From Basidiobolus ranarum (Eukaryota): a DNA stretch of 64,000 nucleotides. Below the pieces are notes generated by a model, which searched no databases, had not been told where the DNA came from, and was given only the letters and a program-made list of their open reading frames with translations. Of the stretch, positions 1-64,000 are shown piece after piece (positions within the stretch are counted from its first letter, which is position 1; every line of letters begins with the position of its first letter). The stretch lies in assembly GCA_040143965.1 (NCBI GenBank), contig JASJQH010000001.1:1-64000 (forward strand). The letters are read 5' to 3'. The position numbers and the translations under genes are program-made.

Positions 1-749
1 ACGGAGAATGCACCAAAGTACTTTAGCAACAGTCAATATGCCAACTAAATTACACTAGTAACAAACCAACCTGAGACAGTACGAAGTAACCACACCATCA
101 ATCCAACCAACAGTCGAACTGGTTACATCTAGGGGATAAGATATCGTAAAACCGAATGCTCGTTCCATCTCACAAGCTAACGCTAATTATCTTGTTTGTC
201 TTTATCTCTAACGGCAACTAAGGGTGCTTAAGGTTGGGTGGCACAAGATGATCTATTCTTACCATCACCTCCCTAGTTGGCTATGGCTAGTAGAATTATA
301 TGTGGCAAAGTGATCTAAGGGCATTTTATCTATCTAATTACACAGAAACTGTCGCAGGGGTGGGTTTGATCAAAGAGAACATATTATCTTTGCAGATGAT
401 CTATCAACCCTTTATCACAACAGATCATCGTTTCCTTTTATCTGTAAATTCTGGCATTTAGGTGGCTGCTGTAAAGACAACCGTGATTTTCCGACTGGAT
501 CTATCACACAAGTAAACTGTCACTTTAAAGTATATTTTTCTTACTCCCACGACCAAGCCATGTTCCGCTAATTTTTCCACTCTGAGTATTCTTGTTTCGA
601 TTTATCCATGCTCCAATTTACCCGAATATAATTTCGTTGACATATGATCTTTGCTTACACATTTCAAACAACTACCGCTGCGAAATTAGGTGAATGGGCG
701 AGTATTGGTTCTAGTGTTCAAGCGTGTATTGGCTTTGGTATTCAACTAT

Positions 750-821
750 TGGAATTAGAGAATGGGGTATTAGTGGAATTCGAGAAGGGGATATTAGTGG
801 AATTAGAGAATGGGATATTAA
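750..821. repeat. 24-bp minisatellite, 3 imperfect copies
   Basis: TGGAATTAGAGAATGGGGTATTAG / TGGAATTCGAGAAGGGGATATTAG / TGGAATTAGAGAATGGGATATTAA at 750, 774 and 798. Confidence 0.85.
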
Positions 822-1135
822 TTCCTTGATACTCATGTGCTATTTAATGTTACTAATATATCTGAGCTTCAATTAAATGACAAATCAGAGATACATGATT
901 GGCTTGCAATTGTACAATGTGATGGTTGAGCGGTGGAACATGTGATGCCGATTCTAACATCACAGTCTGCATTTCGATGATAAATCCGCCGCATGCTTGG
1001 GATTAGGTCTGTGTACTCCCTACTTTCATATATAAGCCGATATCATGCCTCGTAGTTACTTATTGGCATTGGTGATTCCTTTACTCTCTTCACATTATCA
1101 GTCTAAACCATCTCTACTTCTAATATAAATTAAAA

Positions 1136-2220
1136 ATGAGCGCTGAACAAGTTATTCCTAGCCCCGCTTCATTAGTTGAAAAGTCTGTTCAGATTAAGGA
1201 AGAGCCCAAAGCAAGTGCCAACTCTGGTGTCAAATCTTTCCTTTCAGGTGGTTTTGGTGGTATTTGTCTGGTAGCTGCTGGTCACCCACTTGATCTTATT
1301 AAAGTCCGTCTTCAAACCTCCAACAACTACACCGGTATTGTTGATTGTTTCAAGAAAACCATTGCCCGTGATGGTTTCCGTGGTCTTTACCGTGGCTTGT
1401 CTACCCCTCTTATAGGAGTCACTCCTATCTTTGCTACCTGCTTCTGGGGTTATGATATGGGCAAGAAGTTGCAAATTTGGGCTCTCGGTTTGGTAAGTCC
1501 TTCGCATATTATCTTCTCATAGTTTCAATTACTGATTTCATTTGAAATTTATTAGGATCCTAATGCCAAGTTGAGCATGGGTAATATTCTTTTCGCTGGT
1601 GGTTTCTCTGCCATTCCTGCCACTCTTCTCATGGCTCCCACCGAACGTATCAAGTGCCTCCTCCAGATCCAAGGTGATGCCGGTGGTGTCCAGAAGTACA
1701 AGGGTCCTATTGATGCCGCTATTGGTATTTTCAAGGAAGGTGGTATGCGTAGTTTGTTCAGAGGTACCGGTGCTACATTACTGAGAGACGTCCCTGGATC
1801 CGTTGCTTATTTCGGTGCTTATGAGTTTGCCAAGGCCGCTTTGTCTGGTAACTCTGGCCCTGATACTTTGAGTCCTATGGCTGTCTTGGTTGCTGGTGGT
1901 CTTGCTGGTATGGCTAATTGGGCTGTTGCCATTGTAAGTAAAATAAGTTCTATATATATTTCTTGACATGCGGTAAATCAGATTTAGTAACTAATTATCT
2001 TGTACAATAGCCTCCTGATGTCTTGAAATCTAGACTTCAAACTGCACCTGAAGGTACTTACAAGGGTGTTGCTGATGTGTTCACTCACCTTATTCGTACT
2101 GAAGGACCTGGTGCCTTATTCCGTGGTCTTGGTCCTGCTATGTTGCGTGCTTTCCCTGCCAATGCTGCCTGTTTCCTTGGTGTTGAAGCATCCCTCAAGT
2201 TTATGAACCAAATCTGGTAA
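1136..2220 (+). CDS. CRC1: Mitochondrial carnitine/acylcarnitine carrier (SLC25A20/Crc1 family), 3 exons
   Basis: Exons 1136-1492, 1556-1933 and 2011-2220 joined by GT-AG introns. Three carrier signatures: [30 protein letters not shown]. The motifs RDVPGS and [10 protein letters not shown] are typical of carnitine carriers. Confidence 0.92.
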
Positions 2221-2776
2221 AGCTATCGTCTGGAGTAGCCTGAACTCATTCCACATGGACATTTATTCAGCCACATTTACATTGTATCTAATACCTTATT
2301 ACTTTGCATCTTTTTCACATGATTCTCTTGAATTAGTTAGATATTTTGATTCCATCAAGCCATGGACCAAAATTCATCTCAATACCTAACTCAATGTAAA
2401 GTTTATTAACCATATATAGGTTCTTGATTGGCCATTTTCCATTAAATCTCTTCCTTGAACCAATAATATTTCGTCACGAGCATTATTATTAGGAAATTCT
2501 TAAGCCCTTGGAAATGTATTATTAGGTTATATATGTCCAAATGGAATGCACTTCATTTAAATTAGCATTTGGTCTTATATTTGTCTTACATTTCTACTTG
2601 CGGTGAAATGTGTTAGTCCACTGTAAGTAACACAATGGTAATCATAAGATTTCTTGATACATGAGCTTTTATTTGGTATGTGAGAATTATGAATATGTAT
2701 AAAAGAATGCGTATGTCAGAATTTAGACGGTATATCGGATTTAGTTACATCAATTGGTGAATATCCCTGGCTAAAC

Positions 2777-5048
2777 TTAAACTGCTGGATCCGGTGACTG
2801 ACTATGTGAGGGACGTGTCTTAAAGAATGAATCCGGTGTTATAAGGGTTCCTAAAGCCCTGCGCATATGAGTAGTTAAATAACTAAGACCAAGTTGATAA
2901 CTAGCATTCATCCAGCCGAAACCTTCACGTGGTACAAATTTGAAATCTACACCGACATTACCGTATTCAACCTTAACTTGATGCGTCATTCCTACGATAT
3001 CAAACTTTTCAGGAACAACTCCGTTAAAGTCGACAAAAGATTTGGTAATAGTATATAGCCAACGATAGGCTAAACGACGAGCAATATCGACGTATCCGTA
3101 CTTCTCAAGACCTACCCAAGCTAACATCTGATGAGGGGCCCAACCGAAGGGGTAATCCCATTGTCGATTGGGACGAGAAAGTGAGATGAGTCCTCTAGAT
3201 TCCTCGGTACCACATACCAATCCACCAGTGACTTCAAATTTCTTAACACAAACCTGAACTGTCTTTTCGGCTTGTTCTTTGGAAGCGCATCCAGCCCAGA
3301 GTGCCCAAAGGGATGTCACTGATTCGTAGGTAATCTGTTTTTCCTGGCGAGTATCATAGTCAAAGTAAAGTCCCTTCTCTTCATTCCATAAAAAGCGATC
3401 AATCAAAGCCTTGCGTCTTCTGGCACGTTCAAACCAAGGTTCGCTTGCAACAATAGTACCATCGGATAAGGTAAGTTTGTCATCAAAGATATTGCGAATA
3501 GTCTCTCCGATATCAATTTCATATTTGTATAACAATGCATTTAAGTCGATTGTGGCAAGGTATGCACAACGTTTTTCAAAGCGATACGTTGTATCATGAC
3601 CGGACTCACGTACTGCTCGATCGTTGATAAAGTAGTCATCAAGTTCAGGCTCAATAACTTGACCTTCATTGTATAGCTTCTGATATGTCTCAATATCAAC
3701 TCCATGTTTTTCGGCAAAGGGGGCTATCACATGATCGAAATGAGTTGCTTCCGTTTCGGGAGGCATTCCGATTCCTGTAGGATGATAACGACTAAGTCCG
3801 CATTTTGGATCCAAACGAGGTTCACAGTTCCAAACAGTGTGATATTCTTTAATAGCGGCACCAAATGTATCAGCCAGCCATTTCTTATTGGCCTCGGGAT
3901 CAGCAGGGGGAAGAGCGTCATACACTTTCAAGGCCATATCTGTCAGAAATGGAGGCTGCGAACGAGTAAGATAATAACTACGGTTGGCATTCAGAATTTT
4001 GCCATAATGCTTGATCTCATATACAAAATTATCGACCATGCCCTTCGCTAGTTCAAGTTTACCATCAATCAATAAACCTAGCGATTCAAAGTATGAGTCC
4101 CATCCGTACATTTCGTTGAATCTACCACCAGGAACAACAAATGGTACACCTCGCATGTTTTCAACTCCATTTTCATCTTGGTATTTCTCCATTGCCAAAG
4201 CCAAAATACCGGGCTTGTTGTTGATGCTGCGTACAAATTCGGGGGTGATCATGTCAGGAAGACGTTCAACTTCAAGGTTAAGGTGAGGTCTACTTTTAGA
4301 TGCATTAACGTAGTATTCGAAAGTCTCATCTTCTCCAGAAGGTACATAAATACGTGGACTATGGTTGGCAGTTCTGTTTTTAGGATCTTTACAAATGATT
4401 TCAAATCCCTCCGCGTCAATTCGTCTAGTGAGGCCATCCCAGAAGTGATGCTTTATCATTCGAGACAGTCTATCGACAGGATTTTCGTTCAATCTAGCTT
4501 CATCAATGACAATATGTTTACGTCCATAATCAGAAGCTAGAGCAAGTTCTTGTAACAAATTGGAGAGCATATAGGTACCGCGAATATCGTATTTGAGATA
4601 ACCACCCGAATGAGCGGTACCTACTTGAAGAACTTTAGGTCCAACATCGTTGACGGTAATCTGAAAATCTCCATCAGTATCTTCCTGAGAAAGAATGGTT
4701 TGCCAAGTGTCCTCAACATCAATCAAAAACTTTCTTGGTCGAGAAGATTTTTCATCTAGAAAAGATAGTAATTAGAACTGGGAACATAAAAAAATGATAG
4801 TGTAGAGAAATATCTACCATGTGAAGCTCTTCTACGTCGACGGAATGACTCATTGTTGTCTGACTGAGGTGGTCTAGAAGAATTTGACTGGACAGAAACT
4901 CATGTTAGTTTGGTAGGGATTTAGTAGCGTGTAAATATAGACTTACAGTGCTAAGGGTTCTGTTGCGTAGTAGTTTCTTGTTGGAATCGGACACGTTTGT
5001 ATAATACTCAGCTGCAGGAGCCAGAATGTTAGTGTCAGCGTCCGTCAT
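2777..5048 (-). CDS. NTH1: Neutral trehalase (GH37), 3 exons
   Basis: Exons 5048-4947, 4887-4818 and 4755-2777. Ca-binding [10 protein letters not shown], then [34 protein letters not shown] and EGFGWMNAS. The N-terminus has PKA-type sites RNRTLS and RRRASH. Confidence 0.96.
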
Positions 5049-5295
5049 GCTAGATTAGTTGAGGCTCAAAGGGATAATGAGTGGTCGAAAGGAGTGTATT
5101 TTGGAGCAAAGACTATTTATATATTCAATAGTAATTTGACAGAATAAATAGTGAGTTAATATTAAAACAGCTAATTCGAAAGGAGTGGTTATACGCAAAC
5201 GTAGTACGTAAAAATGCAGTAACCTGATAGATTCGACAAAAGTCTAGATGAAGATACTTATATGCGAAATGAATGTAGTATATATATTGGAGTGG

Positions 5296-5495
5296 ATGAC
5301 GTAAAATTCGAAGAGAAAACGAACACTGATAGTCAATTCGTATCTTGAAATCTTATCATCATATATTGATTGGTTCACAAAGGCTGAGGATCCAAAGAAA
5401 GGTCACAATGAAGAGAGTTAGATCCCTCTCACGTCACTAGAGTCTCTCACTGGGCAAAGATCAATGATGAAGTTTTCTTTTTCTATTATGACGTA
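5296..5495. promoter_or_regulatory. Cluster of CRE/ATF-like sites upstream of NTH1
   Basis: ATGACGTA at 5296 and 5488 and ACGTCA at 5431, 250-450 bp upstream of the trehalase ATG. Confidence 0.4.
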
Positions 5496-5916
5496 TTGTA
5501 CTGATTGGAATAGAAGATGTGTCATATATATGATTTTGGGGGCACAAGATCGCTCACGTTATCGGACTGTACGGTTAAACATTTGGCTAAAGACTACCAC
5601 ATCCACCACATCCACCACATCACTAAAATACTGTAGTAACCTGACTTATTCCAGAGCAACTCTACAAACGTTTCTGATAAACTGGTAGAATGGGATTGAA
5701 TACTGACGGATGGAACATAATAGTAACATATGTGACGACAATAATAATAAGAAAATGCGCTCAAGTGACTCGGATCAATCCGATTACAGAATCTATTTAT
5801 ATATATTGATTACATAAAGATATTTATTCGCTAGCTACAAGTTGAAATATTTCCCGATATAACAGGTGAATAATAAGACTCACAAATGAGCGTTGGATGG
5901 TGAGGATTTTCTACAA

Positions 5917-5971
5917 CAGAATCAGGCAACAGAGCCAGGCAAGGGTTAGGCAGCAGAATCAGGCAACAGAG
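5917..5971. repeat. 18-bp direct repeat
   Basis: CAGAATCAGGCAACAGAG at 5917 and 5954, each followed shortly by AAGGGTT. Confidence 0.7.
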
Positions 5972-6034
5972 TAAGGGTTGAAGTGGACATAAGAATAATA
6001 ATGCAAGTGGATCTGATCTAAAAACGAATATTGA

Positions 6035-7882
6035 CTACCTGAGAAATTGCTTGTAAACTGAATTATCGCTCTCATCCACAAAAGGACATTCAAGATTGCT
6101 TAAAAATGCATGGAATTGTTTGGATTCATTTGGAGGCACCTGTAAACCAACTAACACGCGGCCAGTATCTAAATAGAGTCGATAAATATGTAAGGATACG
6201 ACAAAAAGATACGACAAAATGGAGAAAACTCCGTCACTAACCAGCACCAAAATTCCGGTAATGGAAGAGGCTAACATTCCATCCAACTTTCAATCCTGTC
6301 AAGAATTTTTGTAAAGCTCCTGGTCGCTCAGGAAACTCAAATCTGTACAGTCGTTCATTCTCAACCTCACTTCTTCCGCCAATCAAATAGCGTACATGAG
6401 TTTTGGCCATCTCATTATCACTGATATCTTCACCTTTCATCCCATTGTTTTCCAATTCATCGAAAATTTCCCTGAGCTCCACCCTACGATTGGCAACAGA
6501 GAACGAAGTAAAAATGTGCGCTTGTTTGGGATTGGAGTATCGATAGATGAATTCGGTAATGGGACGTGGATAAATTACGTTGTAAAGTTTCATAAAACTT
6601 CCTGGCTCTTCCGGAATAATAGCCGTGATTATCGCCTCACGCTTTTCTCCCAGTTCAGAGCGTTCAGCCACAAATCGAAGCCGATCAAAATTCATATTGG
6701 CGCCACTGGTAACTGCTACAATAGTCTTACCTTCGAATTGGTTTTGAGACACCCATTTTTTGGCGCCAGCAACACCTAGAGCGCCAGCAGGCTCGATAAT
6801 GGACCGTGAATCTTTAAACGAGAGTTAGATTTCTGCCCAGAAAGTTACATGTTATCATATATAAAGACCTTCAAATATATCTTTGATAGCAGCACATAAT
6901 TGATCATTAGAAACCTGAACTATATCGTCCAACAGCTCATTACAAATGCGAAAGGTCTCTGTTCCTACTAATCGTACAGCAGCACCGTCTGCAAACAGAC
7001 CTACTTCTGCCAGTTGGCAAGGTCGGCCCTGAGCAAGAGCTTCGGTCATAGCAAACGAATCATGCGTTTCTACTCCAATAACTTTAATTCTGGGACATAT
7101 TTGCTTTACATAAACGGCGATACCAGCAGCAAGACCACCACCACCAACTGCACAGAAAATCGCGTCAATGTTATCTAGAGGTTGTTGTTTTAGAATTTCA
7201 AGCGCCACAGTGCCTTGGCCAGCAATGACGTAAGGATCGTCGTAGGGTGGAATATTAACTAGACCACACTCTGACGCCAGGCGAGCGCATTCAACCTTTG
7301 CAGCATCAAAATCATCTCCATAAAGAATAACGTTTCCACCTAGGCGCTTGACATTTCGCCATTTTATTTCGGGAGTTGGTACAGGCATTACAATGGTGGC
7401 TTTGATACCCAGCTTTTGAGCAGCGAAAGCTATTCGAAATATCACCTTATTAATCAAACACTCACATAAACCGTTCAGTATCATTATATAGAGACTTACC
7501 AACCCCTTGAGCATGGTTACCATCAGAGCAAGCAATAACTCCTCTAGATTTTTCTTCCGCTGTTAAATTATACATTTTGTTATATGCGCCACGGATTTTG
7601 AAGGAAAACACTGGCTGCAGATCTTCTCTCTTGAGAAGGATATCATTATTGATGCGATTGGACAAGTTAACGGCATGTTGTAAAGGGGTCTGTATAGCAA
7701 CATCATACACAGGAGCGGTCAGAATAAGTTGCAAATAGTCAGGGTGCTCGTGCAACTTTGAGACATCAACGCTCTAGAAACAAATATTAGTAACGTATAC
7801 CCGTTAGTTGTATAGGCATATTATCTTTAACTTGAGATATGTGAGCGGTAGGATTCAAATGACTGGCATCCAATTGCACCAT
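6035..7882 (-). CDS. ILV1: Biosynthetic threonine dehydratase/deaminase, about 5 exons
   Basis: [17 protein letters not shown] (PLP lysine), [33 protein letters not shown], two C-terminal ACT-like domains (FPERPGAL...SLFHYRN). The ATG at 7882 and the first exon are inferred. Confidence 0.93.
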
Positions 7883-8286
7883 TTCCTATTTAGAATTATC
7901 TTTTAGATATCGGCCAGTGGTAAAGCTAAGACTCAAATAACTAGATAGGGTGCAGCATGTAAGACGGACCAACTTGCTCTTAAATAGACAGAAAACCCAT
8001 GTATAATCTTCCCAATCTACATTGTCGATCCAAGCTGTAGGGCCACTCTTATCCTTTGACAAAGTTCGCTATCCACCAATCTCTCTGATAACCTGGTACC
8101 AGTTTACATCTTGATTGCCAGAGATTGCTGTGCTTTGTGTCTAAGAGATACTGATTCTGATGAGCCCATCACAAGCTTAATAAACTACGAGGTACAGACA
8201 TCATGTAAGAAATTAAACCAATCTATAAATGGGAAAAATCTGTCGATACATGAGCACTAAAGATAGGTCGACCAGAAAGATGCAAT

Positions 8287-8295
8287 ATGAGTCAA
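8287..8295. promoter_or_regulatory. Gcn4/CpcA-type element (ATGAGTCAA) upstream of ILV1
   Basis: Exact TGAGTCA about 400 bp upstream of an amino-acid biosynthetic gene. Confidence 0.4.
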
Positions 8296-9054
8296 GCATC
8301 GTTCCATTGGTGATGCACTCTTCTGCTAACAATGTTGACCAAGAAGCCGGATTTGGCTGAGTAATTGCCAACCCTAAAGCATGTATCGAGTTTTACCCAA
8401 CTGCTAAATTTCACTAGCTAAATTTCACTAATCAGCAACCCAAAGCTTTGGATTTTCTTGGCGTTAACCGAAGAACTTGAAGTAATAGTTAGTCCACAAA
8501 TAAGTAGTGGTAAATAGATATAATCAACAAAGCATTATTGCCAGTAAAATTGACCTGGCTTATCAAATCATGGTTTGATGATTAACGAAATAGTGCAATA
8601 ACCTAACCCAAAATGTTAATTTGAATTTTCAACATGACTTCTACAGGTATTCATGAAAAAAAAGAAATACAAGCGCGAGTGATTTTTTTTCCATCATGAT
8701 TTTTTTTCTTTTTGACTTTTTTTTTTGCTCTAAAAATGATCAGTCACTAGCATATACTAGATATTGAAGGAACCAGAGACTACTTGCTTGACTTGTTTTT
8801 GAGCGGGTGTTGTAGAGTGTTTCTTTCACGTTTACATAAAGGCCTTCATACAGACCTCCCTACAATTTCTTCGTACATAGAGCTCTAAACTAAGTTAATA
8901 ATTCAACGTCCTTGTCATTTGCCATAGAAACTTACCACCTCTCTTGTAAAGACCTCCATACAAAGTTCCTCTGTTCGACTTCTATAGAACTTCAATTGCT
9001 CATTTAAGTGAAGATTTTATACTTCCTATTTTTTGATACACAACAATAGAGACC

Positions 9055-12000
9055 ATGGCTAATCCAAAACGTCAAAGAAACGAGAGTACATCCGTCGGTA
9101 AGCCCGATAGCAAGGACCAAAAGAAGGACAAAAAGAAGTCTGAGAAAGTCCATAAGACTTCCGATGCTGATTCCTCAAAGGCTGCTGTCTCAGCTATTGA
9201 AGATTTCCCTAGAGGTGGAAGTACTGGACTTACTCCTTTGGAATACAAAGATATCAGTAGACAAGTCAATCAGGATATTTTATTCGCTGATACTGCCGCT
9301 GGCTTAGAAGAACCTCCCACTAAGAAAGCCAAATCTTCCAAAAAATCGAAGAAGCAGAAGTCTTCTACAAGCACCAACGAAGAAGAGAAGGAGGAGAAGC
9401 CCAAGAGAATTGAAAGTTTGAATTTCAAGCGCTTGGCTACCGGAACTCTTATGATGGGTGTTGTTACTCAAATTAATGAACTCGATATTGCTGTCTCTCT
9501 CCCCAACCATTTGATCGGTTTCGTTTCTATAACTGAAGTCTCTGATGCTATCTCCAAGGCTGTTGAGGCTGCTGCCAGGGCTGAAGAAGATTCTGATGAT
9601 GAAGGGTCGGACCCAGTTCTTCCTAGCTTAAATGAGTTATTCAAAATTGGACAGTATGTTAACTGCGCTGTTACAAAGCTAGAGGGTTCTTCCGACAAAA
9701 GTGCCAGTGCTAAGAAACGTATTGAACTTAGTTTGAATCCATCCACAGTTAATGCTGGTATTATGAAGGATGACCTATGTGAGGGTATGCTCCTCTCCGT
9801 CTCAATTCAAAGTGTTGAAGATCATGGTTATTTGTTATCTATGGGTGTTGACGGAGTTACTGGATTCTTGCATAAGAACGACGCTGCCTCTTATATCAAA
9901 GAGAATGGAGACCAACCTTTGTCTGTTGGTCAAGTTTTACTTTGTGGTATTAAGAGCGTCCCTGAAAATAACAGAACTATCAATATGACACTCGACCAAC
10001 AGGTTCTCGTTAAGGCTACACCTGCCCATACTTTATCTAACATGTCTTCCTTGGTTCCTGCTACCTTAATTAATGGAATGATTACCGCCATTAACCCCAA
10101 TGGTCTCACATGCAAATTCATGGGTTTCTATGATGGTACAGTTGATTTCAATCATATCGGTTTCATTGTTGAAAGTGAAGACGATATTTCCAAAGCTTTC
10201 GAAGTTGGCCAAAAGATCCGCGCTCGTATTCTCTACATGTCTCTTGGAGTAAATGAGAAAGTCATTGGTTTATCCCTTGCTCCACAAATTCTTTCTCTTT
10301 CTCAACCCAAGATTACTGGATTCGACTTTAAGGATAATGGCAAAATGATTCCTATCGGAACCATCTTCGAAAAAGTCACTGTCAGAAGAGTTGATTCTGG
10401 TGTCGGTATTTTATGCGAAATTGATGGTGTTGAGGGTGTTGTTGGACATACCCATATTTCACGTTTGTCTGATAGTCATGTCGCCTCTTTGAGTGGACAT
10501 TCCGGCAAATACAAGATCGGTTCTAAGCACCCAGCTCGTGTTGTTGGATATGACTCCTTGGATTGTGTTTTACAACTCAGTATGCAAAAGTCTATTTTGG
10601 ACGAGAAATATCTGAATATTGATGATATTAAAGTTGGTGAAGTGATCAAGGGTAAAATTCATAAGCTTATCAACAATGGTATTCTAATTGAATTTAGTTC
10701 CACCATCAATGGTTTCGTCCCATCTATGCACATGTCTGACATCAAGCTTTTACATCCCGAGAAGAAATTCAAGGCTGGTGATAAAGTCAAATGCAGAGTT
10801 TTGCATACTGATGCTGCCCAAAAGAAGGTTATCCTTACCTTAAAGAAGTCTCTCGTAAGCTCCACACTTCCTATCTTCAAGTCTTACCATGACGCTACTC
10901 CTGGTGCTACTACCCACGGTGTTATTACCTCCGTGAAGCCTACTGGTTGCATTGTCACCTTCTTCGATAACGTTAAAGGATTTGCTCCTCTTCCTGAGTT
11001 AAGTGACTCTTTCATCAAGGACCCTACTTCATACTTCAACATTGGACAAGTTACCAAATGCCGTGTATTGACTGTTGACCCAGAGCGTGAACAACTTCGT
11101 GTCAGCTTCAAGTCCGGTACCACCAGTGAAGCCACCAAGGTGACCCACAATACCGACTTGGGTGTTATTTCTCTCGGTGAAGTTGTTTCTGGTAAAGTAA
11201 CATCATTGTTGGAAGATGCCATCCATTTAATCCTTGAGCCATCTAACATTCGCGCAACACTTCCTGTATCCCACCTGAGTGATCATCTTGGTACCATTTT
11301 GAAGACTATTGTTGGTTCTATCAAGGTTGGAGACACCCTCAACGATTTGGTTGTTTTCGCTAAGAATGAGCAAAAGAGCGTTGCTATGGTATCCAAGAAG
11401 CCTTTGTTAGTCAAGGCTGCTAAAGCTAACCAATTGCCAAAATCCATCGAAGATGTATCTGTTGGATCTATCGTCCCTGGTTACGTGAGAAGCGTTACTG
11501 ACTTTGGTGTTTTCGTTGGATTCCTTGGTGACTTTGGAGGTGTATCATTCAAAAACAACATCTCTGATCAGTTTGTTGCTTCTCCTGCCGATCATTTCAC
11601 TCCTCAGCAAACAGTCCTTTGTAACGTTACATCCGTTAACGTTGAGGAAGGTAAAATTGAATTGTCTCTTAAGCCATCTCAAACTCCTGTGGATAAGACC
11701 TCTTACGCTAAAAATAGCGATTTCATTGAGGAGTACTTTGAAGAACTTAATGAAGGTCACACTGAACAATATTCTCACCCTGGAGAATATGTACAAGGAA
11801 AGGTCCAGCAAATGTTGCCTTATGGATGGATCGTTGAACTTGAGCATGGTATGTCTGGCTTTGTTACTAACGAGCAAACTAAAGATGTCAGTGCCAAGGT
11901 TGGCGATGAAATTGTCGGAAAAATTCTTGATGTCAATCCCGAAAAGAAGATCTACGATTTGACTCTCAAGAGTGAACATGTTAGCGCTAGTGACAAAGCA

Positions 12001-14991
12001 AAGGTTGCTGGTGACAAGAAGAAGAAGAGTGGAGCTAGTACCATTATCAAAAAGTTGGAGACTGCCAGTAAGAGCAACAGTCAAATTGATTGTGTTGTGG
12101 AGCTTGTAAAGGAAGATTATCTCGTTCTCTCTCTCCCCAACAATGGCAACTTCATTGCTTTCGCTTCTACTAAATCTTACAACTACCGCGCCAAGCCATT
12201 CATTCGTTATAAGCCTGGTCAATCCCTCAAGGCCGTTATATCGAAGATAATCAAGGGTACTCATCAACGAGTTTTGATGACTATTAGCCAGGAAGTTGTA
12301 ACAAAACAAGCTAAGGGTGTCTTCGCTAGATTGGCTAAAGATCCCTTCGATAAAACCGTTGAATCTTTTGATGATTATCAACCTGGTAGAATCACTAAGG
12401 GTCAAGTTGCATCCATCAAGGAGATGCAAGTGAACATCAACCTCGCCGCAAATATCAAGGGCAGAGTACATATCTCCGAAGTGTATGATCAATTTGACGA
12501 CATCAAGGATAAGGCACAGATTTTCAAGAATCTCAAGCCTGGATCTATTATTGATGTTAAAGTCATCGGTTATCATGATGCTAAATCTCACAAGTATCTA
12601 CCCATCACTCACCGCACCTCTGCCGCTAAAACCGTTGTAGAGTTAACCATCAAACCTAGTGAGATGGGAGTGCAAAACGAGTTGGCAGTCGACCGTCCTC
12701 AATTGGAGGAGTTAACAGTTGGCACCCAGTTGACTGGTTTTGTTCAAAAAGCGCAAGATGATGGTTTGTGGGTCTATGTCTCTCCTAACATGCGTGGACG
12801 TGTCCTTCCTATTTATGCTTCAAATGATCTCGACGTCGTCCAGAACATTTCCAAGCATTTCACAACTGGTATGGCTGTTCGCTGTAATATCCTTGATATT
12901 AACACCGAGAAATATATTCTTGATTTGGCCCTTATTTCTGAATCCAGCACTGCCGTTCATACCTTTGAAGATGTTAAGGTTGGCAGCACCATTGTTGGTC
13001 GCGTTGCCAATGTCAAGCCTACTGGTCTTAACATCCAAATATCTAAGAATGTGTATGGCCGAGTTGGTATGACTGACATTTACGATACATACGTATCTGA
13101 ACCTGCTAAGGATTTCAAGAAAGATAAGTATGTCAAATGCTTTGTTCTTGATGTTGACGTTCACAATCATCAGATCGATCTCTCCTTGAGACCTTCTTGC
13201 TTCGACAATTCTATCAAGGTAGTTGACCAAAAGATTCAAGATGTTCAAGAGATCGAAGTCAACAGCATTGTTCGTGGTTATGTCAAGAACATCAATGATA
13301 ATGGTTGCTTCGTTAGCTTGAATCGTAACCTTGCAGGTCGTGTCAAGATTTCCGAAATCTCCGATGCATTTGTAAAGGACTGGAAGACTGAAGTAAAGAT
13401 TGGTCAATTGGTCACCGCTCGCGTTCTCGCCGTTGACACCGCTTCTAAGCGTATTGAACTTTCTTTGAAGAAATCTCAAGTGGATCCTAATGTCGCTCCT
13501 TTGTTAACATTTGCTGACATTCAAGAAGGAGATAAGATCAAGGGTTCCATCAAACGTGTTGAGACCTATGGTGTTTTCATCAGAATTGAGAATAGTAACA
13601 TTAGTGGCTTGTGCCACATTAGTGAAGTATCTGAGACTAAAGTCAGTGATCTTAACAAGCTATACTCTGTTGGTGACCGTGTTAAGGCTGCCATTTTGAA
13701 GGTAGATACCGAAAACAAGAAGGTTTCCTTCGGTCTCAAGGCTACCTATTTCAACGATGATGATATGGAGTCGGATAGCAGCGATGAAGAGCCTCAAGAA
13801 TCCATGGATGTTGATGAGGATGAAGAAGTCTCCGATAGTGAAGATGAAGCTGGTCAAAGTCTTTTGGATATTGAGGCTGAATCATCTGAGGATGAAGATG
13901 AAGATGTAGAAGAAAATGAAAGCGAAGAAGATGAAGAAAGTGAGGAGGAAGATGAAGCAGAGGATGACGATGATAACGAAAGTGAAGAGGAAGGTGATGC
14001 CATGGAGGTTGATTCTGCTCTCCCTACCTCTGGCTTCAAATGGGACGAAACTGAAGAAACCAAGGAGGAGATGAATTTGAGTGATTCTGATAACTCTGAA
14101 GACTCCGATGATGAATCCCAAAAGAAGAAGAAAAAGAAGAGTCAAAAGTCAGAAACTGTTGATGTTACTGCTGACCTTGCTCAATCTGCACCCACTGTTG
14201 CCGCAGATTATGAGCGACTTTTGCTTGGTTCTCCCAACTCATCATACTTGTGGATCAACTACATGGCTTTCCAACTCCAATTGTCTGAAATTCAAAAAGC
14301 TCGCGAGATTGGTGAGCGTGCAATTAAGGCCATTAATTTCCGCGAAGAGCAAGAAAGAATGAACGTTTGGGTTGCTTTGATGAATTTGGAAAACAAATTC
14401 GGAAGTGAGGAATCCATGGAACAAGTATTCCAACGTGCTGTTCAAGTGTGCGAGCCTAAGAAAATCTACTTGCAACTCGTCCAAATCTATGAGCGTTCTG
14501 ACAAGATGGATCTTGCTGAGCAACTCTATAAAACTACTACCAAGAAATTCGGTGCTAGTTCTAAAGTTTGGACCAACTTCGGTCTCTTCTATTTAAAGCA
14601 AGGTAAAGTTGATCTTGCCCGTGAACTTCTCCAACGTAGTTTGAAGAGCTTAGCCAAGAGAAAGCATATCAAGACCATCACCAAGTTTGCTCAACTTGAA
14701 TTCAAATATGGAGAGCCTGAACGTGGTAGAACCATTTTTGAAGGCATCATGAGTAACTACCCTAAGCGAGTAGATCTTTGGTCTATCTATCTTGATATGG
14801 AAACTCGTGTTGGTGATCAAGCAATCATCCGTCGTCTCTTCCAGCGTGTTACTAGTTTGAAGTTGTCTTCCAAGAAGATGAAGTTCTTCTTCAAGAAGTG
14901 GTTAGCTTATGAGAAGAAGTTTGGAGATAGCAAGAGCGAGATGGAAGTGAAGCAACGTGCGCTAGCCTATATTGAATCCATCAGTTCTTAA
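9055..14991 (+). CDS. RRP5: rRNA biogenesis protein Rrp5 (S1 repeats plus C-terminal HAT/TPR), intronless, 1978 aa
   Basis: N-terminal DFPRGG, many S1 repeats (G..H.SE..D), an acidic linker, and the C-terminal block ERLLLGSPNSSYLWINYMAFQLQLSEI...PKRVDLWSIYLDME. Confidence 0.97.
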   Translation: MANPKRQRNESTSVGKPDSKDQKKDKKKSEKVHKTSDADSSKAAVSAIEDFPRGGSTGLTPLEYKDISRQVNQDILFADTAAGLEEPPTKKAKSSKKSKKQKSSTSTNEEEKEEKPKRIESLNFKRLATGTLMMGVVTQINELDIAVSLPNHLIGFVSITEVSDAISKAVEAAARAEEDSDDEGSDPVLPSLNELFKIGQYVNCAVTKLEGSSDKSASAKKRIELSLNPSTVNAGIMKDDLCEGMLLSVSIQSVEDHGYLLSMGVDGVTGFLHKNDAASYIKENGDQPLSVGQVLLCGIKSVPENNRTINMTLDQQVLVKATPAHTLSNMSSLVPATLINGMITAINPNGLTCKFMGFYDGTVDFNHIGFIVESEDDISKAFEVGQKIRARILYMSLGVNEKVIGLSLAPQILSLSQPKITGFDFKDNGKMIPIGTIFEKVTVRRVDSGVGILCEIDGVEGVVGHTHISRLSDSHVASLSGHSGKYKIGSKHPARVVGYDSLDCVLQLSMQKSILDEKYLNIDDIKVGEVIKGKIHKLINNGILIEFSSTINGFVPSMHMSDIKLLHPEKKFKAGDKVKCRVLHTDAAQKKVILTLKKSLVSSTLPIFKSYHDATPGATTHGVITSVKPTGCIVTFFDNVKGFAPLPELSDSFIKDPTSYFNIGQVTKCRVLTVDPEREQLRVSFKSGTTSEATKVTHNTDLGVISLGEVVSGKVTSLLEDAIHLILEPSNIRATLPVSHLSDHLGTILKTIVGSIKVGDTLNDLVVFAKNEQKSVAMVSKKPLLVKAAKANQLPKSIEDVSVGSIVPGYVRSVTDFGVFVGFLGDFGGVSFKNNISDQFVASPADHFTPQQTVLCNVTSVNVEEGKIELSLKPSQTPVDKTSYAKNSDFIEEYFEELNEGHTEQYSHPGEYVQGKVQQMLPYGWIVELEHGMSGFVTNEQTKDVSAKVGDEIVGKILDVNPEKKIYDLTLKSEHVSASDKAKVAGDKKKKSGASTIIKKLETASKSNSQIDCVVELVKEDYLVLSLPNNGNFIAFASTKSYNYRAKPFIRYKPGQSLKAVISKIIKGTHQRVLMTISQEVVTKQAKGVFARLAKDPFDKTVESFDDYQPGRITKGQVASIKEMQVNINLAANIKGRVHISEVYDQFDDIKDKAQIFKNLKPGSIIDVKVIGYHDAKSHKYLPITHRTSAAKTVVELTIKPSEMGVQNELAVDRPQLEELTVGTQLTGFVQKAQDDGLWVYVSPNMRGRVLPIYASNDLDVVQNISKHFTTGMAVRCNILDINTEKYILDLALISESSTAVHTFEDVKVGSTIVGRVANVKPTGLNIQISKNVYGRVGMTDIYDTYVSEPAKDFKKDKYVKCFVLDVDVHNHQIDLSLRPSCFDNSIKVVDQKIQDVQEIEVNSIVRGYVKNINDNGCFVSLNRNLAGRVKISEISDAFVKDWKTEVKIGQLVTARVLAVDTASKRIELSLKKSQVDPNVAPLLTFADIQEGDKIKGSIKRVETYGVFIRIENSNISGLCHISEVSETKVSDLNKLYSVGDRVKAAILKVDTENKKVSFGLKATYFNDDDMESDSSDEEPQESMDVDEDEEVSDSEDEAGQSLLDIEAESSEDEDEDVEENESEEDEESEEEDEAEDDDDNESEEEGDAMEVDSALPTSGFKWDETEETKEEMNLSDSDNSEDSDDESQKKKKKKSQKSETVDVTADLAQSAPTVAADYERLLLGSPNSSYLWINYMAFQLQLSEIQKAREIGERAIKAINFREEQERMNVWVALMNLENKFGSEESMEQVFQRAVQVCEPKKIYLQLVQIYERSDKMDLAEQLYKTTTKKFGASSKVWTNFGLFYLKQGKVDLARELLQRSLKSLAKRKHIKTITKFAQLEFKYGEPERGRTIFEGIMSNYPKRVDLWSIYLDMETRVGDQAIIRRLFQRVTSLKLSSKKMKFFFKKWLAYEKKFGDSKSEMEVKQRALAYIESISS

Positions 14992-15587
14992 GTTCAACCC
15001 CATCCTCCTTTTTGAATTCACCCTCATTAAGGCGACCTCGATGGCATGTTAGTTAGAAATTAATTTTTTTATACTTTTAGAATCAAACCAGGTCTTATCT
15101 TGGTTATTAACAGAATTGATGATAGTTTCCTGCTTATACTTCTTAAATCTCGAATTGTCTCTTGTATATTTTTTCGCTGAAGCCTCTTTTCCCTCAATTT
15201 ATATGCATTAATAAATGTTATCCCAATTATGAGTAATTCAGAATCATCTAAGCCACGGCCAATATATTACGGAAATTGTGCCAGTAGATGACTGACTAAT
15301 GGAGGATCATATCATATGTGTTACAAAATCTAATCCGCCCGATCGAGTACTACTCTACAGGAGATAGGAGATGTAGTTTCAATTAGTAATGCTTGGAAGC
15401 TGTGTTCTTGTGTGCTCTAAATCAGGTACCTACAAAAAAATCCATTGGTAAATCAAGGATTCTGTTGAAAATTTTCTTTTATATTGTTTAATTTAGAATC
15501 TTTCAATGAAAGCTTAGACTAACAAACCAGAGTTAAATTATCAAGTCTTTTCATTTGGTAGCTCGTTTCTCTTTCGATATAGCCATC

Positions 15588-17872
15588 ATGACTAACGAAT
15601 TGAGTGACAAAATCACAGTAGTATTCGCCTCGCAAACTGGGAATGCTGAATCTATTGCTAGAAACATTTGTGACGAAGCTAATGCTCGTAACTTTCAAAG
15701 CAAATGTATTGTCGCTGACGAACTCGATAAGGTTACTCCTATAGTTTTTTTACTTTGTCGATAAATCTTAACCATATTCAATAGAGTACACTTGAGGCCG
15801 AGAATGTTCTAGTATTCGTTGTTTCTACCACCGGTGATGGTGATCCACCAGATAACAGTATCAAATTTTGGAGACAAATGAGAAAAATGAAGTCCCAAGA
15901 CATCCTTCCTCACATTCAATATACTATCTTAGGTATGTAACATTTATATATATGTATATATTTGAATTGTGGATTTAATATTCTAACGCGGGAAAAAGGC
16001 TTGGGTGATACAAACTATGACAATTTCTGTAATACCGCTAAGAGACTCGACCGAAAGCTACAAGAGGTGGGTGCAAATAGCTTCTATCCTAAAGGGTTGG
16101 CTGACGATGCTACTGGGTAATTTTGGATAATAGAGAATATTTTTATTCGAGTAACTACTGAACTTATTTCTTAGTTTGGAGGAAATTGTAGATCCCTGGA
16201 TTGAAGGCTTGTGGGATGCGCTTACTAAAGTTTGCAAGCAAAATACAGAAGCAGATAGAGTTGATCATATTACCAGTACTATAGATCATATGAATGTGGA
16301 GTCTTCTGGACTTAGTGCCGCTGAAACCAATCAACTCCATAATGGGCACAAAATCTCTATTAAAGAGGATGCTTTGTCAAATCTTTCTCAGCTTACTGGC
16401 CTACCTCGCTTACCTAACAACGTATGTAAAATAGTAGATTCTGCTAATTCAGAGGTTGCCAAGACCGAACATGGTGTGCCAGAATATCTCAAAGTACCTG
16501 GATCCGTGTTCACAGGGAAAATTAAAAGCGCTCGTGTATTAACATCTCCCGAGGCAATTAAGAGAACTATCCATCTTAATGTAGATGTATCTGATTGCAA
16601 GGACGATTTAGAATATGCTGCTGGTGATGCTTTCGGTATTATTTGCCCCAACAGCGATCTTCTTGTTTCTGGTATCTTTGAACGACTTGGGGTCTCTGTA
16701 GAAGAATCAAAGAAAGTGATCGACATTGAGCCTCTTACTGAGGGCACATCACTTCCTACGCATCTTCAAGCTGTCAAGAGCACTACTATTGAAGATATCT
16801 TTAGATATGTTACTGACTTGACCAGTCTGCCCAAAAAAGGTTTCTTGAGAATGTTGGCTGAGCATACTAGTGACGAAATTGAAAAGAAGTTGCTACTTTT
16901 ACTGTGTAGCAAACAAGGTGCATCAGAGTTCAATTCTCTCAAAGAACAGATGCCAACACTGCTCGACATTCTCTCAACCTTTCCCTCTTGTAAGCCTCCA
17001 ATTGCTCGTTTGATAGAAAATTTACCACCACATCAACCCCGCTATTACTCTGTGTCAAACTCTCCTCTTAAGAATCCTAAACTGCTCAGCTTTGCCTTCA
17101 ACATTGTCAAGTACACCTCACCAGAGCCTTTTAATGTTCCTAAGATTGGTGTATGCACGCCTTGGCTTGACGAGCTCTCGGGTCTTGTTCAAACCAAAGA
17201 GGAGAGTAGCATCCACAACCCTGAGCAAGGATCCATTCCAATGTTCCTAAAAAAGGCACAAACCCCATTTACTCTTCCATCCAATACTACCACTCCGGTC
17301 ATCATGGTTGGCCCCGGTACTGGTGTAGCACCGTTCGTTGGATTTTGCCAGCATCGCGATGAGCAAAGAAAAATCAAAGCACGAATGGGTACCCTGGGTA
17401 GAAATTCGGCAATGGATATTGAGAACAGTTTCGGAGAAATGTGGCTATTTTACGGGTGTAGACATAAGGAAAGAGATTTCCTCTATCGCGAAGAGCTTGA
17501 GGATATGAAGAATCGTGATGTGATAAAGGAATTGGCGGTTTGTTTTAGCAGAGAAGCTAAAGACGGTGAGCCAAAATATGTTCAAGACAATCTTAGAATA
17601 CATGGTGAAGAAATATATAAATTGATGACCGAGAAGAATGCTCATTTCTATGTGTGCGGTGACGCCAAAAACATGGCCAAAGGAGTTAACGAGGCTCTTA
17701 CGGATATTCTTTGTGAGCATGGTGGTTTAGAAAAAATGGAAGCTATCGGTAAACTTGGCGAATGGACTAAGGACGGCAGGATTCTCAGAGATCTCGTAAG
17801 TGCTCAAAAATATATCGGAAATGCATACATTTTTAATTAATTGAATTCTTGTTTTATTTCTAGTGGGCATAG
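15588..17872 (+). CDS. MTRR: Methionine synthase reductase (diflavin FMN/FAD/NADPH reductase), 5 exons
   Basis: FASQTGNAESIA, VSTTGDGDPPDN, LGLGDTNYDNFCN, GLADDATGLEEIVDPWIEGLW (MTRR-like), RYYSVSN, GVCTPWL, MVGPGTGVAPF, YVCGDAKNMAKGV. No N-terminal membrane anchor. The last exon (17864-17872) encodes W-A-stop. Confidence 0.85.
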
Positions 17873-18195
17873 GTTCTTTGCGTATATTCGAGTGAAAGTA
17901 GTTGGAATTTATGAGCAGTAACTTCATATAGAGCATGTACTTTTTTAACCACCGTTGAGCATAATATCCAAATAATTGAACCGCATTCATTATTTACCAT
18001 CATCTTATTAAATCAATAAAAATCATATCAACATGCTAAGATATATATTGTGAATAGTCTTCAGTGGACTGTGCTGTTGAGAAAATAACCGCCACTAAAA
18101 CTATTGCATAAGTAGAGCTACTGATAGAAGCAAAGAATACGGACTGATTGTTATTGGAAAGGCGTCAATGGATAATCTCTAGTTGCACAAAACAT

Positions 18196-18674
18196 TTATT
18201 TTACTTGGATGTTGTACTTTTTCTGGAAAGCACCAAATTCCTCTTCTTTCTTTTTATAACTCTGAAGTAGCTGCTCAATGACCTTTTTAATCTATCAATA
18301 AACATTTCAACAATAAGTAAAACGCTATATACTTTTTGGATTTATAACAAACTTACTCCATCTTGATTGGTTTGGAGGGCAGGTAACACATCTTTAACAG
18401 TACGTTCAACTAGAACGCCGCCAACCAAACGAAAGCATTTACGTTCGGGATCTAATGGAGAGATGGTATCTATAACAAGTCTAGACAAGTAATATTAGTT
18501 ATTAGTATTGAAGAGTTAAGGGGAATTGATGAATATAAGTAAAGCTTGGTATTACTTGTGCTCCTCGGTTTCCATTTCTAACTCTCCCACTTTTTGTGCA
18601 ATAGCTTGAAGCTCCTGCTTCATACCATTGAATTGCGCCACGATCTCTTGGTCACTTGGCTTCTTTTGAGACAT
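18196..18674 (-). CDS. GIM4: Prefoldin subunit 2, 3 exons (absent from the ORF track)
   Basis: Spliced translation MSQKKPSDQEIVAQFNGMKQELQAIAQKVGELEMETEEHK|LVIDTISPLDPERKCFRLVGGVLVERTVKDVLPALQTNQDG|...KKYNIQVK*. Confidence 0.92.
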
Positions 18675-19245
18675 TGTGAATAGAAAGTAAACATTGTCCC
18701 GTCCAGTATCAGAGGGCTAAATATTGATTTTTTTGCACCATTGGTAATCAAGTGGAATAGAAATCTCAGATTTTAATGAGGAATTAGGTAGATACATATA
18801 AGAACTCTGAATTGAATCTGATTGTCTTCGTATTGATAAAGATGGAAGTCATTAACTCTACACAGAGTGAAGTCTCACATCCTACTTTTCATGCATCAAA
18901 GAATACCATACTTTGTGTATTTGACTGGGGAATATCAATATTAATGTGTGGAAAATGGACATGTTTGGATACGAGTACAGCTGGACTGGCTCTTCTAGCA
19001 GGCTTTGAAAAGTCTAGATTGATCAGCCTTGATTGCACGTGAGAGCCAATTTAACTAAAAGCGAGTGATGTAGAAAATTACTCAACGTGAGAACAATGTG
19101 CGGGCAAAGTCATTGCAACCTTTGAAGGGGTAATGAGGTCATGATCCAGGCCCAGCTAGTCGAGAGAGTGAAGCTCGTCGAAAGAATAATTCGGAAAATG
19201 CCAGGCTAGTAGAGTGAATGATTCGAAAGAGCGATTCTAGTGAGG

Positions 19246-19299
19246 AAGTATTGTTATTAGCCAGGACATCGTAAGTATTGTTATTAACCAAGGCATCGT
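19246..19299. repeat. 27-bp tandem duplication
   Basis: AAGTATTGTTATTAGCCAGGACATCGT / AAGTATTGTTATTAACCAAGGCATCGT. Confidence 0.75.
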
Positions 19300-19628
19300 C
19301 TTGATGGTATCTAGAGATTCATGTGGCTTCTTCCCAAATAGCGGCATGTGCTCTAATACCTGCTAACTCTAGGTGATGTTTCAAAGCACCTGTTGCTGGA
19401 TTTAGATAGCTTGGATGGAATCAAACCAATCATTCGTTCCTCGAATATCTTCTGACTGGACACTAGATCGTCATAAAAATCTCTCCTCTAAAATAGCACG
19501 GCTCTGCATTTGAAAGAACATTTAGATTGTCACGGGAAAACCATTGATTACTTGTATATAGATGATTTAGTATGACGTCGAGTTTTTTGACGAGTCTTTT
19601 GACTAGGTGCAACAACTCTTGTTATTTG

Positions 19629-19644
19629 GGGTTAGGGTTAGGGT
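19629..19644. promoter_or_regulatory. Short interstitial telomere-like motif (telo-box) upstream of the IFRD gene
   Basis: GGGTTAGGGTTAGGGT about 100 bp upstream of the ATG and about 45 bp upstream of TATATAAA. Confidence 0.5.
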
Positions 19645-19737
19645 AAATTTCACTGCGTATTTCCTTTTCTAGAGAATTGGCTGATATATAAAGTTATTGG
19701 CCTTGCTCTGTAATTTTCACGACTTGCTGCGTTAAAT

Positions 19738-21322
19738 ATGTCTCATTTATCAACAAAAAATCTACTCAAAAAGGCGGTAAAAAGCTCTAGCAGAGCTTCT
19801 AGTAGAGCCTCCAGTCGCGCTACTACTCCCGCTGGTAGTCGGCATGCATCTGATATAGAGGATGATTACTCCGATGCATCCGATTCTACCTTAGATTCAC
19901 TTGCTAGTTTCCAGGAGGATCTCACCATTATAGATTGGGGCGACGAATTAAAGAAAAATCTCGAAGATTTATCCGAGAAGAGGACAGCGTAATATTCTAT
20001 TTTTATCATATTTCAGTGTGAATTTAACTAATGTTATTTCTATCCGTGAATAGTACTCGCGAAACCGCTCTGTTGAAGCTCGCAAAGCTGTTGAGTCATA
20101 AATACTTAAATGAAGATTTGATTTCTCAGCGTAATACTATGATGGCAGCGCTGAAGAAATGTTTAAAGAAATCTGGAAGTGTTCAGGAGAAAATCTTGAC
20201 CACAAGAGGTAATTTATTTGCGAGTACTTTTCGCGAGCTACCAATTAACTGGGTTTGATTTTGTGTTAGTTATTGCTCTGTGCTTTATTACATTAGGAGC
20301 AGATGAAGAAAGTCTATACAAAGAATTTTCTCCAACTTTGAAAACTATTGTTAGTGATGTTGCTGACCCTGATATCCTTGCTGCAGTAAGTACTCTCTTC
20401 ATAAGCCTAGTTCGAGTATCTGGTTAACTCTTTTATTAGACTATCAATTGCCTATCGATGCTTTGTTTCGTTGCCAGCTCTGATGAACACGAAACTTTGA
20501 AACTTATGGATATGTTCACCAATGTCTTCAAAGATTCTCATCGAGCACCTCAAGCAGTTATCAGCGCTGTGAATGCTCATGGCTTACTATTCACCACTCT
20601 TGGAGGATCTTCACGTACCTCTCGCGATATCTTTGATAGGTAAATACACCTTTGCATGTAAACCTGAACCGTCATATTTACGAATTATTCTGTCTAGTTC
20701 AATGCCAATCTTAACCCGACTTTTGGAATCAACTTCCATGGAGTTACGTGTTGCTAGTGGAGAAAATATTGCTCTGATGATGGAAGTCTTAAGCAGCGTA
20801 AGTTATACAGTCTAAATGCATACGTTGCATGCTATTTTGATAGCTTGTATTGACGCGATTTTTATATAATAGGATACTCAATTTCACTATGACAGAATCG
20901 ATAATTTACTCATCTCACTGAATATGCTAGCTACTGATAGCAGTAAGCGTCGCTCAAAGAAAGATCGCTCTACTCAACGCTCTGCATTCCGTGATATTGT
21001 TAGCTCAATTGAAGATGGCGAGGCTCCCGAAGTAAAACTTAAATTCCACGGAGAAGTCATCAATTTTGATGGCTGGAGTGAGATCAAGCAGCTCAACGCG
21101 TTCCGTGAAGCACTTGCAGAGGGTCTTCATGTACATTTCCAATACAATGAGCTTTTGCATGACATATTTGAGGTTTCCTTTACACCGGATTCGGATGGTG
21201 AAGGCCATCAACCTCCCAGTTATGTTGTCTCTTCGAAATCAGAGTTATCCAAGATGAGATCTCAAGATATGACAAGACTGCGCCAACAACGCGGTAGACA
21301 TACAGGATTTTATGAAGATTAG
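19738..21322 (+). CDS. Interferon-related developmental regulator (IFRD) domain protein, about 6 exons
   Basis: Ser/acidic N-terminus, LEDLSEKRTASTRE, LRVASGENIALMME, LATDSSKRRSKKDRSTQRSAFRDI, GLHVHFQYNELLHDIF, all typical of the IFRD1/2 family. Confidence 0.85.
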
Positions 21323-21708
21323 ATTTTCAAAGTATTGTTCAGAGCATATATTCATTAGACCGTGTTCATATATAGTATTTTCAATTTCGTGTCTAGTTAG
21401 CCTTTTGACTTAACATTATAACTCTGCATATTACGCTCTCTCTTTTCCTTTTATTCAGTTTTTGTGTCAGTAACATAAATATTTACCTATAAAGTTAGAA
21501 TGGTGCAAAGGTTCCGTAGAGTTGCAATACATATTATATTATCTGAAAGTATAGTCACATCTATGAATCGCCTCAAGAAAAATATGTTCGTTCATAGTGT
21601 CCTCAGACATGATCTTATATCTCTTGACTTGAAAGTGTATGCTTTATTGGATTGCTGTAATGTGACAAGGATAGATTATACATAAATGAATATATCAAAC
21701 TAAAGACC

Positions 21709-22130
21709 CTAGTGGGCATCTTCACGTTTGTTGATGTAATCGATGGCTTGACCAACGGTCTTAATTTCATCAGCATCCTTGTCGGGAATCTCAACTGAGA
21801 ATTCCTCTTCGATAGCCATAACAACCTCGACAGTATCAAGGCTATCAAGACCAAGGTCCTTGTTGAAATGAGATTGGGCATTCAACTAAAAGAAAAAGAT
21901 TAGTAAAATGTAGTATTCTCTAGCTTTTGTAGTGAAAGGAGTACCTTGCTTTGATCAACTTTGTCATAACCTCTCAAAACGTCCAAAATTCTGCCTTCAA
22001 TGTCGGGGCGAGAAAGAGCACCAGCTGAGTAGAAACGAGAAAAGCCATAGGCTGTGGGATAAGCAGATCTGGCAATATTGGAAGCCGCGATAGAGCGAGC
22101 AATAGGACGAAGGGCGTTGAATCTGAGCAT
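21709..22130 (-). CDS. ACP1: Mitochondrial acyl carrier protein, 2 exons
   Basis: Arg/Ser-rich presequence, phosphopantetheine motif [26 protein letters not shown], one GT-AG intron near 21886-21944. Confidence 0.95.
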
Positions 22131-23210
22131 GGTTAAGGCAAAGGTAAGAGGTAAATGAAACCAAGTGGAGAATAGTGAACTGAGCCTCCAAAACTTCACA
22201 TAAATCCTTTCCCCCGCTCAAAAATTTGATTATCTCCAGGTTTTTTGGGGAAAAAGGCATGCTCGTCGCTGATTTGACCATAGTGTGTCAGTAAAGATTT
22301 GTACGTTGAGATAATCACCCCGCACTTTCTCTAACCCGTAGGCATCACTCACCTCCTCAGCTGATCTGGAATGATTAAACATAAAGTTAGTTTAACCAAA
22401 GTCTAACCAATGCTTCATCAATTAATGACGTTTTCAACTATCAAACTTAAATCGGATAAGATCATAAAAGTTGACCACCAGCTTAGAGACAAGTTCACAT
22501 AGCCTTTCTAAATAGCATCAATAGATATGGTGGAATGAAAGTTGAGTGTCTTTATTCTACTTACTCAGGCTTCCTTCTATTGCATGGGGTTGCACAGGGA
22601 ACCCCTCTCAGGGAAGTTACAAGAGAACGTAATTCATTATAATGATGAGTGTAATTTTATCGAATTTGTTAAAATATATTGGGTTTTTGACTTGCCTCGA
22701 TTTTCATCATTACACTGATGAAAATATGAGATTTCTTAGCTATACAGAACATGGATTTTTGGCCTAGCATTTCCACATCCCTTTTAACACCAGCAAGTGC
22801 GTCTCTTTTCTTTCATTTGAATACTCTTCCAAAGTTTAATCCAAAAATTCTCTTGATAGTAATTTAATTTCATCAAGTAGACTCACTATAATAAGGTAAG
22901 AGAATGCCGTAAGCGTTACCGAAAGCTCTTTTATTATGAGGTTTTTTTAAGCACGGTGTATCCGAATTCCTCTAACTCTTCATTTTTGTACTTCTATGCA
23001 ACGTATTATGTTTATACCAGGTGACGTTTGTGTTTTTGTGACTAAATATATGGATTGTAATTTAAAAACACTCCTCAAGGTGGGTTTCTATATTAAATTT
23101 TGGTTCATACTTTTATTCTTGTCATTAAAAGTGGGTTTTTCTCAAATTTGAAGTAGAAGCATAAACAACGTCAAATTTACTCGTAACTGTTTTGAACGGT
23201 GTTGAAATCA

Positions 23211-25593
23211 ATGAACGATAAGGACAACCTTTTACACGGATACACTAGTTATTCTAGTCATCCCATGCAATCTCAATTCCTTTACAGCAATGGTAGTCCG
23301 ATTCGCTCTTCAAATCATACCCCTTCACCATCTACATCTCCAAGTCCGGCTTTGAACTCTTATAACGGCTCTAGTCAGTTATATTCTAGTATGCTGCCAA
23401 GATATCCTGGTCAAATGAATTTGCAGCAAAACTCGCTACTAAATCCTGGAATTGCAACCTCACTTTCTTTAAATCAACATTCTCAATCTTTGACCTCCCA
23501 AACATCTAGTAATAATAATATGCTTAGTATGGTATCTTCTTTGCCAACGGCAACTACTCCTCACCATCAACATCAGATCAATTATCTTCAAATCTCTCGC
23601 CAATCAGCTAGCTCTCATCATCATGCACGAACTGCCGCGGCCTTGTCCCGTTCAGCGGCACATAGTAATCCTATAACTATTACTGATCCCAATAACCCCT
23701 CAGTAGCGATAAATGGATTAACTAAAAAAACTGAAGAAAAACATGGTAAAAATGGAACATCAGGTCACCAGTGGACAGTGCTAGATATCGGTGGAATGGG
23801 ATTAAAAAATTTGGGCTTAGAGTTATTCAGTTATCAGTTTTTGACAACTTTATACTTAAATCACAATAATCTTACTTTTCTAACGCCTGAAATCCGCCGG
23901 TTAAGAAGCCTCACGCATTTGGACATCTCTGGCAACAAATTAACCTCTATTCCTGCCGAGCTTGGATTTTTGATTAATTTAAAAGAGTTGTTTATGTTCG
24001 ACAACCTACTAGAGACTTTACCACCACAGCTTGGTACTTTGTATCAATTAGAGAATCTTGGTTTAGAGGGAAATCCTATTAAAGAGCCACTTATGTCAAT
24101 TTTGTACAAGGATGGTATCTCGGAATTAATCGCTTATCTTCGAGATAATTGTCCAGGTATGATATCATTTCAAGAAATCGACACAATAACCAGAACAAAT
24201 AATAACTCTCCCCTCCAGCTCCACCACCACCTCCCGAGAGGGAATGGCTTACTTTTGAAAGTGAGAAAAATGAGGCAGGAGATCAAGATAGCAATGGTAA
24301 AGACATATCTATAGCTCTGTTACCAAGACCAGCATCTAATGCTTACATATCATTTTTCATGCTAGATATATTCACTATCTTGACGTATAACATCCTAAGT
24401 GAAAAATACGCCACATCTCAACAGTATGGATACACGCCTTCCTGGGCTCTGGAATGGGAGTACCGGAAAGATCTAATTTTACAAGAAATCTTATCTTACA
24501 ACCCGGATATTCTCTGTTTACAGGCATGTAGCTATCATCTTGTAATTGGATAGCCATTGAATTGTATGAAAATAACATTTTGCGAAATTAGGAAGTAGAA
24601 GCTTCACAATATCAGGAATTCTTTCACGAACAGTTAAAGCAGGCAGATTATGACGGTGTGTTCTGGGTTAAAAGTAGAGCGAAGACTATGAGTGAATGGG
24701 AGCGTAAATCCGTCGACGGTTGTGCTACATTCTTTAAATCTTCGATGTAAGTGTACTGTTTAGCAGAGGTCAGGAGTTAGTATAGTAACGTTGTTTTCCT
24801 CACAGGTTCAAGCTTCTGGACAAAAATATCGTTGAGTTCACTCAAGTAGCCATGCAACACCCAGATTTTGAAAAGACGGAAGATTTCTTTAATCGATTCA
24901 TGACCAAAGATAACATCTCGGGCTTAGCTTTGTTGGAAACAAAGGACAGCAAGCAACAGTTACTCGTAGCTAATGCACATATTCATTGGGATCCAGCATT
25001 CGCTGATGTTAAATTAATCCAAGTTGGCATGCTTATGAACGAAATCACTCGTTGCGGTAATGAGTGGATAAGGAGCTACCGTCTGGGCTATAAAGACATC
25101 AGTAAACTCCCTATTCTCTTATGTGGTGATTTCAACTCTCTGCCTACCTCTGGTGTGTGCGAGTTTCTATCTAGAGGGTCGGTGACCGCTGACCATGAAG
25201 ACTTGTGTGAACACAATTATGGTACATTCACTTCTAAGGGATTGGCCCATAAAGTCCCTCTACGTAGTGCCTATTCACAAATCGGTGAATTACCTTTTAC
25301 GAACTTCACAGCTCATTTCACTGGAGCCATTGACTATATCTGGTACAACACCGGGATGTTGAATGTTAACGGGCTACTTGGCGGACTGGATGGAGAGTAC
25401 ATCTCGAGAAATGTTGGCTTTCCAAACGCTCAAAACCCATCAGAGTAACTGAAAATTTTAATATCAAATTGGAAATTGTTCTACTGACTAACATGGTTCT
25501 TTATTTAGCCACATCTGCTTACTTTCAGAATTCAAATTCAAATCTCCCCAAACTGGCCCCACTAATCCGCAGTTTCGAAAGTCCGCAAAATGA
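23211..25593 (+). CDS. CCR4: CCR4 deadenylase (LRR plus EEP nuclease), about 6 exons
   Basis: [15 protein letters not shown], LRRs ([18 protein letters not shown]), [40 protein letters not shown]. Confidence 0.95.
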
Positions 25594-26154
25594 TTCTTAT
25601 AGAATACACTCTAATTTGCCCAGCTTTCCCCAATCCAGTTCGTTCATTGAATACAAAGAGATCCAAGGACGAAGGCTTTCACACCTTATAGGCCGTGAAA
25701 GGCCCTCCCATCTCTTGATATTTTTCCTTGAGGAGCTCGTACCATCCATGTCACACCCACTTTTATTGATTTATTTTTACCTGAAATCCTTTCACTCTTT
25801 CCAATTAGTATTTCCATTCCACACTACATGTCTCTTTTATTCAGTCTTCTCATTTATTATTCACCCTTATATCTTCCTCTCCTGGTGTAAATAAGCATCG
25901 AATTCCCTAACTTTAGTGCAACTCTTTTCTATAAACAGAAATGGTTTTATTGTGTTAGACTTGATATCCATGGCAGATGGTGGAGGTGTACAGTTTAGCT
26001 ATCTTGAAACTCATGATAGTCGTTTGGCTAGGCTTTATATTAAATATTAGAAATAGATTCGAATATTTCACTTTATTTGGGTTTTGATGAAGAGATAGTG
26101 TTGGAAGATATCACCTAGTTCGATATCATGTATAAACAAACGAGAGGGGTATGT

Positions 26155-28725
<2,571 letters not shown>

Positions 28726-29244
28726 TTAATATATTATAATGATACAGAGTCAACTAGGTATCGGATACGGTTTGGTTCAGTGAGGCTGAGATGTAGAAAC
28801 CGTTTAAGCTCAAGGAGATATAGGCAGTGAAAAGCAGTGTCAAGAAAGAGAGATAAGACGGTCACGCAATGGTCACTCACTTTTCAACTATTATGCGGTT
28901 GTGACAGTGATAGACACGTTATCAATTACATTTAAGTATACTGTATTAATCAAATCGAAATCATTAAGGATCTCATGCCAACTAAGCCCACTCTACATGA
29001 CGAGGAAAGCAAGGATTGGTTCATTGTCGATTGGTACCCTAGTACCGTTACCAACGAGTCTGATGTGATCAGAGCTGAGCAAGTATTTTGCTTCCCCTAA
29101 TCATATTTCCATATATTTTCAGTTAATTGGCAAAACTAAATTTGAAACAAGCTCTGAGTGCACAATATCTTAAATGATTAATACTAATTGCATTTATTCT
29201 TTTCTGGTTTTCTTTACAATCAGAGAGTACAGTGAGTGAATGAG

Positions 29245-30579
<1,335 letters not shown>

Positions 30580-30835
30580 ACTAATCTAAACTAACCCTAT
30601 AAATCACTAAAACCTTGCTTCAAGGAGAAAATAACCTCAAGCTTACGAAGCTGGCTAAGCAGAAAGATGACGTTCTGGAAGAGATTTCTGTTTGATTGGC
30701 TGTATCGAAATGAAAATGGAGATGGAACGATCAAAGATTGTTGTCTATGATCAATTAAGAATTATGGCTAATCTACCCATTTATTCGAAGATCTTCTATA
30801 CAATCATGAATTAATGCTATAATGCCAGCGACCTG

Positions 30836-30847
30836 TTAGGGTTAGGG
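30836..30847. promoter_or_regulatory. Telo-box (TTAGGG)2 in the RPN11/MoaE-like divergent promoter
   Basis: TTAGGGTTAGGG about 95 bp upstream of TATAAAAG (near 30943). Confidence 0.45.
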
Positions 30848-30977
30848 CTAGAGGATAAGAACGAAACCATGGTATTTCTCATCGAACAAGGAGGACATTT
30901 CTGTGTCACTCCAGTGACTATGTTGCTTCTACTTGGATTGACTATAAAAGTACGATGGCAATATAGGTAGAAGGAAA

Positions 30978-31440
30978 ATGAATCATATCAAAGTTTTAGC
31001 AGGAGAGCAATTATTTGTTCCGAGCGAAATTACCGCCCTAGTAAAGGATCCAAAAGCTGGTGCTGTTAGTACATATTCAGGTTTTGTGAGAGCAAAGTCG
31101 GGAGGTTAGTTGATATTTTACACAGCCTCTTCCCAGACTTGTAATTGATTAGCATTTTTCAAAAGGCCAAGACGTAAGTCATGTTTGCTTCCATGGAGAG
31201 CCTGAGGTTATGGAAGCAAGGATGGAGGAGATGGCAAACGAAGCACGTCAAAAATGGGACTTGGTACACGTAGCAATGTACCATCGAATTGGACGTATTC
31301 CAGCAGGAGAAGAGAGTGGAATCATCGCTGTATCTTCACCACACAGAAAGGACTCTATCCAAGCAATAGACTATTTAGTTGATCAAATGAAGCTACGGCT
31401 TCGAGGCAAGAATAATAAACAAGAAACTAGTGAGAATTAG
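30978..31440 (+). CDS. Divergent molybdopterin synthase large subunit (MoaE/MOCS2B)-like protein, 2 exons
   Basis: VKDPKAGAVSTYSGFVR ... YHRIGRIPAGEESGIIAVSSPHRKDSIQAIDYLVDQMK match MoaE. The usual LxYEAY and PxWKxE motifs are absent. Confidence 0.8.
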
Positions 31441-32017
31441 TAACTTGAATGCATTTTAAAATATCCAGATCCTGTTTGAACTTTCTTGGTATACGGGACC
31501 TCTATGGCTTATGCTTTAGTTTTGAATGTGCTATTCTACAAGGTTTATGTACAGGTCGATAAGCACGTTAACTCGAGAGATAAATATTGCTGTGTCACAG
31601 GTTTGTCACATACGAGAGAGATAAAGGGCCATAAGAATTGACGAGTGCATACTTATCATTACTTAACAACACTCGAGCCAATATGAAGTAGCCATACTAC
31701 CTTTCAGTTTAAAACAAACCTTAGAAGCCAATTGGCTGCTGTTGACAAATTGAGTGTGGCATATGGTTTATGTAATCTACTATATGACCAAATGCCAAAT
31801 GCCAAATGCCAAATACCTTTACAGTTGTATCTGACTAATGGTAAGATTTATTTGGATCCTTATATAGTTGCTTGTTACCAGTAGTACTTCGAAATATGTT
31901 CAAAGATAAAAGAAAAGGAATATTCGTCTCATAATCAAGAGAAATATTAAGATAAAATTACAAAACAGCTAGGAGTTTGCTAGATCAATGAAACATAACG
32001 TCATCCGTATCGGGGAT

Positions 32018-32909
32018 TTAACTTGAAGAGTCCTCTAGCTCGGCGGTCATAAAGTTATTAATACGAGGGTAGTTAGCTCTCTCGTCAAGTTGGTTTTGGG
32101 CCCAGACTAACATCTTCAACAAGCCAGGAAGCTTAGGATCTTTCTCTTGGCTCTGTGAGGTTAAAATAGCTGCATTTAGTTCACTGGCTGTCTTCTGGCG
32201 GTGAGTATGGTCCAATAGCTCACCAACTGGTGATTTACTAAGATCTTCAAACGCAAGTAAAGCCATGGTTTGCTCAAGTTCCTGTAACATTTCGGGATTT
32301 TCTTCACCACGAGGTGCCAACTCCTCTTGAGCAAATTCAAGGGCTTCATCGATGTTTCCTTTACGAATCAGTTCGATCAAACGTTGTTGTTGCAAATGGA
32401 AGAACAGTTTAGGATTAGTGTCCAAAATCTAATGTGTGGTAAGAATTAGTTAGATTTTAGTTTGCAATAGTATTCTTATGTATATCTACGGTTATCAGAG
32501 TAATTACAAACCTCGGGATCCAGATCGTTGACTCTTTCTACTGCTTCACCAATATCGCCAGTATGAACAGCATTACGAATGTTCATTCTATCCTCAATCG
32601 AAGCAAGATCAATATTAGGAGAAAGACCACATTCGTGACTGAATTTTTCTGCGGCATCTTTGTAACCCTCTATGACCAAATAGTTCATGACCAATTTATT
32701 CAGATCACTAAATAAAAGTAACGCAATGTCATGAAATGTATATCAAGAAGATACCAATGAACTTTCAATATACGCACTGTTTGTTAACCTGGACCTTACT
32801 CAATCTTTCGGACCATTCATCTTTAGAGATGGACTGTTTATTACTAGAAGTAGTCTATACAAGAAACATTAGTTTGGTAAGAGACAAGTTGCAGTTAGAA
32901 ATATACCAT
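32018..32909 (-). CDS. GID8: GID/CTLH complex subunit Gid8/TWA1, 4 exons
   Basis: ATG-only first exon (32909-32907), LisH LNKLVMNYLVIEGYKDAAEKF, CTLH LFFHLQQQRLIELIR, CRA domain RQKTASELNAAIL. Confidence 0.93.
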
Positions 32910-33522
32910 CGGAGGATTAGTCTTTGCGAGAAGTGTAAATAAGTTTCCAAGAAGTCTAGCTAATATTGGGCTGGTATATGAGGATAAAGGATACAATGAT
33001 TAGCAGCTTTCTGATTGTTGATTAAATATATGAACATTCAGTTACTCGTAAGCTTGTTCTATGTGATACACAAGTCTACATTAGCTTTCATCACCCTTAA
33101 ACTTATTGGAGCTCTACTTAGAACAGCCAATAGGGTTCAATGATGTGTATAATATTGTAAAATTGCAGAGCTTTAGTGATGACACAGCTACATGATATTG
33201 ACAATTTATGTTTAGTCCGAATATCATTCTCAACAACGAGCCTAGATTGCTTAGCTTAAACGTATTTGCTTCTATATATATATATAACTGGAATTAAAAT
33301 GCCAATCAAACAATGTCATTTTCTAGTACAAAATATCAAAGAAAATAATCCTTTGTGAGGGTTGAGTTTGACAGACGGGTAATCCTAACCAAAGCCAGGC
33401 TTAAAGATAACTTGAGTAGTTGGTGTTCCACGGGCGTGATCACCTCACATATCAACAATTCACCTGGTGTGCAATACTAACCTTTCAACTGCAGCTAACC
33501 AAAGAGGCATTGAACGGGCTCT

Positions 33523-35568
33523 ATGGCTCCAAAAAGAAAAAACTATATTAATATACCAGACGAGCAAGACGTACTCCCTTCTCCCTCTATACCACAAATG
33601 ACACAACTCGACGATGCTTCAACTTCGTATTATAGACGTTCAGGTAGTAGACAACCAGCTTCAGAATTACCTTCTCAGATGAACGATGAAAGTGAGACGG
33701 TGTGGGTCGAAACGGAGATTAACAACATGGAGACATTTGAATTTGAAGATAATGAAGCTTCACGACGTAGTACTATGAGCATAGCCGCGGATTTCATGAA
33801 AGTAATAATTTTATATTGCTATAAGTGAATATTGCAAGTTTTATAATTCATATACTCTTTCATACAGAATGGGCTGAAAAAAAAACTCTACCTGTTACTT
33901 GAGGATCCTTCCTCCACTCCAGCTGCATTTATGATCAACGTTTTTGTTTCCTTCATGATAGTGTTAAGTGCTGCTGTTTCTACTGTCGAAACTATCCCTG
34001 CATTTCACTACGCCGGAACCTCGTTATGGTATTTATCATTTTAATTATATACATAGACAACTCTTAATTTACGGTATCAATCAGGTTTAATTTTGAGACT
34101 ACCATTGTGTTCCTCTTTACATTGGAATATCTCTTGAGATTTTATGCTCATTCTGACTCTCGGCAGCAGCTACTTCGGTTTATCTTAGGTAGCTTTATTA
34201 AAAGTATTTTGTATAAGGGATCGGCTCTAACATCTAATAATAGCACCTCTCTCGATAATTGATGTTATTGCTATTGCGCCTTATTATGTCGAGCTAATTC
34301 TTCAGCGTGATACGGTAAGAAATATGTCACCCATTTGTTGGCCTTCACGTTGAGTCGTTGATAACAAGCTGCTATATGTTTTCTAGAGTTACGAATTCCG
34401 TTTTACTATTCTTCGTTTGTTTCGCTTGTTCCGTGCTTTTCGCGTATTCAAATACTCCTCTCTCATTCAGGTATTTTCAGTTTGAGTCTATTTAGTCGGA
34501 AGCCTTAATTAATAATCTTGGTATGATTTAGCTATCCATTGAAGTCATGCTCATTGCCATTAAGAAGAGCTCGGACGCTTTATACGCACTTTTCCTTTTT
34601 TTCATGTTAACCATTATCGTCTTCTCTAGTTTGATTTATTTCGTAGAAAGAGGTATGTTGTGTGGATGACTTTACTCGTGTTCATATTCTAATATGAATG
34701 TGGTAGGTGTTTGGGATGAGGAACAGAAAACGTTTGTCACTTCGAGTGGTGGACCAAGGTAAAGTGAACCAGAGACTGCTGACGGTTAATTCGAGATGAC
34801 GCTCATTCTAAATCTTATCTACAGTAACTTCGACAGCATTCCCGCCTCTTTTTGGTATGTCATTGTAACTTTGACCACGACTGGATATGGTAAGCTTGGG
34901 TGCCGTTCATTTTGTTGATTGAGAGATATATACTGATGGCTATATGTAGGCGACATGGTCCCAGAAACCTTTATTGGCAAACTGATATCTTTCCCCGTCA
35001 TGATGTGTGGTATTTTGGTAAGACCAATAGCCAGAGATGCTCCTCAATATAAACTAAGATGTTGCATCCACAGCTAATCGCTCTCCCCTCTATCATCGTC
35101 GGCCGGCACTTTACCGTGGTGTGGGACTACATGAAGAGACATCGACCAAATCAAAGAGTGAGCTGAGATTTCATTTTGTCGCGAGTATTTTTATTTATGA
35201 TTCTATTACATCAGCTTCCAAATGACCAAGAAAGCAATCAGGACCAGGATCCTCTAGGCCCTGTGGGAAGATACTCCAGTAGGTGTTATTCTGACAACTT
35301 TTCATGTGAGCACTCGTTTGACATATATTTCCTAGTATCTGATCTTACACGCATGGATGCTTTCCGTACTATTACCCCAGACCCCATGGATCCTAATCGT
35401 GATTACTCAGTGCTCGGCAATGACCACCCACATCGTGAGTTGGGTGATCAAGTGCAAGCGTTGATGGAAGTGCAAAGATCCAATCAAGTCATGATTCAAA
35501 AAATCCTCAAACTCTTGGAAGCCCAAAACCTACCTAAAGATGAAGATCCCAATCTGAAAAATGACTGA
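33523..35568 (+). CDS. Voltage-gated K+ channel (6TM, Shaker/Kv-like), about 12 exons
   Basis: Hand-spliced: LYLLLEDPSS..S1, FTLEYLLRF (S2), IIDVIAIAPYYV (S3), LRLFRLFRAFRVFKY (S4), FSSLIYFVE (S5), FDSIPASFWYVIVTLTTTGY|GDMVP (pore), CGIL|LIALPSIIVG (S6). Confidence 0.92.
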
Positions 35569-35890
35569 GGTATCCACAACATACAATCTACATCGCCTGT
35601 ACAACTCTCACGTGTTCTGTTTATTGTTTCCCTTCAACATAGATGATATTTGGGACGTGAGTATGCTCCATCAAATAAAACAATACAACACTACATATAC
35701 TCATAAGCTGACTTATCCCCAACCAGTACCCATAAAATAAAACCAATTCTACAATCCCATGCACCAAGCAAATTGAGCAAAAAATACGAAGAAACCATAG
35801 TTTGTAAAGCTAGTTTTATATAAGCTGTGTGAAAATGCAAGAGACATGACCATGGAAAACAGGAGATTCTAAGAGTTGAAATTAAACTTT

Positions 35891-36149
35891 TCAGTTGGTT
35901 TTTCCTTTTCTGAGTCTTCTTTGCTTGGCCTTAAAAGAAATATCGGATTAATATTCAAGTTATTTGGTAAATTTTTGTTAGTAATGTAGTTACCTTGAGC
36001 ATGGCCTTGAGCTTGGCAGTCTTTCCCTTCTTTCCTATAGCGAACTGACTTTTTTGACGGATTTGCTCGAAAAGTACATTGTTTGAAGCGAAGCTACTTC
36101 TAACGAGAGAGTTGGAAGTAGTAAGGGCACGGCTTAGTAGTCCAAACAT
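35891..36149 (-). CDS. Small basic protein with mitochondrial presequence, 64 aa, 2 exons
   Basis: Exons 36149-35994 and 35929-35891 give MFGLLSRALTTSNSLVRSSFASNNVLFEQIRQKSQFAIGKKGKTAKLKAMLK|AKQRRLRKGKTN*. In-frame GT-AG intron with CTAAC branch site. Confidence 0.7.
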
Positions 36150-36539
36150 CACGGAGAAAACTAGACGGTGAGAGTTTAAACTTGGAGCTGGTCAGACTAG
36201 CTAATTACGTTCTTTTCTTCCAACTATCTAAATTTTCACACTTGGGTGATTTCACTTTTCAGTCAGGTGATTCGAAGATTGTTTAATTGTCTCATAAATT
36301 AACCAGGAAATGCGCAGAATGGCTAAGCCTAATATTGTTAGACTCTTTTGGGTAGCAACAAATCATGAATCAGATCTGGAGACGCTTCATCAAACGGTCC
36401 AATTAGATGTTGTTTGTCAATATAAAAACAAACAAGCTATCTCATATGTGTCTTTGAATATATACCAATTCTCATGATCCAAAGTTTGTTAATTACGTTC
36501 CTCACATTGTTCAGACAATACTTATTTTATTGAACCATC

Positions 36540-38384
36540 ATGGAGGAAGGTATGCATATCGTGGAGAACCGAGTGGCTTCTTTTATTGACGCCAAATTCA
36601 CTTGGCCACATCCTGATACTTTTGGTGTCACACCTTTGAATGTAGTTACAAATCCCTATATTAATTCCAACTACAACTACTTCTTACTAACGTATCATTT
36701 CTATGCCCAATAAGTTGGCTGAAGCAGGATTTTACTTCGATCCTCACCTTTCTGGAGATGATAGTTGCGTTTGTTTCCTTTGTCAAAAGTCTTTAGGCGG
36801 TTGGGAAGCAGAGGATAATCCAAACACCGAGCATATAAGTCACGCGCCTTATTGTGCTTGGGCGAAACTTTTATGCTCACGTATATATGTTACTGGTTCT
36901 AAAATACCGTTAGAGAATTTCGATGAAGATTCTTACCTTCCTACTTCGAGTTTTATGGAGGCTGCACGGGCTGCAACCTTTCAAGAACTCTGGCCTCATG
37001 AGAATAAGAAAGGTTGGCTATGTAATGTTAAAAAGGTACGTCTCAAAATTTCTTACTAACACGTATATACATGGATAAAACACCAGATGAATTATATCTT
37101 GGAATTCTCTTATTTTCCTTGTTAATTCTTAATGATTTGTTGTAGATGGCGAAAGCTGGGTTTCATTACAACCCTACACCGGATTCTGATGATACCGCCT
37201 GTTGTATTTACTGCAACACTACTCTTGATGGTTGGGAGCCACGTGATAGTCCGGTGTAAGTTTCAGTATCATATGTGACAATTGTTATGGATATAATCTT
37301 ATTGTCTTTACGATCACAGCAAAGAGCATCGAAAGAGAGCTCCCACTTGCCCTTTTTTCTCAAAAGATCTCAAGAATACTATAAAGAAAATGGATACTGT
37401 TGTCGAAAAGAAAGCAACGAAGGACATCGTGGCGGAGGTAGTCTCTTTAATGAAAACAATTGCCTTTTTGGATTTTAAATTCATGTTTTTTAGACTATTG
37501 AACCGGAAACGGAAGAATCTTCGAGTGATTCCAGAAAAGTGAAACCTCGAGAAAGCTCTAGTAGTGAGAGCTCTCAGGTTAAAGCGAAACCTAAGAATCA
37601 AAGAGGAAACAAGAAGAAAAAAGAAGCACCAGAGATATCAGCGACTACCATTGTAGAACCAGAACAAAGCGAAGAGTTGCCACCTGTCATACCAGAGCGT
37701 AAAGTACGTGGTGGCCGGAAGAGAAAGGTGGATATGAATGTTGAAGAAATACCTATAGTCAGCAAATCTATCCACGAAGAAGGAGATCAAATGGAGACAG
37801 TTATCCCACAAGCTGATATGAGTAAAGAAGAAGTAGATCAGGAATCTGAGCCAAAGCACAAGAAAACTAAAAATCAAGAGCATTCTGACACTGAAATTCC
37901 AAATTCTGACATACAAGAAACCTGCATAAACCCTAACTTCACCGAACTCATTTCACCAAAATCAGTTAACAAGTACCAGACTACCAGTGAAGAAGCATCC
38001 GATTCGATGGTGCTTGAAAAGCAAGTTCAAGAGAAACAAGAACCAGGCGAGCCGTTATATGAGATGACCCTATCTGCTCCTAATACAAACACCTCTTCAA
38101 TCGAGGCTCCTGTTGACAGGAACGATGAACAAGCCAAGTGCCTGATATCCAATAGCCCCCTCCAACATATGGCCTTACCTTCCTCAGAGGCAACGAAGAA
38201 GGATGAAGAGATTCTATTCGATGGAATACTCAGTGAGGAGGAGCTAAATATGACTGTAGAGCAGTTTATGAGATCACTGATCGACAAGCAAGTTAAGAAG
38301 CTACAGTCAGAAAGTGAAGAAAAGATAGCACAGTTCATGCAGGAAGCGGATAAGATTAAGAATATGATTGGCACTATGGACTAG
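36540..38384 (+). CDS. BIR1: Bir1/Cut17 (survivin-like chromosomal passenger protein) with two BIR domains, about 5 exons
   Basis: RVASF...WPH...LAEAGFY...CFLC...GWE..DNP..EH....P.C; second BIR MAKAGFHY...CIYC..LDGWE..DSP..EH.....CPF; C-terminal MTVEQFM...helix. Confidence 0.88.
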
Positions 38385-38525
38385 TGGTTTATTATCTGCT
38401 CGCAATGAACTTCAATTTTGTATTATTTCAGCATTCTTGTCAATTGTTATAAATAGACTATTTTTTGTAAGATTTTGCTACGTTAACAAAGTATTTTTCA
38501 TAGTGTATCTTCATCTTTCATGGTA

Positions 38526-38610
38526 TATCTTCGTAGTATGTCTTAATTCTTCACACTGAGTATCTTCGTAGTATGTCTTAATTCTTCATACTGAGTATCT
38601 TCCGTAGTAT
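38526..38610. repeat. 35-bp tandem repeat, about 2.4 copies
   Basis: TATCTTCGTAGTATGTCTTAATTCTTCAYACTGAG at 38526 and 38561, partial copy at 38596. Confidence 0.9.
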
Positions 38611-38770
38611 ATCTTCATCAAATCAATAAATTCCCAATGTTTGCTATCATTTAGTAATTGCTTCCCCCAATTTTACTGGCCAGTTAATGTTCAATAGATG
38701 CGATTAAAATTAAGATCGATGAAGAATTTAGTTACTCTATCTAGCTCAAGAGAAGTCTGGTTTACACATC

Positions 38771-39220
38771 ATGTCAGCTAGTCTATCACTTGCGTCTGCT
38801 CTTCAACCTTCTACCTTTCATAGAAACTCTGTTTTGACCTCTGCATCTTTTACAAGGTCCACGACATTTACAGGGACCAGCTTTGAGACATGTGCAATCA
38901 AAACTGGAATAAGTGAATTAGAGGAGATAGAGACTGATAGCGAGGACGATCTTTCCGATACTACATCCAACTCTCCAACCTCCAAAAATACTGTGGTTAT
39001 TAACCAGGTTGAAAACATCACTACGATTGTTCCATTTTACCGCCATCCCCGGCTACTTGCTGTTCTCAAAGTATTCGCATTTAACTTATTCTTACCTTTC
39101 TTAAGTGGAGTATTTATGGGCTTCGGAGAAATCTGCGCTAATGAGGTGACTTTCAAATGGGGTTGGGTTGGTGCTAGAACATTCTCCACTGGGCTTTACT
39201 CCAGTACCAAAGATAAATAA
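38771..39220 (+). CDS. MIM1: Mitochondrial outer-membrane import protein Mim1/Tom13
   Basis: Acidic/Ser-rich N-terminus followed by FNLFLPFLSGVFMGFGEICANE...WGW, matching the Mim1 NL.LPF.NG.M.GFGE..A.E motif. Confidence 0.85.
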   Translation: MSASLSLASALQPSTFHRNSVLTSASFTRSTTFTGTSFETCAIKTGISELEEIETDSEDDLSDTTSNSPTSKNTVVINQVENITTIVPFYRHPRLLAVLKVFAFNLFLPFLSGVFMGFGEICANEVTFKWGWVGARTFSTGLYSSTKDK

Positions 39221-39896
39221 GTGCGTACTCTATGAATACCTCTCATTAAAACCTCCATTATGTTGAATTTTTGTTCTCCAATTAATGATCAGAAGGGTTT
39301 TGCCTTGGTTATGATCCAATTGTATAAAACATTGCATTTGAATTTTCACTTTCTCAAAGAAGTTACGTGTTCATTTCAGTCTGCTAAGACTTTCCAACTC
39401 TAGCCCTTTTAAATCAACAGGAATAAGTATCTTAATTTGTGGATTGTATAAAGTATATCTGAACTCCTTGATATTACTGGTATTCTTTCCACTCAGTTCA
39501 AAGCATCAGTTTTCATGGATTGCACTAAAATCTTAAAATGATGGTAATTTTGCAGTTTAACATGCAAGACAAATATAGAAGGTAACAACGAAAATTCTCT
39601 ACTTTGAAACTCAAGTATAGACCTGTTGCTTGATGAAGTATATAGCATTGCACAGTAGTTGTATGTATTCAACCAACCTCAGAACACAACATTGCAGGGT
39701 GGATCATAGCAGTACTTTGCAGGTAATATATAGCTGAGATGATGATTGCATGTTGCCCAATCAGATATCTTCTTTCTTTACAAGAGTATCCATGATGAAT
39801 ATATGAATTGAGGCAAGTGTTCAGCAACTTTGTACATCGCACATCATTCAAGATCAACATAGATCTTGACATATCGGGAGGTAAGCGTTGCTGATT

Positions 39897-40398
39897 ATGA
39901 GTCAATGGTTGTAATTCCATAATATTGCTCTTGATGCCACATTATCCATCAGCGAACGTGCTCATCTGCACAGTTAGGGTTAGACGGTGTAAATGTGCAG
40001 ATAGATATGTAGATACGAGCGCAGATGTAGATACGCTGAGGTCTGAACAGGATTATACCTCAGCATTACTTGCTCAAAACTAGCCCAAGCCAATCATAGT
40101 AAGAAGTGTATATTTATCGGTTGTGGGTTATGGATTATGGGTTATGCGAGAAATCATCGCAAATGGCGTTTGAAGATCGAACAGTATCTTGCTGCACTGC
40201 AAATCTACATCTACCAATGGATACCACAGTACTTCAATGGGTTTTGACAAGATGTTCACCAATATGGGCAATTCAGGGGCTTCCGCTCGTGGTGTAACCC
40301 TTTTGCCCCGTTGTTCAGAAGATCTAAACCCTCTCCGCTCAATAATATTCCTTATCCGCCTTGGTGCCGAAAACTATTGGTCATAATGCTATGACTAA
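39897..40398. promoter_or_regulatory. Gcn4/CpcA-type elements upstream of DAHP synthase
   Basis: ATGAGTCAA at 39897 and ATGACTAA at 40391; TATATATAAG near 40495. Confidence 0.4.
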
Positions 40399-40613
40399 TT
40401 CTTGATCGTTCTTACTAGAGTTATGCTTTTGCCTATAACCGTCAATTTTTTTCATCGAATTGATAAGGAGCTATCCGGGTATACACTTAAGAGATATATA
40501 TAAGCCATCTGCTGAAGTGTAGACAATCATCCTTTGTGAGTTTTCTGCAATATCTTCATCAAAGTCCTCAAGCTACTATACCATAGACTTCTGTAAATTT
40601 TCCCTCTTTTAGA

Positions 40614-41774
40614 ATGACTTTTGAACAAACTGACGACCTCCGCATCTCTGGTTATGACCCTCTTCTGCCTCCACAAATTATTCAACAAGAACACCCACTT
40701 AGCGAAGTGGCAAGAAGCACTGTCCAGTTGGCTCGCCAGAAGGCGACTGCTGTCCTAAAGGGCGAAGATGACAAAGTTATTGTAGTTGTTGGTCCTTGCT
40801 CTATCCACGATATCAAAGCCGCCAAGGAATACGGTTAGTAAATATTGATACCGCACTTTAATTGAATTGAATTGAATTAACAAGAATCGTATCCTATAAT
40901 AGCACAAAAACTTCATGAAGTTACTGCGAAATATGAAAATGAACTTGTTATTATCATGCGCGCTTATTTCGAAAAACCTCGTACCACCGTCGGCTGGAAG
41001 GGTCTGATTAATGATCCATTCCTTGATGGAAGTTTCCAAATTAACAAAGGGCTTCGTATTGCCCGTCAGTTGTTAATTGATATTACCTCCATGGGAGTTC
41101 CCGTAGGCTCTGAGTTATTAGATACTATCTCTCCACAATTCCTGGCTGATCTGATTTCTTGGGGAGCCATTGGCGCTAGAACCACAGAGTGTCAGCTTCA
41201 TCGTGAGCTTGCCTCTGGTGTTTCTTTCCCAGTAGGATTTAAGAATGGAACTGATGGTAATGCTGGTATAGCTCTGGATGCAATTCGCGCTGCCTCTCAT
41301 CCTCACCATTTCCTTGGTGTTACCAAGCAGGGATTGGCTGCCATTACCAACACTTCAGGTAACGATAGCTGTCATATTATTTTGCGTGGTGGCAATACAG
41401 GACCCAACTATGAAAAGAAACACATTGCTGGTATTCGTGAAGACTTACGCAAAGCCAAGTTAAGAGAAGTAATCATGGTTGATTGTAGCCACGGAAATAG
41501 TTCCAAGCTTCACACTAATCAGCCCAAAGTCTGCTCAAATCTCGCTCAACAAATTGCTGGTGGAGATACCTCCATTGTTGGCCTAATGATTGAAAGTAAC
41601 TTAGTCGCTGGCAGACAAGACATCCCTAAAGAAGGGCCCGAAACCCTTACTTACGGGCAGAGTATTACCGATGCCTGTGTTGATTGGGAGTGTACAGTTG
41701 GTATGTTGGATGAATTAGCTCACGCTGTTCAACAACGTAGAAGTTTACGCACCAACGGAAACGGAAATTATTAA
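40614..41774 (+). CDS. ARO4: Type I-alpha DAHP synthase, probably Tyr-sensitive, 2 exons
   Basis: VGPCSIHD, RAYFEKPRTTVGWKGLINDP, IGARTTE, DCSHGNS, YGQSITDAC. Gly in HHFLGVTK corresponds to the Aro4-type specificity residue. Confidence 0.93.
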
Positions 41775-42846
41775 ACTTTTCCAATCACAATATGATTCAA
41801 GCTTACAAGTTCTCATAGTATTGGAATTAGTATGTGAATAGTAGTCCCGTTGTTAATATATACATTTACCGCCTTTATTCATGGTCTTTTATACCTTTCA
41901 AATATCACATAATAAACACTCATCCACAAAGTATCTTTCTTCCTACAATAGTCATTGCTCTGACCTACCCAGTCCATTGAGTAATAATCTGGCTAATGAT
42001 TCACAGTCTCACCTTTAACTATGTGCCCCTTTGATACCATATGAACACGCAATAATTTGGCTAAATATGGTATGTACCGCACAATCTATAGAACGAACAA
42101 TGGTCGAAGGAGGGGGGTTGTCGGTAAAATCCTTACAAAGAAACTAAGTTGATCGTCCGTAAGCTGGCGAATCAGAAGAGAGACAGACTAAGGGTATTGA
42201 AGTCCAATATTGGGTGAAGTGAAAAATTAGGGCGATATCAATTCTCCATTGGAAGAATCGTTGTGATGAATAAATTGACTTTTTTGTTGATGGCTTGATA
42301 ATGCTCGAAATAGCCACCCTTAAAGACAAAGAAATATTAATAGCAATGCAGTCTATATACCCGACAACGCTTAAAAATTAGCGCCAACTTTATTACGTCC
42401 AACGTTACATCTGTTGGGACTACCATCTCATTAGTTAGAAAAACTGTGCAATCGCCAGCAGTTGATGATCTTTAAGATATCGTCATTGCTACCATTGAAA
42501 ACCCCCATTGTAAAGGATGCAGTGCATTGAATGAAAATAAGTGAAAAGTCGCACAGCTTAATAGGCCCATACTACTACTAGTTTTCTGTCTAATCTATAA
42601 ACAACCAAAACCTGATTCCCACCACTCACATTCCAAGTCGAGGGACTTGATGGTGGTACAATTTTAATTACTGCAACTCCAATATATTTACTTGGGATTT
42701 TTACCAGTCTACTAGCCAAGCTTCACTCACCTATAAAGTTTGAAGTATGGCTCCTGCAACTATGAAAATAAGCGCTTATCTTTTTCATTCTCTTAGTGCA
42801 GGACACCTACCTTTTCTTTCCTTTTTCTATTGTACCATCTCTCAGT

Positions 42847-43665
42847 ATGTGGGGAAAAAATCTTATCACTCTTGCTATTCTTTCACTTGCCTGCGCCGTC
42901 AATGTTCAGGGTCATTCTTACCTAACCGGTCCTGACCCACGTGTTAGACAAGGTCAATGTCGCCTTGATGGAAAAACATTTACTGGTTCAAACCCAAAGA
43001 AATGCTCTGGACCATGTGAAAGCACTGTCTTGACTCCTTTGAACAAACGCGCGGTATACCAAAGAGGTCAGGAACTCAGTGTATCTTGGGCACGTAACAA
43101 TCACCCTGGTGGTTTTGTTCGCCTTGCCTTTGCTAAGACCTCCAAATCTGGTAGTTCCAGTGAATTCGACAAAAATGTTCACAAATACTCTTGTTATGAA
43201 GCCGGGCCTGGATGCCGTGGTCAAAGTGACAAGAACAATAATGACAAATTAGGCGGCAGTACCAAGAACTGTAATACTGCTATATACATTCCAAAGTGGC
43301 TTGAAGATGGTGAGTGGACTCTCCAATGGTCTTGGTATGGCTCCATGCAAGGTCATGGTGACTTTTACTCCTGCTCTGACATTGTCATTAAGGGTGGCCC
43401 TAAGGGAGCTAGTCAAGGTGCTGCATTCGAGGGCGGTGACCCACGTAATCCTAATAAGCAACTTTGTGCTATCGGTTGGGGTGACCGTCTTGGTGTCTGT
43501 AAGTGGAACAGATGCTGGGATACCCAGAACAAGAAATCCCGCGAACCTTTTGTCAAGAAAGGATGGAATACTAATGTTGTCATCAATGCTCCTCCTTACT
43601 CGAAAACTCCTCTGAAGATGTTACCCGGCCGTAATCCTGCTACCAACAAATCAACCCCTTGGTAG
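42847..43665 (+). CDS. Secreted Cys-rich protein with predicted N-terminal histidine brace (LPMO-like), intronless, 272 aa
   Basis: Signal peptide MWGKNLITLAILSLACAVNVQG followed by His1 (codon 42913): HSYLTGPDPR, then W..NNHPGG, TLQWSW and FYSCSDIVI. Confidence 0.75.
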   Translation: MWGKNLITLAILSLACAVNVQGHSYLTGPDPRVRQGQCRLDGKTFTGSNPKKCSGPCESTVLTPLNKRAVYQRGQELSVSWARNNHPGGFVRLAFAKTSKSGSSSEFDKNVHKYSCYEAGPGCRGQSDKNNNDKLGGSTKNCNTAIYIPKWLEDGEWTLQWSWYGSMQGHGDFYSCSDIVIKGGPKGASQGAAFEGGDPRNPNKQLCAIGWGDRLGVCKWNRCWDTQNKKSREPFVKKGWNTNVVINAPPYSKTPLKMLPGRNPATNKSTPW

Positions 43666-45278
43666 TTTAGGTTTCTTTCAACTTTTATCATTTACTAGTT
43701 TTGGTTAATAACATAATATTTGGAGCAATAAAAACATCCTCTTAAACCATAACATGTGTAATTCGTAATGTTTAAGAATATCCATAATTGCACTAATAAT
43801 CATACAATGTTAGTTAGGCACACTGGTAGCATATTGAAGCAGCTAGAATGAAATAGAAACCCGTAACGCCACATTTGAATATCAGTAGTGATTTGTTTAT
43901 GCGTCAAGTTAGAGAAATCATCATTTAACAGGATACAGCAAGGGAGTGGACATTCATTTATTATCTATTCATGAATGCAATAATACTGAATATACATGCT
44001 GGAACTCGATAGATTAGATTGTATGAGGCGTTGGGCTGACTTAGGTATGATGATGCACCTTTGTCTAGCTTCCATCATCAACCATCCATTGAAATATGCA
44101 CTTAGGAAGGTACCGTGACTCTGTAATGCGACCAAGAGCCTATTTAGACAAGATTGAATTATTTCATAACCAAACTGGTTATCTGAATTCTCGCCAGCAG
44201 CATATTCCAAGTGTACTACTTAGATAACTCCAATCAGGAGTTCGTTCCTTGCAAGTGATCATGACCTCAATCTCGTGGAAAAGCATTGTACACCATGATA
44301 AGTTTTCTAAAAATCAGTAATAAAAACGGAAGAAGTATGTAGTGTCAAGTGAATTTCAGTTAAAAAACCCAACTGGTGGTACTAGCCAGAGGCTATCTGA
44401 ATTAAACTTGATTCTCTTTGTGTGATCAGAGGGGAACTGTTTTAGAATGCCCTAAGTTGTGATTGGAAACTCCCTGACCAAACTTCGATTGGGCTTGGAG
44501 GGACAGGAGAAGAATGGATTGGTCTAATCTTCCATAGAAAACTATATACTTCATTCGTATAGTCACACAAATTTATGGCAGCGGAACTCTTGTATCCAAT
44601 TGATGCTGCTTTCATTTATTTACCATCAATCAATCGGTTTCCGAAAACCCCGACGATCACCTCTTTAGTGTGCGGAATAGACAAAAAAGCAAGGCTTGTT
44701 GTATAGAGCACAGCGAAAGTAGTATGCTCATGCTAATCATGATAAAGTGGCATATTTCGGCTAGTATTATTAAATCTCCCCCAGACTTTATTGTTCTACC
44801 AGGCGAACAACTATCCCCATAGAGTCGAGGTTCTTTAGCTGTACTCGAAGCTCAATTTAATTCACAGACCACAAATGAATACAATGCTGTAAAGGGGATC
44901 AGCAAATCTGTAGAACTATTAATAGCCCAATGAAATACAATATTAAACTATTCATTAGTTAATCAACCATAGAAGTTTATGTACCTCCTCAGGTTCCACA
45001 GCTTAAATTGAACTGGTTTGGAGACGAAAGTGGGGGTTCAAGGCAAGAATTCCTTGGCTATAGTTAGGCAAGTGGTTCCACCAGATTATAAACTTAAATA
45101 TGTACTGCTGCCCCACCCTTCCTCATTACTTATCGTTTGATATTTTTATTTATCACACCCCCTTCTCCTTCCTCTACAGACGCTTGGTCGTCCGCATACA
45201 CTCTAATTTCATCAGACCTTTGACACTGCTTGTTGTCTCTAATTACATTTTCAACTCTTCCGCATTTATTAGTATATC

Positions 45279-46569
45279 ATGAGAATATCCGCACAATCTT
45301 TAGTGATTTTGGGTTTAGCCGCTTCTTCTTTAGGCAATAACACCTGTAAGGTTCCTTCACCCAAAACCCACGTATCTTATCGTGCTTCGGGACCCATTGT
45401 ACTTGATGGAAAACTCGATGATGAAGCTTGGAAAAAGGTTCCTTGGACTGAGAACTTTGGTAATATTTTGGGCGCTGCTGGCACACCCCCTCCATCAATG
45501 ATGAATACCCGCGTGAAGGTAAGTCGATATCTTCAAGCTATAATAGTTCTGCGATAGTTACTCATTTTCCTTCCTGTAGATTATGTTTGATGAGGAATAC
45601 ATCTATGTTGGAGCTCAGATTGACGAGGAAATTATCCGCGCCAAGCCCGAGTGTGGTGACAAAGGTACTTAAGATTAATTTTACATTCAATTCGGTCCAG
45701 ATGTTAACTCATTAATATTTGCAGCCTGGGATGATAATGACTTCCAATTCTATCTCGATGCTGATCGCTCCAATAGAAATCTCAAAGTAATCAAGATGAA
45801 TGCTTTGGGTGTCTATGACTCGGTCATTTATGATAAACCACCCAGCAACAACGGTGTTGCCAAGCCTTGGGATATCAAATCTAAGTTTGAATTTAAGGTA
45901 TACACCAATGGCCAAGTTAATGACCCTAGATGGCGTAGGGTTAAGGGTGGTTTCTGGTCAGTCGAGTGGAAGCTTCACAAGAGCCTTTTATCTAATAAGG
46001 CCCTCGGTAAGCGTGACGTAGAAGGCGTTCCAGCATACCAGAATATGAACTTCTTGCGTACTGGTTACAACCCTACCTCCGTTTATCCTCTCCCCGACCA
46101 AAGCAATGCCACCAGCACTGCTTCTCTCTTCTTCGGAATTCCACCGGTATTCAACTTCTCAGGTATGATGAAGCGTCATCAAGTCACTGCTAAGTATCAA
46201 TTCTCTTGGACTCCACAATACTCTAATGACCCTACCAACCCTGATCTCTGGGGTCATATGGAGTTCAAGGATACCACCGATACCTCCATTCCCTTCGTTG
46301 AAGATCCTAACTACTCTACTCGCTACGCTCTTATGCAAGTATACTATGCTCAACAAGCCTATGCAGCCAAAAACCATGGCAAGTACGCCAATGTGTACTC
46401 TAAGTTGAACATTGATTCTGAAGTTATCGGCAAGTGCGTTGCCGTTCCTAAGATCCAAGTATCCCATGACTGCCTCAACTTCGACGCTTTCATTAAGAAG
46501 AACAAGGTTGTTGGTGCCATCAACGACAGCCGTGAGATCAACTTCAAGGCTCGCTTGGCTCAGAATTAG
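45279..46569 (+). CDS. Secreted CBM9-like/DOMON-like sugar-binding domain protein, 3 exons
   Basis: Exons 45279-45518, 45580-45664 and 45725-46569. Signal peptide, then PKTHVSYRASGPIVLDGKLDDEAWKKVPWTENF, TRVK|IMFDEEYIYVGA, DNDF, WSVEWK, SWTPQ....NPDLWGHMEF, ALMQVYYAQ. Confidence 0.75.
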
Positions 46570-47845
46570 TTCCGCCTTTTTTGGATTTCATCACATTTAC
46601 ACTGATCAATTCTTCATACATTAGGAATTTTTTAATCAGTTTTTGTTACTCTTAATTATGTATTACATTTCGTGTCCTTTTTGATTGCTTCGCTCCATTA
46701 CCATTACATAAGTAGCCCTTACTGCGTAACTCTTATTCTTATTAAAATTGGTGATTAAAATCATTCATTTGAACTTACTATTATACCAGCCTAGAATCTG
46801 TAGTCGTTACAAGCTATTTTGACAAGTATAGGCTTCGGTATTTTTCTAGTTCATGTTCAGTCACTTGTTAGGCCTCTTTATTTGCATTATTCGGATAGTA
46901 CTCTCACAAGAAGATGGTTTCGCTCAAAGATATTGTACTCCTATAGTATTGCTAACTCTATTTCTACTTGATTAAGCGAGGCGTGAATGTTCCTTCTAGC
47001 CCATCTCTTACAAAGACCATCAAAAAGCGTGCTTGCTTAGTAATAACGAACTGGCATGATTTCAAGCAGCTCTATTCCATTATATTGAGCCCAGGCCTAA
47101 TAACCCCTGGCTCGATGGAACAAGTCTAATGTGAACAAAATGTAGTATGGATTATGAAATCGTATGAATCATTCTTTTGTATGTGAAACAATCCACTCCC
47201 CCGCCTCCTAGGATTGGTTCTTTTTTCTCCGACTTGCTTACCACACCGATTGTTAGCTATATAGAGAAAGTCTTAAAATATACTGATCCCTGTTACCCAA
47301 TCAAGAATCCTTGGAGCCATACTGAGTAAGCTTATTTAGTTGTATTGCTCGTTTGAGCAGCAAGTTCATCCGCTTGATACTCGTTAGTTATTCGCTGATT
47401 ACTCCATTATATTAGTCAATAGATTATGTAAAATAAACCCCAAGCATATGGCCTTTTGTTTCAGTTTGATGTTATGTAAGCATATTATATGACTCAAAAA
47501 TGGATTTTTGTGTCTGACGTGGTTGGTCTACAGGCAGGTGTATTTTCCATTAAAAGAAAGAGAGCAAGATCCGATTACTATGGTGTAATTTGCTATTATT
47601 GACTGAAAATTATCATTGATTCAATGGGGAGAAAATGCCAGTCTAGCGTGGTATTGGGTTGTTTGATTTAGCTCCATCAAACGCATTTAGCAGCTCTCTA
47701 TTGGATAAACTTCTGAGACGAAATGATCATCTCGGTTTGAGATTTGTTGAAGGCTTAATTTTTCAAGTAACTTAACAGTAAGATCCCGTAATCTCCTTAT
47801 AATTTGGCCGTTGGCAACTATCTATCAGACCCTTTCATAGAAATT

Positions 47846-50578
47846 ATGTTGTCAGAGAACACCTTACCCCATGTGCTAGAAAACATCAAGAGGGATTTGA
47901 AAAATGGAGTTATCGAATCAGCCAAAATGAAACTGATTCCAATTGTGAATGATTACGAATGGGTTTTTGAAGTTCAAGTTTGTTTTCTTTTCCATATTCT
48001 CAAGATAAAGCGAACAAGGATTTTAACTAGACCTTTCTTTTGAAGCTACTTCTACTTGAGATAAATCTTGCTGTGAGAGATTTTCATAAAGCAATGCAAA
48101 TCTTTGCACACATGTAAGTCTACATTTTTTACTGCTTTTATGTAAAAAATATCTTTAATTTTTACCCGTAGGCGAGTGAAGTTCAGAAATGAAGAAATTT
48201 ATAAAGAATTAATATGCCGTATTGTTTACTCTGGTTTACTTGGATCAACAGAAGAACACGCAGGTAAAGTTAATTTTCTTGTACTAAAATAAATTTCGTC
48301 TGATCCTAATATGAGTATTTATTTGGGGTTGTTAGAACTCTTTCGTCAAATACCTAGGGATATACGGAGAGAATTACTAGTTGAAGTAGGAGGTATTTAC
48401 CCTTCTCTATTGCTCAAGCCACTACCACTTGTATTGATATTTTTATGTTGAAAGACATTTATACAAAGCAAAATCGCCTATTTGATGCGTCGCGCATATA
48501 TACATTCATTTGTTACCTATTTCCTCATTTGACACCTCGTTATGGAGTAAGTTAGTTAACCATATGACAACTTAGGGGTTTTTCTGACCGCTTTTATTTA
48601 TCATAGTTACTAGCTGCTGATTTGGTACTCAGGGCAGAAAAAGAGTCTCAACCCTTACTCCCCGTAAATACTTATCGTCGTTTCTTGCGTAAGAGTTTCT
48701 TTATGGAGTTTTTTTATTAGAGGATATTTTAACGAAACCTATTTTCTAGTATACGGAGTCTTGGCCCAAATTTTTGCTGATAAAGTTAATTGTCACAGTC
48801 TGGAGACTCCAGGGCTTAACGCAAATATATCCAAGTTGACTACGATATCACACGAATGCTTGTTAGAATGGATGAGACTTCACCAGGCATATTACATAGC
48901 TCAAATTGAATGGAAGACGATGCATCAATCCTTTATTCATATTTCTAAACAATGCGGATTCCTTCCTGAAAATTGGTACTCTATTCCTTCTCCAGAGCTG
49001 TTCATGCTACCGCAACCATTACTAATTAACACCGATCTATAGCCAAATATCGTCCGTAGAACCAGATGTAGACTCAAATCTCTTTTTCCCCGACGTTCTT
49101 TTGGAATCACTTCGCCTCAATGAATACGCCTTACCAACACAATTTAAATCCCTATTTTTGGCATCATGTTTTGTTCAAATATGCTTCGAATATCAATCAT
49201 TAATATTCAATCCTCTTAAGCTCAATGGTAGCATTCATATACGTACTATAGTGCACTTGGTTCATTACTAACTTCATTTTCAGAGTGCTCTATTCCAGTT
49301 GGTGAAGCCAAGTCAGAAAAGAAAGCTAAAAAGGTCAAATCTAGTAAATCTACACGAAGCAAACAGAAAGCCAAAGCCATGTCGGTGAGTAATTTAGTCG
49401 ATTCATCAACTCCCGCATCTACACCCGAAGGTAAATAAGAAGTTTTGGTTTATTTCTTGGATAGAGTTCTAAGTAGCTGATGGTTATTTAAATAGAAATC
49501 TTGAAAGCAACAGCCCAGGCCACAGGTACCTTACGTAAGGCTCAAGAGCTTCTCACTTTACTAGAAAGTCTCAATGGTGGTGGTACTTTGGATCAGGTGA
49601 TCAATGACTGGGCTCTACCTTTTCACATTGTAAACGCAATTCTTCTTTGCAAAGCAGACATCCAATTGATGGAGGTAAGTGTGACTTCGTATGGTTGAAG
49701 TATGTTCGTTCATTAATTAACAGGATCAATTTTGTAGATGAAATATTCAGACTCGCAAGCCAGCTACATAATACTATCAGATAGATGCCAAACCAGATGG
49801 CGGGAGAAGAAGGAGATCCTAGATGGAACCTCGATACTATTCCATCCTCTCTATCAATTCCGTCTTCTTTATTCGCTCAGTCTAAGTGGTGAACATATGG
49901 GGGATTTCAAGGTTCGCCATATTACAGATTATTTCAATCATTCAGTTCCTAATTTGTTACCAGATTGCTCGAAAGCACATCTTCCCAATTCTATATTCAG
50001 GGTTGCCATGTCAATTCAGTGACTTGTCCTTTGAAATCGAAAAGTTCTCTAAATTTCGACTCAAGCCTGTTACTTCTTCTGAACTATTGAGCCGCAGTAT
50101 ACAGCGTCTAGTAACTTTATATACAGCCGAGATTGAGCTAAATGGGTTTAATAACGACTTGATAGGGGATCTTTTGGTGCTACTTCAGTTCGATGAATCC
50201 CAATTAACAGATAGACTTCAATGGATTTCTCAGTTACTCATTCAGAATGGCTCTTTTGTTTACCGGGAATTTTTCCACTTCATCTTTTCTGAGGCAATAA
50301 TACAACAGGTGTTTCAAGTCAAGAATCTAAATGCGTTATTATATTCACTGTTGCCAGTAAAATCAAACACCGACTCCTCCCAACAAAGTGTATTTGAAGT
50401 ATCACAGATCGAACAGAACCGTACACTTGAAGCACATTTACAGCTTGCACTCGAGAAGACCCCCAAAAAGATGATGTTACTTAGAGAATTTTCCAGAAGA
50501 TCATACCTCCGAGACCAAGGAATGCCTGCCACTATGTGGCAACGCAATATATTTACAGTTGGTGAATTTTGGCGCTGA
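47846..50578 (+). CDS. INTS10: Integrator complex subunit 10-like protein, about 12 exons
   Basis: Spliced blocks SAKMKLI......VFEVQ, ELFRQIPRDIRRELL, LFPHLTPRYG|LLAADLVLRAEKESQPLLPVNTYRRFL and DLIGDLLVLLQFD...IQNGSFVYREFFHFI parallel the human INTS10 blocks as I recall them. Confidence 0.72.
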
Positions 50579-51104
50579 AAAGCACAACCATCTTACGTAC
50601 ATCATCGTACCTCAACACTGTTTATATATATATATATATTTATACTTGACAACTACCCTGAAAACTGGCTGGAAGCTTATTTTAGTTGTTAAGAAACCGT
50701 AATATCTATCCAAGAGTGACATTTAGTAACCTTAAGACATTTGTCCAATCGAGTTAGATAGCGAATGGATTCTTGTTCATCTGTCTGTAAATATAAGTTT
50801 TATGATCAAGCTTGCTCAGATTGTCTATATATATGGCTATTTCATGTTACTGACCGATGAATTGGATATGGTTATAGCTATGGGGATGGACATTCCATAC
50901 AATAGCATTGAATAAAAGTCGTTCTTGTTTAGAAAGTCCACTGATATTTTAGAATTTTTAGGGATTTATTGACGCTAAGAAAATTTCCGAATTTCCACAA
51001 AAACATTTATCTACATTAATAAGAATTGGACAGGTCAAGTGAAGGAATGATGGAATAGCATAACATCAGACTTCTTATAAATGAGATGCTACAGATCGAT
51101 CAAT

Positions 51105-52275
51105 TCACAAAGCAGCTTGAACGGTCTGTCCACCTTCCCAGGATTCACCAGGGTTTAGTTTAATGGGGTTCACTACAGTACCGCATTCAATACAGATCAT
51201 ATTCTTATATTCATCATCTCCAAAGTCCGCCATACCATTGGCCTTCTCTACCCATGGATTCCAAACTACGGTGTCCTCCAAGTTGTTCTTTTTGATTAAC
51301 AAAGCTCTGCCGTTACCATCATCGAGCTTTACTTCAAGAGATGTAACGTTTTGGTAAACGCTGTCTACTTCACCATCGACATGGATAGTAGAACGGTCCT
51401 CATGGACTTCAGCTACTTTCACTTTGTCGGTATATTTGTATCCATGTAATCCACTGACTGAAGCTTTGGTAACATCCTATACATGATGTGTTAAAAGAGA
51501 TCACCGATAAGAATCATTATATAAATATATTAAACTTACAGGAACTTGGAAATAGGTATGGAGTAAGGTAGTAAAATCAAAGGATTTACCACCTTCGGGA
51601 GATTCAACATTTTTAACGGTTAAAGTAGTCTCCATAGTATCAGCCTTCAATACAATGGTATAGATCAATTCAAAAGCAAAGGGCCAAATTTTACGGAAAT
51701 CAGGACCGATTTGAACGTCATTCAAACCTAAAGTAATCGCAACATAGATTAATTATAGATATTCAGGAAAGAGTTTAGAATAATAATATACTAACCAAAG
51801 CGAACTTTGACTTCATCTTCAGCTCCAACTACAGTACCTAACCATTGCCAACGAGTGACTCTGGCGAAACCGTGTTGTGGTAGACCTGAGGCTGGATTAG
51901 GTGCCTCGGCTTTGCCGAAATTTGGGAAAACGAGTGGAATTCTATTATAGTTAAATAGCTTAGTTCGCTGAAATCAATACAAACAGAAGTGTATTTTCAC
52001 TTACCCGCCTCGAATAGCTTTGGTACCGTTAAGGATGGCTTTTTTACTATAGTTCAATAAGAAGTAAAGTTCAGAAGTTTGTTACCTATCTTATTCATGA
52101 AATACAATACCAACCTAACAAATAGTCTTTCAACATCCTTGACCTTCCAACTAGTTACAGTAGCTCCGTAAAGACTGATAGTAGCAGTAGCACCTTCCGG
52201 GTGAGTGAGGACCACTTGATCAGGTGAACCATCTTCGGCTTGAATGATTTTAACTGCTTTTCCAGACCAAGACAT
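51105..52275 (-). CDS. Glucose-6-phosphate 1-epimerase (aldose 1-epimerase family, YMR099C-like), 5 exons
   Basis: LYGATVTSWK, AIRGG|IPLVFPNFG, LPQHGFAR, LLHTYF, VVWNPW.EKA..MADFG, MICIE. Confidence 0.92.
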
Positions 52276-53073
52276 GTTTATATGTTGCAATACTTCTACA
52301 AGAGTGTAGTTCAAGGAGTTTTTGTCAACTCACATGTTGTACCAGGTCATTGTTAAATACGTCGTCCTATATGTATCACGTGCAAGGTATATATTGACGT
52401 ATACCTAGATTCGGATACATTCCGATATGTGGTAATGATAATAAACAAAAGTGGCTTCCAGGATTTCCCATTTTCTAGAGTGTCTAGACACTAGAAAGTG
52501 ACGCAAACACTAAGATTTGGCTACTGAAATTAAAATGTGCTTAAATCTAACCCTTTGCTTAACTTTTGTTGATTAAAGCTGGTTCAGAAAGAGCATCGAA
52601 TTGATTGGACATTCACTGGTGTGTGTATGAATGTACAAGCTTCAATTAGTGTTACTTGAGCATGAGCTAAATATCCGGAACAAATATTTAGATTTCTGCT
52701 TTTCGATCGTTTCGTTAGTTTCAAAATGATAAATAGATATATTGAAGCATTCCAATGATGTAATCCCACACAATCTGGCTTTTGATTTCATGCCCAAGAG
52801 TACTCCACCAAAAACGTCACTCAAAAAATGCAAAATTCAACCTAGGAATGTTTGATTTGAACAGAATGCCATAGATTTTACACGTAATAGCATTAGTTTC
52901 AAAAAGCGATGAATTTGATTAGTTGGAAAGTAGACGTCGTAATCATATACAATTTATATCTCCTTAATTTTTCCTCCTTAGCTGCGTATTATTAAAGAGG
53001 GAATACTTCACTCCTTTTTGCTTTTCATACGTTTACAAAAAAGCCAAATCTCCGAGAGAATCATAAAAAGATA

Positions 53074-56000
53074 ATGATACAATCTCCCTGTATTCACGTC
53101 CCAAGTAAGCGGACAGAAGAGGTCGATTGGGCTACCCCTTTGAAAAAGTACATCGCTAGTAATTACCAAGATGACCCCGAAAAATACCTTGAGGAGGTCA
53201 ATACTATTAACAGACTCCGACAGGATATGCGTGGTGCTGGAAAAGATACAACAGGAAGGGATTTACTCTATCGTTATTATGGCCAATTGGAGCTACTTGA
53301 TTTGCGTTTTCCAGTAGATGAAAACAATATTAAAATTTCTTTTACTTGGTACACTACTGATTCTTAAAATTTATAAAACTATCTTTCTAACGAGTCAAAT
53401 TTTTTAATTAGGTGTGATACTTTCACCGGCAAAACTACTGCCCAATACTCCTTGGCTTACGAGAAGGCCTGTACCATATTCAACATGGCCTCAACTCTCT
53501 CTGCAATTGCTTCTTCCCAAGTTCGCTCGGAACCTGAGGGTTTGAAGCGTGCCTTTAACTATTTCCAAGCCTCTGCTGGAATGTTCACTTATATTAATGA
53601 AAATTTCCTGCATGCTCCTTCTACCGATCTTAGCCGAGATATTGTGAAAATCTTGTCTCAGCTTATGCTTTCTCAAGCTCAAGAATGCTTCTTTGAAAAA
53701 AGTCTTGGCGAAAAAAAGAAGGATGCTCTTATAGCAAAGTTGGCTAGTCAAGCTTCTTGGTCCTATGGCTCAGTTGTGGATGCAATGAATGAAGGTGTTG
53801 CTAAAACAGCTCTCAGCCGCTGGTGGCATATGGTTTGTCAAGTAAGTTAATTCAGAACTATCTTGGATGCACTATAGACAGTTTTAGTAATCATGAAGTA
53901 AATGTACTATTAGGCGAAGCAAAAGCATTATCAAGCTGTTGCTCAGTATCATAAAGCTCTAGCATGTGAAGCTGAGAATAAGTATGGTGAAGTGGTCGCT
54001 CGACTTGCTTATGCTGAAACCAACGCCAAAGAAGCTACAAAGTTGGTAAACACTTTCGCAAGTGCTTTTACCCCTTCTTTGACCTCTATTCCTCCTGACG
54101 CCGCAACAACTCTTCAGGATATCACTAAATCATCTCAAAGCATTATTGCCGAGAAATTGGTGGCAGCTACTAAAGATAACGATTTAGTCTATCACGATAC
54201 TGTTCCTAATGTCGATGTGTTACAGCCGATTGATAAACTCAATGCGGTCAAGCCAATTCCAATCTCCGAACTTTATGGTCCTAACGAAATACAAAAGGTC
54301 ATTGGCGTTGATATTTTCCAGAGATTGATTCCCATTTCTGTTCACGAGTCTTCATCTCTTTATTCTGAGGAGAAGGCCAAGATAATTCGTAAAGAAACTG
54401 AGAAGGTGGACCTTGCTGATGGTGAACTTGATGCAGCTTTATCTTTCATGCAGCTTCCCGAATCTCTTGAGAAATTCAAGAATAGGAATTCAGCAAGTGG
54501 AAAATCTATTTCTTCCCTTGCTCAATGCACCCAGGAGGTAAAGGAATGGGCCAGAATGATTAGCCAAGAAGAGAACGAGAGGGGTATGGTAGGAGAGCTA
54601 ATTGTTACACTTGAGGGACTTCGTGGCAAAGCCAAGGAGTTACTTGATGGCGTTGGCATTTCTCTCGAACAGGAACAACGTGACTGCGAAGCTATGAGAG
54701 TAATATTTATAGATATAAACTATCTTCAAGTGAAATCTCAACTGATTTTTTATTCTGTGTATAGGTCAAATTTGGAGATCTTTGGACTCAAGCACCCTCT
54801 GGCATCCTTACAACCAGCTTCCGACAGGATATGCGAACCCATCGTGAGGCTCTTGATAAGGCCATCGCTTCTGATAGGTCGCTGATTTCAAGATTCGAAG
54901 AGATTCATGCTTCTATCGATGTACTCCGTGAAGGAGAACACAGTGATAGATTAGAGCAGATGTTTGCCGAAGCAGTTGCTAGTGCTGCTGGATCTGGCAG
55001 AGATGTAAACTCTGCTAAGGAGAGCACCCTATTGGATACTGATATGGAGGATGGAATCGAGTCTAACATAAAGAGCATCGAGGAGAGTATTGAGAAGTTG
55101 AACAAGATCAAGAAAGAAAGAGCAGAGACCCTTGATGATTTGAAGAATAAGGTTCGTACTCCCTCACTTCATTAACCAATGTAGTTTTTGATTGTCTAAC
55201 ATTAACCAATTTGTAGATACAAGAGGATGATATCTCTCATCTCTTGATTTTAAACAAGAAATCACCAAATATTGAGTCTCAGTTATTTGCCACCGAACTC
55301 GAGAAATTCAAAGGACATCAAAATCGCATTACTGCTACTGTTCATCATCAACAAGCAATTATTCAAGAACTTTCAAGCTATTTCAAGGCTTTGATGGAGG
55401 GAACTGAGGCTAAACGAGTTCAGCGTATTTGGGATAATGCTGAAACTAGAAGAGACGAAGTGACCAATAAACTCCGTATTGCCGCCAATGATTATTTGGA
55501 TATTAAGAACGGTGTCAGGTATGTCCAGCCCGAATATATTTATGGAATGTCTGTAATGATACTAATTTCCGATATCTGTTTACAGAAAAGGTGTTCAGTT
55601 CTATGCTGATCTGAATGATGTATTAGCTGGTCTTAACGCTAATGCTAGGAAATTGGTTCATGATCGTGAACAAGAGAGGCAATCTTTGGTTCAATCCATT
55701 GAGGGAAATAAGGTAGAGCGAGAGCATCAAGCGTTGAAAGAGCAATTGGAGAAATACCAAGATGTCCCTCAAGATCGAGGTCAACGCCATTTCGATAACC
55801 CTCCCATGAACCCTGCCTTTGCTAACTCTGCCGAGGCAAACATGTATGCGGACATGGCCATTAAAAAGCTTACTGAGCAAGCTAATCGTCTTCATATCCA
55901 GAATGAAGGAAACCATAGCCCCTATGCTGCTGGACCAGGTGGCCCTGCTTTCAATCTCCCTCCTCCAGCACAAGCTCCACCTGCTCCTAATCAAGGACCA

Positions 56001-57869
56001 GTGAGGTACAACCCATCCGACTACTCCGGTAATAGCCCTGCGTTTTCTCCTCCTCCACCAAACCCAAACATAAACCAGGGACCTATTTGCAAAACACCCT
56101 CCTACGGATCAGATAAAGACCAAAAGATGTACTATCCACCTCCACAAAATGCGCAAGCACCTATGGCTCGAACTCCGTCCTATGGCTCAGAAGCTGATCA
56201 TCATAATCCATACTTCCCACCTGGCGGAAATCCCGAACATCACCAACTTGGTGGAAATCAATCAGCCCCACCTATGAATCCTCCTCATGGTCCAGTTGTC
56301 CCGCCAAATATGGTACCTGCTGGCTATCAAGCAGCACAATCTCCTTATATAAATCAGGACCCTCAGTTCAGAGCCCCTAGACAGCCTGCCCCACAACATC
56401 CTCATGGTAATATTCACTCACCAGATGTTGGTGAGCCTAGACAATTGTCACCCGTAATTGACCGCAATATGCAAGCTCCAATGGGTGGCTACCAAGGTCA
56501 ATCTGCTCCCGAAGCAAACTATGGACAATATGGTTATGGCCAGACTCCATATCAGCAGCAACCACCCCCCGCTCAAACATCACAACCTCAGAATTATGGC
56601 GGCAATGTTGGATATGGTTATACTCAACAGCAAGCTCCCTCCACCGATACCCTTGCTAGCCCTCAAGCGAATACACCCGGCTGGCAACCACAGCAAAACT
56701 TCCAAAAGAATTTGCCGCAACGCCCCGAATATAACCCAGGACATGCGCAACCAGGTCAGCAACAGCAACAGCAATACTCTAACCAAAACCCCCAACCTAA
56801 TCAATATCCCGGATATGGTGGATCTTCTCCTGCTCCAGTCCAAGGACATCAGGGTATCCAGAGACAATTGTCCAATTATGACTTACAATTGAAGCAGCCT
56901 CCCCAACAACAAGCACCACCTATGGGCCCAGGCGGCCAACCAATTCGTAACGCACCTCCTCAGCAAGCTCCATACCAAGGTTTTGATAATCAAACAGGAC
57001 AAAGACCTGATCAGCAACAATTTTATAACCCACGCCCTCAACAACCACAATTTAATGCTGGTCTTCAGCAACAACCTCAACAGCAGCATGTCCGTCCTAA
57101 TATTTATCATGAAGGTAGTCAAAATTCCATTCCACAGTATCCCTACGGCAACGGCCCATCCCAGGGTATTTCGTCTCCTTATCAACCATCTAATCCCGCT
57201 ACTTTGTCTGGTGGTTCTGACAACTCTTACGTCTCTGCATCTCAAGCCCCACCTCAACAAGGCTATCAACAACAGCAACAAGCTCAATATCAGCAATACC
57301 ATGGCCAACCGCAAAACCAGCAACCTTCTCAAGACCCCAGATTGAGAGAAGGATCTTTAGGACAGCAACCTTATCCTTACCAAGGAGGATCTGCTGGACA
57401 AATGGGACAACAACCTACTCAAAATCAACAACAGCTTCCTCCTCAACAACAACAACAACAAGACCATAACTACCCAGGCTATCAACAAAGACTCCCTCAA
57501 AACTATGACATATCAACCCAGCAATACCAACCACCAAATCCTCAACAACAATTCCAGACTACCCCGGGACCACAAGGCTACCAAATGCAGCAAGGCTACA
57601 ATCCTACTCCACCCCAAGGTCCAAGTGGGTATGTAAATCCCTCTCCTCAAGGCTGGCAACAGGGCACACCACAACAACAGCCAATGGGTAATCAATATCA
57701 ATCACCAACTGGCATCCAAGGACAGCAACAACATCCCGCTCCGCAACAACCACCACAACAACAACAATACCAGCAACAAACCGGACAATGGAATGGCTAC
57801 CCTCAACAACAGGCACCGCCACAAGGGAATTTCTATGGAGGACAAGGAGGCGGATCCCTCATCGATTAA
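53074..57869 (+). CDS. BRO1: ESCRT accessory protein Bro1 (Bro1 domain, V domain, long P/Q-rich tail), about 6 exons
   Basis: RDLLYRYYGQLELLDLRFPV, LAYEKACTIFN, FLHAPSTDLS, KDNDLVYH, DIFQRLIP..VHESSSLYSEEKAK. Confidence 0.93.
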
Positions 57870-58442
57870 ACGCAGAGTAAAATAACACATTTATCATTCA
57901 TTCCCCCCCCCCACCTCCACCACCATATTTCATCACACACCAGTCGGATATCAATCAAAACTTAAAGCATATATCAGACATGAACGAACCAATTTATTGA
58001 CATAGGCATTTATTTCCCCTTTATGTAGTAAAAGATATATTAGTTAATGTATAAATTTAAGGACTTCCAAGTTAAATAAGATGAATATTATCTTTTTAAG
58101 TGAATTTTTCTAATAAATCCTACCAATTTTTCCTTTGTAAGAGTCACTCACTGCCATTCCTCGCCTTTTCATAATTTAAGCAAGAAAATAGAAAGGTAAA
58201 ATTGAAGACTTGATATTTACAATCAATAAAAATAAGATTTATTATCTATATGTTACAAATATATATATCTCTTTCTATGAATAATCCAGGGTTTACTCTA
58301 TACTAAACCAATCTAAAGGTGATGCTTGACTATATGTTTACATGATGGTATGTCCAGTGGCATAGCAAATATATGTTTCTACCAGAATGCAAGGATATCG
58401 TATACGATACGAAACTTACGTAAATTACTACAGTGGTAAGAA

Positions 58443-59511
58443 TTATGTAGATAAGATGGGCGAATTAGAGATAGTTCTATATTGAGGCGGTGAGGAAATT
58501 TCCATAGAACATTCGTACGATGGAGGAGATGGAATTACGTTATAACAAGGTAATTCCTCATCAATCTCTGGCGGCGTTATGATAATAGGAAGTTCATAGT
58601 GAGCACTATCCAATTTTCCTTTGTATCCGACATCGATACGTATTTGAAGTCTATGGGTCACCTCGATATACTCATTACTAGAGTCGTAAACCTTAAGTGA
58701 GGATGGGATCTTGACTACCAAAACCTTCTCGCCATGAAGATGTTCTTCTCTAAACCAATCGAAAGTCATATCTAACTTTTTCTCGGTTTCTCTTAGGATG
58801 TGATGAGGATTCTTTGGAGACTTGTATACGATGCGTTGCTTGAGTATGCATGCGGCTAATAAGACTTTGACTAGCTTGGTTTCATCGGTGACTTCGTGAT
58901 GTAATTGCAATGGAAACTCATCTCCCGGAGAAAATTGAAGACGTGGAATAGTAAAGGCACATGATAGCTTATGGGCCCATTCATGTTCCAAATGAGTGAT
59001 GTGACGAGGAGTTATCAGAGAGTCAGCATGACGTCTGACAAACACTGACTTTTCAGCCTTCAAGTTGAAGTATATCAAAGTGGTGTCTACCAGAGCCTTG
59101 AACTTGTATTGGATCGATCCATATTCTGACTTAATACTCTCGGGTAAATCCCTAGGAAGAGCTAGACTGAAGTCGTAGGTGTTTGTTTGGCCGGCCTTGA
59201 ATGACTTGGTCTCACTAAGGAAGGACCAGTCTTTATGGAAGAAGATGGTTTCACTCTTGCGAATATCTGAAGAAATAAAAGACGTTAGATGACAATTCAA
59301 TGAGGAATGTGTTACAAAACGGTTGTTACATACCTGTATTTGTTGAGACTGTGTATCTTCCCTCGAACTGGAGGGTGATTTTGTTGACTTTGACGAAGGA
59401 GCTAGGAATGAATATCAAAGTACCACTGAGGATGTGATCACCGGTGCCTCTGTAACCTTTGAAAAATGTATCTTGGTCTAAGACAATATCGAGTTGAGAT
59501 TTTCTGTTCAT
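58443..59511 (-). CDS. Alpha-arrestin (ART-like ubiquitin-ligase adaptor), 2 exons
   Basis: Arrestin-N motifs LSGTL...KITLQFEG, YDFSLALPRDLPES..SEYGSIQYKFKA, IEVTHRLQI; C-terminal LPCY, PPSY and PPQY motifs. Confidence 0.85.
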
Positions 59512-60218
59512 GTCTTCGTAACGAATAATGTTTGCACCTCAACGGATACGGCACTCTTTTATATTCACCAGCTAATGTTTATAGTCAAAAAGTATTCATC
59601 TCAGATATTACAAATATAGCATCATTATGATGAGAAATCTATTTGCCGCTAGGTCAATTCTCTCCATGTGGTACGAATTTTTCTGATCTTGCGATTAGTG
59701 TAGCTTCAATGTGCAGACATTTCCAAAAAAGGAGGCATTATCGAGCTTTCAAAAGAAGTTGAAAAACAGTGGAGTTTAGGGACTAGTTGTGAATGAGATA
59801 GATTTACGATAGGGCTTGAGAGGACTGAGAATTGATATATTAGTAACTCTGATAATGTATCAGTCGCCCGCAATCGATAGTCGTACTTGGTGTTGATATC
59901 CCACTGTAAAAGGTATCCTGACTGAAAATGGCAATTTAAGATCCGATTTTATGTATCCATAAGCCTAGTATGTAATATATAGACCTATTTTCACAACAGT
60001 TTTTGGGATGATATCATTGATTTATACGATAACGCATCTGTTAATTGCAGCATATAATTCCTGATATCCATGATAAAGGAAAATCATTTTCACTAAAAAA
60101 TCTTCTCTTTGGGTATATTTGATAAGGGTGGTAAGAATCTGTCACATTGATCGAAATTTAATCGATCATCAGTGCTATTAAGGGTTAGCACATGGTTTAG
60201 ATACACTTTAATCAATAC

Positions 60219-60323
60219 TTCATTGATTTGGTAACATTGAAGAGAATCTAAACAAAAACTCATTGATTTGGTAACATTCAAGAGAATCTAAACAAAAATT
60301 CATTGATTTGGTAACATTCAAGA
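60219..60323. repeat. 40-bp tandem repeat, about 2.6 copies
   Basis: TCATTGATTTGGTAACATTSAAGAGAATCTAAACAAAAAY, with CATTGATTTG at 60221, 60261 and 60301. Confidence 0.92.
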
Positions 60324-60580
60324 ATCGATGATCGATGTAGGTTTTACAAAATGAATATCAAGCTTAATCAAGCACGTGGACCTAGGCCTCTTATCCATGC
60401 TTTGATATTGCGGAAGTAGATTGCTAGGTATCGATATACTATTATGGGTAATTTGAATTTGATAGTTATTCCATGGATTTATTCACTATTTCTGGTACTG
60501 GACCTCTATGTTACTTGGGGGTTCATAAAACAATGTGCATGTAGAAAATGGTCGAATCCAGATACAAAGTAACTAAATGT

Positions 60581-60862
60581 TTAGATGCCCAACTTGGTAC
60601 GTCTCCAGTGTCTACGCTTGGCGTTGTATCTAATTGTGTTATCGGTTCTCAAACGGATCCAGTGAGGAATGGGTCTGTTCTGCTTTTGCTTCTTACCAAG
60701 AATGCGCTTGGTCTTGAATGACTTTTGGGAGGGCTGCGAAAGATATGCACATTAGTATAAGTGGAACATTGAGTTGGGTGTTGTCGTTATTTCTACTCTT
60801 ATATATGTTGAGTCTATAGCTATTAGATGGATGTACTTGTGTATCCAAAATTTACTCACCAT
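60581..60862 (-). CDS. RPL39: 60S ribosomal protein eL39, 2 exons (absent from the ORF track)
   Basis: ATG (60862-60860), intron 60859-60734, then [50 protein letters not shown]. Confidence 0.97.
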
Positions 60863-61258
60863 TGTGACAATAAGCCGGGAAGGAAGAGCTCTCGTCAGAA
60901 AGATCGTCCGAGTGATAAAGCTTGAATGCAGTCGGTCCAAGATCTGGGGTGCTTGATAAATAGGGCTGTATATGGAGTAATTCGAATTAAATTAACTAAT
61001 ATCAAAACACAAACTTATGAATCAACAGGGCAAATTGAAGCCAAATATCATATTTATCTGCAACTTCACATGATATTTATCTCCAACTTTACAAATGATC
61101 ATATATCTAATATGTTACAGCAAGCAGAGAATCACTTTAGCATCAGAAAACCGGTGTGCAAAACGAATGCGACATATTACAATCAAATTTGAAAAGTTTA
61201 TTTTGAAATTTTGATGTTTCAAAGTGTATAGAAGGGGGTAATTTAACAGGCAAGAAAA

Positions 61259-61673
61259 TTAATGAGCACGACGAGATTCGGCGATGACATTGGACATCTC
61301 CTCAACCTTGGCCTTGGCACGGATGAATGTACCGAGTCTCTTCTTGGCAAGCTTACGAGCACGCTTATCCTTGGAGTTTTTCAACAATTCCATGATACGA
61401 CGTTCATAAGGAGCGAAACCAGCAACTTCACGGACGATTTCACGGACGAACTTAACGCGGTTGGAAGCAACCTAAAGAAATAATTCGCGATCAGTTAATG
61501 CTTCACTAACGTTTGGTGTATCTTCGAATACCATCGGGATCCATCCATTACAACATGATAAATAGCGAACTTACCCCCTTCTTGTGGGAAGGCTTGACCT
61601 TCAACTCACGACGAGTGGTGATGTGACCATGGTTAGCACCAAGGATGATACCGGATCTTTTAATGACGGCCAT
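61259..61673 (-). CDS. RPL36: 60S ribosomal protein eL36, 2 exons (absent from the ORF track)
   Basis: [20 protein letters not shown]...[51 protein letters not shown]. Confidence 0.97.
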
Positions 61674-61800
61674 GTTTATCAACTCTTCAAACGAAAATAC
61701 ACGTTTCGTCGTGGAAGAAATAAGAGAAGGAGCAATCTACGAGGGCGTTCTTGGTGGTCATAAAGCTTCCAAATCCATCAAGTCGAACCTTTTTTTGCAT

Positions 61801-61894
61801 ATCACGTGTTGAAGTTCGAATTTTTTTTATTCTTTTATTTTCCTTTTTTCTTGGAAATATTGGTCATAGTTATATCGCTTTTAATCACGTGATT
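61801..61894. promoter_or_regulatory. Two E-box/Cbf1-type sites upstream of RPL36
   Basis: ATCACGTG at 61801 and the perfect palindrome AATCACGTGATT at 61883-61894, flanking a poly-T tract. Confidence 0.5.
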
Positions 61895-62084
61895 TCGATG
61901 GAATCATAAATCCAGTTGAATCTTCATGGGGATGGATGAGGTGAATGGGGGGAGGAAAATGATAAAGATCGTTAGGAGGCACTTGGAGTGTTCCAACATA
62001 TTAAAGTGACCTAGTACGCTATTTACCATGGTTAATGGACAATTTATGTGCTCTAGATTTTTTCATCAATCGAAGGGTTTATTC

Positions 62085-62477
62085 ATGAGGCTAGAGCCAT
62101 TAATACTCAGTACCTTAACCATCCAAAATTCTGTTACAACTCAGGAGTTACGGGAGGTTTGTCGTTCAGTAGAGAAAGTGGATAAAGAGATTGATAAAGC
62201 GATACTTTTACTTGAAAAAGAGAAATTAATCACTCGAGTTAGTGAACCAACCGTTAAGAATACTTCAAATTATGTTGGTCCGGGTGGTTTAAGTGCTGAA
62301 CAGGCAAGCTTTATTTCAGCTATGGAATAATTAATTTGGGGTTTGGAATGTTCATTGATTATTTACACTTTATCGTAGATATTTAATAAGGTTCAAGAAG
62401 CTAAACGAAGAGACGAAGAACATGGTCTTTATAAGCCATCAAACCTTCGCGAAGATATCAAGTGGAGAATGATATAA
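62085..62477 (+). CDS. Hypothetical small protein (about 105 aa), possible winged helix, 2 exons
   Basis: MRLEPLILSTL...VTTQELREVC...IDKAILLLEKEKLITRV; a putative GC-AG intron at 62304-62378 continues in frame to IFNKVQEAKRRDEEHG...WRMI*. Confidence 0.5.
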
Positions 62478-62900
62478 GCCATTTACACCTAGAGGTTATT
62501 TTGATGTTCTATCAGTTTACAGAAATAAATCTATTCTCTGGCGTAACAATCCATTGGAGGATATGGGTTCATATTGAGATTTTATTCAAATTAGCTTTCT
62601 ATCAAAATCTATTCTTTAAGGTAAACAAATTTCTTCCACGCGTTGTTCGATTAAAAAGTAAAATAATTATCAAACAAAAGCAATCTATGATTTTATTAGC
62701 CAGAGGGATGAGGTTAATAATGAGAGATGATGGAGGGAGGGAGAGAAGGAACACAATGGCTTTACTTCTGTGTACTGGAAGACGATGGTAACAAATTCTT
62801 GACTTGAATTTGATGTAACGGATACTGTGTGTGCTTTGAAGAAGACTTATGATTACATAATAAGTGGAGGAATCGAAGGGGCTTGGAGATGCAGTATTCT

Positions 62901-64000
62901 TTAAAATCCACTGTCAAACAAATAATTGGCAGCTAATTCCTCATTTTTATCGCAAGCAAAGTAGGCCTCAGTGGCGGTTTCACGATCAAATCCTAGAGCG
63001 ACCAGCTATGGTAGAGATGTTAATATATTTCTTATGAATATTGTATTAAATACTTCTGTAAAACTCTACCCTGTCTATGGCTTCCTTCTCTTGGTCGGAG
63101 ATTTGAATATATTGCATTTCTGGTTCTTCAGGATCGTAGTCTTCATCATCATCCATGTCATCATTATCAGCACTTAACAATTGGAAGAAGGTGTCCTGAT
63201 TCTCATTGATCAGCTGGAGAAGTTCAGGGTTAGCTTGACCAAGTTGTTGTAAAAGAGGTTGAAGTAACTCTGGGTTTTGTTGAACAAGTTGACGTAATTG
63301 CTGGAACTGTGGCTGGCTTGTAAGATACGAGAGATCAGCATCCTCCTCGTCCTGTTCTTCCATAGCGGCGGCATGTTCAGCTGCTGCAGTGAAAAGATTT
63401 TGAGGTTGACCTGGAGGATAGCATAAGGACAGTGTTACAATCGTGTATTGATTGAAAGGAGTTAAAAGAAACTATAATTACGAAGGCTAGAGGCCGTGAC
63501 TTCACGCTCTGGATGCTCAGGAATACCCTATTATATATCCCATGAGTATTTGTGACAATGATTAATATATATTTGTATTTCTAGAAACAAACATTCATCA
63601 AGTATTCCACTGCCCTATCAGGGTTATTGAAACTAGCACGCATTGCTTTTGTTATCTTTTCACGTTCGAATCCCATTTCCAACATATGTGAAATAGCTGC
63701 TTCATGCTCAGGCCCAGTTGCTTGAGTTCATAAGTTAGTTCGGGTAGTATCATAAAAACATGCATACAAAAGAAGTACCTAATTCTGCATCTACATTAGT
63801 AGCATTTTGGGTATTAGTGGGTGGTCTAGGGGCAGGTGTGTCATCTGGTTTGTCCTCAGAATTAGTTTGACGCTGATTAATTCGGGTGGGTGCCTGAGGG
63901 GTTTGAACTAGGACAGCAGGTGGGGCAGGTGTGGCTGGAGTGGCGGTGGTGGTAGCAGCTGAAGCAGCAGGTTGGGCTTTTGGCTGATTAAAAGTTACAA
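62901..64000 (-). CDS. RAD23: UV excision repair/proteasome shuttle Rad23; 5' part lies outside the window
   Basis: UBA1 MLEMGFER...[19 protein letters not shown]-binding [27 protein letters not shown]2 [31 protein letters not shown]. Confidence 0.95.

Follow-up and report, generated by a model that had tools for sequence, protein, structure and literature searches.

The families of lytic polysaccharide monooxygenases (LPMOs) recognized so far comprise AA9 to AA11 and AA13 to AA17, whose study has brought new substrates and biology in biomass conversion, insect moulting and the virulence of oomycetes and fungi. A further family, AA18, is mentioned in two papers from 2026, one of which attributes it to Santos et al. 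2025, presumably the work on a bacterial metagenomic cellulose enzyme. To our knowledge, and with the exception of some AA10 enzymes, the well-studied families all place a catalytic Glu or Gln at position -2, counted from the axial aromatic residue of the copper site.

The closest characterized system to the protein described here, designated P0001, is the fungal family AA11, whose members, according to PMC12186267, are active on chitin or chito-oligomers. The same source describes the second-sphere Glu or Gln at position -2 as crucial for the productive use of H2O2, and the combination of an axial Tyr with a Glu two residues before it as a pairing unique to AA11. dbCAN-based surveys have reported an expansion of AA11 in Kickxellomycotina and an enrichment of AA11 in the secretomes of Zoopagomycota (PMC9866270, PMC9391592), and the expansions surveyed in these related fungi may correspond to the group to which P0001 belongs. 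Among the papers listed by a full-text search pairing Basidiobolus with lytic polysaccharide monooxygenase, two of three matched, there was no mention of P0001, and a full-text search found no paper on DUF7492. As detailed below, P0001 is probably a secreted mono-copper LPMO, representing a large eukaryotic branch which lacks characterized members and whose nearest characterized relatives are the chitin-active AA11 enzymes.

Gene structure and genomic setting

The P0001 gene is located within a window of 64,000 nt, which is the whole stretch of DNA analyzed, and the coordinates of its features are collected in Table 1. According to the ORF listing and its translation, the reading frame comprises 272 codons on the + strand, from an ATG start to a TAG stop (positions 43663 to 43665). 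The 271-amino-acid (aa) Basidiobolus ranarum protein K7432_008555 matches P0001 end to end (76% identity, 100% coverage), and a comparison of the six-frame translation of the window with the family profile returned P0001 as the sole match, in one stretch (E 9.4e-81); an intron is, therefore, unnecessary, and the gene is uninterrupted, as had been stated in the preliminary description of this DNA. The same comparison revealed no second copy of an LPMO-like gene within the 64,000-nt window, and no chitinase gene adjoins that of P0001, the neighboring genes being those for BIR, TOM13 and DAHP synthase.

Table 1. Positions of the P0001 gene and of its predicted features within the window
Feature	Position	Strand	Basis
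Complete single-exon CDS of the LPMO-like protein P0001	42847..43665	+	ORF listing and translation
Predicted signal peptide, 22 aa	42847..42912	+	Read from the sequence; homologues with the same layout
His23 (mature His1), proposed copper ligand through N-terminal amine and side chain	42913..42915 (CAT)	+	Homologue conservation; AA11 alignment
Predicted catalytic LPMO-fold domain, mature residues 1-205, 10 Cys	42913..43527	+	AlphaFold model; Foldseek; profile alignments; block conservation
RNNHPGGFVR motif with His86 (mature His64, codon 43102-43104), proposed second copper ligand	43093..43122	+	Alignment columns; aligns to 4MAH His60
Last two core strands, TLQWSW...GDFYSCSDIVI, with proposed axial Phe173 (mature Phe151, codon 43363-43365)	43321..43389	+	Alignment columns
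C-terminal extension, 45 aa, Lys/Asn/Pro-rich	43528..43662	+	Low pLDDT; poor conservation

Extent and composition of the P0001 family

A word-indexed homologue search with P0001 retrieved the B. ranarum orthologue only. It took an exhaustive phmmer search to bring in the wider family, in which relatives were counted as cluster representatives at 50% identity (395 at E<=1e-3, 197 at E<=1e-10 and 25 at E<=1e-30). Relatives matched at E 1e-146 to 1e-43 are found in Zoopagomycota (B. ranarum K7432_008555, Coemansia and Tieghemiomyces) and in oomycetes (Pythium, Phytophthora and Globisporangium), and these share the first His, the RNNH signature and the aromatic-x-S-C signature with P0001; none has been characterized, some having been named automatically as "Chitin-binding type-4 domain-containing," "AA9 catalytic domain-containing" or "putative lytic polysaccharide monooxygenase 9." The oomycete members lack the C-terminal part of P0001 (query coverage of 50-70%) and possess a Glu at position -3 relative to the axial aromatic residue. 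In the mycoparasite Pythium oligandrum, the relatives form tandem arrays (locus tags Poli38472_012621 to 012630).

The principal alignment, A1 (137 rows), is composed of the mature window protein and 136 of the 150 listed matches (out of 395). The 14 excluded sequences (P0023, P0041, P0044, P0063, P0074, P0081, P0096, P0100, P0112, P0122 and P0136-P0139) are very long or bear long N-terminal extensions, and were left out so that the alignment remained narrow. In a midpoint-rooted FastTree phylogeny of the 125 rows with at least 75% core coverage, P0001 and its B. ranarum orthologue occupy a long separate branch outside the clade bearing the chitin-binding module CBM18. The tree did not place P0001 within any module-bearing clade, and it was not used to deduce a substrate.

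Signal peptide and the N-terminal histidine

The leader of P0001, as read from the translation, is MWGKNLITLAILSLACAVNVQG (22 aa), in which MWGKN is followed by the hydrophobic core LITLAILSLA and then by CAVNVQG, in which positions -3 and -1 are V and G. Sequence comparison points to cleavage exactly before His23: His occupies this column in 105 of the 115 homologue rows of A1 that have a residue there (and in 87/90 rows of a further alignment, A3), it is preceded by A, G, S, C or T in 104 of the 105 His-bearing homologues, and a Met start with a hydrophobic leader of 14-40 aa directly before the His is present in 90 of these 105. The layout originally proposed, in which removal of a 22-aa leader exposes His as residue 1, is thus upheld together with the conservation of this His among homologues, the cleavage point being deduced from the latter.

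A metal-free beta-sandwich, for example a structural protein of the wall or one resembling a lectin, in which the His residues are conserved for another reason or the leader is cut elsewhere, would fit the presence of an alternative AXA-type site (between ACA and V) five residues upstream of the Gly22-His23 junction, the replacement of the first His by Gly in P0047 and P0113, which are among the few family members without it, and the appearance of the non-LPMO effector NIS1 in the Foldseek results discussed below. It is nevertheless considered highly improbable, as 104 of 115 rows have a His immediately after the small residue that ends the leader, 132 of 136 rows retain the second His, and P0001 possesses both.

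The putative copper site and its second sphere

The motif that carries the proposed second ligand is strongly conserved across A1, both in its first part (R in 118/135 rows, N in 105/136, N in 115/136 and H in 132/136) and in its latter part (the second G in 136/136, F in 128/136 and R in 124/136). The axial column contains Tyr in 103 and Phe in 17 of 131 rows, amounting to an aromatic Tyr or Phe in 120/131, and the first-His, His64 and axial columns are among the best conserved of the family alignment. In the alignment with AoAA11 (4MAH), the residues His1, His60 and Tyr140 are the counterparts of P0001 residues His1, His64 and Phe151 (positions counted from the alignment), which would converge on one putative metal site. 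Two elements of the preliminary description, a second His at mature position 64 within SWARNNHPGG and a core ending in TLQWSW...GDFYSCSDIVI with an axial Phe, were confirmed in the translation.

Gly149 of P0001 aligns to the 4MAH Glu that lies two residues before the axial Tyr140. This Gly had been singled out as a departure from the known families and is indeed present, but it is not peculiar to P0001 and represents a family trait, the -2 column consisting of G in 75, S in 15 and A in 14 of 129 rows; the intervening -1 column is D in 99/130 (Asp150 in P0001). As Gly149 takes the place of the Glu or Gln found at -2 elsewhere, the second-sphere role would need a residue from another part of the structure, for which the conserved Gln138 on the neighboring strand and Asp150 may be named, speculatively, as candidates. 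The absence of a Glu or Gln at this position, coupled with its reported role in H2O2 use, also makes an LPMO-like protein without catalysis conceivable, a reading to which we return below.

Predicted fold and domain architecture

The AlphaFold model of full-length P0001 has a pLDDT of 83.8, and that of the catalytic domain (model mc845ded9cf7b) a pLDDT of 88.6 and a pTM of 0.88. The four best Foldseek matches of the catalytic-domain model are AA11 structures (E 1.4e-6 to 1.1e-5, TMq 0.50-0.55, TMt 0.50-0.58), and AA11 likewise ranks first with the full-length model. TMt values for the other LPMO families were 0.53 for AA10 CBP21, 0.49 for AA16, 0.40 for AA15 and 0.29-0.39 for AA9. Among the Foldseek matches listed, ranks 1-48 are all LPMOs (probability 1.00), the first non-LPMO being NIS1 at rank 49; characterized LPMOs are matched at 16-20% identity, a TM of at most 0.58 and an rmsd of 6.5-9 A. 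P0001 is accordingly predicted to adopt the immunoglobulin-like beta-sandwich fold of LPMOs, in line with the fold that had been suggested before modeling.

The region following the last core strand, formerly regarded as a Cys/Trp-rich C-terminal module of about 90 aa, does comprise 91 residues with 3 Cys and 5 Trp but does not behave as a single unit. Its first part, mature residues 160-201 with C185, C196 and C201, is conserved family-wide, is modeled at a pLDDT of 87-95 and forms part of the conserved core, while only about the last 45-50 residues are poorly conserved and modeled at low confidence. The 45-aa extension has a pLDDT of 50-74 in the full-length model, an alignment occupancy of 0.49-0.63 and, outside the B. 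ranarum orthologue, a top-residue frequency of at most 0.22, and is probably disordered and flexible. The protein ends in the polar sequence ...NPATNKSTPW, which is devoid of a hydrophobic stretch, and no signal for a GPI anchor is thus apparent.

Relationship to AA11

Among solved structures, AA11 (AoAA11 4MAH/4MAI, AfAA11A 7P3U and AfAA11B 9EXJ/9HDG) represents the best match to P0001 in both sequence and fold. The single P0001 sequence matched AA11 chains only (4mah at E 0.0027, 9exj at 0.0049 and 7p3u at 0.01), and family profiles matched AA11 structures at E 2e-9 to 1.1e-8 with approximately 39 bits over the whole domain from His1 (alignment spans 22-190 and 26-202). At E<=10, all 28 structural matches of one family profile bore LPMO, GH61 or AA names, as did 28 of 29 in the other profile run, the exception being 6ncl P14 (E 0.18). 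Features shared by AA11 and P0001 include a second His followed by GG, a (Y/W)TL.W.W strand, an aromatic-x-x-C last strand and a conserved, Cys-containing C-terminal segment, in addition to their secreted and fungal nature.

The score of approximately 39 bits against AA11 compares with 170-340 bits within the P0001 family, the RNNH.GGF.R motif of the family stands in place of ..VHGGGS in AA11, and an additional Cys-rich N-terminal loop (C..C.GPC) is present. The AA11 hallmark of an axial Tyr with a Glu at -2 is absent from P0001, which has Phe151 and Gly149, and most of its relatives combine the Tyr with Gly, Ser or Ala. The earlier view that P0001 fits no familiar family is supported with a caveat: a Pfam match and the AA11 Glu are lacking, but a distant AA11-like homology is detectable, and in light of this remote whole-domain relationship (E 7.5e-9, TM 0.50-0.58) the statement that P0001 does not match AA11 is better worded as "distant AA11-like." Among the solved structures searched, similarity to any characterized LPMO is weak (TM of at most 0.58). 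P0001 most likely belongs to a divergent AA11-like subfamily.

A bolder proposal is that P0001 and several hundred relatives from Zoopagomycota, oomycetes and other eukaryotic sequences constitute a distinct LPMO family numbered apart from AA11. Such a family would be defined by an active-site architecture of its own, with RNNH.GGF.R, a small residue at the Glu/Gln position and a second-sphere role transferred to another strand, and by partners as suggested by the domain fusions described below, its members working with GH18 chitinases and being reduced by a cupredoxin-type domain. Taken as a whole, this combination is put forward tentatively, being a possibility to which we give the lesser weight.

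Comparison with other LPMO and LPMO-like families

P0001 has no match to the Pfam models for AA9, LPMO_10 or the BIM1-like domain at E<=10, so that the LPMO_10 comparison suggested at the outset gave a negative result; the sole Pfam match, Orthopox_B11R (E 0.13), is attributable to chance. Across the 137 rows of A1, AA9 (PF03443) matches weakly in 10 rows (best 2.8e-7), with P0146, for example, reaching 29.8 bits where the cut-off is 27.8, and LPMO_10 (PF03067, covering AA10 and AA15) matches in one row (2.1e-4). At E<=10, the family profiles matched no AA10 or AA15 chains.

AA16 (MtAA16A, 7ZE9) and AA9 (formerly GH61) have the LPMO fold and the His brace in common with the P0001 family, and a family profile matched 7ze9 at E 2.6e-7 and AA9 at 2.5e-5 and weaker. 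These matches, however, lie in the last two strands and cover only about 45-65 residues, and the Q-T/N-Y motif of AA16 and the Q-x-Y motif of AA9 contrast with G-D-F/Y in the P0001 family. The Q-T/N-Y motif is conserved at the axial Tyr of AA16, a family which occurs in fungi and oomycetes (PMC6420742); P0001 has G-D-F in its place and the family G-D-Y, which sets them apart from AA16. Of two oomycete members compared with 7ze9, P0187 gave no match at E<=1 and P0146 none at E<=10.

Because AA17 is expanded in oomycetes, P. infestans having 31 genes (PMC8993506) and each Phytophthora approximately 46 (PMC8393829), it was weighed as an assignment for the oomycete relatives and provisionally set aside, as P0187 and P0146 match only AA11 among solved structures, and weakly, and a single P. 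infestans cluster occurs among the relatives of P0187. The family profiles and these two sequences taken together matched AA11, AA16 and AA9 chains only, and the listed Foldseek matches contain no AA17 entry, in both cases against structures among which the presence of AA17 is unconfirmed.

The nearest named clusters in a language-model look-alike search (0.91) belong to NF043005, the "SCE4755 family polysaccharide monooxygenase-like" proteins, which are bacterial and without a characterized member, whereas the P0001 family is eukaryotic; a full-text literature search found no mention of SCE4755. Residues 52-179 of P0001 align to positions 25-145 of the 146 in the NF043005 HMM, but the scores of 19.6 bits (whole P0001) and 20.6 bits (catalytic domain) fall below the cut-off of 75, and of 98 family members examined only 5 reach E<=1e-3.

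A non-cleaving LPMO-like copper protein, acting in copper acquisition or buffering as Bim1/X325 does or as an H2O2-producing oxidoreductase in the manner of AA16, is suggested by the Gly in place of the -2 Glu or Gln and by the axial Phe in place of Tyr, as well as by BIM1-like (PF20238) matches in 1/137 rows of A1 (2e-5) and in P0157 (0.0019) and by BIM1-like clusters in the look-alike search (0.85-0.87). GPI anchoring is a defining trait of X325, and P0001, with its polar C-terminus and its lack of a PF20238 match at E<=10, does not display the X325/Bim1-like features. The fusions of relatives to chitin-binding modules and GH18 are, furthermore, better suited to a polysaccharide-directed enzyme. 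According to PMC10088020, MtAA16A possesses a complete His brace yet did not cleave saccharides, but AA10 enzymes function with an axial Phe and a Glu contributed by another region of the protein sequence (PMC12186267). On balance, we regard a non-cleaving role for P0001 as quite unlikely.

Fused domains and the probable substrate

Domain fusions were scored in 50 relatives, and Pfam modules were counted across the 137 rows of A1. Chitin_bind_1 (CBM18) is fused in P0006, P0011 and P0032, with P0015 just below the Pfam cut-off, and is present in 7/137 rows of A1; CBM_2 is fused in P0038, and GH18 chitinase domains in P0041 and P0063. P0041 additionally contains a plastocyanin/azurin (cupredoxin) domain, a possible built-in electron donor, and a ricin-type lectin domain is found in one relative. 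P0001 itself carries no carbohydrate-binding module detectable with Pfam. The CBM18, CBM2 and GH18 fusions support a link to chitin in part of the family, and to that extent substantiate the chitin activity previously suggested as possible.

P0001 may instead be a true LPMO directed at a substrate other than chitin, such as cellulose, beta-1,3- or beta-1,6-glucan, a different polymer of the wall or a glycan of animal origin. The CBM_2 and ricin-type lectin fusions, each in a single relative, are consistent with such a substrate, and the tandem P. oligandrum relatives are discussed as cellulose-directed "AA9" enzymes linked to cellulose degradation and induced on oomycete prey (PMC7720654). The position of P0001 on its own long branch likewise means that fusions found in other members may not be a guide to its substrate. 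This alternative appears unlikely, however, since CBM18 and GH18 fusions outnumber the others among closer relatives and since AA11, the nearest characterized family, acts on chitin and its oligomers. The probable substrate of P0001 is thus chitin or chitin oligomers, whether of arthropod or fungal origin or belonging to the wall of the fungus itself.

Proposed mode of action and implications

The predominance of LPMOs among the profile and fold matches, together with the CBM18, CBM2, GH18 and cupredoxin fusions of relatives, leads us to view P0001 as a secreted copper LPMO which is probably chitin-active, and the core of the preliminary description, an LPMO-fold copper protein with a His brace, finds support in profile matches, the predicted fold and ligand conservation. 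In the mechanism we propose, signal peptidase would cut between Gly22 and His23, following which the amine and side chain of His1, with His64, would hold one copper ion as a histidine brace, and Phe151 would close the axial position of the site. The 10 Cys residues of the catalytic domain could form up to five disulfides, stiffening the loops. An external reductant would generate Cu(I), which with H2O2 or O2 would remove a hydrogen from C1 or C4 of a glycosidic bond at the surface of a polysaccharide and thereby break the chain.

P0001 represents a large branch, with 395 representatives at 50% identity, for which there is neither a Pfam model nor a characterized member, and whose copper site lacks, at position -2, the Glu or Gln regarded as essential there in recent studies of the mechanism. 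The study of one member would show whether a relocated second sphere is compatible with function in an AA11-like fold, and which substrate is cut. The GH18 and cupredoxin fusions, moreover, point to physiological partners and to an electron source, both of which are debated for LPMOs. In Basidiobolus-type fungi, which are associated with arthropod remains and animal guts, the enzyme may aid the use of chitin or the remodeling of the wall.

Gene organization and genomic context

The LPMO-like gene occupies a single frame, and its features and those of neighboring ORFs are collected in the table below. An in-frame GTG farther upstream would yield an alternative product of 289 aa; the ATG start coincides with that of the closest relative, a Basidiobolus ranarum hypothetical protein of 271 aa (76% identity, 100% coverage). 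This match, together with the eukaryotic neighbors (BIR, TOM13, and DAHP synthetase ORFs), makes a Basidiobolus-like fungus (Zoopagomycota) the most likely source of the window. The mature protein, numbered from His23 as His1, contains 10 Cys. When a profile of the family was searched against the six-frame translation of the window, the LPMO-like ORF was the sole match (E = 9.4e-81), and no second copy of the gene was found within the window. Two other-frame ATG ORFs overlap the gene, at positions 42747 to 42935 (+; 62 aa) and 43307 to 43615 (+; 102 aa), the latter with no start-independent support; both look like by-products of mechanical ORF listing.

The BIR and TOM13 ORFs are ordinary eukaryotic housekeeping neighbors and do not indicate a carbohydrate-active gene cluster. 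The DAHP synthetase I ORF probably represents a single exon of a gene for aromatic amino-acid biosynthesis, the 5' part of that gene being located upstream. At E<=1e-3, Pfam returned nothing for the ORFs at 37539 to 38384, 45796 to 46569, and 49886 to 50578 (all +; 281, 257, and 230 aa, respectively).

Features of the LPMO-like gene and of neighboring ORFs in the window
Feature	Position	Strand	Remarks
Complete LPMO-like ORF	42847-43665	+	Single frame, 272 codons, ATG start, TAG stop
Leader, 22 residues, MWGKNLITLAILSLACAVNVQG	Residues 1-22	+	n/h/c layout of a eukaryotic signal peptide; V at -3, G at -1
His23 (mature His1)	Codon 42913-42915	+	Directly after the leader
Second His, residue 86 (mature 64)	Codon 43102-43104	+	Inside SWARNNHPGGFVR
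Phe173 (mature Phe151), axial	43363-43365	+	In the last two core strands, EWTLQWSWYGSMQGHGDFYSCSDIVI
BIR (inhibitor of apoptosis) domain ORF	36703-37059	+	E 7.8e-19
TOM13 mitochondrial outer-membrane domain ORF	38771-39220	+	E 4.9e-18
DAHP synthetase I ORF, 272 aa	40956-41774	+	Match from profile position 53 onward, E 2.2e-73

Conservation of the signature residues

The window protein matched no Pfam model, and a word-indexed homologue search recovered the orthologue alone. Of the 395 proteins that an exhaustive phmmer search of 1.84 billion representatives returned at E<=1e-3, 197 had E<=1e-10 and 25 had E<=1e-30. Alignment A1 comprises the mature window protein and 136 of the 150 matches listed, 14 rows being omitted, and its consensus reads HS.L..P..R ... 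C.GPC ... RG....W.RNNH.GGF.R ... (Y/W)TLQW.W.GG ... GDY.SC.D..I.GG ... P.F.GGD ... C ... C..EPC. The residues singled out in the preliminary description are among the best-conserved columns, the first His being present in 105 of the 115 homologues with a residue in that column, His64 in 132/136, and an aromatic at the axial position of the last core strand in 120/131 (Y 103, F 17). A second alignment, A3 (98 rows), agrees (His1, 87/90; His64, 95/98). Because the window protein retains both His residues, it is unlikely that it no longer binds metal.

The first His is directly preceded by A, G, S, C, or T in 104/105 cases, and 90 of the 105 His-bearing homologues have a Met start followed by a hydrophobic leader of 14 to 40 aa. 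Because these three elements recur across the homologues, cleavage directly before the His is predicted to be a conserved family property, which, together with the leader layout, agrees with the 22-aa signal peptide originally proposed to leave His1. Cleavage between ACA and V, five residues upstream of His23, may be an alternative for the window protein. Ten A1 rows lack the first His, among them homologues P0047 and P0113, where Gly takes its place (GSYLC replacing HSYLC) and the second-His motif is kept or nearly kept; these two may be non-copper derivatives or mis-predicted genes.

Predicted fold and nearest solved structures

Searched singly against PDB sequences, the window protein gave three matches, all AA11 LPMOs (4mah, E = 0.0027; 9exj, E = 0.0049; 7p3u, E = 0.01). 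The A1 profile matched 29 sequences at E<=1, 28 of them named LPMO, GH61, or AA; the lone match without an LPMO-type name was 6ncl P14 (E = 0.18). All 28 matches of the A3 profile at E<=10 carry LPMO-type names, including AA11 chains 4mah (E = 7.5e-9; profile 22-190 against chain 1-159) and 9exj (E = 1.1e-8; 26-202 against 5-172), AA16 chain 7ze9 (E = 2.6e-7; last two strands only), and AA9 chains (E from 2.5e-5). In the alignment of the family profile with 4mah, the first His, the RNNH His, and the axial aromatic fall on His1, residue 60, and Tyr140 (positions counted from the alignment), which we take to be the copper ligands of AoAA11. This set is consistent with the His1, His61, and Tyr141 given for AfAA11B (PMC12186267).

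The AlphaFold2 prediction for the full mature protein (mean pLDDT 83.8; pTM 0.82) drops to low confidence at residues 21-30, at 101-120, and past about 205, and nowhere else; that for residues 1-205 reached pLDDT 88.6 and pTM 0.88. With the latter as the Foldseek query against the PDB, the best four matches were AA11 enzymes and, among the matches listed, ranks 1 to 48 were all LPMOs; the full-length model gave identical ordering at the top. Taken together, the Foldseek and profile matches bear out the LPMO fold suggested earlier: the predicted fold is the LPMO beta-sandwich, with AA11 as the nearest known family, to which the relationship is remote (16-20% identity; rmsd 6.5-9 A).

Foldseek matches of the 1-205 model in the PDB
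Target	E	TMt
9exj (AA11)	1.4e-6	0.58
9hdg (AA11)	1.9e-6	0.53
7p3u (AA11)	9.5e-6	0.50
4mai (AA11)	1.1e-5	0.55
AA9 entries	1.1e-5 and weaker	0.29-0.39
CBP21 (AA10)	1.5e-4	0.53
AA16	1.6e-4	0.49
AA15	1.9e-4	0.40

The 90-aa Cys/Trp-rich tail of the preliminary description splits in two. The segment at mature ~160-201 (GGPKG...AFEGGD...C185...C196...C201) is conserved core, being present in 86-92% of alignment rows, with C185, C196, and C201 in 125/126, 113/122, and 113/116 rows, respectively, and modelled with pLDDT 87-95. Because the family alignment to 9exj continues through this segment, it is assigned by sequence to the catalytic domain, as in AA11. The final ~45-50 residues are a poorly conserved extension (occupancy 0.49-0.63; pLDDT 50-74), with little conservation outside the B. 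ranarum orthologue. Beyond mature 205, Lys, Asn, and Pro are abundant in the extension and its last residues are polar, with no GPI-type hydrophobic end at the C-terminus of the window protein; it resembles disordered C-terminal extensions that have been described in various LPMO families (PMC8615602).

Relatives and domain fusions

Named relatives belong to Zoopagomycota fungi (Basidiobolus, Coemansia, and Tieghemiomyces) and to many oomycetes (Pythium, Globisporangium, Phytophthora, and Nothophytophthora), some bearing the automatic database names 'Chitin-binding type-4 domain-containing', 'Auxiliary Activity family 9 catalytic domain-containing', or 'putative lytic polysaccharide monooxygenase 9'. 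FastTree, run on 125 rows with a midpoint root, placed the window protein with its orthologue on a long branch that appears basal to a clade containing both the carriers of CBM18 and the oomycete relatives. At least eight paralogues of Pythium oligandrum, under neighboring locus tags (Poli38472_012621 to 012630) on one contig of 686,512 bases, form a tandem array. Tandem 'AA9' arrays induced on oomycete prey are described for this mycoparasite (PMC7720654), and since both are P. oligandrum tandem arrays auto-named AA9, we infer that they are the same genes.

Across A1, Pfam found Chitin_bind_1 (CBM18) in 7/137 rows and CBM_2 and a ricin lectin in 1/137 each, in addition to weak matches near the gathering score, covering the last strands only, to AA9 (10/137) and DUF7492 (9/137). 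Individual scans of 50 family members placed Chitin_bind_1 in P0006, P0011, and P0032 (P0015 lying just under the cut-off), CBM_2 in P0038, a proprotein-convertase P-domain in P0010, and a GH18 chitinase in P0041 and P0063. In P0041 (1515 aa), a plastocyanin/azurin-type copper domain (384-479) lies between the LPMO-like domain and GH18 (770-1138), after which come a hydrophobic stretch and a tail; in P0063 (985 aa), the LPMO-like domain is joined to GH18. Such fusions point to an electron donor carried on the same chain and to a chitinase as partner.

Second sphere, proposed mechanism, and favoured substrate

The gene is intact and combines a leader, three signature residues, an LPMO fold, and remote AA11 homology. 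The earlier view that it fits no familiar family held for AA9, AA10/15, and AA16, none of whose membership tests, nor that for BIM1-like proteins, recovered the window protein, and, for AA11, is better worded as a distant, AA11-like relationship, as indicated by the profile matches. NCBIfam model SCE4755 scored 19.6 bits, against a cut-off of 75. As to a possible AA17 affiliation, two oomycete members, searched against solved chains, weakly matched AA11 and no other chain. The protein is proposed to work like an LPMO, as does AA11, its closest known family, but lacks the Tyr-Glu hallmark of that family, having Phe with Gly two residues before it (the -2 position). An axial Phe is a feature of AA10 enzymes (PMC12186267). 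The Gly, previously remarked upon as unusual, is confirmed but is not peculiar to the window protein, the family column reading G 75, S 15, and A 14 (n = 129; A1).

In AA9, AA11, AA16, and many AA10s, H2O2 is positioned by a Glu/Gln at -2, and catalysis suffers when this residue is lost (PMC12186267, PMC6420742). Its absence here, the weak BIM1-like signals, and the precedent of MtAA16A (7ZE9), which has a full brace yet no cleavage (PMC10088020), would fit a copper protein that resembles Bim1/X325 or AA16 proteins and does not cleave, a reading we hold to be improbable. Since SmAA10A takes its Glu from elsewhere in the sequence (PMC12186267), a relocated second-sphere residue is plausible in the window protein, the conserved candidates in A3 being Gln138 (75/97), Asp150 (68/96), Asn62, Asn63, and Arg61.

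As an active LPMO, the window protein would be secreted and cut before His23, and one copper would be held by His1 (amine and side chain) and His64, with Phe151 axial. Following reduction to Cu(I), the enzyme would use H2O2 or O2 for oxidation at C1 or C4 in a polysaccharide chain. Chitin is favoured as the substrate because AA11, the nearest family that has been characterised, is active on chitin and chito-oligomers, because CBM18 and GH18 are the informative fusions seen most often in the closer relatives, and because Basidiobolus-type fungi have chitin walls and live with arthropod material. A true LPMO acting on another substrate is a minor possibility, in keeping with the CBM_2 and ricin fusions in relatives and with the prey-induced oomycete 'AA9' arrays (PMC7720654), inferred to be relatives.

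Placement of the family

No open-access full-text literature was found for 'SCE4755' or 'DUF7492', and the window protein is unmentioned among the open-access full-text matches listed for 'Basidiobolus' with 'lytic polysaccharide monooxygenase'. Surveys based on dbCAN describe an expansion of AA11 across Kickxellomycotina (PMC9866270) and its enrichment in the secretomes of Zoopagomycota (PMC9391592), so the family may already be filed under AA11 by automated CAZy-style annotation. Sequence and model together indicate a real, intact gene for a secreted LPMO-type protein. The branch to which it is assigned is AA11-like, whether as a divergent part of AA11 or as a separate family; it is uncharacterised, has no Pfam model, and shows an atypical second sphere.
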